This document shows positions 1 to 21,941 of a stretch of 21,941 nucleotides of DNA, one piece after another. The stretch comes from a virus. Positions within the stretch are counted from its first letter, which is position 1, and each line of letters opens with the position of its first letter. Location of the stretch: UHGV virus genome UHGV-0105323. One strand, 5' to 3'. The translations under genes and the position numbers were made by a program. The notes under the pieces are model-generated. The model ran no database searches. It worked only from the letters and a program-made list of their open reading frames with translations, and was not told where the DNA came from.

Positions 1-7776: not shown

Positions 7777-8244
7777 ATGAGCCGTGTTCTGTGTGTGGTG
7801 ATTATTGTCCTGGCGGGTGGCTGTGGTGCGCTGTGGCTGGCAACAGACCATTACCGCGATAACGCCATCACCTACAAAGCGCAGCGCGATAAAAAAGCCA
7901 GAGAGCTGGAGCTGGCAAACGCAACCATTACTGATATGCAGGTGCGCCAGCGTGATGTTGCTGCGCTCGATGCAAAATACTCGAGGGAATTAGCTGATGC
8001 GAGAGCTGAAAATGAAACTCTTCGCGCTGACGTTGCCGCTGGTCGTAAGCGCCTGCGTATCAACGCCACCTGTCCAGGTCCCGTGCGTGAAGCCACCGGC
8101 ACCGCCCGCGTGGATAATGCAACCGGCCCCCGACTGGCAGACACCGCTGAACGGGATTATTTCATCCTCAGAGAACGGTTGATGACAATGCAGAAGCAGG
8201 TGGAAGGGGCGCAGGAATATATCCGCACTCAGTGTATTAACTAG
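7777..8244 (+). CDS. Rz: Rz i-spanin (inner-membrane spanin)
   Basis: 155-aa ORF with N-terminal TM ([12 protein letters not shown]) and a long coiled-coil-like periplasmic domain; follows the endolysin and contains an embedded Rz1 ORF in the +1 frame. Confidence 0.8.
8012..8182 (+). CDS. Rz1: Rz1 o-spanin (outer-membrane lipoprotein), embedded in Rz
   Basis: Alternate-frame ORF wholly inside Rz; product [15 protein letters not shown]... has a lipoprotein signal with lipobox LVVSAC and a proline-rich mature region. Confidence 0.75.
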
Positions 8245-8267
8245 TATTTTTGTTATCCGGAGAATGC

Positions 8268-8492
8268 ATGAAGAAATTACTGGTAACCGTAAAGCCTTTT
8301 CAGGGAACAATTCTGTTCCGTATTTTGCAGCGTGGTCGTGTTCTTGTTGAAGGTTCGTTCAGTGGTAAATGTATGCAATTACACTCCCGGACCTTTCAGG
8401 TGAATGCCACGAATGAAGAGCTAACCGTTGAGTGTACGATGAATACCGCTAAATGCCGCATGGTATCCGCTGCATTACAGCGAGTGTGTTGA
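8268..8492 (+). CDS. Hypothetical Cys-containing small protein (74 aa)
   Basis: ATG (MKKLLVTVKPF) with GGAGAA RBS, directly downstream of Rz in a bor-like position. No motif recognised. Confidence 0.4.
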   Translation: MKKLLVTVKPFQGTILFRILQRGRVLVEGSFSGKCMQLHSRTFQVNATNEELTVECTMNTAKCRMVSAALQRVC

Positions 8493-8690
8493 GCGACCTT
8501 ATTATCCATGCGCGGTATTGTCGCCGTATCCCCGCATTAACAGAGACCGCAGCCCGACCGGGAGACTCCTCTGCGCGAGTGTGCGGGGATAATCAAAAAC
8601 GATACACACCGGGGTTTACCGCGTTAACGGAGCGCGGCGTTGTCCCCTCATAGTCGCCTGTCCGGTGCGATGGTGGAAGAAACCGAACGT

Positions 8691-8891
8691 TCATTTCTCG
8701 TTATTTTTCATGCTGGCCGGGCGCAGATGCGTTGCATCTGTTGCCAGCCTTCTCCTGCAGGCTTCAATAACCCACGCTGAAAAGTTACCGGACCCTTTAT
8801 GCTCAAGGGCTATGTTGATTTGTTCAATTATGTGATTGGGGAAACGGATATTGCGGGTTGTGGTTCTGCGGGTCCGGTTTTTCGATGACAT
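8691..8891 (-). CDS. Ribbon-helix-helix (CopG/Arc-like) DNA-binding protein
   Basis: 66-aa reverse-strand ORF with AAAGGAAA RBS; RNIRFPNHIIEQINIALEHKG...FSAWVIEACRRRL fits a beta-strand, helix, loop, helix RHH pattern. Divergent from the HNH gene. Confidence 0.5.
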   Translation of the reverse strand: MSSKNRTRRTTTRNIRFPNHIIEQINIALEHKGSGNFSAWVIEACRRRLATDATHLRPASMKNNEK

Positions 8892-8932
8892 ATTTATTTC
8901 CTTTACTGATTGTCATATGACGGGGATTTTAC

Positions 8933-9298
8933 ATGGCTGAGCTTCGTACACTCCAGAGCAGAATCAAAACACTGAATACCCGACGGGTGAATATTCTGAA
9001 GGGTGAACAGCGTCGTGTCAGTGGCAGTGCACGTGTTTCCCTCAAGCGTCATATCTGGCTCAGGGACGCCGGGCAGTGCTGTATCTGTGGTCGTGTGGTT
9101 GACCTCTGTGACAGTGAACTTGATCACCGAATTGCACTTCAGTTCGGTGGTGGTAATGAGGAGACGAATCTCTGGACGCTCTGTACCGAATGCCATCGAC
9201 AAAAGTCTGCTCGTGAAGCGGCGGGTGGTATGCCGGACCCGACGCTGCCGGAGGTGTCCGGAGGTAGTGGCAGAGCGGACGACATCATCGGACTGTAA
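8933..9298 (+). CDS. HNH homing-type endonuclease (terminase-associated)
   Basis: 121-aa ORF with HNH motif (CCICG...DHRIALQFGG...NLWTLCTECHRQK); sits just upstream of the cos-like region and terminase small subunit, as in HK97-like cos phages. Confidence 0.8.
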   Translation: MAELRTLQSRIKTLNTRRVNILKGEQRRVSGSARVSLKRHIWLRDAGQCCICGRVVDLCDSELDHRIALQFGGGNEETNLWTLCTECHRQKSAREAAGGMPDPTLPEVSGGSGRADDIIGL

Positions 9299-9389
9299 CC
9301 CGACCCGGGGGGGGGATCATCCGGCGTAAAAAACGATCGCTTTGGACACCGCGCCCCCTCTCACGCAGAGAAAAAATTCCCGTTTCAGG

Positions 9390-9516
9390 CCAGTTAACAT
9401 GTTAACTGGCCGTCCGGGCATTTTTGCGGTTTTTATCTTTATTATTCATTTAGTTGCGCGAAAAAAATGTTAACTGGCTTTTTCAGAAAATGTTAACCAG
9501 GCAGCAGTTAACATTT
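9390..9516. other. Putative cos / terminase-recognition region with clustered GTTAAC repeats
   Basis: Five GTTAAC hexamers within about 125 bp, including a perfect 20-bp palindrome CCAGTTAACATGTTAACTGG (9390-9409) and three further ATGTTAAC-type motifs; a G9 homopolymer lies at 9308-9316. Located between HNH and TerS. Confidence 0.45.
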
Positions 9517-9588
9517 GCGGCATGAGACGCCGGGAAAAATGGGCTGAACCATACCCGGCTGAGTGCGTTCTGGACCCGGGAGGAGGCT

Positions 9589-10152
9589 GTGCTGACAACG
9601 CAAAAACGAAAATTTGCGCTGGCGCTCATGTCCGGGAAAAACAAAACAGCGTCAGCCATTGCCGCCGGTTATTCGGCGAAGACCGCCAGGGTTAAAGGCT
9701 CGCAGCTGGCAAAAGATCCGGAGGTGCTTGCGTTTATAGCCCGTAAACAATGCGAGACGGTGGAGGTGGATGAGGTTCCTGTTTACCGGCAGAAAAAATC
9801 AGAGCAGGAGGATAAACCCCGTCGCCGTGAGGCGGCTGCAATACCACAGCCGGACGAAAACAATCCGGAGATGCCACCGTCCGCGGTGATGTCTCCTGGT
9901 ATTGAATATATGGAGGATGGTCTTCCCGATCCGGTGAAAGCCATGGGGCGGATCCTGGTGGAAAACCTCTGCATTGATCCGAAACTGGCACTGGATGCGG
10001 CCTGGCGTCTGGCGCAGTTCACGCACCATAAAAAAGGGGATACCGGGAAAAAATCGGCAAAAGGTGATGCCGCGAAAAAAGCGGCTAACCGTTTTGCGGT
10101 GCCACCGCCACCCCGACTGGTGGTGAATAACGATAATGAGGGCAACGGATGA
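9589..10152 (+). CDS. Terminase small subunit
   Basis: GTG start with GGAGGAGG RBS; N-terminus (KRKFALALMSGKNKTASAIAAGYSAKTARVKGSQLAKDPEV) resembles phage terminase small-subunit HTH regions; HNH-cos-TerS synteny. Confidence 0.7.
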   Translation: MLTTQKRKFALALMSGKNKTASAIAAGYSAKTARVKGSQLAKDPEVLAFIARKQCETVEVDEVPVYRQKKSEQEDKPRRREAAAIPQPDENNPEMPPSAVMSPGIEYMEDGLPDPVKAMGRILVENLCIDPKLALDAAWRLAQFTHHKKGDTGKKSAKGDAAKKAANRFAVPPPPRLVVNNDNEGNG

Positions 10153-10406
10153 TACCTGTATGGAGCACAGCCTGCCCGGACTGGGCAGAGCGCCTGAAAA
10201 AGGGGCTGTCGATTATTCCGGATCCGATTTATCCGGACGAGGCCGCACATGCCCTGGCGATTTTTAAACAACTGCGGATTGTGGATGCACCTGGTAGCCC
10301 TACGTTCGGGGAGTCCTGTGCACCGTGGGTGGCGCAACTGGGCCTCATCCGTACTGCAGGAAATATCAAAAGTTCTTATGAATGCCGCGATTGTCAACGG
10401 AATTAA
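10149..10406 (+). pseudogene. Terminase large subunit, N-terminal fragment (truncated at a deletion junction)
   Basis: ORF overlaps the TerS stop (ATGA) and opens MIPVWSTACPDWAERLKKGLSIIPDPIYPDEA..., which resembles TerL N-termini of HK97/P27-like phages, but recognisable sequence runs only about 60 codons before the frame changes into tape-measure sequence. Junction estimated near 10330-10375. Confidence 0.6.
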
Positions 10407-10842
10407 GACGGCGGCAAACGGTATGTCCGGTGCGGGAGGATTTATTGGCAGCATTGGTGACTGGCTGGGCGGTGCGGTGGCCAATGCAAAAGGCGGCGTG
10501 TATACCTCGGCAAACCTGAGCGCGTACAGCAACAGTATTGTGGATACGCCCACGTACTTTGCCTTTGCAAAAGGGGCCGGGCTGATGGGGGAAGCAGGAC
10601 CTGAAGCCATAATGCCCCTGACCCGGGCGGCGGATGGCTCGCTGGGTGTACGCGCGGTGGGCAGTATGAACGGCAGTGCCGGTCTGGTGTATTCCCCGGT
10701 CTACCATATCGCCATTCAGAATGACGGGGCCAACGGTCAGATAGGGCCGGAGGCGGCAGGCAGCCTTGTTCAGCTGATTGACCAGCGGGTGCAGGCGGTG
10801 ATGCTGTCCATGCGACGAGACGGAGGAATGCTGAGTGGCTGA
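10249..10842 (+). pseudogene. H: Tail tape-measure protein (lambda H-like), C-terminal fragment
   Basis: Gly-rich C-terminal segment (AAIVNGIKTAANGMSGAGGFIGSIGDWLGGAVANAKGGVYTSANLSAYS...) of the kind found at lambda-H-like tape-measure C-termini, ending 8 nt past the start of M exactly as H precedes M in lambda. The first roughly 30-40 codons of this frame are out-of-frame TerL DNA. Confidence 0.65.
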
Positions 10843-11176
10843 GATAAAAACGCTGCATCTGGTCCCGCGTGAAGGGATGCAGGTGAGTGAGAAACCGTCG
10901 GTGGTGAGGGTCCGGTTTGGTGACGGTTATGAACAGCGCCGACCGACGGGACTGAATGCCCGACTGAAGACATTTCAGGCGGTGTTCCGGGTGACGGATG
11001 AGGCGACCCGGCGCTGGCTGGATGAATTTTTATCGTGGCATGGTGGTTACCGTGCCTTTTTGTGGAAACCCCCGAAACATAACCGGACGGTCAGGGTGGT
11101 GTGCCGGGAGTGGAGTATTACGGATAACGCCAGGTACAGCGATTTCAGTTGTATGATGGAACAGGTAATAAGATAA
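10835..11176 (+). CDS. M: Minor tail protein M
   Basis: 113-aa ORF (GTG start) with VRVRFGDGYEQRRPTGLNARLKT...FLWKPP motifs matching lambda gpM; H-M-L synteny. Confidence 0.85.
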   Translation: MAEIKTLHLVPREGMQVSEKPSVVRVRFGDGYEQRRPTGLNARLKTFQAVFRVTDEATRRWLDEFLSWHGGYRAFLWKPPKHNRTVRVVCREWSITDNARYSDFSCMMEQVIR

Positions 11177-11382
11177 GTTTTTGAGAAAAAACCTAAAAGC
11201 ATCGTTTATTAATTTGCTTGCTTGTTATTTTTGTTTTGTCTTGACATAAAGTGCTATCAAAGTTGTTTTTTTACATTTTGAAACAAAATAAAAATTGAAC
11301 CCGTAATTTAATTTACAATATTTTGAGTTTTGTTCATGACATCTCTATGCATGAATAGTTCAGTTTAAATAAGGATTAAATC

Positions 11383-12546
11383 ATGAAAAAAATGACAGTG
11401 GCACTTTCAGCTGTGGCAGCAGCTGTAATTTTTGCAGCGGGGGCGCAGGCTGCAGAAGTATACAATAAAGATGGCAATAAACTTGATGTGTATGGGCGTG
11501 CAACTGCACTCCATTATTTCTCCAGTGATAAGGGGGATGATGGAGATAAGACATACGCACGTCTGGGCTTTAAAGGTGAAACTCAGATTAATGACCAGTT
11601 GACTGGTTTTGGTCAGTGGGAATATCAGTTCTCTGGTAATAAAGCTGAATCAGAGGGTGCTGCGGGTAATAAAACCCGTCTTGCATTTGCAGGTCTGAAG
11701 TTTGGTGAGTTTGGCACCATTGATTATGGTCGTAACTATGGTATTGCGTACGATGTTGGTTCTTATACTGACGTATTACCAGAGTTTGGCGGTGATGGCT
11801 GGACCCAGACCGATAACTTCATGACAGCCCGTACTTCCGGGGTATTAACCTATCGTAATACAGATTTCTTTGGGCTTGTCGATGGCCTGAATTTTGCGGC
11901 ACAGTACCAGGGTAAAAATGATCGGGGTGATCTCCGGAAAGCTAATGGTGATGGTCACGGTTTCTCAGCCAGTTATGAATATGAAGGTTTTGGTATCGTT
12001 GCCGCATATATTAATGCGGACCGAACCAATAATCAGGAAAAAGGTCTGAATGGTACTCTGACGATTGAACAAACTGATCCTTTAACCGGTAAAGTGACTG
12101 AAAAGCAGATCGTTGTTGATTCCGGTAGTGTTGCAAAAGGTAAACACGCTGAGATGTGGGGAGTCGGACTAAAATACGATGCTGACAACCTTTACCTGGC
12201 TACAACATATTCCGAAACTCAGAATCTGACGACCTTTGGTGATAAAGGAGTTGCAGATAAAGCGCAAAACTTTGAAGCGGTACTGCAGTATCAGTTTGAT
12301 TTTGGTCTGCGCCCGTCCCTGGCCTACCTTCAGTCCCGCGGACAGGATGTTATGGTTGGTGGTGTGAACCATGGCGATCAGGATCTGGTTAAATATATTG
12401 ATGTCGGAGCGACTTATTACTTTAACAAGAATATGTCCACCTATGTTGATTATAAAATTAACCTGATTGATGAAAGTGAATTTACCCGGAAAGCCGGTGT
12501 TGCGACAGATAATATCGTTGCTGTGGGTATGACTTATCAGTTCTGA
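11383..12546 (+). CDS. General diffusion porin (OmpC/OmpF/PhoE family; NmpC/Lc-like prophage porin)
   Basis: 387-aa ORF with signal peptide ([38 protein letters not shown]), typical porin strands ([35 protein letters not shown]) and C-terminal ...VGMTYQF. Preceded by about 200 bp of very AT-rich DNA and followed by a strong terminator; inserted between M and L. Confidence 0.85.
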
Positions 12547-12718
12547 TTATTGCTGATAAGTTAATAAATACGGGCCGTCTGCCCTTACAGGCGGCCTGTA
12601 TCAATGAAAACACAGTTTTCATTGGTCACTGCGATCAGCAATTGCCATCTGGTATGTGCTGATTTAACTTTCTGTTATTACCTTTATTGGTTTTATTTTA
12701 AATTGGACTTTTATTGTT

Positions 12719-12744
12719 CGGGGCGCGTCTGCGCCCCTTTTTTA
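12719..12744 (+). terminator. Rho-independent terminator after the porin gene
   Basis: CGGGGCGCG-TCT-GCGCCCC followed by TTTTTT. Confidence 0.65.
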
Positions 12745-12755
12745 TGGGCGGATAT

Positions 12756-13454
12756 ATGCAGGATATTCACGAAGAAAGTCTGAACGAGTCGGTTAAATCA
12801 GAGCAGTCACCGCGGGTGGTGCTCTGGGAAATCGACCTGACGGTGCAGGGCGGTGAGCGGTATTTTTTCTGCAATGAGCTGAATGAAAAAGGGGAGCCGG
12901 TCACCTGGCAGGGGCGGCAATATCAGGCATACCCGATTGACGGTAGCGGTTTTGAGATGAGCGGGAAGGGCAGCAGTGCCAGACCGTTGCTGACGGTGTC
13001 CAATCTGTTCGGTCTGGTCACCGGGATGGCGGAGGATTTGCAGAGCCTGGTGGGGGCCACGGTGGTCCGCCGCCGGGTGTATGCCCGTTTTCTGGATGCG
13101 GTGAATTTCGTTGCGGGCAATCCGGAGGCGGACCCGGAGCAGGAGCTGAGTGACCGCTGGGTGGTGGAGCAGATGTCGGAGCTGACAGCCATGACGGCCT
13201 CGTTTGTGCTGGCCACACCGACCGAGACGGACGGGGCGCTGTTTCCCGGTCGTATCATGCTGGCGAACACCTGTATGTGGACCTACCGCTCTGATGAGTG
13301 TGGTTACACGGGCAGGGCTGTGGCGGATGAGTTCGATAAACCCACCACGGATATCCGTAAGGACAGATGCAGCAAGTGCATGCGCGGGTGTGAACTGCGC
13401 AGGAATGTCGGCAATTTTGGCGGTTTCCTTTCCATTAATAAACTTTCGCAGTAA
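12756..13454 (+). CDS. L: Minor tail protein L
   Basis: Start at the internal ATG (MQDIHEESLNE...) corresponding to the lambda gpL start; strong similarity throughout (VVLWEIDLT..GGERYFFCNE.NEKGEPVTWQGRQYQ.YPI.GSGFE...GNFGGFLSINKLSQ), including the conserved Cys cluster. Confidence 0.85.
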   Translation: MQDIHEESLNESVKSEQSPRVVLWEIDLTVQGGERYFFCNELNEKGEPVTWQGRQYQAYPIDGSGFEMSGKGSSARPLLTVSNLFGLVTGMAEDLQSLVGATVVRRRVYARFLDAVNFVAGNPEADPEQELSDRWVVEQMSELTAMTASFVLATPTETDGALFPGRIMLANTCMWTYRSDECGYTGRAVADEFDKPTTDIRKDRCSKCMRGCELRRNVGNFGGFLSINKLSQ

Positions 13455-13463
13455 TGGATTATG

Positions 13464-13486
13464 CCCACCGTCAGGTGGGTTTTTTA
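13464..13486 (+). terminator. Rho-independent terminator after L
   Basis: CCCACC-GTCA-GGTGGG followed by TTTTTTA. Confidence 0.55.
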
Positions 13487-13510
13487 TAAGGAGTAATCAT
13501 GATTTACCCA

Positions 13511-14047
13511 TCAAACAACCCACCAGTTTGCCTGATTGGATGCCAGCCTTGCAGTTTTTATGGAATTAATTATGCCATGCTCAAGAGCCTTGTTAGCATC
13601 CAAAATGGTCGAGTCTGCTATCAGGGATGCCCACCTAATATGGGTTCCGATGTCGATATTGAACGTCTCAACGAAGCGATCAAGATCGTTATCGAGGCAT
13701 TTCCCGTACTCTCTCAATCTGGCATGGTCGGCGGCTGGGGAGGCAAAGCACCATAATAGAGGATGTAACAGGAATCTTGATAATGGGTTTGCGAAACGTT
13801 CTGAGCCAGCCAGGAAAACGATATTAGCTATGGATTCAACATTGCTTATGTTGTGAGTTCTAACGGTAACAGGGAGTGACTTAAGAAAGTTATACGCAGT
13901 AAAGCCAGCGGCAGTTTCCCCTCCCTGACTTGATATATGGATATTTAATTCAGTTGCGCCTTGAGATAATGCGGTGAGACAGTGGTTCTGAAGTTGCCCA
14001 ACAGTGGCAGTGTTAACGGGGCATAAGAAATGAATTGTGTGCAGCAT
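13511..14047 (-). CDS. ClpP-fold serine peptidase-like protein (S14/ClpP-crotonase superfamily), accessory
   Basis: 178-aa reverse-strand ORF whose start overlaps the stop of the upstream Mnt-like gene (TAATG). Hand alignment to ClpP: ISSQGGETAAGF vs INSPGGVITAGM, a Ser at the nucleophile position (NVESIAN vs GQAASMG) and a His at the catalytic His position (RFLLHPL vs RVMIHQP). Confidence 0.5.
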   Translation of the reverse strand: MLHTIHFLCPVNTATVGQLQNHCLTALSQGATELNIHISSQGGETAAGFTAYNFLKSLPVTVRTHNISNVESIANIVFLAGSERFANPLSRFLLHPLLWCFASPAADHARLREYGKCLDNDLDRFVETFNIDIGTHIRWASLIADSTILDANKALEHGIINSIKTARLASNQANWWVV

Positions 14048-14295
14048 TATTTTTCATCCTTAGCATACATGGTCTTTAGCGTCTCAAGTAGCGCCTCTTT
14101 GAATTTATCAGCTTCTTGGTTAGCGAATCCTTCAAGTGAGCGAGAGCCATCAAGATTATCAACATGTTTTTGAAGGATAAGCACGATCTCTGAGTTCATT
14201 GATCTGCCGTTTTTATCCGCTTCTTGCTGAATGCGTTTCTTTAAATAGTCTGGAATCCTAATCCCCAATGGACTGATATCTCTTGCACCTTTCAT
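14047..14295 (-). CDS. mnt: Mnt-like ribbon-helix-helix repressor
   Basis: Start at the internal ATG behind AGGAGGAG, giving 82 aa, the same length as P22 Mnt. MKGARDISPLGIRIPDYLKKRIQQEADKNGRSMNSEIV... has the Arc/Mnt RHH N-terminus (NGRSMNSE). Divergent from the arc-ant pair across an operator-rich intergenic region. Confidence 0.65.
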   Translation of the reverse strand: MKGARDISPLGIRIPDYLKKRIQQEADKNGRSMNSEIVLILQKHVDNLDGSRSLEGFANQEADKFKEALLETLKTMYAKDEK

Positions 14296-14317
14296 TTCTC
14301 CTCCTGCACGCTGTGCG

Positions 14318-14392
14318 TAGCTACACAGTGTAGGCAAAAAATTTTTGACTTTAAATAAACACGGTGTAGTATTTAGTTATCACGGTGTAGCA
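14318..14392. promoter_or_regulatory. Divergent promoter/operator region of the immI-like module
   Basis: Perfect palindrome CTACACAGTGTAG (14321-14333), direct repeats CACGGTGTAG at 14360 and 14381 spaced 21 bp, and a -35-like TTGACT (14345-14350) 16 bp upstream of a -10-like TAGTAT (14367-14372); four GTGTAG half-sites in all. Confidence 0.5.
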
Positions 14393-14404
14393 AGTGAGGT
14401 GGAA

Positions 14405-14545
14405 ATGAAAGTTAGAGACATCGCTCCATTAGGGATTCGTATCCCGCCAGAGATTAAAGAAAAATTGAAGGAAAAGGCTAAGGAGGAGGGCAGGTCTTTA
14501 AATTCAGAAATAGTGCAGCGTCTTATTCGCAGCCTAAAAAGTTGA
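14405..14545 (+). CDS. arc: Arc-like ribbon-helix-helix repressor
   Basis: 46-aa product [46 protein letters not shown] with GAGGTGG RBS; same RHH signature as P22 Arc (NGRS.NSEI); immediately upstream of ant. Confidence 0.6.
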
Positions 14546-14575
14546 AGCCCCAACTGCTGGAACAGTCGGGGCTTC
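14544..14575 (-). terminator. Hairpin in the arc-ant intergenic region; reverse-strand terminator-like (possible sar-type antisense RNA terminator)
   Basis: Perfect 8-bp inverted repeat GAAGCCCC...GGGGCTTC; read on the reverse strand it is followed by AACTTTTTAGG. Confidence 0.35.
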
Positions 14576-14606
14576 GGTATCAACAAATCAGATAGGAATT
14601 ATTGAT

Positions 14607-15536
14607 ATGGCAAGTTTAGCAAAGTCAACATTAAATTGCACTAACAGCATCACCATTTCAGACGTCAAGATTCATATGGATTCAGAGGGGCGTTACTCGC
14701 TTAATGACCTGCACAAGGCATCAGGTAAAGAGCGTCGTCATGAGCCTGCTGCGTGGCTGCGACTCGAACAAACCAATGAGTTAGTTCAAGAAATTCTAAA
14801 TACACAGATGTGTGTATTTAAAAATGGCGATAACTTTAATTCTTCAGAATCGCAGATTAAGAAGCCAATGGACTCTAAGAAGGGTCGCTACGGAGGCACC
14901 TACGTGTGCAAGGAGCTTGTTTACTCCTACGCCATGTGGATTAGCGCAGCCTTTGCGCTGAAGGTTATCCGTGCATATGACGCAATGGTTACTACCACAC
15001 AAGAGAGGAAGGCTATTGGCGGTAAAACTTCAGTAGCTGAACGCACACCTCTACGCGATGCAGTAAACATGCTGGTAGGAAAGAAAGGACTTCGCTATGA
15101 CGATGCATACAATATGGTTCATCAGCGTTTTGGTATTGACAGCATTGATGAACTTTCAATTGAACAAATCCCGCTGGCCGTAGAGTACATCCACAGGGTA
15201 GTGCTTGAAGGTGAGTTCATTGGCAAACAAGAGAAGAAAACCAACGAGCTTTCCGCAAAAGAAGCAAACAGCCTTGTATGGCTATGGGATTATGCCAACC
15301 GCTCACAGGCATTATTCCGCGAACTGTATCCGGCGCTAAAGCAAATTCAATCGAACTATTCTGACAGGTGCTACAACTACGGCCATGAGTTCTCGTATGT
15401 TATTGGAATGGCGAGAGACGTTTTAATCAATCACACACGAGATGTTGATATTAATGAGCCAGATGGACCAACGAATCTTTCCGCATGGGTAAGGCTTAAG
15501 AGCAAAGAGTTGCCGCCTTCACTGCATCACTACTAA
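14607..15536 (+). CDS. ant: Antirepressor with N-terminal KilA-N domain (Ant-like)
   Basis: 309-aa ORF; N-terminal region ([25 protein letters not shown]...[19 protein letters not shown]...[29 protein letters not shown]) fits the KilA-N/Ant fold; size and position after arc match P22 Ant. Confidence 0.65.
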
Positions 15537-15555
15537 CAGATTACCAACGAAATGA

Positions 15556-15578
15556 CCCAGCCTCGGCTGGGTTTTTTA
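15556..15578 (+). terminator. Rho-independent terminator after ant
   Basis: CCCAGCC-TCG-GCTGGG followed by TTTTTT. Confidence 0.6.
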
Positions 15579-15590
15579 TCAGGAGTTCTC

Positions 15591-16328
15591 ATGCTCTATA
15601 GCAATATATTGGCACATGCCCGGCGGTGTGCGCCTGCGGAGTCGTGCGGCTTCGTGGTGAGAACGCCGGAGGGGGAGCGGTATATCCCTTGTGTGAATAT
15701 TTCCGCAGAGCCGGAGGCGTATTTTCGTATCGCACCGGAAGACTGGCTGCGGGCAGAGATGCAGGGGGAGATTGTGGCGCTGGTTCACAGTCATCCCGGT
15801 GGTCTGCCCTGGCTGAGCGAGGCTGACCGGCGGCTGCAGATAAAAAGCGCACTGCCCTGGTGGCTGGTCAGCCGGGGTGACATTCACAAATTCCGCTGTG
15901 TGCCACACCTGACGGGACGGCGCTTTGAGCACGGGGTGACGGACTGTTACACGCTGTTCCGGGATGCTTATCATCTGGCGGGGACTGAAATGCCGGATTT
16001 TCATCGCGAGGATGACTGGTGGCGCAACGGTCAGAACCTTTACCTGGACAATATGGAGGGAACGGGCTTTTACCGGGTGCCCCTGTCCTCTGCACAGGCG
16101 GGCGATATTCTGCTGTGCTGCTTTGGTGCTTCGGTACCGAACCATGCCGCCATTTACTGCGGCAACGGTGAGCTGCTTCACCATCTGCCTGAACAACTGA
16201 GTAAACGGGAGAGGTATTCCGAAAAATGGCAACGACGAACGCATTCTGTCTGGCGTCACCGCCACTGGCACGCATCTGCCTTCACGGGGATTTACAACGA
16301 TTTGGCCGCCGCCTCAGCCTGTATGTGA
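15591..16328 (+). CDS. K: Tail assembly protein K (JAB/MPN plus NlpC/P60-like)
   Basis: Start at the internal ATG (MLYSNILAHARRCAPAESCGFVV) with AGGAG RBS; MPN motif (ALVHSHPGG) and a downstream Cys/His peptidase-like region as in lambda gpK. The 3' end overlaps gene I by about 100 nt in another frame, so the exact stop is uncertain. Confidence 0.8.
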   Translation: MLYSNILAHARRCAPAESCGFVVRTPEGERYIPCVNISAEPEAYFRIAPEDWLRAEMQGEIVALVHSHPGGLPWLSEADRRLQIKSALPWWLVSRGDIHKFRCVPHLTGRRFEHGVTDCYTLFRDAYHLAGTEMPDFHREDDWWRNGQNLYLDNMEGTGFYRVPLSSAQAGDILLCCFGASVPNHAAIYCGNGELLHHLPEQLSKRERYSEKWQRRTHSVWRHRHWHASAFTGIYNDLAAASACM

Positions 16329-16906
16329 ACACGGCAGCGGAAGCCATCCGCGCCCTGTCGATGCAGATGCCGGGCTTTCGCCGTCAGATGAACGAAGGCT
16401 GGTACCAGATACGTATTGCCGGTGATGACACGGCACCGGAGGCGGTGTACGCCCGTCTTCACGAACAGCTGGGTGAGGGAACGGTCATCCACATTGTGCC
16501 GCGACTGGCCGGGGCCGGAAAGGGTGGACTGCAGATTGTGCTGGGGGCGGCAGCCATCGTGGGCTCTTTCTTCACTGCCGGGGCATCAATGGCGTTATGG
16601 GGTTCAGCCCTGAGTGCCGGTGGTTTTTCTGCCACCACGATGCTGTTTTCACTGGGGGCCAGCATGATACTGGGCGGTGTGGCACAGATGCTGGCCCCGA
16701 AGGCAAAAACACCGGATTACCGCGTAACGGATAACGGCAGACAGAACACGTACTTTTCCTCGCTGGATAACATGATTGCCCAGGGGAACCCGATGCCGGT
16801 GCCTTACGGGGAAATGCTGGTTGGCTCCCGGCGAATCTCCCAGGACATCAGTACCCGTGATGAAGGCGGGGGCGGAAAGGTCGTGGTTATCGGGCGGCAG
16901 GGGTAA
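16226..16906 (+). CDS. I: Tail assembly protein I
   Basis: 226-aa ORF (MATTNAFCLASPPLARICLHGDLQRFGRR...) with ubiquitin-like N-terminal region and Gly/Ala-rich hydrophobic C-terminal half, matching lambda gpI. Confidence 0.85.
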   Translation: MATTNAFCLASPPLARICLHGDLQRFGRRLSLYVNTAAEAIRALSMQMPGFRRQMNEGWYQIRIAGDDTAPEAVYARLHEQLGEGTVIHIVPRLAGAGKGGLQIVLGAAAIVGSFFTAGASMALWGSALSAGGFSATTMLFSLGASMILGGVAQMLAPKAKTPDYRVTDNGRQNTYFSSLDNMIAQGNPMPVPYGEMLVGSRRISQDISTRDEGGGGKVVVIGRQG

Positions 16907-16913
16907 AAAGAAT

Positions 16914-16952
16914 AAAAAAATCCCGCAGTGATCGCGGACAGGAACTGCGGGA
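16914..16952 (-). terminator. Reverse-strand rho-independent terminator-like hairpin
   Basis: 9-bp inverted repeat TCCCGCAGT...ACTGCGGGA; on the reverse strand the hairpin is followed by T7. Confidence 0.45.
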
Positions 16953-17114
16953 GAGTTACGAAGATTAAGTGTAAGGAATTATTCTTATGTCACGACAAAA
17001 AAATTAACGCAGAGAAATTATAAGTGCCACAGGGATTTTGTGAAAATGTGAAGATATTCAGAGTTTTTCTGTTTGTTCTTCTGGCGAGAGCGGATTCATT
17101 GACTGGTGGAGAAA

Positions 17115-17140
17115 AGGTAAGGGGGCAGCTCCCCTTACCA
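17115..17140 (-). terminator. Terminator of sodC (reverse strand)
   Basis: 9-bp stem GGTAAGGGG/CCCCTTACC just downstream of the sodC stop, followed on the reverse strand by TTTTCTCC. Confidence 0.55.
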
Positions 17141-17146
17141 GACTTG

Positions 17147-17674
17147 TTATGGGATGATACCACAGCCCATTCTTGCACCGCCGCCGCCGAGTGGATCTGG
17201 ATGGTCATGATAGTTGTCACCGCCAATGTGGATCATAAGAGACCGTCCGCTTATTTCTGTTAATTCTTTCAGTTTTGGTGCGAGAACCGGATAGTTTGCT
17301 TTTCCGTCATGAGTCACGTACAGAGCCGGGAGATCGCCCAGGTGACCATCAGGAGACCAGGGACCAAGATGTTTTCCAGTCTGTTTCGGGTCAAAGTGAC
17401 CGCCAGCTGCTAATGCCGCAACAGATACTCCATCTTTCAGAGCCGGCGCGCAACTTCCCTTTTCGTGCACATGAAATCCATGAATGCCCTGAGGTAAAGA
17501 GTGCAGATCTGGTGTGAACAGGAGACCATAGCTGGTCTCCTGGATAGTTATTGTTCCGGCGCTCACCTCTTTACCATCGGCATTAACAAGGTTCATGGGG
17601 ACTTTTATTGTGGCGGCATATCCACATGATGTTGCCAGCACCATTGCAATAGCAGCAAGACTTTTACGGTTCAT
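17147..17674 (-). CDS. sodC: Periplasmic Cu,Zn superoxide dismutase
   Basis: 175-aa ORF with signal peptide ([20 protein letters not shown]) and Cu/Zn-SOD metal-ligand motifs ([28 protein letters not shown]); reverse-strand insert between tail genes I and J. Confidence 0.9.
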
Positions 17675-17809
17675 AAAACCCTCATTAATTATTTTAACAG
17701 ACTGAGTTTACTGACTGCAGGAGTACAAACAGCGTTCTGATGATATCGCGCAATAGTTATTGAATGTGACTATTGCTTCGATTGATCATATCAATTAACA
17801 GGAGTTATC

Positions 17810-20800
17810 ATGGGTAAAGGTGGCGGCAAGGCGCACACACCTCGTGAGGCGAAGGATAATCTCAAATCCACGCAGATGATGAGCGTGATTGATGCGATTG
17901 GTGAGGGACCGATAGAAGGTCCGGTGAAGGGACTGCAGAGTATCCTGGTGAACAAAACCCCGCTGACGGACACGGACGGTAATCCCGTGATACACGGTGT
18001 GACCGCCGTCTGGCGTGCCGGGGAGCAGGAGCAGACACCACCGGAAGGCTTTGAGTCCTCCGGAGCTGAAACCGCACTGGGCGTGGAAGTGACGAAGGCA
18101 AAGCCGGTGACGCGCACCATTACGTCCGCGAACATTGACCGCCTGCGGGTGACCTTCGGGGTGCAGTCACTGGTGGAGACCACCTCAAAGGGTGACCGTA
18201 ATCCGACGTCTGTCCGCCTGCTGATTCAGCTTGAGCGTGGTGGTAAATGGATGACGGAAAAGGATGTCACCATTAACGGCAAGACCACCTCGCAGTTCCT
18301 GGCGTCGGTGATTCTGGATAATCTGCCGCCCCGGCCCTTTAACATCCGGATGGTCAGGGAGACGGCGGACAGCACCACGGACCAGCTGCAGAATAAGACG
18401 CTCTGGTCGTCATACACCGAAATCATCGATGTGAAACAGTGCTACCCGAACACGGCCATTGTGGGGCTGCAGGTGGATGCGGAGCAGTTCGGCGGCCAGC
18501 AGATGACGGTGAACTACCATATCCGCGGTCGCATCATCCAGGTGCCGTCAAACTATGACCCGGAAAAACGCACGTACAGTGGTATCTGGGACGGCAGTCT
18601 GAAACCGGCATACAGCAACAACCCGGCCTGGTGCCTGTGGGACATGCTGACTCACCCGCGCTACGGGATGGGAAAACGTCTGGGGGCGGCGGATGTGGAC
18701 AAGTGGGCGCTGTATGCCATCGGGCAGTACTGCGACCAGACGGTCCCGGATGGTTTCGGGGGCACAGAGCCGCGGATGACCTTTAATGCGTACCTGGCAC
18801 AACAGCGTAAGGCGTGGGACGTTCTCAGTGATTTCTGCTCGGCGATGCGCTGTATGCCGGTATGGAACGGCCAGACGCTGACGTTCGTTCAGGACCGCCC
18901 GTCGGATGTGGTGTGGCCGTACACCAACAGCGATGTGGTGGTGGATGATAACGGCGTGGGGTTCCGCTACAGCTTCAGTGCCCTGAAGGACCGGCACACG
19001 GCGGTGGAGGTGAATTACACCGACCCGCAGAACGGCTGGCAGACCTCCACGGAACTGGTGGAAGACCCGGAAGCCATACTGCGCTACGGACGCAACCTGC
19101 TGAAGATGGACGCGTTCGGCTGTACCAGCCGCGGTCAGGCCCACCGTGCCGGACTGTGGGTGATAAAGACCGAACTGCTGGAAACGCAGACGGTGGATTT
19201 CACACTCGGGTCACAGGGGCTGCGGCACACACCCGGTGACATCATTGAAATCTGTGATAACGACTATGCCGGAACCCTGACCGGCGGACGTGTCCTGTCC
19301 ATTGATGCTGCCACCCGCACCCTGACGCTGGACCGTGAAGTGACACTTCCGGGGACAGGTGCATCGACGGTGAACCTGATTAACGGCAGCGGTAAGCCGG
19401 TGAGTGTGGACATCACCGCACACCCCGCGCCGGACCGGATACAGGTCAGTACCCTGCCTGATGGTGTGGAGACATACGGGGTGTGGGGACTCTCCCTGCC
19501 GTCACTGCGCCGTCGCCTGTTCCGCTGTGTGGCCATCCGGGAAAACACGGACGGCACCTTTGCCATCACGGCGGTGCAGCACGTACCGGAAAAAGAAGCC
19601 ATTGTGGATAACGGAGCCCGCTTTGAGCCGCAGTCAGGCACCCTGAACAGCGTTATCCCTCCGGCAGTGCAGCACCTGACGGTGGAGGTGAGCGCAGCTG
19701 ACGGCCAGTATCTGGCGCTGGCGAAATGGGACACGCCGAGGGTGGTGAAGGGCGTGCGCTTCAGTCTGCGCCTGACCAGTGGAAGCGGTGAGAACAGCCG
19801 CCTGCTGACCACCGCCATCACTGCCGATACGGAGCACCGTTTCAGTGGCCTGCCTCTCGGGGAATACACCCTGACGGTCAGGGCGATTAACAGCTATGGC
19901 CAGCAGGGCGAACCCGCCACCACCACGTTCCGGATTAACGCACCGGCAGCGCCTGCCGGTGTTGAACTGACGCCGGGGTATTTTCAGATAACGGCAGTCC
20001 CGAAACTGACCATTTATGACCCGACGGTGCAGTTTGAGTTCTGGTTTTCGGAGGCAAAAATTGCAGACGCCGCACAGGTGGAAACCTCTGCCCGTTATCT
20101 GGGGACCGGCAGTCAGTGGAGTGTCTCCGGTCCGCACATTAAGCCCGGAAAGGATTTCTGGTTTTATGTGCGCAGCGTCAACCTGGTGGGTAAATCTGCT
20201 TTTGTGGAAGCCAGTGGACGGGCGAGCAATGATGCTGCGGGCTATCTGGAACTTTTCCGGGAAAAGATAGGAAAACTGCATCTGGCAGAGGCGCTGTGGG
20301 CAGAGATTGACAACAGTCAGCTGAAGGACGAGATGGCGGAAATGCAGACCACCATCACAGAAACCCGCAATGAAATCACACAGACGGTCAGTAAAACGCT
20401 GGAGGACCAGAGCGCCACCATACAGCAGATACAGCGCGTGCAGAAGGACACAAATGATGACCTTGCTGCACTTTACATGCTGAAGGTACAGAAAACAAAA
20501 AATGGCATACCCTATGTTGCCGGTATTGGAGCGGGGATTGAGGATACTGATGGCCAGCCCCTGAGCAACATACTGCTGCTGGCTGACCGTATTGCGATGA
20601 TTAACCCGGAGGACGGCAACACCACGCCGTTATTTGTGGCGCAGGGGAATCAGTTGTTCATGAACGATGTGTTCCTGAAGCGGCTGTTTGCGGTGAGTAT
20701 CACCTCGTCCGGCAATCCCCCGACGTTTTCCCTGACGCCGGAGGGCAGGCTGACCGCAAGAAATGCTGATATCAGCGGTAACGTGAATGCGAATTCCGGG

Positions 20801-21283
20801 ACGCTCAACAACGTCACGATTAACGAGAACTGTCGGGTTCTGGGAAAACTGTCCGCGAACCAGATTGAAGGCGATCTCGTTAAAACAGTGGGCAAAGCTT
20901 TCCCCCGGGACTCCCGTGCACCGGAGCGGTGGCCATCAGGGACCATTACCGTCAGGGTTTATGACGATCAGCCGTTTGACAGGCAGATTGTTATTCCGGC
21001 GGTGGCATTCAGTGGCGCTAAGCATAAGAGAGAGCATACTGATATTTACTCCTCATGCCGTCTGATAGTGCGGAAAAACGGTGCTGAAATTTATAACCGT
21101 ACCGCGCTGGATAATACGCTGATTTACAGTGGCGTTATTGATATGCCTGCCGGTCACGGTCACATGACGCTGGAGTTTTCGGTATCAGCATGGCTGGTGA
21201 ATAACTGGTATCCCACAGCAAGTATCAGCGATTTGCTGGTTGTGGTGATGAAGAAAGCCACCGCAGGCATCAGTATCAGCTGA
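17810..21283 (+). CDS. J: Host specificity protein J (central tail fiber)
   Basis: 1157-aa ORF with AGGAG RBS; N-terminus [39 protein letters not shown] and many internal blocks collinear with lambda gpJ. Confidence 0.9.
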
Positions 21284-21301
21284 ATTTTATAACCCATATA
21301 C

Positions 21302-21327
21302 GGGCGCCAGAAATGGCGCCTTTTTTA
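21302..21327 (+). terminator. Rho-independent terminator after J
   Basis: GGCGCC-AGAAAT-GGCGCC followed by TTTTTT. Confidence 0.65.
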
Positions 21328-21350
21328 TTGCAGAAAAGCGAGAGGTAATT

Positions 21351-21941
21351 ATGCGTAAAGTTTGTGCAGCCATTTTGTCCGCAGCCATCTGTCTGGCCGT
21401 ATCCGGTGCGCCTGCATGGGCGTCTGAGCAGCAGGCCACGCTGAGTGCGGGGTATCTTCATGCCCTGACGAACACTACCGGTAGTGATGATCTGAACGGG
21501 ATTAACGTGAAATACCGTTATGAATTTACGGACACGCTGGGGCTGATTACGTCATTCAGTTATGCCAATGCTGAAGGTGAGCAAAAAACGCACTACAACG
21601 ATACCCGCTGGCATGAGGATTCTGTGCGTAACCGCTGGTTCAGCGTGATGGCGGGGCCATCTGTGCGCGTGAATGAATGGTTCAGCGCTTATGCGCTGGC
21701 CGGAGTGTCGTATGCCCGGGTGTCGTCTTTTGCCGGTGATTATGTGACCCTCACGTCAGATGAGGGTAAAAAGCAGGAGCACCTGACCCGTTCGGACAGC
21801 GGACGCCGCAGCCATACCGCACTGACATACAGTGCAGGCGTGCAGATTAACCCGACAGAAAATATCGTGGTCGACCTGGCTTATGAAGCCTCAGGACGTG
21901 GTGACTGGCGTACGGATGCGTTTATTGTCGGCACCGGATAC
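21351..21941 (+). CDS. lom: Lom/Ail-family outer membrane protein (3' end beyond the window)
   Basis: ATG with GAGAGG RBS; signal peptide then NGINVKYRYEFTD...GVQINPTENIVVDLAYEASGRGDWRTDAFIVGTGY, matching the Lom/Ail/PagC beta-barrel family; immediately follows J as in lambda. Absent from the ORF track because no stop falls inside the window. Confidence 0.8.
   Translation, partial: MRKVCAAILSAAICLAVSGAPAWASEQQATLSAGYLHALTNTTGSDDLNGINVKYRYEFTDTLGLITSFSYANAEGEQKTHYNDTRWHEDSVRNRWFSVMAGPSVRVNEWFSAYALAGVSYARVSSFAGDYVTLTSDEGKKQEHLTRSDSGRRSHTALTYSAGVQINPTENIVVDLAYEASGRGDWRTDAFIVGTGY

What the first reader, a model, noticed from the sequence alone, without database searches (positions are those of the whole stretch)
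9299..9590. GTTAAC-repeat cluster with a 20-bp perfect palindrome and a G9 tract upstream of the terminase small subunit
Five GTTAAC hexamers fall within about 125 bp of a non-coding stretch, where roughly one per 4 kb is expected by chance; one pair forms CCAGTTAACATGTTAACTGG. The position between HNH and TerS is where HK97-like phages carry cos and terminase binding sites. A G9 homopolymer directly after the HNH stop is a potential slippage or assembly-error hotspot.
Basis: seen in the sequence. Interest (0 to 1): 0.45.

Follow-up and report, generated by a model that had tools for sequence, protein, structure and literature searches.

The report
Phage cos site with terminase-recognition repeats
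The GTTAAC cluster is part of the DNA-packaging start site (cos) of a Shiga-toxin-type prophage, and the repeats are most likely where the small terminase docks; this is an ordinary kind of element, but comparison with relatives gives a testable protein–DNA recognition rule.

Summary
Five GTTAAC hexamers lie in 120 bp (9393-9512; none of 20,000 local shuffles gives three or more). A palindrome that is perfect over 24 bp in this window spans 9388-9411. A G9 run lies at 9307-9315.

The region is the cos site of an HK97-type, HNH-dependent packaging module in a defective BP-4795/1717/2851-like prophage. The record of the induced relative Lys8385Vzw, whose ends were mapped by PhageTerm, ends at CGCCCCCCCT and starts at CTCACGC. 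That places the cut at window 9350-9359/9360, 29 bp before the palindrome.

The repeats are oriented 8-mers, ATGTTAAC (strands -,+,+,+,-). They are unchanged in 61 unique spacers whose TerS has the helix KTARVKGSQL. In relatives whose TerS recognition helix reads KSARCKGSQL, all five sites become ATGTTTAY at the same positions. Satellite-like islands with KTARVKGWQL carry GTTACA repeats instead. HNH divergence does not track the motif. The repeats are therefore most likely cosB-like binding sites for the SF6-type helix-turn-helix domain of TerS. Binding itself is untested.

The G-run varies in length (G5-G11) but is conserved and fixed in position in 103 of 104 relatives, and HK97 and SfV have a similar run. 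It looks like part of cos rather than only an error hotspot. In this window TerL is truncated, so the site is a relic usable only in trans.

The parts
8933..9298 (+). HNH endonuclease gene, the accessory nuclease of an HK97-type packaging module
   Evidence: Pfam HNH, E 4.8e-7. It is annotated as HNH endonuclease in BP-4795. It is only distantly related to HK97 gp74 (BLASTP E 0.098).
9307..9315 (.). G9 run followed by ATCA: a conserved, position-fixed element on the right-end side of cos
   Evidence: A run of at least 5 G ends 27-30 nt before GGACACC in 103 of 104 unique cos regions, with run lengths of 5-11. HK97 has G9-ATCA 42 nt before its right end. SfV has GGGGAGGGGCGGG-TCAAATCT 41 nt before the end of its cos decamer. 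Its function is inferred.
9344..9364 (+). Conserved cos core GGACACCGCGCCCCCTCTCAC
   Evidence: This core is present from E. coli to Erwinia, Pantoea and Morganella prophages whose TerS is only 36-49% identical.
9350..9359 (+). Predicted 10-nt 3' cohesive end (cosN equivalent), CGCGCCCCCT; the virion left end would begin at 9360
   Evidence: By collinearity with the ends of the Lys8385Vzw record and the PhageTerm result in PMC7946995. It differs from that decamer at one base. Ends were not mapped for this window.
9367..9382 (+). A-tract box AGAGAAAAAATTCCCG at +8 to +23 from the cut, conserved across the whole family
   Evidence: HK97 has CCCGATTTTTTT within its mapped TerS site at +15 to +29 (PMC11331095). 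SfV has a T7 tract followed by CCCG after its cos. A role here is inferred.
9388..9411 (.). Sites S1(-) and S2(+): two ATGTTAAC units head-to-head, overlapping by 2 bp, forming the palindrome at +29 to +52
   Evidence: (I3). The S2 ATGTTAAC lies at the same distance from cos as the terS start codon (ATG TTA AC) of short-spacer relatives.
9415..9463 (.). T/A-tract-rich spacer between S1/S2 and S3-S5; a possible intrinsic bend
   Evidence: The T-tracts at 9421-9425, 9430-9434 and 9438-9440 and the ATTCA..GTT positions are invariant across site types A, B and C. No IHF consensus match with at most 1 mismatch falls here. Bending is inferred.
9464..9478 (+). Site S3, AAAATGTTAACTGGC
   Evidence: D1. 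The GTTAAC is invariant in 51 unique close-relative sequences.
9487..9501 (+). Site S4, AAAATGTTAACCAGG
   Evidence: D1.
9503..9517 (-). Site S5, GCAAATGTTAACTGC on the minus strand; a perfect 12-nt inverted copy of S3
   Evidence: I4, I8; the sequence is identical in 78 of 78 relatives.
9589..10152 (+). Small terminase (TerS), with a GTG start preceded by GGGAGGAGG
   Evidence: Pfam Terminase_2. In the AlphaFold model the N-terminal domain has pLDDT 92-95, with helices at 4-14, 19-25, 33-41 and 44-56. Foldseek matches the SF6 small-terminase DNA-binding domain (4zc3, 2cmp; TM 0.81-0.84 normalised to the target).
10149..10331 (+). Remnant of the large terminase gene (about 61 codons), followed by a deletion junction
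   Evidence: Collinearity with BP-4795 stops at 10331. Downstream lie a minor tail protein gene and a porin gene.

Best explanation
Window 9299-9590 is the cos region of an HK97-type (TerL plus HNH) packaging module belonging to a BP-4795/1717/2851-like Stx-type siphophage.

The layout, taking 9360 as +1, is as follows:
- a conserved G-run at -53 to -45;
- the cut site, a 10-nt 3' cohesive end at 9350-9359;
- a conserved A-tract box at +8 to +23;
- a cosB-like array of five oriented ATGTTAAC sites: an inverted overlapping pair at +34 to +47, then a T-tract spacer, then three more sites at +108 to +155;
- terS, starting at +230.

Proposed mechanism. The helix-turn-helix domains of the oligomeric TerS bind the five sites. 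This marks the DNA as phage DNA and positions TerL and HNH to make the staggered cut about 30-40 bp to the left. Packaging then proceeds rightward through terS.

The array probably grew out of a single GTAAAC-AT-GTTAAC element. In most family members that element overlaps the terS start codon.

What is shown: the anatomy, the position of the cut in an intact relative, the conservation, and the co-variation between the motif and the TerS recognition helix. What is inferred: that TerS physically binds the sites, that the spacer bends, and any role of the G-run (for example a cosQ-like role in termination or in positioning the nucleases).

In this window the prophage has lost TerL and the head genes, so the site can only act in trans with a related helper phage.
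For: Position of the cut. The Lys8385Vzw record is linearised exactly at ...CGCCCCCCCT | CTCACGCAGAG.... PhageTerm called 3' cos ends for that phage (PMC7946995).

Module type. The TerL of the intact relative BP-4795 matches only HK97 TerL in the PDB (6z6d, E 1e-9). HNH lies immediately upstream. HK97 itself has the order HNH - cos - terS.

Non-randomness..

Conservation. All five GTTAAC copies are invariant in 51 unique sequences.

Co-variation:
- TerS helix KTARVKGSQL/KTARVKGSRL goes with 5-6 GTTAAC in 63 of 64 unique spacers. The exception has 4 GTTAAC plus one GTTTAY.
- KSARCKGSQL goes with no GTTAAC and 5 GTTTAY at the same aligned positions. This is seen with two TerS proteins, P0023 and P0033, that are 78% and 68% identical to the window's TerS. 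All five sites are seen for P0023; the short P0033 contig shows only S3-S5.
- KTARVKGWQL, found in satellite-like islands, goes with GTTACA repeats (2 and 6 copies).

Other candidates do not track the motif. TerL is 96% identical between the GTTAAC and GTTTAY types. L344/L345 have an HNH only 79% identical to the window's HNH, as far as the GTTTAY type's HNH is from BP-4795's, and they keep GTTAAC.

Location of the changed residues. Residues 32 and 35 lie at the N-cap and inside the predicted recognition helix 33-41 of an SF6-like DNA-binding domain.

Short-spacer relatives keep GTAAAC-AT-GTTAAC 39-40 nt after cos and use the TTA codon for Leu2. Pantoea L102 starts terS with ATGCTGACA instead and carries two separate GTTAAC copies between cos and terS.

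The extra site in L174 and L344 is a 10-bp insertion, about one helical turn.
Against: - No binding experiment has been done. TerS-DNA contact is inferred from comparative data with few independent specificity switches: two lineages with the KSARC helix and two satellite lineages.
- The cut site is transferred by homology. The window's decamer differs from the mapped one at one base, and the mapping rests on one PhageTerm analysis in one paper.
- HK97, the only member of this packaging type with a mapped TerS site, uses a single 15-bp site and a TerS without a helix-turn-helix (PMC11331095). The mechanism cannot simply be carried over from HK97.
- The conserved A-tract box could be the true TerS site, with the repeats serving another purpose.
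- Morganella L104, whose TerS helix is KTAKVKGSQL, has no GTTAAC between cos and terS; its two copies lie upstream of the G-run.
- Overall sequence conservation of 9460-9640 among close relatives is so high that invariance of the motifs there adds little by itself.
Confidence: 0.72

Rival explanations
1. The palindrome, with its flanking A-run and T-run, is an intrinsic (possibly bidirectional) transcription terminator or an RNA hairpin between HNH and terS. The other GTTAAC copies would then be incidental.
For: As RNA, 9360-9445 folds at -27.7 kcal/mol (z = -4.65), with a 10-bp GC-capped stem followed by CAUUUUUGCGGUUUUU. The 66-nt core folds at -24.2 kcal/mol (z = -4.5). Type C also has a stable stem followed by a U-run.
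Against: The consensus terminator scan found none. The commonest type A sequence folds at only -18.1 kcal/mol (z = -1.8), and type B at -5.6 kcal/mol (z = -0.33) with a different fold. Stability is therefore not conserved, whereas the dyad of recognition motifs is. This reading does not explain sites S3-S5 or their concerted change. Late lambdoid transcription is antiterminated in any case (general knowledge).
Confidence: 0.1
2. The repeats are operators for a DNA-binding protein other than TerS, such as the HNH protein, the neighbouring DUF3950 protein or a host factor, which regulates terS expression or cos cleavage.
For: HNH also differs between the GTTAAC and GTTTAY types (79% identity). 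The gene upstream of HNH differs as well: DUF3950 in type A, an unrelated 74-aa ORF in type B.
Against: L344/L345 keep GTTAAC although their HNH is only 79% identical to the window's, as far as the GTTTAY type's HNH is from BP-4795's. L339 keeps GTTAAC although no DUF3950 gene was called there. The satellite-like islands have neither an HNH nor a DUF3950 gene near cos, yet they carry their own repeat type next to their own TerS. A host factor would not explain lineage-specific motifs within a single host species.
Confidence: 0.1
3. The copies are non-functional remnants of duplications of the terS 5' end (ATG TTA AC = Met-Leu-Thr), left behind when about 190 bp were inserted between cos and terS.
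For: In short-spacer relatives ATGTTAAC is the terS start, at the same distance from cos as window 9399. A 24-codon ORF beginning MLTG starts at 9399.
Against: All five copies are invariant in 51 unique sequences. All five change in the same way in type B. Pantoea L102 keeps GTTAAC in the spacer although its terS start uses CTG. Extra copies arise as 10-bp insertions. Origin by duplication is likely and is compatible with a present function.
Confidence: 0.06

Closest known systems
Lambda cos (cosQ - cosN - cosB, with R3/I1/R2/R1 sites bound by the gpNu1 winged helix-turn-helix; the lambda versus phage 21 packaging-specificity classes). Recalled from established knowledge, not re-read here.
   Same: A conserved nicking site is followed, on the terS side, by several short repeats in mixed orientation separated by a bendable spacer. 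The repeats and the TerS DNA-binding helix change together between specificity classes while the cut site and TerL stay compatible. There is also an extra element upstream of the cut site.
   Different: This cos has a 10-nt 3' overhang, whereas lambda has a 12-nt 5' overhang. Cleavage belongs to an HNH-dependent, HK97-type TerL system. TerS is an SF6-type Terminase_2 protein, not gpNu1. No IHF consensus site was found. The repeats share no sequence with the lambda R sites.
HK97 cos and its small terminase site (PMC11331095; PMC9410871)
   Same: The gene order is HNH - cos - terS. The TerL is homologous (6z6d, E 1e-9). Both have a GC-rich 10-nt 3' cohesive end, a G-run followed by ATCA 42-44 nt before the cut, and an A/T tract next to CCCG just inside the left end.
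   Different: HK97 TerS has no helix-turn-helix domain. It recognises one 15-bp site (+15 to +29) as DNA leaves its central tunnel. Here TerS has an SF6-like helix-turn-helix domain, and there are five repeats spread over +34 to +155. The two HNH proteins are only remotely related.
SPP1/SF6 pac region (pacL/pacR boxes bound by G1P). The boxes are recalled from established knowledge.
   Same: The TerS DNA-binding domain has the same fold (4zc3 and 2cmp, TM 0.81-0.84, about 30% identity). In both cases several short boxes flank or adjoin the cleavage site in curved DNA.
   Different: SPP1 and SF6 are headful (pac) packagers without precise ends or an HNH partner. The box sequences are unrelated.
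cos region of Stx1 phage Lys8385Vzw and the BP-4795/1717/2851 group
   Same: The element is the same at 93-97% identity, with five GTTAAC copies and the same cos core.
   Different: The published work reports only the 10-nt cos decamer. I found no description of the repeats or the G-run in the searchable library. The window copy has G9 rather than G7, a one-base difference in the decamer, and a 24-bp palindrome found in no other relative examined.

Membership tests
HK97-type, HNH-dependent cos packaging module | cos lies between an HNH endonuclease gene and terS, with terS just inside the left end | tested here: met
   HNH is at 8933-9298 and TerS at 9589-10152. HK97 has the same order, as do Lys8385Vzw and SfV.
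HK97-type, HNH-dependent cos packaging module | Virion DNA ends (10-nt 3' cohesive ends) map to this spot | tested here: met
   This is met for a relative only. The Lys8385Vzw record ends and starts at the position homologous to 9359/9360, and PhageTerm called 3' cos ends in PMC7946995. It cannot be tested for this defective prophage.
HK97-type, HNH-dependent cos packaging module | The large terminase is homologous to HK97 gp2 | tested here: met
   BP-4795 TerL matches 6z6d at E 1.1e-9 over residues 85-534. In the window only about 61 codons of TerL remain.
HK97-type, HNH-dependent cos packaging module | The small terminase is of the HK97 gp1 type (no helix-turn-helix; recognition through the central tunnel) | tested here: not met
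   TerS belongs to Pfam Terminase_2 and has an SF6-like helix-turn-helix domain. No HK97 gp1 chain was among the PDB sequence hits.
cosB-type small-terminase recognition array | Several copies of a short motif lie on the terS side of the cut, inside the left end | tested here: met
   There are five ATGTTAAC sites at +34 to +155.
cosB-type small-terminase recognition array | The motif co-varies with the TerS DNA-binding domain while the cut site and TerL stay the same | tested here: met
   See the table and the alignment. TerL is 96% identical between the two types and TerS differs in the helix-turn-helix. HNH divergence is uncoupled from the motif.
cosB-type small-terminase recognition array | TerS binds the repeats directly and sequence-specifically | not testable with these tools
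   This needs EMSA or footprinting with TerS or its N-terminal domain.
cosB-type small-terminase recognition array | A bend (an IHF site or intrinsic curvature) lies between the sites | tested here: inconclusive
   No IHF consensus match with at most 1 mismatch falls in the spacer. T-tracts spaced 8-11 bp apart are conserved across types A, B and C. Curvature was not computed.
Intrinsic terminator | A stable GC-rich stem immediately followed by a U-run, conserved among relatives | tested here: not met
   The consensus scan found none. Hairpin stability falls from -24.2 to -5.6 kcal/mol across relatives.
Known RNA family (Rfam) | A match to a covariance model | tested here: not met
   No match with E up to 1 in 9200-9700 on either strand.

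The most novel reading that the evidence does not exclude
This family may be a natural set of packaging-specificity classes. All share one cut site, G-run, TerL and HNH, and they differ only in a two-residue change in the TerS recognition helix (T32S and V35C, or S38W) matched by a one- to two-base change in every repeat (GTTAAC, GTTTAY or GTTACA). Integrase-bearing satellite islands would exploit this. They carry the helper-type cut site together with their own TerS and their own repeats, and no TerL or HNH was called on the one island read in full, so they could redirect a helper's nuclease and motor onto satellite DNA. Separately, the G-run 42-44 nt before the cut, which HK97 and SfV also have, may be a cosQ-like element of HNH-dependent cos sites that has not been described.
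Probability: 0.45. Interest if true: 0.62.

Novelty: new member of a known kind. Interest (0 to 1): 0.45.

Why it matters
How small terminases read DNA is still debated. The one HK97-type system studied in detail uses a TerS without a helix-turn-helix domain and a single binding site.

This family combines the HK97-type nuclease, motor and cut site with an SF6-type helix-turn-helix TerS and a multi-site array. Natural variants point to which helix residues read which bases, so swap experiments can test the rule directly.

The element also defines the packaging signal of a large group of Stx1-, Stx2a- and Stx2c-converting phages and of related satellite islands. That bears on the mobilisation of toxin genes. 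It also bears on whether cos relics in defective prophages, such as this one, could be packaged by co-resident helper phages.

Tried and rejected
- **IHF site in the spacer.** WATCAANNNNTTR with at most 1 mismatch has no hit between 9360 and 9588, and the window-wide count is at chance level.
- **Terminator.** The consensus scan found none, and hairpin stability is not conserved.
- **Promoter.** The only promoter-like hit in the spacer (minus strand, 9496-9467) is built from the repeats themselves. I did not pursue it.
- **Rfam.** No match.
- **Literature.** A search for the cos decamers returned only unrelated papers. A search for GTTAAC with small terminase and cos returned nothing. A search for phage 2851 cohesive ends returned nothing useful.
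- **Further phage records linearised at this cos.** A search of the phage collection with a distant relative's cos module found none.
- **The window's exact deletion junction.** None of the 5,426 complete E. coli genomes covers at least 80% of 9250-11450, so the host strain remains unidentified.
- **Direct repeat D2** (GACCCGGGGGGGGG at 9302 and GACCCGGGAGGAGG at 9573). I considered this as a possible insertion boundary and dropped it, because the second copy is simply the terS ribosome-binding site.
- **HNH as the binder of the repeats.** Rejected on the evidence of L344/L345.
- **Structure prediction.** It was repeated with alignment A3.

Full report
**1. The observation**

GTTAAC occurs ten times in the window, and five copies lie at 9393, 9401, 9469, 9492 and 9507. 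Dinucleotide-preserving shuffles of the whole window expect 3.9 copies in total. In 20,000 local shuffles of 9360-9588, none gave three or more copies. A Poisson estimate for five or more in 120 bp is about 1e-10.

In this window it extends to a perfect 24-mer at 9388-9411. The G9 run is at 9307-9315, 8 nt after the HNH stop codon.

HNH is at 8933-9298 and a Terminase_2 small terminase is at 9589-10152.

The repeat unit is longer than the hexamer and has a direction. ATGTTAAC, often preceded by AA and followed by TGG, occurs on strands -,+,+,+,-.

**2. What the locus is**

The spacer is 93-97% identical to the HNH-terS spacer of 93 phage records. These include BP-4795, 2851, 1717, YYZ-2008, phi330 and many Stx1a-, Stx2a- and Stx2c-converting phages.

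Collinearity with BP-4795 ends at 10331, about 61 codons into TerL. Beyond that point lie a minor tail protein gene and a porin gene. The window therefore holds a defective prophage that cannot package itself. None of the complete E. coli genomes searched covers at least 80% of the region spanning this junction.

**3. Where cos is**

Phage Lys8385Vzw was sequenced from induced particles. PhageTerm reported 3' cohesive ends with cos = CGCCCCCCCT at the genome end (PMC7946995).

Its record ends ...GGACACCGCCCCCCCT and begins CTCACGCAGAGAAAAAATTCCCGTTTCAGGGCAGTTAACATGTTAACTGG.... The window reads ...GGACACCGCGCCCCCT|CTCACGCAGAGAAAAAATTCCCGTTTCAGGCCAGTTAACATGTTAACTGG.

The homologous cohesive end is therefore 9350-9359, with one base different. 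A virion left end would start at 9360, and the palindrome starts 29 bp inside it.

TerL of BP-4795 matches only HK97 TerL among solved structures. HK97 and SfV have the same HNH - cos - terS order.

**4. Conservation**

Across 78 close relatives (50 unique spacers) all five GTTAAC copies are invariant. The flanks vary a little. The 24-bp palindrome is unique to this window, and the 18-bp core is present in 77 of 78. This invariance is weak evidence on its own, because the whole stretch 9460-9640 is nearly invariant among close relatives.

Distant relatives are more informative. Prophages of Atlantibacter, Kluyvera, Enterobacter, Citrobacter, Serratia, Erwinia, Pantoea and Morganella, whose TerS is 36-49% identical, share a module of about 110 bp:
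- a G-run;
- then 27-30 nt;
- then GGACACCGCGCCCCCTCTCACGCACAGAAAAAATTCCCC;
- then a ribosome-binding site;
- then GTAAAC-ATGTTAAC, in which ATG TTA AC is the terS start.

The window's + strand site S2 (9399-9406) sits at the same distance from cos (40 nt, against 39 nt) as that ancestral start codon. The window lineage has about 190 extra base pairs, with three more copies, before the real terS start GTGCTGACA.

Two observations argue that the motif is a DNA signal and not a by-product of coding. Citrobacter relatives have GTTAAC-GT-GTTAAC at the start. Pantoea L102, which starts terS with ATGCTGACA, carries two separate GTTAAC copies between cos and terS. Morganella L104 is less clear: it also starts with ATGCTGACA, but its two GTTAAC copies lie upstream of the G-run and none lies between cos and terS.

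**5. Co-variation with TerS**

Relatives with the long spacer fall into classes.

| TerS recognition helix | Repeats between cos and terS | Support |
|---|---|---|
| KTARVKGSQL / KTARVKGSRL | 5-6 GTTAAC | 63 of 64 unique spacers; one has 4 GTTAAC plus 1 GTTTAY |
| KSARCKGSQL | 0 GTTAAC, 5 GTTTAY at the same aligned positions | 3 unique spacers (P0023); P0033 on a short contig shows S3-S5 only |
| KTARVKGWQL (satellite-like islands) | AAAGTTACAC repeats, 2 and 6 copies | L175, L342 |
| KSARSKGSQL (short spacer, 33-34 nt) | single GTAAAC-AT-GTTAAC at the terS ATG | 11 unique spacers |

In the KSARCKGSQL class the two TerS proteins, P0023 and P0033, are 78% and 68% identical to the window's TerS. 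In the P0023 loci every oriented site reads ATGTTTAY: the palindrome becomes TATAAACATGTTTATA, and the others become ATGTTTATA, ATGTTTACA and ATGTTTACC. In other words, the same A-to-T change has occurred at position 6 of all five sites. The three sites visible for P0033 show the same change.

Other candidate binders do not track the motif. TerL is 96% identical between the GTTAAC and GTTTAY classes. HNH differs by 21% between those classes, but L344/L345 have an HNH only 79% identical to the window's and still keep GTTAAC. L339 keeps GTTAAC without a called DUF3950 gene.

An AlphaFold model places helices at residues 4-14, 19-25, 33-41 and 44-56, with pLDDT 92-95. This domain superposes on the SF6 small-terminase DNA-binding domain with TM 0.81-0.84. 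The class-defining residues 32, 35 and 38 lie at the N-cap of, or within, the predicted recognition helix.

The extra site in L174 and L344 is a 10-bp insertion, about one helical turn.

I read these data as the lambda cosN/cosB logic: a shared cut site plus class-specific TerS recognition repeats. Direct binding remains untested.

**6. The spacer and the palindrome**

Between S1/S2 and S3 lie T-tracts that are conserved across the site classes. No IHF consensus site is present. An intrinsic bend is plausible but is only an inference.

As RNA the window's palindrome folds strongly, at -24 to -28 kcal/mol with z about -4.5, and it is followed by U-runs. The commonest type A sequence reaches only z = -1.8 and type B only z = -0.3. 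The terminator scan found nothing, and Rfam has no match. The hairpin is therefore a by-product of two inverted binding sites. At most it is a lineage-specific extra.

**7. The G-run**

The run is also conserved. In 103 of 104 unique cos regions of the wider family, a run of at least five G ends 27-30 nt before GGACACC. HK97 has G9-ATCAAATC 42 nt before its right end. SfV has GGGGAGGGGCGGG-TCAAATCT 41 nt before the end of its cos decamer. The window has G9-ATCATCC 44 nt before the cut.

Neither the passages that the term search returned from PMC9410871 nor the sections read from PMC11331095 mention the run. A position-fixed element on the last-packaged side of the cut recalls lambda cosQ. That role is speculation.

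All three cos families also have an A- or T-tract next to CCCG just inside the left end. In HK97 this lies within the mapped TerS site at +15 to +29. Here it is AGAGAAAAAATTCCCG at +8 to +23.

**8. Comparison with known systems, and novelty**

The element works like lambda cos, but it belongs to an HK97-type, HNH-dependent module with a 3' overhang. It differs from HK97 itself in the type of TerS and in having a multi-site array.

The cos decamer of this phage group is published. I found no description of the repeats, of their co-variation with TerS, or of the G-run.

I rate this a new member of a known kind, of moderate interest. The main value is a directly testable recognition rule for a helix-turn-helix small terminase, together with the link to satellite islands.

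Noticed in passing
L338 (GCA_012987925.1 contig AATOBA010000003.1) about 3400-12000; also L175-L177 and L342/L343: These look like phage-satellite islands. L338 carries an integrase, an AAA_25 replication protein, a G7 run with the cos core GGACACCGCCCCCCGTCTCAT (identical to one Stx-phage variant), its own TerS (P0064, 46% identical to the window's TerS, helix KTARVKGWQL) and a capsid-like 307-aa protein. No TerL or HNH gene was called. AAAGTTACAC repeats lie between cos and terS, and the island sits next to the ccm operon. A second type (P0055, L342) has AlpA, a TerS gene and six GTTACA copies.
   Followed up: partly
L337 2195-2210 (PPompW_132418, LC567822.1); equivalent to window about 9311: In PPompW prophages an IS110-family element, ISEc20, abuts the cos G-run, leaving G5. 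The lysis genes and HNH upstream are missing. The G-run, or its neighbourhood, may be the IS target or a deletion endpoint.
   Followed up: partly
window 9399-9473 (+): A 24-codon ORF, MLTGRPGIFAVFIFIIHLVARKKC, starts at the ancestral terS ATG, is hydrophobic and ends inside site S3. About 230 of the 252 ORFs tallied in relatives are intact 24-codon versions, with amino-acid changes; several are frameshifted or extended, and it lacks a clear ribosome-binding site. It is probably a vestige of the old terS start rather than a gene.
   Followed up: partly
window 10149-10331, then 10332-12546: TerL is cut off after about 61 codons and joined to tail genes (a minor tail protein at 10835-11176) and an OmpC-like porin gene (11383-12546). 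The prophage has lost its head and packaging genes but keeps an intact-looking cos and terS.
   Followed up: partly
L346/L167 (HK97 right end) and L347/L348 (SfV ends): HK97, SfV and this family share one cos layout: a G-rich run followed by (A)TCA, then about 30 nt, then a GC-rich 10-nt cohesive end, then an A- or T-tract next to CCCG, then terS within 40-70 nt. The HK97 and SfV sequences after the G-run are nearly identical (TCAAATCT).
   Followed up: partly
window 8691-8891 (-): A DUF3950 gene lies on the opposite strand just upstream of HNH in type A relatives. In the GTTTAY-type loci an unrelated 74-aa ORF on the + strand takes its place. Its function is unknown.
   Followed up: no
window 9333-9338 (CGATCG): A GATC (Dam) site between the G-run and the cos core is invariant across site types A-C and present in most distant relatives shown. 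Whether methylation matters for cos function is unknown.
   Followed up: no

Follow-up and report, generated by a model that had tools for sequence, protein, structure and literature searches.

What becomes of a tailed virus genome in which a terminase gene appears to run straight into the end of a tape-measure gene? The question is raised by positions 10149-10842 of the window, by which we mean the whole stretch of 21,941 nucleotides analysed here, a complete metaSPAdes contig from a metagenome (ENA ERZ1303586, NODE_1391_length_21941, ~12.8x coverage). An earlier note, drawn up from the letters alone, had interpreted these positions as a deletion junction and had suggested that the genes left behind may persist as domesticated functions or as a satellite-like remnant. 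Through comparison with intact phages, with a nearly identical undeleted prophage and with other contigs carrying the same junction, we arrive at the following reading, to which we assign a probability of roughly 0.93: the locus is the scar of a 12.3-kb microhomology deletion in a lambdoid Escherichia coli prophage that is doubly deleted, cryptic and incapable of forming particles. The features on which the argument draws are collected in Table 1.

Table 1. Features at and around the two deletion junctions; positions are counted from the first letter of the window.
Feature	Position	Strand	Basis
Chimeric 101-aa ORF over the second junction (54-57)	11-316	+	Alignment to L016, gene order
HNH endonuclease gene, 121 aa, intact	8933-9298	+	Pfam HNH match of identical gene
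Array of ATGTTAAC(TG) motifs, both orientations	9388-9516		Intergenic, upstream of TerS gene
TerS gene, 187 aa, intact	9589-10152	+	Pfam Terminase_2, E = 1.3e-08
TerL remnant, codons 1-61	10149-10331	+	61/61 residues identical to intact TerL
Deletion junction	10330-10331		2-nt TG common to both parents; three-way comparison with L016/L007, L001 and L002
Out-of-frame read-through of TerL frame into tape-measure DNA	10332-10406	+	24 codons plus stop; translation
Tape-measure gene remnant, last 170 of 1080 codons	10332-10842	+	Frame +1 relative to TerL
Minor tail protein M gene, 113 aa, intact	10835-11176	+	Pfam Phage_min_tail, E = 5e-28, full length

Reading frames across the junction

The open reading frame (ORF) that follows the TerS gene, with which it shares an ATGA overlap, spans 10149-10406 and encodes 85 amino acids. 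The earlier note had estimated that TerL-like sequence lasts for about 60 codons, and protein comparison with an intact counterpart of 553 amino acids sets the number at exactly 61. Beyond them the TerL frame runs on to its stop at 10406, and the last 24 residues of the product are out-of-frame tape-measure sequence matching nothing. In frame +1, a 197-aa ORF (10249-10842, with TGA at 10840-10842) stays open across the junction; from its residue 28 (nucleotide 10330) onward, it matches the C-terminal 170 residues of the intact tape-measure protein at 100% identity (residues 841-1010 of a partial intact sequence). The proposal that a tape-measure C-terminus follows in a different frame and ends at the start of M was therefore accurate. 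The alternative starts of this remnant are ATG 10249 (197 aa, with a chance GAGG upstream) and ATG 10378 (154 aa, with a weak ribosome-binding site), and its stop overlaps the GTG start of M at 10835, a gene that has its own GGAGG ribosome-binding site (anti-SD duplex energy of -9.5 kcal/mol).

Neither remnant retains a recognizable domain. In intact TerL, the ATPase domain (PF03354) begins at residue 63, so that the remnant ends just before it; no Pfam match was obtained for the remnant, and both the ATPase and the nuclease (PF20441) domains are missing. The tape-measure remnant begins inside the Tape_meas_lam_C domain (PF09718) and matches none of the Pfam tape-measure families PF20155, PF06120 and PF09718; with 170 of 1080 residues left, the long helical length-determining region and the complete lambda-type C domain are missing. 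Judged by frames and domains, the two remnants are pseudogene fragments, and neither would be expected to have terminase or tape-measure function.

Could 10149-10842 nonetheless be one gene, encoding a functional protein with a TerL N-terminus and a tape-measure C-terminus, for example, by programmed frameshifting at the junction? The 197-aa ORF is indeed open over the junction, and GAGG stands six bases upstream of its ATG. However, the TerL and tape-measure parts do not share a frame, residues 1-27 of the 197-aa ORF derive from TerL sequence read out of frame, and in the intact phage ATG 10249 opens a short unrelated ORF of ~68 codons. The ORFs are devoid of Pfam domains, no slippery heptamer is evident when the junction sequence is read by eye, and gene calls for the 154-aa product extend to contigs whose tape-measure lesions are unrelated. 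A functional fusion is thus extremely improbable, and the locus is two frames rather than one intact gene.

Mapping of the breakpoint

Local alignment of the window to phages YYZ-2008 (L001) and vB_EcoS-569R3 (L002) yielded two segments, the first reaching 10331 and matching TerL through codon 61, the second starting at 10330 and matching the 3' part of the tape-measure gene. A megablast search of the phage collection split at the same point (query base 932, i.e., window 10331). At the breakpoint, the left parent reads ...CACCGTGGGTG and continues with TTTGAC..., the right parent reads ...AAAGTGGAATG and continues with GCGCAAC..., and the window reads ...CACCGTGGGTGGCGCAAC... across it. The sequences flanking the common TG are imperfectly similar (GTGGGTG versus GTGGAATG), and no direct or inverted repeats longer than chance were found around the junction. 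Mapping against intact phages, as the earlier note had advised, thus placed the breakpoint at 10330/10331 with three intact references; of the microhomology that had been anticipated at 10330-10375, the zone starts at the right base, but the common sequence amounts to only 2 nt. Chance is not an issue, because the match to the parent extends for more than 10 kb on either side. Carriers of the deleted element would be recognizable by the 25-mer GCACCGTGGGTGGCGCAACTGGGCC.

We infer that a single illegitimate, microhomology-mediated deletion of 12.3 kb joined TerL codon 61 out of frame to codon 911 of the 1080-codon tape-measure gene. An illegitimate event is favored because homologous or site-specific recombination would call for a longer common sequence.

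The undeleted parent and the extent of the loss

By exact-protein look-up, the undeleted prophage was found in the E. coli chromosome CP170294.1 (GCA_053164725.1), where it adjoins btsS/btsR. Positions 54-10331 and 10330-21941 of the window are 99.8-99.9% identical to this chromosome over 10.3 kb and 11.6 kb, respectively. In the left arm, the only differences are a 16-nt patch at 5449-5532 and a one-base indel in a poly-G run at 9307; in the right arm, they are 11 changes in J (18757-20431), the J protein being identical. The interval missing from the window measures 12,323 bp in CP170294.1, and the direct comparison establishes the loss of the rest of TerL and of most of the tape measure.

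The patch at 5449-5532 comprises 16 substitutions in 84 nt relative to the intact relative and to other deletion-bearing contigs, with identical flanks, and resembles a short tract of gene conversion with another prophage as donor. Purifying selection was considered for the differences in J, 11 of 11 of which are synonymous, and was rejected: they all fall within 1.7 kb, and each of three other deletion variants likewise shows exactly 11 mismatches over J, as counted against the CP170294.1 segment L007. Given this clustering and the equal mismatch counts, we read the J changes as an imported allele and not as post-deletion evolution.

Two annotated relatives complete the picture. YYZ-2008 (Pankowvirus YYZ2008, NC_011356), which adjoins btsS as does the intact relative in CP170294.1, and vB_EcoS-569R3 (ON470597) are 91-99% identical to the window around both breakpoints and have the late-region order in common with it: lysis, DUF3950, HNH, TerS, TerL, capsid, portal and connectors, followed by major tail, chaperones, tape measure, M, L, K, I and J. 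Compared with these phages, the window lacks the stretch from TerL codon 62 to tape-measure codon 910 and has extra cargo, namely, a porin between M and L, a module of ClpP-like protease, Arc, sar and Ant between L and K, and SodC between I and J. The equivalent interval in the relatives is 11.8-12.0 kb long and encodes, on the head side, the rest of TerL, a capsid/scaffold (capsid/protease) fusion, portal, head-tail adaptor and head closure protein and, on the tail side, a gp10-like protein, tail terminator, major tail protein, two chaperones and tape-measure codons 1-910. For the middle 8.6 kb in CP170294.1, between the segments L016 and L007, gene content was deduced from the length of the interval and from the annotated relatives, by comparison with which the capsid, portal, connector, major tail and chaperone genes would have been lost too. 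The parent was probably a prophage of the YYZ-2008 (Pankowvirus)-like group with an HK97-type head/terminase module, and the deletion cost it both enzymatic domains of TerL (ATPase and nuclease), the greater part of the tape measure and, if the annotated relatives are a guide, the head and tail-shaft block. The central claim of the earlier note, a deletion junction with head and proximal tail genes gone, thus holds against YYZ-2008, vB_EcoS-569R3 and the near-identical E. coli prophage.

Recurrence of the junction in other assemblies

In an exact-protein look-up, the 85-aa junction product was called, unchanged, on 5-6 contigs in gut-metagenome ENA and Logan assemblies. The contig names point to differing assemblers (k119, k127, SPAdes-style NODE, Logan and METAG scaffolds), and the sequences represent three distinct haplotypes: the version of the window, also present in ERR1190732/ERZ917765; a second one with the intact-parent allele at 5449-5532 (ERZ27272415 and ERZ28596679); and a third one (haplotype C, L006, ERZ28628315), for which 10 of the 11 differences lie at 9358-9527. 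Recurrence in distinct haplotypes indicates that the deleted form has persisted and spread.

The junction is known from metagenome assemblies only. A 200-bp query found it in 0 of 5,426 complete E. coli genomes, megablast in none of the phage records, and an exact 25-mer search in none of the GTDB representatives, IMG/VR or JGI metagenome contigs. E. coli MY504 (H56), considered as a carrier of the same deletion on account of a similar span, was rejected; it actually has two adjacent prophages joined as one 'place'. All junction-bearing contigs end inside the prophage, the sequence seen extending from N on the left to Lom on the right, and those of ~25 kb gave no sign of circularity, having no terminal overlap and a left end unrelated to the right. 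Head genes located elsewhere in the same prophage, the other circumstance that the earlier note had named as fatal to its claim, did not turn up: the longer contigs add only N, cI, cro and cII on the left and Lom on the right, and between N and Lom there is no capsid, portal, connector, major tail or chaperone gene and no full TerL or tape-measure gene.

These contigs also bear on whether the junction is real. It could be an assembly artefact, a chimeric or collapsed contig joining parts of one or several co-resident lambdoid prophages, a suspicion nourished by the metagenomic origin of the window as one contig of ~12.8x coverage, by the several similar lambdoid prophages that E. coli strains carry, and by the absence of the junction from isolate genomes. 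However, the parents have only 2 nt in common at the join, whereas a de Bruijn mis-join needs an overlap of ~k-1 bases, and the junction is identical in several accessions produced, apparently, by different assemblers. Because three haplotypes from several assemblies carry it, we consider an artefact very unlikely and treat the junction as a genuine deletion.

A second deletion and its possible consequences for transcription

A second junction lies at the left end of the window. Positions 1-57 correspond to 1837-1893 of the CP170294.1 segment L016 and positions 54-10331 to L016 9588-19866, with TTGC common to both, so that 7,698 bp (L016 1894-9591) are missing at a 4-nt microhomology. Both deletions could be mapped to the base, with microhomologies of 2 and 4 nt, because a near-identical parent exists. 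The gene order cII-O-P-nin-Q-orf67-Mtase of intact relatives is reduced to cII-101aa-Mtase in the deleted contigs, and the 101-aa ORF consists, in frame, of O codons 1-15, a 19-codon linker and the 67-aa ORF found downstream of Q in the intact phage. Within the deleted interval lie O from codon 16, P, the nin region and Q, along with a promoter-like site at the end of Q (putative pR', L016 9422-9450) and a strong terminator hairpin (L016 9500-9527). The lambda origin sits within O, and the origin should therefore be lost too. This would be an independent, microhomology-mediated event of 7.7 kb.

Upstream of the second junction, longer contigs of the same element keep N, cI (S24 peptidase), cro and cII. 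A nutR-like site between cro and cII consists of a boxA-like CGCTCTTT and a hairpin TCGCTGACAAAGCGA, which we take to resemble lambda boxA and P22 boxB, respectively. Since the second deletion took Q, the putative pR' and the terminator, the former late genes would now be on the N-antiterminated pR transcript and would no longer depend on Q. Taken together, the two deletions would leave a locked-in cryptic prophage with its immunity region, tRNAs, methyltransferase, esterase, lysis genes, HNH, TerS, M-L-K-I-J and cargo, which would be unable to replicate or package its DNA, or to assemble heads or tail shafts.

Retained genes, cargo and a repeat array

What has been retained is full length throughout: three tRNAs, methyltransferase, TerB and a SASA (NanS-p-type) esterase; holin, lysozyme, Rz, HNH and TerS; and M, porin, L, ClpP-like protease, Arc, sar, Ant, K, I, SodC, J and Lom. 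YYZ-2008 and vB_EcoS-569R3 carry the HNH gene under the annotation HNH or homing endonuclease, and TerS has the same length in intact relatives. The region 9290-9600 holds three direct-repeat families and six inverted-repeat pairs; the ATGTTAAC(TG) motif occurs in at least five copies, including a perfect 24-nt palindrome at 9388-9411. The array is a putative terminase-recognition (cos-proximal) region and, with the intact TerS and HNH genes, may form a packaging region usable by a helper.

Several of the accompanying genes deserve a description of their own. The three tRNA genes (CAT, TCG and TCT anticodons; 1566-1816, + strand) lie downstream of the methyltransferase gene, and an STnc100 sRNA match (2654-2862, + strand, 134.7 bits) lies upstream of the SASA esterase gene, a layout that, we presume, resembles the late region of Stx-converting phages; no stx genes appeared in the gene tables. 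The OmpC-like porin between M and L (387 aa, 11383-12546, + strand, Pfam Porin_1/Porin_4, full length) is preceded by an AT-rich region, and a porin annotated 'ompC: porin OmpC' is likewise located between M and L in several complete E. coli prophages. Between L and K, a P22 immI-like module (13511-15536) comprises genes for a ClpP-like protease (13511-14047, - strand) and an Arc-like repressor (14047-14337, - strand), a small Arc-like ORF, the sar antisense RNA (14540-14605, - strand, Rfam 67.6 bits) and a KilA-N/P22_AR_C antirepressor gene (14607-15536, + strand). SodC, a Cu/Zn superoxide dismutase (Pfam Sod_Cu; 17147-17674, - strand), is a moron between I and J.

Does the completeness of these genes mean that the remnant is maintained for a function? 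It might be a cos-, TerS- and HNH-bearing element packaged by a helper, or a cassette for virion-free lysis and cargo expression, controlled by CI and triggered by the SOS response. Such a role would be served by the intact HNH and TerS genes with the repeat-rich region upstream of TerS, by the presence of N, cI, cro, cII and the nutR-like boxA/boxB next to the loss of Q, the putative pR' and the terminator, by the full-length lysis, tail-tip and cargo genes, and by the persistence and spread of three haplotypes that differ by recombination-like patches. There is also a precedent, in that prophages of E. coli O157:H7 Sakai without terminase or head genes can be packaged with the products of other prophages (Asadulghani et al. 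2009, PMC2669165). However, because the arms are essentially identical to the intact prophage, intact ORFs are expected without selection and carry no information on it, and for the same reason, the deletions are too recent to show domestication. The scar is out of frame at a 2-nt microhomology and does not look like an engineered fusion. With O, P and the origin gone, there would be no amplification and no concatemers for cos packaging; satellite hallmark genes are absent; and no tail or tailocin can be built from tail-tip genes if tube, terminator, chaperones and tape measure are lacking. Helper-dependent or functional maintenance is thus unlikely, and the suggestion of domesticated functions or a satellite-like remnant is not upheld, given arms essentially identical to the intact prophage and the deletion of O, P, ori and Q. 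The feature is best described as ordinary prophage decay, and the element as a very young cryptic prophage.

Other deletions in the same lineage

Random decay is also what the remainder of the lineage suggests. Other contigs with an identical J protein (L009, L010 and L011) are independent deletion variants, in which codon ~106 of the major tail gene is joined to codon ~142 of Ant at a 3-nt overlap, with loss of the tape measure, M, porin, L and the ClpP/Arc module; in L011, a second stretch is missing inside I, at an 8-nt overlap. That these variants lose different blocks, including M, L and porin, fits random decay and counts against functional maintenance. On the basis of these comparisons, decay has set in repeatedly and along different routes in this prophage lineage, which is what the known behavior of lambdoid prophages in E. 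coli would lead one to expect.

The 154-aa ORF of the tape-measure C-terminus recurs in many E. coli contigs with other lesions just upstream of ATG 10378. These comprise a TGG-to-TAG stop (L023), a 14-nt deletion (L024), insertions of a Mu right end (L026 and L028) and scaffold gaps. In L026 and L028, the Mu-like insertion lies ~10 nt downstream of the equivalent of window position 10331, in the tape-measure gene of another E. coli prophage; its end, ...CGTTTTTCGTGCGCCGCTTCA, which we take to be the right end of phage Mu, is preceded by a Pfam Mom-family gene. A breakpoint hotspot near ATG 10378 was considered and dismissed as a matter of ascertainment, since the look-up returns only contigs with an exact 154-aa call; the lesions cluster because such a call is expected mainly if the lesion lies shortly upstream of ATG 10378 (within an estimated ~55 nt).

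Discussion

Collinear, high-identity homology on both sides of the junction and missing particle-forming genes identify the element as a defective lambdoid prophage, and the feature is a further instance of this well-known kind. Further cryptic lambdoid prophages are DLP12, Rac and Qin of E. coli K-12. As in the Sp prophages of Sakai, essential blocks (replication, packaging, head and tail) have been lost by deletion, whereas lysis, tail-tip and host-range genes and morons (Lom, SodC and porin) are kept, and there is a pool of similar prophages exchanging sequence patches. There is ample documentation, from E. coli O157 Sakai, of lambdoid prophages made defective by deletions of this type (PMC2669165). 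Unlike for defective prophages such as these, a near-identical undeleted parent is at hand, decay is at a very early stage with no secondary pseudogenes, and the junction occurs in no complete E. coli genome searched.

The comparison with phage satellites leads elsewhere. Satellites that rely on helper capsids include PICIs with a helper cos site and P4, and the present element is like them in having no capsid genes of its own and in keeping a putative packaging-recognition region and a TerS that the large subunit of a helper could in principle use. However, it differs from PICIs and P4 in lacking its own replicon, helper-sensing derepression, and capsid-remodelling or interference genes, and, instead of representing an independent lineage, it has the sequence of the parental phage itself. 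A replication module or origin of its own was not found, O from codon 16 through Q being deleted, and the Pfam lists contain no interference or capsid-redirection genes, only standard lambdoid genes and morons. Nor is the element a tailocin: judging by the annotated relatives, the major tail, tail terminator and chaperone genes are lost along with 910 tape-measure codons, with the tip genes M, L, K, I and J left.

We consider it improbable that the two deletions amount to a rewiring of the prophage into a CI-controlled, SOS-triggered, particle-free lysis and cargo module, or into a helper-mobilised, cos-bearing remnant. If this were true, the tRNAs, methyltransferase, esterase, lysis genes, TerS, tail-tip and cargo genes would be driven by N-antiterminated pR, the loss of the head and tail shaft would prevent virions, and the module would be maintained in human-gut E. 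coli as three haplotypes. Under the preferred reading, a doubly deleted prophage in early decay, the consequences are mainly for annotation: positions 10149-10842 should be recorded as a pseudogene scar and not as two small genes, and the contig as a defective prophage and not as a viable phage genome. Beyond annotation, the significance is slight. Nevertheless, the element provides a clean, base-resolved example of very early prophage decay, with two microhomology deletions, a near-identical parent and siblings carrying other deletions, and may be of use in studies of the speed and route of prophage inactivation in gut E. coli.

Follow-up and report, generated by a model that had tools for sequence, protein, structure and literature searches.

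The prophage in the window (the whole stretch of DNA analysed, 21,941 nucleotides) carries between its tail genes M and L an insert of 1,589 bp (11167..12755, + strand), which encodes an intact porin of the OmpC family followed by a structured 3'UTR. Judged by a covariance model, this 3'UTR is homologous to that of the phage porin genes nmpC and lc, from which the ipeX RNA comes. Read from its sequence, the cassette is a second lineage of the Lc/NmpC+IpeX conversion cassette in a new location, conversion itself being predicted. We consider it probable that the insert is a self-contained lysogenic-conversion moron, in which an OmpC-family porin and an ipeX-type RNA would together bring about a porin swap.

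The insert and its porin

A moron, in the sense of Hendrix and Juhala, is an extra transcription unit between conserved phage genes. The genes flanking the insert, all on the + strand, are M (minor tail protein, 10835..11176; Pfam Phage_min_tail, E=5e-28) and L (12756..13454; Phage_tail_L, E=6e-92). In the porin-less phages YYZ-2008 and 569R3 (L178 and L179), the stop codon of M shares one base with the start codon of L (..CTGATGCAGGA..), and the two genes also overlap in about 160 further phage records. The insert replaces this overlap, and the insertion is clean. The end of M diverges from the porin-less phages past ..CAGGT, so that its final three codons and stop (11167-11176) come from the insert. 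At the other end, the insert supplies a new ribosome-binding region for L, ATGGGCGGATAT (12744..12755, +), of which GGG[C/T]GGA is kept in all insert-bearing loci. From these junctions, the insert breaks the translational coupling of M to L and provides a predicted substitute ribosome-binding site for L. The base composition also deviates, with a GC content of 0.58-0.65 in the flanks (about 0.58 in M and L) against 0.25-0.46 in the insert; it is 0.245 over 11200-11399, and 0.39-0.47 in the porin gene and its tail. The initial annotation had proposed a porin unit inserted between M and L behind some 200 bp of AT-rich DNA, and both points are borne out by the comparison with porin-less phages and by a 206-bp region of GC ~0.25 (11177..11382, +). 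As expected of a moron, then, the unit is absent from relatives in which the flanking genes adjoin; it has a clear terminator of its own, and for a promoter of its own it has a weak conserved candidate with an OmpR-like box, the consensus scan being negative. Deviant composition, an own terminator and clean insertion are shared with the lambdoid tail-operon morons lom and bor of lambda, and sodC and the ant/arc module in the same window are further morons of the sort. Unlike other tail-operon morons, this one has a predicted cargo that joins a general porin to a regulatory RNA, and it breaks the M-L coupling and adds a ribosome-binding site.

The porin gene (11383..12546, +) is an open reading frame of 387 aa preceded by a Shine-Dalgarno sequence, AAGGA (11371..11375, +), within a conserved TAAGGA block. 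The product matches Pfam Porin_1 (PF00267) over its full length (1-337/337, E=1.3e-140, 469 bits against a curated cutoff of 23.7) and passes the NCBIfam subfamily cutoff for 'porin OmpC' (496.3 vs 484 bits), which is also the name that NCBI's pipeline gives it. Alignment with mature OmpC chains in the PDB starts at residue 24 (AQA|AEVYNK), which indicates a signal peptide of 23 aa (11383-11451, +), and the C-terminus, ..TYQF, has the aromatic end residue of an outer-membrane insertion signal. In an AF2 model of moderate confidence (pLDDT 71), and with the conserved residues, the protein is a 16-stranded beta-barrel with an inward L3 loop that faces a basic cluster; Foldseek gives OmpC as the best match (TM 0.79/0.89), and identity to solved OmpC-type structures is 56-59% in the Foldseek alignment. 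The L3 motif LPEFGGD is conserved among the alleles, as are the arginines aligned with R37, R74 and R124 of OmpC, and K16 is replaced by R. The fold, constriction-loop motif, signal peptide and C-terminal signal are thus those of chromosomal OmpC (Escherichia coli, and OmpK36 of Klebsiella) and OmpD (Salmonella, Citrobacter). The cassette porin differs from these in a short L4 loop and a long loop in the L5 region, and in lying in a prophage and without a divergent micF gene. The earlier description of a complete OmpC/OmpF/NmpC-family porin with signal peptide is therefore upheld, and the possibility of a frameshifted pseudogene fails, since the reading frame is unbroken by frameshift or internal stop in this locus, and 45 related ones hold no frameshifted pseudogene either. 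The product is likely to be a functional OmpC-family porin, with trimer and channel function predicted.

Divergence among the alleles is deep (dS 0.6-1.1), and dN/dS is 0.04-0.13 outside one loop, in which it rises to 0.2-0.7. By these ratios, the porin is under strong purifying selection except in this one hypervariable surface loop (residues ~215-250; 12025..12132, +). With some 30 aa more than its counterpart in OmpC or NmpC, the loop is predicted by AF2 to protrude as a beta-hairpin (strands 223-231 and 238-246); its length varies by 0-30 aa, giving porins of 364-387 aa. Each of the 45 related copies is intact, even that of a decayed remnant (L016), which has a frameshifted L and IS elements around the cassette.

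In the public collection, 478 blocks contain the exact porin protein, and the M-porin-L arrangement recurs in 92-111 of 5,426 complete E. coli genomes (~2%), always at the same site and in the same orientation. E. coli CP170294.1 and CP091394.1 are examples of genomes with the identical cassette. In IMG/VR, all 30 loci with flanking sequence have M, porin and L on one strand. Recurrence of both the exact protein and the arrangement argues that the reading frame did not arise by chance. Our search of the literature on tail-operon and prophage porins, RefSeq protein accessions and ipeX complementarity yielded no description of the arrangement.

Like Lc (phage PA-2) and NmpC (DLP12, qsr'), the porin is of the OmpC family and borne on a lambdoid prophage as an autonomous cassette, a separate transcription unit. 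The initial annotation had set it beside prophage porins of the Lc/NmpC type, which holds for the kind but not for the lineage. Identity to the Lc/NmpC group is ~68-69%, as against 79-100% within the tail-operon group; the two groups are discrete, and the porin is not an ortholog of Lc/NmpC. The sites differ too: in 52 of 52 cases an nmpC-type cassette is flanked by Q and the holin gene and is antisense to late transcription, whereas the cassette here lies between M and L on the late-gene strand. The unusual placement noticed at the outset is the rule for this group. Among 185,579 species representatives (one genome per species), the search for a chromosomal donor gave nothing above 69% identity. 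A Citrobacter farmeri protein of 84% identity was seen on a 4.3-kb contig.

Upstream region and structured 3'UTR

Exact copies of the AT-rich 5' region occur in 22 E. coli genomes, and roughly 60 others have copies of ~77% identity in which certain blocks are conserved. The initial annotation was right in treating it as a separate block, but the TTGACA (11241..11246, +) that it pointed to is unsupported as a -35 hexamer: there is no acceptable -10 hexamer 16-18 nt away, and the sequence is conserved only in part (TTGACA, TTGTCA, TTAACA or TTATTA). It could instead be an upstream OmpR half-site. A sigma-70 consensus scan of 10800-13000 gave no promoter in 11177-11382. Further downstream is an OmpR-box-like element, TTTACATTTTGAAACAAAAT (11271..11290, +), found by blastn to the K-12 ompC upstream region; its first 16 nt match the C1 OmpR site of ompC exactly (16/20 nt; C1 sequence as in PMC2586830), and the core TTTACAT..T...C is present in all 16 distinct 5' variants. 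Four bp downstream of this box begins a candidate weak promoter (11295..11324, +), with -35 TTGAAC (11295-11300), an 18-nt spacer and -10 TATTTT (11319-11324), so placed that the box would sit at about -60 to -41. The candidate scores under the threshold of the consensus scan; its hexamer blocks, TTGAA[C/T] and AATATTTT, are kept in all alleles. The box and the weak -35/-10 pair would make a better promoter candidate than TTGACA, and this one 16-nt box suggests that the cassette may be regulated by OmpR.

Other comparisons of the 5' region gave little. An nhmmer profile of the 16 distinct variants found nothing significant in nmpC-type and chromosomal OmpD-type upstream regions, and a partial resemblance near the ribosome-binding site to other porin upstream regions, seen in a MAFFT alignment, was dropped as unsupported by nhmmer. 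When the whole cassette was compared by blastn with the K-12 nmpC and ompC loci, the matches were coding similarity, the 16-nt C1 box and one further short match; this last is of 29 nt (86%) and lies near the micF promoter.

The strong terminator of the initial annotation is present, although it does not adjoin the stop codon. It begins 174 nt past it, as GGGGCGC-GTCT-GCGCCCC followed by T6 (12720..12743, +; seven G-C pairs, 4-nt loop), is invariant in all alleles, and closes a structured 3'UTR of 197 nt (12547..12743, +). The minimum free energy of the 3'UTR is -76 kcal/mol (z=-8.0). It folds into three hairpins before the terminator, and the pairing is kept by compensatory change: three pairs are changed on both sides in hairpin 1 (14-bp stem, 12568..12601, +), four in hairpin 2 (10-bp stem, 12602..12624, +) and one in hairpin 3 (12633..12664, +), which also has an apical indel. 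In the consensus of 41 pairs, 99.3% of the cells are paired and eight pairs have compensatory changes, as against 37-43% paired in slid controls.

Homology to ipeX was sought with a custom covariance model (R1), built from the tail-operon copies and containing no nmpC or lc sequence. R1 finds every nmpC/lc 3'UTR at full length with 34-41 bits (E ~1e-7 to 1e-9, the E-values being roughly calibrated), including that of K-12 DLP12 (L011, 868-1032, - strand). Over 740 kb no other match exceeds 24.7 bits, micF scores weakly (13-22 bits), and chromosomal OmpD-like porin genes, which are without an ipeX-like 3'UTR, give zero matches. What lies between the stop codon and the intrinsic terminator is, by R1, a 3'UTR of the ipeX type, homologous to those of nmpC and lc. 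Both have three hairpins in a long 3'UTR, then an AU-rich linker with ..CTGTTAT..TTACC(C)TTTATT.. and a GGGGCG...CGCCCC terminator; they differ in the stems, which are entirely different in sequence, and in ~35 nt extra before the terminator in the cassette. The cassette further differs from Lc/NmpC in its longer, hypervariable loop and in a 5' region without detectable homology. The Rfam MicF model (RF00033) had no match at E<=1 over 10800-14700, nor at E<=10 over 12540-12760, and at permissive thresholds no Rfam family matched the 3'UTR or the K-12 ipeX region; Rfam is without an ipeX family. The 3'UTR, overlooked in the initial annotation, is probably half of the cassette's function. IpeX is reportedly produced from the phage porin transcript and reduces OmpC and OmpF (PMC8065619, PMC12197685, PMC3333887). 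The svsR small RNA, also of a prophage, offers an analogy only.

A conserved seed complementary to ompC

Between hairpin 3 and the terminator is a single-stranded segment, TTTAACTTTCTGTTATTACCTTTATTGG (12663..12690, +), which is unpaired in the centroid structure and partly paired in the minimum-free-energy fold. Its core, TTATTACCTT, is the longest wholly invariant run in the linker, and the flanks are near-invariant. This seed is predicted to pair with the ompC mRNA from -30 to -5: positions 12664-12678 with -19..-5, the Shine-Dalgarno sequence included, and 12681-12688 with -30..-23. The duplex energies given here are limited to the seed and were judged by three kinds of control; they leave aside accessibility, Hfq and competing structure. 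Duplexes computed with the full-length RNA (duplexfold) were long, loop-ridden and meaningless, and were replaced by the seed-limited calculation.

The window seed with the ompC start region gives -24.9 kcal/mol (z=-5.4). None of 500 shuffles (mononucleotide shuffles, as for all short seeds), 47 K-12 start regions or 4,994 genomic windows does as well, the targets being sampled from 50 kb of the E. coli genome and selected genes, and the energy beats all 5,041 control sequences. The same seed gives -15.4 with ompF (z=-1.7, marginal), -8.9 with ompA and only -6.2 with the cassette's own start region. A second seed variant, of the L001 type, gives -21.5 with ompC and -18.9 with ompF (z=-3.8), and no control reaches either value. 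The two variants thus both target the ompC start region, in different registers, and neither pairs with the start of the cassette porin. Among 5,426 E. coli genomes, 5,362 carry an ompC leader of at least 99% identity. The seed is, by these predictions, specifically complementary to the ompC start region, and it is conserved.

The known porin regulators serve as positive controls, with -22.2 for MicF-ompF and -22.8 for MicC-ompC; the seed equals them in energy, and its predicted target sites overlap theirs. K-12 ipeX is likewise predicted to pair with the start region of ompC (-26.4 kcal/mol, z=-4.9). In sequence also the single strand resembles the MicF seed (TTAACTTT.T.TTATTACC..(T/C)ATT, p<0.001), and the window variant the 5' seed of MicC (GTTAT-TACCTTTATTG vs GTTATATGCCTTTATTG, p~0.004). 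The likeness may be due to common descent or to mimicry. Unlike MicF and MicC, the cassette RNA is the 3'UTR of a porin mRNA and has no free-standing gene.

A tentative reading, which we hold to be possible and somewhat short of probable, is that the 3'UTRs of phage porin mRNAs, in the tail-operon lineage and in PA-2 and DLP12 (ipeX), are phage-made mimics of the MicC and MicF seeds that would silence ompC and ompF at the ribosome-binding site, the leader of the phage porin having evolved to escape. Under the same tentative reading, the window-type seed would favour ompC, and the L001 type would target ompC and ompF at another register. If true, this would exemplify the copying of host small-RNA seeds by phages, and the porin-swap module would be a mobile one, having moved between two fixed lambdoid sites while its loop and seed diversified. 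It would also settle the mechanism of IpeX, which since 2006 has been held to be unexplained by complementarity; the abstract of the original 2006 ipeX paper, of Castillo-Keller et al., is said to report that the RNA lacks complementarity to ompC and that its effect on ompC does not depend on Hfq. The cassette in any case offers a base-pairing model for ipeX-class phage RNAs that is directly testable.

A proposed porin swap and other explanations

We infer for the cassette a promoter under OmpR control, processing of the 3'UTR, repression of ompC and ompF, and a benefit to the host. In the explanation that we favour, the porin would be transcribed in the lysogen, probably from its own weak, activator-dependent promoter of the OmpR type, and the terminator would close this transcript. 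The 3'UTR of the same transcript would act as an ipeX-type RNA mimicking the MicF and MicC seeds; the seed would pair with the ribosome-binding site of host ompC and more weakly with that of ompF, while the start region of the cassette's own porin would escape. The net effect would be that host OmpC and OmpF fall and the phage porin substitutes for them, altering access by phages, colicins, antibodies and solutes in a cell that stays permeable. During lytic growth, late transcription antiterminated by Q would pass the terminator into L. The window's prophage has lost its head genes and most of its tail genes and is defective, so any benefit here would go to the host only; retention of the cassette in decayed prophages likewise argues that the benefit falls to the bacterium.

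The 3'UTR might have no regulatory role, the cassette providing only an extra porin, that is, an alternative pore with altered permeability or antigenicity. The hairpins would then stabilise the mRNA and terminate it, and the complementarity to ompC and ompF would be a by-product of AU-rich sequence or of ancestry shared with porin leaders. The porin is clearly selected by itself, stable 3' hairpins are common as mRNA stabilisers, the Rfam MicF model is silent, and the ipeX literature is doubtful of simple base pairing. We nevertheless find it unlikely that this is the whole function: the core of the seed is invariant amid variable stems, two seed variants target the ompC start better than every control and spare their own start, and the homologous nmpC/lc 3'UTR reportedly represses OmpC and OmpF. 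The gene might also be a neutral passenger or a decaying gene, a captured host porin without present function. A defective prophage would suit such a notion, but all 45 copies are intact, dN/dS is low even where dS is as high as 1.1, conservation extends to the regulatory blocks and the RNA structure, and no chromosomal donor above 69% identity appeared among the species representatives searched. By the selection and conservation data, this notion is effectively refuted and very improbable.

The orientation of the cassette lends itself to another reading, in which it acts mainly in the lytic cycle, where it might for instance remove or replace receptor porins during late transcription and so spare progeny virions from loss to cell debris. 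In all loci, the cassette is co-oriented with the tail genes, whereas nmpC and lc are antisense to late transcription, and the C-terminal domain of J is ~60% similar to that of an OmpC-binding J (PDB 9wca/9wcb), a distance too great, like the ~45% to J of lambda and 434, for the prophage's own receptor to be read from it. Late read-through would need neither the conserved upstream elements nor a strong terminator, however, and the cassette is intact in prophages incapable of making particles, namely that of the window and the remnant with the frameshifted L. Porin turnover is also probably too slow to count during a single lytic cycle. A lytic function is accordingly improbable, and the porin swap in the lysogen remains the explanation that we prefer.

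Beta-lactams and other small hydrophilic drugs enter mainly through OmpC and OmpF, which also serve many phages and colicins as receptors and are major surface antigens. If the swap is true, a module exchanging them for a pore with a hypervariable loop would change all these properties together. The E. coli carriers of the cassette include many Shiga-toxin-producing and clinical isolates, and in carriers a second 'ompC' annotation can mislead the calling of porin loss in resistance prediction.

The porin cassette and its insertion site

The insert between tail genes M and L is best read, from its sequence, as a two-part lysogenic-conversion cassette, in which a porin gene would be joined to an ipeX-type RNA as its mRNA tail. 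The porin ORF (11383-12546) is intact and encodes 387 aa. It matches the Porin_1 profile end to end (1-337 of 337, E=1e-140), and its alignment with mature OmpC begins at residue 24, behind a signal peptide of 23 aa. The C-terminus is YQF. The AlphaFold model is a 16-stranded barrel of moderate confidence (pLDDT 71), and OmpC structures are its best matches in the PDB (TM 0.79/0.89). The constriction-loop motif LPEFGGD is conserved, as are the arginines aligned with OmpC R37, R74 and R124. GC content, about 0.58-0.65 in M and L, falls to 0.39-0.47 over the porin and to 0.25 in the DNA upstream of it. The initial annotation had noted a complete porin with signal peptide between M and L, preceded by very AT-rich DNA; given the intact ORF, the OmpC-like match and the GC drop, that observation is correct in every factual element. 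RefSeq names the gene 'porin OmpC', and in PHROGs the porin family, phrog_410, carries the label 'unknown function'.

Where the porin is missing, as in YYZ-2008, vB_EcoS-569R3 and about 160 further phage records, the overlap of M and L is a single base (..GGTGGTGAACTGATGCAGGA..). The window departs from these sequences after ..CAGGT at 11166 and rejoins them at the ATG of L (12756), so the insert is 11167-12755, or 1,589 bp. It supplies the last three codons of M, breaks the translational coupling of M and L, and provides a new ribosome-binding region, GGGCGGA, for L. The cassette is a clean, recurrent insertion. At all loci with flanking sequence it has M on its 5' side and L on its 3' side, in the same orientation. 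The M-porin-L arrangement is found at a query coverage of at least 80% in 92 of 5,426 complete E. coli genomes, and the flanking non-coding regions of the cassette in 93 and 111 of the 5,426, chromosomal in every case. At least 30 IMG/VR prophage-derived contigs also carry the arrangement, which is absent from a collection of 50,697 phage genomes. In the literature searched, no paper on a porin between M and L was found.

The porin gene is under selection and not decaying. A frameshifted pseudogene had been considered at the outset, but the ORF is intact in the window and in all 45 tail-operon copies examined. Allele length is 364-387 aa. With one loop excepted, dS is 0.6-1.1 and dN/dS 0.04-0.13, that is, the protein is highly conserved while synonymous sites are deeply diverged. 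The loop (residues ~215-250) is hypervariable, with 0-30 aa of length variation and a dN/dS of 0.2-0.7, and in the window allele it is predicted to form a protruding beta-hairpin. A surface loop of this kind is consistent with selection by phages, colicins or antibody. The window allele is a recombinant, matching the type of locus L001 in the 5' flank and through the initial three quarters of the gene (up to about residue 300) and the type of locus L012 in the last quarter and the 3'UTR. Among other porins, the Lc/NmpC group comes nearest (68-69% identity), followed by OmpD-like chromosomal porins of Citrobacter, Enterobacter and Salmonella (63-67%); no closer donor was found among 185,579 species, represented by one genome each. 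One of the 45 copies lies in a heavily decayed version of the prophage in E. coli (CP116169.1, 4213374-4219550), with flanking IS66 elements, tape-measure fragments, an L that is frameshifted and a neighboring Rop gene; the porin allele there is intact (373 aa), with the 3'UTR retained.

The 3'UTR and its predicted targets

The terminator noted initially is present (12720-12743, + strand), but it lies 174 nt past the stop codon, and the 3'UTR so defined had been missed. The RNA between stop codon and terminator folds at -76 kcal/mol (z=-8.0 versus shuffled sequence). The consensus of ten distinct tail-operon 3'UTRs has three hairpins and the terminator. Over its 41 consensus pairs, 99.3% of cells are paired, compared with 37-43% after a shift of the 3' partners by 1-3 columns, and 8 pairs have changes on both sides. 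A covariance model built from these ten 3'UTRs only (R1) matches the 3'UTR of every nmpC/lc-type porin at full length from the stop codon, with 34-41 bits (roughly E 1e-7 to 1e-9). In the DLP12 prophage of K-12, the match (868-1032 of locus L011, - strand, 165 nt) is the ipeX locus, since ipeX is listed at 167 nt in DLP12 (PMC12197685). The remaining matches in 740 kb do not exceed 24.7 bits, and R1 finds nothing at chromosomal OmpD-like genes. Rfam has no family for the cassette 3'UTR or for ipeX RNA. Weak matches of 13-22 bits recur on micF upstream of chromosomal ompC and may reflect common ancestry or mimicry. They involve the R1 linker that joins hairpin 3 to the terminator, with the seed and its distance from the terminator in alignment. 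They occur in Lelliottia, Enterobacter, Serratia and E. coli (locus L126, 3595-3729; locus L166, 3570-3719; the K-12 ompC-micF region L010, 2017-2174; about 15 other chromosomal ompC loci).

The centroid structure leaves the linker, TTTAACTTTCTGTTATTACCTTTATTGG (12663-12690), unpaired. No fully invariant run from hairpin 3 to the terminator is longer than its core, TTATTACCTT, and the flanking bases are near-invariant. The linker resembles the seed region of MicF (p<0.001 versus shuffles), and the window variant also resembles the 5' seed of MicC (GTTAT-TACCTTTATTG versus GTTATATGCCTTTATTG, p~0.004). Duplexes limited to the seed were predicted against K-12 start regions (-45..+15), with energies that disregard accessibility and Hfq. 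The window seed is predicted to pair with ompC at -24.9 kcal/mol (z=-5.4), a value equaled by none of 500 shuffles, 47 annotated K-12 start regions or 4,994 genomic windows. The predicted duplex has 15 pairs over -19..-5, including the Shine-Dalgarno sequence, and 8 pairs over -30..-23. Pairing of the same seed is weaker with ompF (-15.4 kcal/mol, z=-1.7), at background level with ompA (-8.9) and nmpC (-7.3), and -6.2 kcal/mol (z=+1.2) with the cassette's own start region. The second seed variant, of the L001 type, reaches -21.5 kcal/mol with ompC, in another predicted register (-14..+12), and -18.9 with ompF, no control sequence equaling either. For K-12 ipeX the values are -26.4 (z=-4.9) with ompC and -18.8 (z=-2.2) with ompF, and for the positive controls -22.2 (MicF with ompF, z=-4.7) and -22.8 (MicC with ompC, z=-4.4). 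In 5,362 of 5,426 E. coli genomes, identity of the ompC leader is 99% or higher.

The original ipeX study reportedly saw no complementarity with ompC and an effect on ompC that was Hfq-independent. The ompC complementarity was either overlooked earlier or is not the driver of repression. A MicF/MicC-like seed with predicted ompC pairing was not found in the accessible literature; it makes the mechanism of the ipeX-type RNA class directly testable. In the proposed scheme, the cassette would provide a functional porin, while the mRNA tail would probably repress the major porins of the host by pairing at their ribosome-binding sites, the net result being a porin swap. The cassette is proposed to work like Lc/NmpC with IpeX, with which it has the 3'UTR type in common, but its protein is not orthologous and its location and orientation in the phage genome differ. 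Because two descriptive features of that system do not hold in spite of the likeness, the cassette is classed as a second lineage. That the arrangement is kept in prophages unable to form particles argues for a benefit to the host. In lytic growth of lambda, Q-modified RNA polymerase reads through terminators, and expression of the tail genes therefore need not suffer from the cassette.

The upstream region

The TTGACA at 11241-11246, pointed out initially in the AT-rich upstream DNA, is not supported as a -35: its conservation among alleles is only partial, and no usable -10 goes with it. A consensus scan of 11177-11382 found no sigma-70 promoter. Four elements stand out as conserved among 5' variants whose identity is otherwise only ~77%. 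One, at 11271-11286, resembles an OmpR box (conserved as TTTACATTTTG[A/T][A/T]AC) and in the window equals, by blastn, the C1 OmpR-binding site of ompC over 16 nt (site sequence from PMC2586830). The others are TTGAA[C/T] (11295-11300), four bases downstream of the OmpR-like box, AATATTTT (11317-11324), and two blocks of the presumed leader together with TAAGGA. A candidate promoter would consist of TTGAAC as -35, an 18-nt spacer and TATTTT as -10, which would put the OmpR-like box between about -60 and -41. The promoter-proximal OmpR site of ompC and ompF has the same position. The suggested OmpR link rests on one box. The 29 nt around TTGACA (11233-11261) match K-12 sequence just upstream of micF at 86% (blastn E=6e-5 in a small search), and could be a further vestige of a control region of the ompC-micF type.

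The surrounding prophage

The prophage that makes up the window is lambda-like, of the Stx-phage type, and contains no stx genes there. The gene order is DNA methylase, TerB-like protein, NanS-p-type esterase, lysis genes, HNH endonuclease, small terminase subunit and, after a deletion, the last ~170 codons of tape-measure H, then M, porin, L, K, I and J. The sialate esterase (DUF1737 + SASA + DUF6645; 3085-5046) lies 5' of the lysis genes, as it does in Stx phages, and the HNH endonuclease (8933-9298) adjoins the terminase. The small terminase gene is intact (9589-10149), while the first 64 codons of the large terminase (from 10149) are fused to the last ~170 codons of H (region 9589-10842). 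Similarity to intact prophages resumes at 10330; all head genes and most tail-shaft genes are thus missing, and the prophage is defective. An intact prophage in E. coli CP170294.1 is 99.9% identical to the window from 10330 on, and a human-gut metagenome contig (L005), 99.92% identical, has the identical head-gene deletion.

The tail operon holds three separate morons within 7 kb. The insert between L and K (13455-15536), also low in GC (0.40-0.45), is a P22 immI-like module with a ClpP-like protease (13511-14047, -), an Arc-family gene (14047-14337, -), a second Arc-like gene (14345-14545, +), the sar antisense RNA (14540-14605, -; Rfam RF00262, 67.6 bits) and a KilA-N/P22_AR_C antirepressor (14607-15536, +). 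The third lies between I and J and encodes the Cu/Zn superoxide dismutase SodC on the opposite strand (17147-17674, -); prophages are known to carry cargo of this type. The C-terminal part of J (gene 17810-21283; 20294-21280, residues 862-1157) matches 'A8 gpJ 713' better than lambda J (540 versus 479 bits over the whole 458-aa query). A8 gpJ 713 was solved bound to OmpC of E. coli EDL933 (PDB 9wca/9wcb), and identity with it is only ~60% across the receptor-binding end. The similarity raises the possibility that OmpC is the receptor of this prophage family, which, if true, would fit an OmpC-lowering cassette.

Follow-up and report, generated by a model that had tools for sequence, protein, structure and literature searches.

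A short ClpP-family peptidase gene coupled to mnt in a P22-type immI module, best read as a prophage accessory gene

The DNA analyzed here, referred to as the window, is a 21,941-nt stretch of the viral genome UHGV-0105323 and represents a defective Escherichia coli prophage. A search for the whole window among complete E. coli genomes gave no exact match (best coverage, 62%), and the window was therefore annotated directly with Pfam. An N-terminal fragment of the small terminase gene (9589–10152) is followed by a C-terminal fragment of the tape-measure gene (10249–10842), with the head genes deleted between them. The head genes, recorded as absent in the initial annotation, are indeed missing from the window, but only because this prophage has suffered a deletion. 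Lambda-type tail genes L (12714–13454; Phage_tail_L) and K (15552–16328) flank two ORFs that are placed between them: a short ClpP-family peptidase gene (13511–14047, minus strand; 178 aa, ATG start), lying on the strand opposite to both tail genes, and an mnt-like maintenance repressor gene (14047–14295, minus strand; 82 aa), which runs from an ATG at 14295 to 14047. The peptidase ATG shares one base with the mnt stop codon in the arrangement TAATG (within ...AAATAATGCTG...), the last A of the mnt TAA being the A of the peptidase ATG; both ORFs and their overlap are as first described. A G+C-rich hairpin with a T-run (13463–13480, plus strand), identified by a terminator scan, forms the predicted terminator after gene L and also marks the left edge of a cassette common to P22-like phages. 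Nucleotide identity to phiv205-1, EC.P3 and E212 starts at query base 165, which corresponds to position 13464 of the window.

The 82-aa protein is composed of a ribbon-helix-helix (RHH) and a C-terminal helix. It carries a Pfam Arc domain (E 6e-8) and aligns over its full length to P22 Mnt (PDB 1MNT; E 4.8e-5), in agreement with its original designation as Mnt-like, and its orthologues in Pectobacterium and Providencia match PF11423 (Repressor_Mnt). Repeat and promoter scans delineated a divergent control region next to it (14296–14404, no strand assigned). The motif ACAC(A/G)GTGTAG occurs three times in this region (14323–14333, 14359–14369 and 14380–14390); the copies at 14359 and 14380 fall within a direct repeat of 19 nt with a spacing of 21 bp, and the copy at 14323–14333 also makes inverted-repeat arms with both of the others. 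The promoter scan detected a Pant-like promoter (14345–14372, plus strand; TTGACT-16-TAGTAT) and no Pmnt over threshold in the mnt region. A weak Pmnt candidate, read by eye at 14355–14327 on the minus strand (TTTAAA-17-TACACT), has 8/12 matches and lies under the scan threshold.

On the other side of the control region, the plus strand encodes an arc-like repressor (14405–14545; 46 aa; Pfam Arc, E 5e-13), which also matches solved Arc structures, and the antirepressor Ant (14607–15536; 309 aa), with KilA-N and C-terminal P22AR domains (Pfam E 1.6e-22 and 3.8e-29) and matches to PHROG anti-repressor families. The arc–ant junction is covered on the minus strand by the sar antisense RNA (14540–14605; Rfam RF00262), which scores 67.6 bits (gathering score, 43) with the whole model covered, and whose terminator hairpin is located at 14575–14544. 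A complete P22-type immI module is thus present, consisting of mnt, operators, arc, sar and ant, with the divergent mnt/arc/ant arrangement and sar across the arc–ant junction, and the RHH gene is its genuine mnt. Mnt is the repressor produced in P22 lysogens (PMC2629481). The P22-type location of immI, between gene 16 and the tailspike gene 9, is observed in phiv205-1, in CE10 and in Pectobacterium and Providencia prophages; in the window, the module lies between L and K instead.

The peptidase matches Pfam CLP_protease (PF00574) with 44.4 bits against a cut-off of 20.2, residues 24–165 covering profile positions 37–180 of 182. Among solved structures, its nearest relative is Pseudomonas plecoglossicida ClpP1 (PpClpP1; PDB 9UXT; E 1.6e-35 over residues 3–175), to which it is 42% identical. 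An AlphaFold model (pLDDT 89.7) superposes on 9UXT with a TM score of 0.92 and on the ClpPs of E. coli, T. thermophilus and Listeria with about 0.8 (Foldseek). The GG-ETA-AG motif occupies residues 42–48, and Ser72 and His95 align to the catalytic Ser73 and His96 of 9UXT. Neither Ser72 nor His95 varies among 24 diverse homologues, in which the SSxGG oxyanion region and the handle residues D107, R110 and E113 are also invariant or nearly so. The ClpP-like core with a GG-x3-AG motif, and the Ser and His that the initial annotation had placed by hand alignment, are consequently upheld by the Pfam match, the 9UXT alignment, the homologues and the model alike. The position of the canonical triad Asp is taken by Ser146 and, in the same alignment, by Ser, Ala or Thr in relatives; the neighboring Asp145 is unconserved. 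This loss of the Asp is a detail that the first reading had missed.

Also missing from the protein are the N-terminal axial loop and helix A, which serve pore gating and ClpX/ClpA contact. The protein starts with the first core β-strand (residues 2–7 in the model), and its alignments begin at ClpP profile position 37 and at residues 43–57 of solved ClpPs. A conserved NWWV motif is present at the C-terminus. By analogy with the 9UXT homotetradecamer and in view of the handle residues, a tetradecameric barrel is predicted. Housekeeping ClpP equivalogs (NCBIfam TIGR00493, PRK00277 and others) reach only 19–40 bits against cut-offs of 228–361, which makes ‘ATP-dependent Clp protease proteolytic subunit’, as PGAP names the protein, a generic label.

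Database labels point instead to an ordinary ClpP-type prohead (head-maturation) protease: the best PHROG match is phrog_94 ‘head maturation protease’ (E 7e-21), ClpP-related head proteases are the best NCBIfam matches, and the GenBank label of the phiv205-1 homologue, from PHASTER-style annotation, is the same. The NCBIfam matches nevertheless fall far under their cut-offs (NF045542, 49.3 bits against 120; NF045540, 49.4 bits against 475), cellular ClpPs are the closest structures, and the peptidase has no C-terminal scaffold or capsid-targeting extension. At every one of the ~35 prophage loci read, the gene runs antisense to the phage operons around it, opposite to the late-gene strand and outside the head-gene block, and the peptidase is therefore not a prohead protease. 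That it is no head-module gene had been proposed at the outset, and the survey of homologues bears this out, with accessory slots throughout and a head-module position at 0 of ~35 loci. P22-type heads, including those of the P22-like phages that carry the peptidase, mature without proteolysis; an intact lambdoid relative possesses its own HK97-type protease–capsid fusion; and in the window the gene is intact although the prophage has no head genes. On context, strand, sub-threshold family scores and the HK97-type protease of the intact relative, we rejected a prohead protease, a reading that we hold to be barely credible.

We then considered where the gene resides. Of 5,426 complete E. coli genomes, 128 carry it, 126 of these at full length, and it is under purifying selection (dN/dS of 0.08 between E. 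coli and Pectobacterium). Besides the L–K tail slot of the window, it occupies the P22 gene 16–tailspike ‘ant moron’ slot in E. coli, Pectobacterium and Providencia; in these true P22-like prophages it lies between gene 16 and mnt, which vindicates the analogy to the sieA slot drawn in the initial annotation. At least four other prophage slots hold relatives (52–75% identity) as single genes with no mnt: between the lysis genes and terminase (Klebsiella, Serratia, Leclercia and a second E. coli lineage), between N and erf (Proteus), inside a Mu-like tail module (Pantoea) and from tail fibre to lysis (Chromobacterium). We take three of the positions to be the sieA slot (by mnt), the sieB-region slot (by N) and the bor-type slot (between the lysis genes and terminase). 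At Massilia-type loci, which are high in G+C, a pooled Pfam count shows chromosomal families. Phylogenetically, the enterobacterial prophage-borne branch is a clade separate from the Pseudomonas genes. When the regions upstream of the stand-alone Pantoea and Erwinia genes were aligned, a conserved promoter-like block emerged, TTACAA-17 nt-TATGTT, which has a variable spacer and accompanies these genes; four stand-alone homologues whose upstream DNA was scanned for consensus promoters gave none on the correct strand above chance. The gene is best read as a prophage accessory gene (moron), behaving as one and being independent of both the head genes and Mnt.

This independence bears on a toxin–antitoxin or abortive-infection pair, in which the RHH protein would serve as antitoxin and a toxic peptidase would be released once it is lost. 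Translational coupling of mnt and the peptidase, with the RHH gene first, and weak matches to RHH antitoxin profiles (FitA-like, 29 bits) are what such a pair might look like, yet the RHH protein is homologous to Mnt along its whole length and is accompanied by divergent arc, sar and ant and by repeated operators, and in most lineages the peptidase stands alone. It has no RHH neighbor in Klebsiella, Serratia, Leclercia, Proteus, Pantoea and Chromobacterium or at 20 genome loci; the stand-alone forms nest among the mnt-linked forms in the tree (86% bootstrap); and in Providencia, mnt and the peptidase gene are 30 nt apart. A PADLOC-DB v2 search with the peptidase, Mnt and Arc matched no defence family at E up to 1, which also speaks against such a pair. 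Since the two genes do not form a conserved pair and the RHH protein is Mnt proper, this reading was rejected as very improbable, and with it falls the earlier suggestion of a ‘toxin-like protease with RHH partner’: the supposed partner is the genuine Mnt of immI, and the relatives of the peptidase stand alone.

Clues to function come from PpClpP1, the structure of which (PDB 9UXT; PLoS Pathog 2026) is a homotetradecamer that lacks an N-terminal domain and has a pore of 42.7 Å (PMC12900304). Its Ser and His are essential and its third triad residue is dispensable; its own peptidase activity is weak; and it does not bind ClpX, forming instead a heterotetradecamer with the housekeeping ClpP in which peptidase and ClpX-dependent activity are raised (PMC12900304). 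Growth and motility suffer when PpClpP1 is deleted (PMC12900304). That study treats a chromosomal ClpP paralogue and leaves phages unmentioned (PMC12900304), and our own literature searches, which covered phage- or prophage-encoded ClpP, Clp in papers on immI or sieA, and the RefSeq protein accession, found nothing relevant. The initial annotation had called the function not described for this fold; this stands for the prophage form, on which we found no paper, but not for the family, of which the 42%-identical PpClpP1 was characterized in 2026 (PMC12900304). PpClpP1 itself was rejected as a prophage-borne gene, its orthologues sitting in conserved chromosomal neighborhoods, and the KGG/DUF6555 neighborhood that marks these orthologues is not found around the prophage branch. 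As the orthologues are ordinary chromosomal genes beside stress-protein genes, the ancestral role of the family is cellular, not antiviral. The loss of the Asp and the weak activity of PpClpP1 leave room for a mainly structural or regulatory, rather than degradative, role of the prophage protein.

In this cassette, mnt and the peptidase gene would act as a two-gene unit. Given the one-base overlap, a separate promoter could only lie within mnt, so we infer that the peptidase is read from the mnt promoter; its translation, by coupling, would accompany Mnt synthesis and hence take place in the repressed prophage. By analogy with PpClpP1, the product is expected to form the double ring typical of ClpP, with a wide, open pore and a weak intrinsic peptidase activity, and it could enter mixed barrels with the single ClpP of the host, changing the output of ClpXP or ClpAP. 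Such a gate-less barrel, alone or mixed with host ClpP, would probably alter proteolysis in the lysogen. The most likely benefit would be that the lysogen is guarded against superinfecting phages or undergoes some other lysogen-specific shift in regulated proteolysis; protection from superinfection is suggested by the repeated presence of the gene in the sieA, sieB-region and bor-type slots of temperate phages. Overall, we think it rather likely that this moron is expressed in the lysogen and encodes a short, gate-less ClpP paralogue that alters proteolysis or protects the lysogen. Several results count against this reading: no PADLOC model of a known or candidate defence system matches the protein, its identity to PpClpP1 does not exceed 42%, the family has a cellular ancestry, and the scans gave neither a Pmnt over threshold nor a correctly oriented promoter before the four stand-alone genes. 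The more general proposal, that temperate phages of Enterobacterales carry a mobile ClpP subunit that reprograms lysogen proteolysis with or beside host ClpP, is a tentative one.

Two other payoffs were weighed. The gene might serve host fitness by lysogenic conversion and have nothing to do with phages, its product being an extra ClpP subunit that improves proteostasis or helps the lysogen to survive stress, a role that the chromosomal relatives may also have in pseudomonads. The Pseudomonas orthologues, as core chromosomal genes beside KGG stress-protein genes, the harm done to growth and motility by PpClpP1 deletion (PMC12900304), and the other morons of the window, an OmpC-type porin gene and sodC, which are host-fitness genes, all fit this role, which we nonetheless consider unlikely, although nothing speaks directly against it; the slots of the peptidase also hold exclusion genes in model phages, and E. 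coli already has its own fully active ClpP. Alternatively, the peptidase might safeguard the lysogeny switch, removing leaked antirepressor or other phage regulators, with or without host Clp ATPases, and so reducing spontaneous induction. ClpXP degrades phage regulators such as lambda O, and the peptidase is predicted to be co-transcribed with the repressor that silences ant; moreover, an alternative ClpP subunit of P. aeruginosa tunes ClpXP degradation of transcription regulators (PMC13056064). Peptidases of 80–100% identity are, however, partnered by Ant proteins of unrelated types (KilA-N/P22AR, Bro-N and P22_AR_N), and the gene also occurs at prophage sites with no ant nearby, making a switch safeguard improbable.

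ClpP is among the best-studied bacterial proteases and is a drug target, and the recognition of alternative ClpP subunits as ClpXP modulators is only recent. Prophages spread a short ClpP to E. coli (including K1/ExPEC), Klebsiella, Serratia, Proteus, Pectobacterium and Pantoea. If the proposed mechanism is true, phages would be able to change the central proteolytic machine of their host during lysogeny, and a mobile ClpP subunit would constitute a previously unrecognized kind of lysogenic conversion. It might then also work in exclusion or defence, by destroying proteins of an incoming phage or by speeding up ClpXP turnover of phage replication or regulatory proteins. Our analysis further shows that the labels routinely given to the protein, ‘head maturation protease’ as well as ‘ATP-dependent Clp protease proteolytic subunit’, need correction, and gives the family of the recently solved PpClpP1 a phage context. 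Since the gene is small and acts singly, with Ser72 and His95 as obvious sites for point mutants, it offers a simple test system.

Compared with known systems, the locus resembles the P22 immI or ‘ant moron’ region in its mnt, operators, arc, sar RNA and ant (PMC2629481, PMC10883804). Both have an extra gene on the mnt side in the same orientation, the peptidase gene in the window and sieA in P22 (PMC2629481, PMC10883804), and in P22-like relatives the position of the peptidase gene, from gene 16 to the tailspike, is identical to that of sieA in P22. The cargo differs, being a cytoplasmic ClpP-fold peptidase here and the SieA protein in P22, and so does the setting of the whole module, which lies between lambda-type tail genes in the window as opposed to a P22-type genome. 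To phage head proteases (NF045542, PHROG 94), the peptidase shows a distant similarity of the ClpP core (49 bits; PHROG E 7e-21); unlike them, its gene is on the wrong strand, outside the head block and without a scaffold or capsid partner, and it occurs in phages whose heads need no protease.

With housekeeping ClpP (MEROPS S14; E. coli ClpP, PDB 1TYF), the peptidase shares the fold (TM ~0.8), the Ser–His geometry as judged by alignment, the oxyanion GG region and the conserved handle residues. Identity is about 20%, the first ~25–35 residues of mature ClpP (gating loops, helix A and ClpX/ClpA contact) are absent, and Asp171 has no equivalent. PpClpP1 is closer, with full-length homology (178 aa for the peptidase, 183 aa for PpClpP1), the same missing N-terminal loop and helix, the catalytic Ser and His, and a non-acidic third residue. 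The two differ in that the canonical Asp position holds Pro in PpClpP1 and Ser in the prophage peptidase, the C-terminal NWWV motif of the prophage branch is missing from PpClpP1, and the PpClpP1 orthologues are pseudomonad chromosomal core genes beside KGG and DUF6555 genes, whereas the peptidase gene is borne by prophages. Among the best 60 PDB matches of the peptidase, P. aeruginosa ClpP2 does not appear, and no sequence closeness to it is seen. The mechanism suggested here by analogy is nonetheless that of P. aeruginosa ClpP2 (PMC13056064) and of the Listeria and Mycobacterium ClpP1P2 systems, in which a subunit that does not bind an unfoldase can alter the housekeeping protease through hetero-oligomers. 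Those accessory ClpPs are paralogues encoded on the chromosome of species that have a second clpP gene, whereas the peptidase would enter a one-ClpP host by way of a prophage.

The peptidase ORF (13511–14047, minus strand; 178 codons, ATG start) follows an 82-codon mnt-like ORF read from its ATG at 14295 down to 14047 on the same strand, and their junction reads AAATAATGCTG, with one base common to stop and start. Pfam annotation places the lambda-type tail genes M (10835–11176), L (12714–13454), K (15552–16328; JAB and NlpC/P60 domains), I (16226–16906) and J (17810–21283) around this pair, all on the plus strand; the initial annotation was thus right about the coordinates, the coupling and the location inside the tail operon. 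Because nucleotide identity to P22-like phages starts exactly at a hairpin terminator 3' of L (13463–13480, terminator scan), the peptidase–mnt unit moves as a cassette between phage types.

The peptidase belongs to the ClpP superfamily. It matches Pfam CLP_protease at 44.4 bits (gathering score 20.2), with residues 24–165 covering profile positions 37–180 of 182. The best PDB match is 9UXT_A (E 1.6e-35, residues 3–175), the ClpP1 of Pseudomonas plecoglossicida (PpClpP1; PMC12900304), and all remaining ClpPs score E 1e-7 or weaker. An AlphaFold model built with 24 homologues (pLDDT 89.7) superposes on 9UXT with a TM-score of 0.92, versus about 0.8 for the E. coli, Thermus, Listeria and Mycobacterium ClpPs; in a global alignment the peptidase and 9UXT are 42% identical. 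Profile, structure-database and superposition results therefore agree on the ClpP-like core recognized earlier by eye, and the Ser and His assigned by hand alignment survive a proper one: Ser72 and His95 fall opposite 9UXT's catalytic Ser73 and His96, and neither varies in the 24-homologue alignment. The SSxGG region is likewise invariant, as are D107, H108 and E113 of the handle, with R110 nearly so. The Asp and the N-terminal gate, both hallmarks of canonical ClpP, are absent. At the Asp position the protein has Ser146, where relatives carry Ser, Ala or Thr, and the adjacent Asp145 is not conserved among homologues; the protein begins at the first core strand and hence lacks the axial loops and helix A. 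A C-terminal NWWV motif is nearly invariant in the prophage-borne branch and missing from the Pseudomonas proteins. The peptidase groups with PpClpP1-like short ClpPs, yet as a separate prophage-borne branch.

Public annotations call the protein 'head maturation protease', 'hypothetical protein' or 'ATP-dependent Clp protease proteolytic subunit'. NCBIfam ClpP equivalogs and ClpP-related head-protease models all match far under their cut-offs (19–49 bits versus 120–475), and membership of a head-protease family fails on both score and gene context. That head genes are absent is true of the window but reflects deletion. An intact relative in strain TOE17 has a full head module. This module includes a 645-aa HK97-type prohead protease–capsid fusion, so head maturation there can proceed without the ClpP-like peptidase gene. 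The window is a deleted prophage: DNA methylase, TerB, NanS-type esterase, lysozyme, Rz and HNH genes are followed by an N-terminal fragment of the terminase small subunit (9589–10152, profile positions 1–56 of 141 only), a C-terminal tape measure fragment (10249–10842) and M, the deletion taking the terminase large subunit through most of the tail shaft. The upstream accessory genes (467–5046) are of a kind typical for Stx-type lambdoid prophages and comprise an N6/N4 DNA methylase (467–1516), a TerB-domain protein (1915–2418) and a 653-aa NanS-p-type DUF1737–SASA–DUF6645 esterase (3085–5046). The same tail operon carries a second moron between M and L, a full-length OmpC/Lc-type porin gene (11383–12546, plus strand; Porin_1, E 1e-140) labelled ompC in related prophages, and the tail region a third, the Cu/Zn superoxide dismutase gene sodC (17147–17674, minus strand), antisense between I and J.

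The 82-aa RHH protein matches P22 Mnt (1MNT) along its whole length. An Arc homologue is encoded on the far side of a 109-bp control region (arc at 14405–14545); the control region contains ACAC(A/G)GTGTAG three times (two copies spaced 21 bp) and a promoter-like site directed towards arc (TTGACT-16-TAGTAT, promoter scan). A full-length sar antisense RNA (14540–14605, minus strand; RF00262, 67.6 bits versus 43) precedes a KilA-N/P22AR antirepressor gene (14607–15536, Pfam). Together these form a complete P22-type immI module, confirming the RHH gene, first described as Mnt-like, as its maintenance repressor.

Among 5,426 complete E. coli genomes, 128 carry the peptidase gene, full-length in 126 and nearly always overlapping a gene annotated 'Arc family' (mnt). 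Seventeen of the 128 match over at least 80% of the 1,351-bp query, most taking in the end of L and hence the arrangement between L and K. The remaining examples inspected are P22/CUS-3-like prophages (e.g., strain CE10, phage phiv205-1) with the gene between ejection-protein and tailspike genes, which is the P22 sieA position, the 'ant moron' of PMC2629481. Homologues in Pectobacterium (80% identity) and Providencia (66%, 30-nt gap) are also mnt-linked. Those without an RHH neighbour occupy the slot between lysis genes and terminase in Leclercia (75%), Serratia (72%), Klebsiella (57%) and a second E. coli lineage (52%), the N antiterminator to erf/ssb slot in Proteus (54%), a Mu-like tail between tape measure and DNA-circulation genes in Pantoea (57%), and the slot from tail-fibre to lysis genes in Chromobacterium (58%). 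At each of these sites the gene runs antisense to the genes on either side, and at 20 species-representative genome loci no upstream ORF is coupled to it. In the prophages read, homologues occupy accessory slots, mnt-linked or stand-alone, outside the head-gene block; wiring to a repressor, as originally proposed, holds for the E. coli cassette but not for many relatives. In a Klebsiella-type prophage, a colicin-domain gene (L029:2603–4045, PF01024) shares the lysis–terminase moron region and adjoins a duplicated terminase-small fragment, showing the slot's variable cargo. Proteus prophages with the ClpP-like gene carry a Peptidase_M78 (ImmA/IrrE-type) and DUF4411 gene pair (L033:7421–9051) between a cI-type repressor gene and N, where lambda has rexAB.

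In a bootstrapped NJ tree, stand-alone Serratia and Leclercia genes nest within the mnt-linked clade (86% support), so mnt linkage was gained or lost at least once. Purifying selection is strong (dN/dS 0.08, E. coli versus Pectobacterium, with dS near saturation). More distant members (about 40–47% identity) are chromosomal and include all PpClpP1 orthologues of Pseudomonas and Azotobacter, plus Massilia-type loci. A library-wide profile search returned 58 representatives (50% clustering) at E <1e-30 and 1,880 at E <1e-10, which makes the short ClpP-like proteins a broad family. The conserved chromosomal Pseudomonas genes (L037–L042) have KGG-repeat stress-protein genes and a DUF6555 gene as neighbours, a setting suggestive of a stress or stationary-phase regulon, a point not discussed in the 2026 paper. 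Upstream of the gene, five Pantoea/Erwinia stand-alone loci have in common a TTACAA-17 nt-TATGTT block with variable spacer and then a GGAATATTC palindrome. In alignment A3 of these regions (L045:4925–4995; L004/L005/L006/L011:7925–7995), the order is CTGxTCAAATGTCAGGATTACAA, the 17-nt variable spacer, TATGTT, palindrome-containing TCGGAATATTCTTAAGGA and the start codon. This suggests a promoter travelling with the gene and looks like a promoter plus operator. Stand-alone Serratia, Klebsiella and Rahnella homologues have a short ACCC...GGGT hairpin (alignment A4; L047:4968–4982, L028:5972–5986, L008 about 7968–7985) and then a TCT(C/T)TGG motif 10–20 nt before the start codon, which may be a 5'-UTR element.

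Direct support extends to the fold, the kept Ser–His pair, the lost gate and unfoldase-docking region, the strong purifying selection and the moron behaviour. Since lysogens make Mnt as their immI repressor and a one-base overlap allows no promoter of its own for the second gene, the peptidase is probably transcribed together with mnt in the repressed prophage; the Pmnt candidate, read at 14355–14327, is weak (8/12). Recurrent sieA, sieB-like and bor-like slots favour superinfection exclusion or defence as the candidate payoff. PADLOC defence models gave no match for the peptidase, and serious rivals are host-fitness conversion and a role in controlling the phage's own regulators. Our literature search found no paper on a prophage-borne ClpP gene located away from the head module; the interest of the peptidase lies in its being widespread, conserved, mis-annotated and directly testable.

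The host has only one ClpP, to which the prophage would add a second subunit that would alter cytoplasmic proteolysis in the lysogen. We propose such a subunit from the PpClpP1 biochemistry (PMC12900304) and the precedent of ClpP2 (PMC13056064). By analogy with PpClpP1, the peptidase would form a tetradecamer with a wide pore, would have a weak peptidase activity that depends on Ser and His, and would not bind ClpX directly; mixed barrels with housekeeping ClpP might raise peptidase and ClpX-dependent activity (PMC12900304). P. aeruginosa ClpP2 is a documented accessory ClpP subunit that tunes ClpXP (PMC13056064), and the role proposed for the prophage peptidase would resemble it.

Follow-up and report, generated by a model that had tools for sequence, protein, structure and literature searches.

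The segment 13464-15577 of the window (the whole 21,941-nt stretch of DNA that was analysed) is, with a probability of about 85%, a functional-looking allele of the P22 immunity I (immI) region, that is, an "ant moron" carried as a terminator-bounded cassette in a lambdoid E. coli prophage, where it lies between the tail genes L and K. The low-GC insert sits precisely at the junction of the L stop codon and the K start codon, whereas in lambda only 5 nt separate the L stop codon from the K ATG; its GC content is 41-46%, as compared to 57-62% in the tail genes. The marks of a moron are observed: an insertion between normally adjacent genes, a promoter (Pant) inside it, a terminator at each end, and deviant GC content. 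What is established for this window comprises the identities and order of the genes, the match to the sar RNA family, the sites that resemble promoters and terminators, and the positionally conserved operator repeats. The genes and boundaries are as follows.

Left of the cassette: tail gene L (Pfam PF05100, 5.9e-92).
13463 to 13487, plus strand (hairpin 13463-13480): left boundary, intrinsic terminator, GCCCACCGTCAGGTGGGT and a T-run (terminator scan).
13511 to 14047, minus strand: ClpP-like protease gene, N-terminally truncated, 178 aa (Pfam CLP_protease, 2.2e-11).
14047 to 14295, minus strand: mnt-like gene, 82-aa RHH repressor (Pfam Arc family, PF03869, 6.1e-8).
14405 to 14545, plus strand: arc-like gene, 46-aa RHH repressor, first in the ant operon (Pfam Arc, PF03869).
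14607 to 15536, plus strand: ant, 309 aa (Pfam KilA-N and P22_AR_C).
14655 to 14987, plus strand: KilA-N domain of Ant, residues 17-127 (Pfam).
15231 to 15449, plus strand: P22_AR_C domain of Ant, residues 209-281 (Pfam).
15554 to 15580, plus strand (hairpin 15554-15573): right boundary, t_ant terminator hairpin and T-run (terminator scan).
15591: start codon of tail gene K (Pfam JAB and NlpC/P60).

The left terminator hairpin lies 9 nt past the L stop codon, and alignment of the junctions reveals it after L in Stx phages as well; on the right, CAGGAGTTCTC lies between the t_ant terminator and the start codon of K. Homology to P22-like records, as detected by megablast, begins at query position 65, which corresponds to position 13464 of the window, and ends at 15577. 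A preliminary description of this DNA had the module bracketed by terminators and splitting the tail operon, in agreement with the plus-strand terminators that the scan finds at the L/K junction. The range it gave, 14296-15580, holds for the features themselves to within one or two bases, but not for the extent of the unit, which is really 13464-15577: the Mnt-like ORF runs from 14295 to 14047 and therefore lies just beyond the start coordinate of that range, so that mnt, together with the 178-aa ClpP-like gene, falls inside the unit and outside the range.

The two divergent RHH repressors that had been proposed, one Mnt-like and one Arc-like, are recovered in agreement by Pfam, BLASTP, and PDB searches. 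The Arc-like protein scores 49.1 bits with PF03869 (cut-off 20.4; 5.2e-13), is 43% identical to P22 Arc over 37 aa, and has PDB matches to Arc. The Mnt-like protein is 33% identical to P22 Mnt over 80 aa (residues 4-79, including the region of the C-terminal helix), has 1MNT as its top PDB match, and carries a C-terminal extension that is homologous, by sequence, to the Mnt tetramerisation region. In addition, BLASTP aligns the C-terminal 170 aa of Ant (residues 140-309) with P22 Ant at 85% identity. The similarity to the Mnt, Arc, and Ant families, whose absence was to have counted against the proposal, is thus real. The genes mnt (leftward) and arc-ant (rightward) diverge from an intergenic region of 109 bp, versus 90 bp in P22. 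Unlike in P22, the heads of the two repressors are almost identical: the Arc-like protein is 57% identical to the N-terminus of the Mnt-like protein, the 11-residue stretch that forms the N-terminal arm and beta-strand (RDISPLGIRIP in the Mnt-like protein) differs at a single position, and the 5' ends of mnt and arc form an inverted repeat in the DNA (repeat families I1 and I5). Knight and Sauer are said to have found in 1989 that this short arm/beta-strand region sets the specificity of Arc and Mnt.

The start codon of the ClpP-like gene overlaps the mnt stop codon (TAATG), and its product matches PDB entry 9UXT (PpClpP1, a protein described in PMC12900304) with an E-value of 1.6e-35. Homologues with 52-58% identity occur in Klebsiella, Proteus, Chromobacterium, and metagenomes as stand-alone genes oriented counter to the neighbouring phage operon, located at the lysis/terminase junction and in the N-erf region, and none of these has an RHH gene next to it. 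Some immI alleles lack the gene, and PADLOC has no model for it. The ClpP-like gene is an accessory passenger outside the core immI. A role for it as a fourth, proteolytic layer of Ant control was considered and rejected as a default in view of the stand-alone homologues without RHH genes and of the several immI alleles that lack it.

The translational coupling of the ClpP-like gene to mnt could also suggest that the RHH pair is chiefly a regulator of that gene, or else the pair might be a toxin-antitoxin- or partition-like system, Ant being incidental in either case; RHH proteins are common antitoxins, a weak FitA/RelB-like match is seen, and the PHROG label of both proteins reads "partition protein ATPase". 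This is hardly credible. The label is an inherited mis-annotation, carried by P22 Mnt itself in RefSeq, no toxin-like or ParA-like ORF was detected in 13464-15577 among the ORFs or by Pfam, PHROG, or PADLOC, and the ClpP-like gene is absent from many alleles of the module and stands without RHH genes elsewhere.

The expected KilA-N antirepressor downstream of arc is present, with both KilA-N and P22_AR_C detected by Pfam, and its PHROG matches include PHROG 2812 along with anti-repressor PHROGs. KilA-N takes the N-terminal place that P22_AR_N has in P22 Ant, and other alleles of the cassette carry Bro-N or P22_AR_N there. Ant is a chimera, P22-like in its C-terminal 170 aa only, and since its N-terminal domain is not that of P22, the P22 target range cannot be assumed. 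A PDB sequence search with Ant returned no matches. In a more complete related prophage, that of E. coli TOE17, an XRE-family regulator is annotated divergently from an HTH-domain gene; as we read this annotation, the pair, in a region outside this window, occupies the position expected of CI and Cro.

Regulatory sites in and next to the mnt-arc and arc-ant intergenic regions are listed below.

14321 to 14333, no strand: operator site 1, palindrome CTACAC-A-GTGTAG, overlapping the putative Pmnt -10.
14332 to 14327, minus strand: putative Pmnt -10, TACACT.
14345 to 14372, plus strand: Pant-like promoter of arc-ant, TTGACT, 16 nt, TAGTAT (promoter scan, 9 of 12 matches).
14357 to 14369, no strand: operator site 2, aaACAC-G-GTGTAG, overlapping the Pant spacer and -10, at the P22 O_arc position.
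14378 to 14390, no strand: operator site 3, tatCAC-G-GTGTAG, covering roughly +1 to +12 of Pant, at the P22 O_mnt position.
14540 to 14605, minus strand: sar antisense RNA, 66 nt (Rfam RF00262).
14613 to 14641, minus strand: putative Psar, GTGCAA (14641 to 14636), 17 nt, TAAACT (14618 to 14613), within ant codons 3-12.

The Pant-like promoter aligns with the annotated Pant of P22, and GCAAAAAAATTTTGACT within it is conserved in the allele classes A, A', and B. The putative Pmnt, TTTAAA-17-TACACT, agrees with the consensus in 4/6 and 4/6 positions, which is below the scan threshold; its -10 TACACT is kept in class B despite different operator motifs. A P22-like placement of Pmnt, with the -10 overlapping the Pant -35, was rejected. 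Because the hexamers at that placement (TATTTA / ATAACT) are poor, TTTAAA-17-TACACT is the preferred prediction.

Both the intergenic palindrome and the pair of direct repeats 21 bp apart that had first been noticed were located: the perfect palindrome CTACACAGTGTAG at 14321-14333, and CACGGTGTAG at 14360-14369 and 14381-14390 (repeat family D1, 21 bp from start to start). Their motif is confined to this intergenic region. Exact CACNGTGTAG occurs four times in the 21.9-kb window, corresponding to three sites with the palindrome counted on both strands, all of them within 14321-14390, against a chance expectation of about 0.17 estimated under a uniform model. With one mismatch allowed, the whole window holds six occurrences versus 3.5 expected, an excess without significance; what stands out is how the exact copies cluster.

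Alignment with the P22 intergenic region demonstrates both correspondence and difference. The core of P22 O_mnt is CCACGGTGG, and a CACGGTG core at the O_mnt position is common to both regions, while TTTAAATAAACAC around site 2 aligns to the left half of P22 O_arc. The palindrome, upstream of the Pant -35, occupies a position without a P22 counterpart, within a 27-bp segment on the mnt side that is absent from P22. In P22, O_arc and O_mnt are distinct, the former lying between the two hexamers of the promoter and the latter where Pant starts, whereas the window has one motif, CACNGTGTAG, at three sites, and separate O_arc and O_mnt operators are not found. In five allele classes, a site equivalent to site 1 is found at a distance of 36 bp from site 2. 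Despite diverged flanks, three sites centred on CAY-N-RTG recur in classes A, A', C, D, and E, spaced by 36 bp and by 21/22 bp (or 16 bp), and in one diverged allele (L021) the palindrome is unchanged and its flanks differ. In class B, where the N-termini of the repressors are different, other motifs occupy the same operator positions.

All three repeats are copies of one motif and not distinct Arc and Mnt operators. Since a single motif is present and the two repressors are nearly identical in the N-terminal parts that read DNA, the Mnt-like and Arc-like proteins may share all three sites, with oligomerisation as the main difference between them, the tetramerisation tail being present in Mnt and absent from Arc; we put this sub-hypothesis at even odds. 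It is a less probable alternative that only the Mnt-like protein reads CACNGTGTAG and the Arc-like protein has a different, unrecognised operator, as the unrelated O_arc and O_mnt of P22 would suggest. The match of TTTAAATAAACAC to half of P22 O_arc points in that direction, as do classes B and E, in which the Arc N-terminus is unlike that of Mnt; against it stand the 10 of 11 equal arm and strand residues, the repeat scan, which found no second repeated motif in the intergenic region, and classes A', C, and D, in which similar Arc and Mnt heads are likewise paired with a single half-site family.

A sar-type antisense RNA over the start of ant had been suspected from a hairpin followed by a T-run on the reverse strand only, and the Rfam search identifies it: RF00262 is matched over model positions 1-68 of 68 with 67.6 bits (gathering score 43, E-value 2.6e-12), and the predicted 66-nt RNA ends at 14540, on the strand and at the end point that had been foreseen. 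It would pair with transcripts of the arc-ant spacer and of the ribosome-binding site of ant, whose ATG is at 14607. The hairpin 14544-14575, of 14 pairs, is an intrinsic terminator on the minus strand only, with the tail AACTTTTTAG; read as RNA (14575-14544), this 3' hairpin and its U-run are the terminator of sar. The loop of the 5' hairpin displays UUCCU, complementary to the ant Shine-Dalgarno sequence. The predicted fold (MFE -31.8 kcal/mol, z -6.7) has the same two-hairpin shape as P22 sar. A sar RNA is expected to have its own promoter, Psar, inside the 5' end of ant and a length of 68-69 nt. The putative Psar matches the consensus in 3/6 and 4/6 positions, below the promoter-scan threshold, and its offset from the ant ATG equals that of the annotated P22 Psar (GTGTTA-17-TATACT).

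Fourteen alleles were gathered with the search pattern ATGnnnAG[TC]nTAGCAA, and the ant genes that it matched have N-terminal domains of three unrelated kinds. When RNAalifold was applied to a MAFFT alignment of ten sar alleles, it returned the 3' hairpin only, because MAFFT had set the 5' hairpins one base out of register; folded singly, each of the ten retains both hairpins, the 5' stem occurring in four different sequences, and the 5' hairpin shows compensatory stem changes among alleles with different ant leaders. The poor -35 of the putative Psar (GTGCAA), missed by the consensus promoter scan, would fit a mere terminator or RNA-stability element, for instance one that stops antisense read-through, rather than the 3' end of a regulatory RNA. 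We consider this very unlikely, given the full-length Rfam match that takes in the 5' hairpin, the retention of that hairpin with compensatory changes across alleles, and the -10-like TAnACT at the P22 Psar offset, inside the pattern used for the search.

As a whole, the module has the same gene order and orientations as P22 immI, with Mnt, Arc, and the C-terminal part of Ant homologous, Pant likewise placed, a sar that shares the Rfam family and has a terminator hairpin nearly identical to that of P22, and flanking terminators in a late-operon setting. The differences from P22 further include the length of Arc (46 aa versus 53 in P22), the genes 3' of mnt (ClpP-like gene versus orf59a and sieA), and the location, at L/K of a siphovirus versus gene 16/gene 9 of a podovirus. 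In P22-like phages of the epsilon34, CUS-3, and UTI-1 types, the "ant moron" was described as a variable, independently transcribed late-operon cassette, usually with ant (Villafane et al. 2008, PMC2629481). The cassette in the window fits this concept: it also occurs in the P22-like prophage of E. coli CE10, where the copy matches 13464-15577 at 97.6% identity and encodes the same Mnt and ClpP-like proteins without any change. PMC2629481 places the moron between genes 16 and 9 of P22-like phages only, in contrast to the lambdoid L/K position, and its CUS-3-type morons seem to be without arc, whereas the window has a 46-aa arc.

In the L/K antirepressor modules of Stx-converting and other lambdoid phages, such as Stx2a_WGPS8, YYZ-2008, and 2851, the insertion point and both flanking hairpins are as in the window. 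These Stx/lambdoid modules likewise have a divergent RHH pair, an Ant with P22_AR_C, and a sar-like two-hairpin element, but they differ in having other Mnt/Arc alleles, an operator of the TGGYRCCA type, P22_AR_N in Ant, and no ClpP-like gene. Their sar-like RNA, at the equivalent place, scores 29.5 bits, under the Rfam threshold, whereas sar of the window is above it. The open-access literature searched does not describe an immI module at L/K, with only protein-level mentions of "Ant", and it does not report sar in lambdoid or Stx phages, describing it for P22 only.

In immI of P1 and P7 (c4 - icd - ant), an antisense RNA masks the ribosome-binding region of the antirepressor (PMC12197685). 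The antirepressor is thus under antisense RNA control, as in the window, but c4 RNA is unrelated to sar and arises by processing of the same transcript, RHH repressors of the Arc/Mnt type are absent, and the antirepressor is another protein. The Gifsy/Fels antirepressors are reported to be LexA-controlled and to act in trans between co-resident prophages (Lemire et al. 2011, PMC3121763); these are small unrelated proteins under host LexA control, in contrast to the phage RHH pair and antisense RNA of the window.

The protein-to-site assignment, the promoter activities, and the target of Ant we infer as follows. By homology with P22, leftward transcription from Pmnt in a lysogen would yield Mnt and the co-translated ClpP-like passenger, and Mnt bound to the CACNGTGTAG sites over the Pant -10 and +1 would hold arc-ant silent. 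Upon infection or derepression Pant would fire, and Arc, as it builds up, would shut off Pant and probably also Pmnt via the palindrome on its -10. The 66-nt sar, transcribed from a promoter in the first ant codons, would pair with the ant ribosome-binding site and block translation. Ant, in turn, would bind prophage repressors of the CI/C2 type and inactivate them non-covalently; it is therefore proposed that lambdoid prophages, its own or others, can be induced by it or kept from becoming established.

The prophage in the window is a deletion derivative that has lost the head genes and most tail genes; the terminase large gene breaks off at about 10331, where it is joined to the C-terminal end of the tape-measure gene, a junction shared by no complete E. 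coli genome in the collection. With these genes lost, the module may have ceased to be of consequence for the prophage, and the cassette could be an intact-looking but functionally irrelevant passenger, a recent immI acquisition in a decaying prophage. This is improbable, since the three ORFs, the three operator sites, sar, and both terminators are all intact, and the parts match, exactly or with 95-100% identity, their counterparts in viable phages and in prophages that are more complete. The plaque-forming phages PhiR12_1, PhiR12_4, and PhiR12_5 carry the same cassette (a literature search on the PhiR12 phages found nothing relevant). Moreover, an antirepressor can work in trans on other prophages, and it is because the prophage of the window is defective that the trans action of the Gifsy type (PMC3121763) is relevant here.

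Tentatively, and at somewhat less than even odds, the allele of the window and classes A', C, and D may form an immI sub-type unlike that of P22. Arc would be close to a headpiece-only copy of Mnt, and a single family of half-sites, set in three phased operators (Pmnt -10, Pant -10, and Pant +1), would be read by either protein, with fixed 36- and 21-bp spacing, so that the switch would be set by oligomeric state and occupancy and not by two specificities. The unit would move between the 16/9 late operons of podoviruses and the L/K late operons of siphoviruses through recombination at its terminator-hairpin ends, and in a defective prophage like that of the window it would survive as an inducer of other prophages in trans.

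The immI module is of a well-understood kind with differences in detail from P22, and current understanding is not overturned. As sar is present in lambdoid siphovirus genomes and the literature searched has it for P22 only, the range of this RNA family is slightly extended. The comparative operator map provides a natural set for co-variation of RHH heads and half-sites, with at least five combinations at fixed positions. Antirepressors let one prophage sense or trigger another, and an intact Mnt/Arc/sar/Ant switch therefore bears on prophage cross-induction; many Shiga-toxin phages hold sister alleles at the L/K junction, where induction affects the release of toxin phages.

The window comprises the late region of a lambdoid E. 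coli prophage. The analysis supports the identification of the segment between its tail genes L and K as a P22-type immI or "ant moron" cassette at the L/K junction, carrying a genuine member of the sar RNA family. Positions 13400-15650 are 100% identical to E. coli TOE17. The features used below are as follows.

9589-10842, region of a deletion junction at about 10331: terminase small subunit gene (9589-10152), ORF for the tape-measure C-terminal end (10249-10842) and gene M (10835-11176)
12756-13454, plus strand, tail gene L (Pfam Phage_tail_L)
13463-13480, plus strand, intrinsic terminator at the left end of the cassette
13511-14047, minus strand, ClpP-like gene, 178 aa
14047-14295, minus strand, Mnt-like small ribbon-helix-helix (RHH) gene, 82 aa, Pfam Arc family (PF03869)
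14321-14333, palindrome CTACACAGTGTAG
14360-14369 and 14381-14390, direct repeats CACGGTGTAG
14405-14545, plus strand, Arc-like second RHH gene, 46 aa, Pfam Arc family (PF03869)
14544-14575, hairpin called as an intrinsic terminator on the minus strand only
14607-15536, plus strand, Ant gene, 309 aa, Pfam KilA-N and P22_AR_C
15554-15573, plus strand, intrinsic terminator at the right end of the cassette
15591-16328, plus strand, tail gene K (Pfam JAB and NlpC/P60)

The preliminary description of a module bracketed by terminators and splitting the tail operon is borne out by the terminator scan and by the position of the cassette exactly at the L/K junction, where in lambda the L stop and the ATG of the K frame are 5 nt apart. 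Alignment of the junctions indicates that the cassette supplies K with a new ribosome-binding site. Its GC content is 41-46%, versus 57-62% in the tail genes. The two cassette ends (13463-13498 and 15554-15593) are alike, each consisting of a hairpin (13 of 18 positions match between the two), then TTTTTTAT, then [A/C]AGGAGT, then ATG; at the left end the boundary copy yields an ATG at 13499 that is probably spurious. These ends may represent a recombination "boundary sequence" for gain, loss or exchange of the cassette.

Comparison with the annotated P22 genome, part by part, upheld the proposed mnt/arc/ant identity of the genes. Over nearly its full length, C-terminal region included, the Mnt-like protein shows 33% identity to P22 Mnt, and its best solved relative is 1MNT. 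The Arc-like protein is 43% identical to P22 Arc, which was also matched in the PDB search. Ant, described earlier as a KilA-N antirepressor, does carry KilA-N, but its likeness to P22 Ant is confined to the C-terminal 170 residues (85% identity); the first ~139 residues are unrelated to P22 Ant, which has P22_AR_N instead.

The operator-like repeats noticed earlier between mnt and arc, a palindrome and two direct repeats, are present exactly at the positions listed. The palindrome constitutes site 1, and the motif copies at 14357-14369 and 14378-14390 constitute sites 2 and 3; no further copy of the exact motif CACNGTGTAG was found in the 21.9-kb window outside these mnt-arc intergenic sites. 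In the alignment of the intergenic region with P22, the sequence TTGACT-16-TAGTAT coincides with Pant, the rightward arc-ant promoter, repeat 2 falls on the operator O_arc and repeat 3 on O_mnt. The P22 O_mnt core, CCACGGTGG, shares CACGGTG with the window motif, whereas the 27-bp segment that holds the palindrome is absent from P22. Site 2 overlaps the Pant -10 box, TAG of the motif being the start of TAGTAT, and site 3 spans about +1 to +12 of this promoter. On the minus strand, site 1 contains TACACT, with TTTAAA 17 bp upstream; this hexamer, also retained in class B alleles (see below), is predicted to be the -10 box of the leftward mnt promoter, with TTTAAA upstream.

Whether the repeats are operators or occur by chance was addressed in 106 related loci from IMG/VR, found with the Mnt-like protein and a Mnt alignment, from which divergent RHH pairs and their intergenic regions were extracted. 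Five allele classes (A, to which the window belongs, A', C, D, and E) each have three sites centred on CAY-N-RTG, with a spacing between sites 1 and 2 of 36 bp (37 bp in a single case); the distance from the site 1 centre to the Pant -35 box is 18 bp. Between sites 2 and 3 the distance is 16 bp in class E and 21-22 bp in the other four classes. A diverged allele (L021, with a Mnt 72% identical) has kept the three motifs while the flanks have changed, and class B, in which the N-terminal arms and beta-strands are different, has other repeats (inverted GATAGCAAAGTG, and GTATTCRA) at the same positions. Because the protein head and the DNA motif co-vary at fixed promoter positions, there is good in silico evidence that the repeats are the operators.

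This DNA-reading head, the N-terminal arm plus beta-strand, is almost the same in both repressors of the window (RDISPLGIRIP in the Mnt-like protein, with a near-identical counterpart in the Arc-like one), and the two proteins are 57% identical over 35 aa. In P22, this short N-terminal region is reported to determine whether a repressor has Arc or Mnt specificity (Knight and Sauer 1989; Youderian et al. 1983). The 5' coding ends of mnt and arc, start codons included, form an inverted DNA repeat (14252-14298 versus 14402-14445), which would fit a duplication of the head, or its gene conversion, between the repressor genes; the repeat extends over ~45 bp, with 78% identity over 32 nt plus a perfect 10-mer. 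Near-identical heads combined with one motif family were also observed in classes A', C, and D, and are absent from classes B and E. Since the intergenic region contains a single motif family, the simplest reading is that both repressors would recognize the same sites, to which we assign a probability of about 0.5; the window would then differ from P22 with its two unrelated operators, O_arc and O_mnt. A separate, so far unrecognised site for the Arc-like protein appears less likely.

The arc-ant hairpin had been described as followed by a T-run on the reverse strand only and linked to a possible P22 sar-type antisense RNA at the ant start. The terminator call is indeed limited to that strand, and Rfam identifies a full-length sar RNA from 14605 to 14540 on the minus strand (67.6 bits; gathering score, 43). 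Alignment of the arc-ant spacer with P22 is close, above all across the terminator hairpin, and the predicted fold of the RNA (two hairpins, -31.8 kcal/mol, z = -6.7) has the same shape as P22 sar, with the anti-Shine-Dalgarno UUCCU in the first loop. The annotated P22 sar promoter, GTGTTA-17-TATACT within the first ant codons, has as its counterpart a putative promoter GTGCAA-17-TAAACT (14641 to 14613) at an equal offset from the ATG. To gather sar regions from related loci, the pattern ATGnnnAG[TC]nTAGCAA was used, that is, the start codon and the sequence holding the -10 box; it matched ant genes with KilA-N, Bro-N or P22_AR_N N-terminal domains. This would be expected if these bases are part of the regulatory module and not of the protein domain, the motif being a collection criterion and not an independent result.

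At the place of P22 orf59a and sieA, the window has the ClpP-like gene, which is truncated and translationally coupled to mnt. It overlaps the mnt stop codon (TAATG), so that its product should be made together with Mnt in the lysogen. The protein is a clear homologue of PDB 9UXT (E 1.6e-35), the N-terminally truncated ClpP1 of Pseudomonas plecoglossicida (PpClpP1), which assembles into a tetradecamer with a wide pore and has low peptidase activity; two catalytic-triad residues, Ser and His, align, and PADLOC contains no model for the family. Homologues in other genera are solitary, opposed to the neighbouring phage genes, without an RHH neighbour and at other prophage positions (the lysis/terminase junction or the N-erf region). 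Because of these solitary homologues and the many immI alleles without the gene, we rejected it as part of the switch and treat it as an independent lysogen-expressed moron lodged downstream of mnt; its occurrence suggests a widespread family of such morons.

In P22-like podoviruses and prophages (Emek, phiv205-1, EC.P3, E. coli CE10), Megablast matches start at 13464 and end at 15577, at the two terminator hairpins. The CE10 cassette, 97.6% identical and with identical Mnt-like and ClpP-like proteins, occupies the classical immI position between a gene-16-like DNA-transfer gene and the tailspike gene. Stx-converting phages have a different allele at the same L/K junction, between the same two hairpins. 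That allele differs in its Mnt and Arc proteins, has a motif of the TGGYRCCA type and an Ant with P22_AR_N, lacks the ClpP-like gene and includes a sar-like RNA below the Rfam threshold (29.5 bits). In one of them (L005, Stx2a_WGPS8), the RefSeq Ant CDS starts at 2163, overlapping arc and crossing the sar-like hairpin; aligned to other alleles, the gene more likely begins at the ATG at 2244 (ATGACTAGTTTAGCAA). Among the IMG/VR loci, class A and class B repressor alleles are each found both at L/K and at 16/9, and the ClpP-like gene may be present or absent; the surveyed repressor classes include loci with KilA-N, with P22_AR_N and with neither N-domain detected, and Ant of the class A phage PhiR12_1 carries Bro-N. 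These varied combinations indicate that the cassette is itself mosaic. The low-GC cassette matches the "ant moron" of P22-like phages (Villafane et al. 2008, PMC2629481), a paper that does not mention the lambdoid L/K location and according to which CUS-3-type morons seem to have no arc; a 46-aa arc like that of the window may simply have been overlooked. The window repressor allele is uncommon (at least 80% query coverage in 19 of 5,426 complete E. coli genomes); three phage isolates (PhiR12_1/4/5) also have it, with its genes labelled hypothetical.

Collinearity between the window and the TOE17 prophage extends to 10331, 183 nt into the terminase large subunit gene. From there the window jumps to the tape-measure C-terminal end and runs on through M, an ompC-like porin gene and L; this junction was found in none of the complete E. 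coli genomes in the collection. With the portal, head genes and most tail genes missing, the host prophage is defective and cannot make virions. The immI cassette is intact despite this; it may have arrived recently as a passenger, or may continue to act on other prophages in trans. A second moron of the tail operon is the OmpC-type porin gene between M and L (11383-12546, plus strand; Porin_1, 1.3e-140; GC 41-45%), and a third is a Cu/Zn superoxide dismutase gene (sodC, 17147-17674, minus strand), located between tail genes I and J in reverse orientation. In the Q-to-lysis region, a 653-aa SASA-family esterase gene (3085-5046) is preceded by three tRNA genes and an Rfam STnc100 sRNA match (134.7 bits) at 1566-1813 and 2654-2862 (plus strand). 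A 66-aa ORF (MSSKNRTRRTTTRNIRFPNH...; 8691-8891, minus strand), which directly precedes the HNH endonuclease and terminase genes but is oriented against them, corresponds in position to a YlcI/YnfO family gene of the collinear TOE17 prophage, an NCBI family name also given to the arc-like gene of the cassette, and may encode another small RHH-type regulator.

From the P22 prototype the cassette differs in operator logic (a single motif at three phased sites, with near-identical heads), in the Ant N-terminal domain, in the ClpP-like passenger and in genomic context. Its genes are already annotated at the family level in public genomes, and these differences are variations inside a well-known system.
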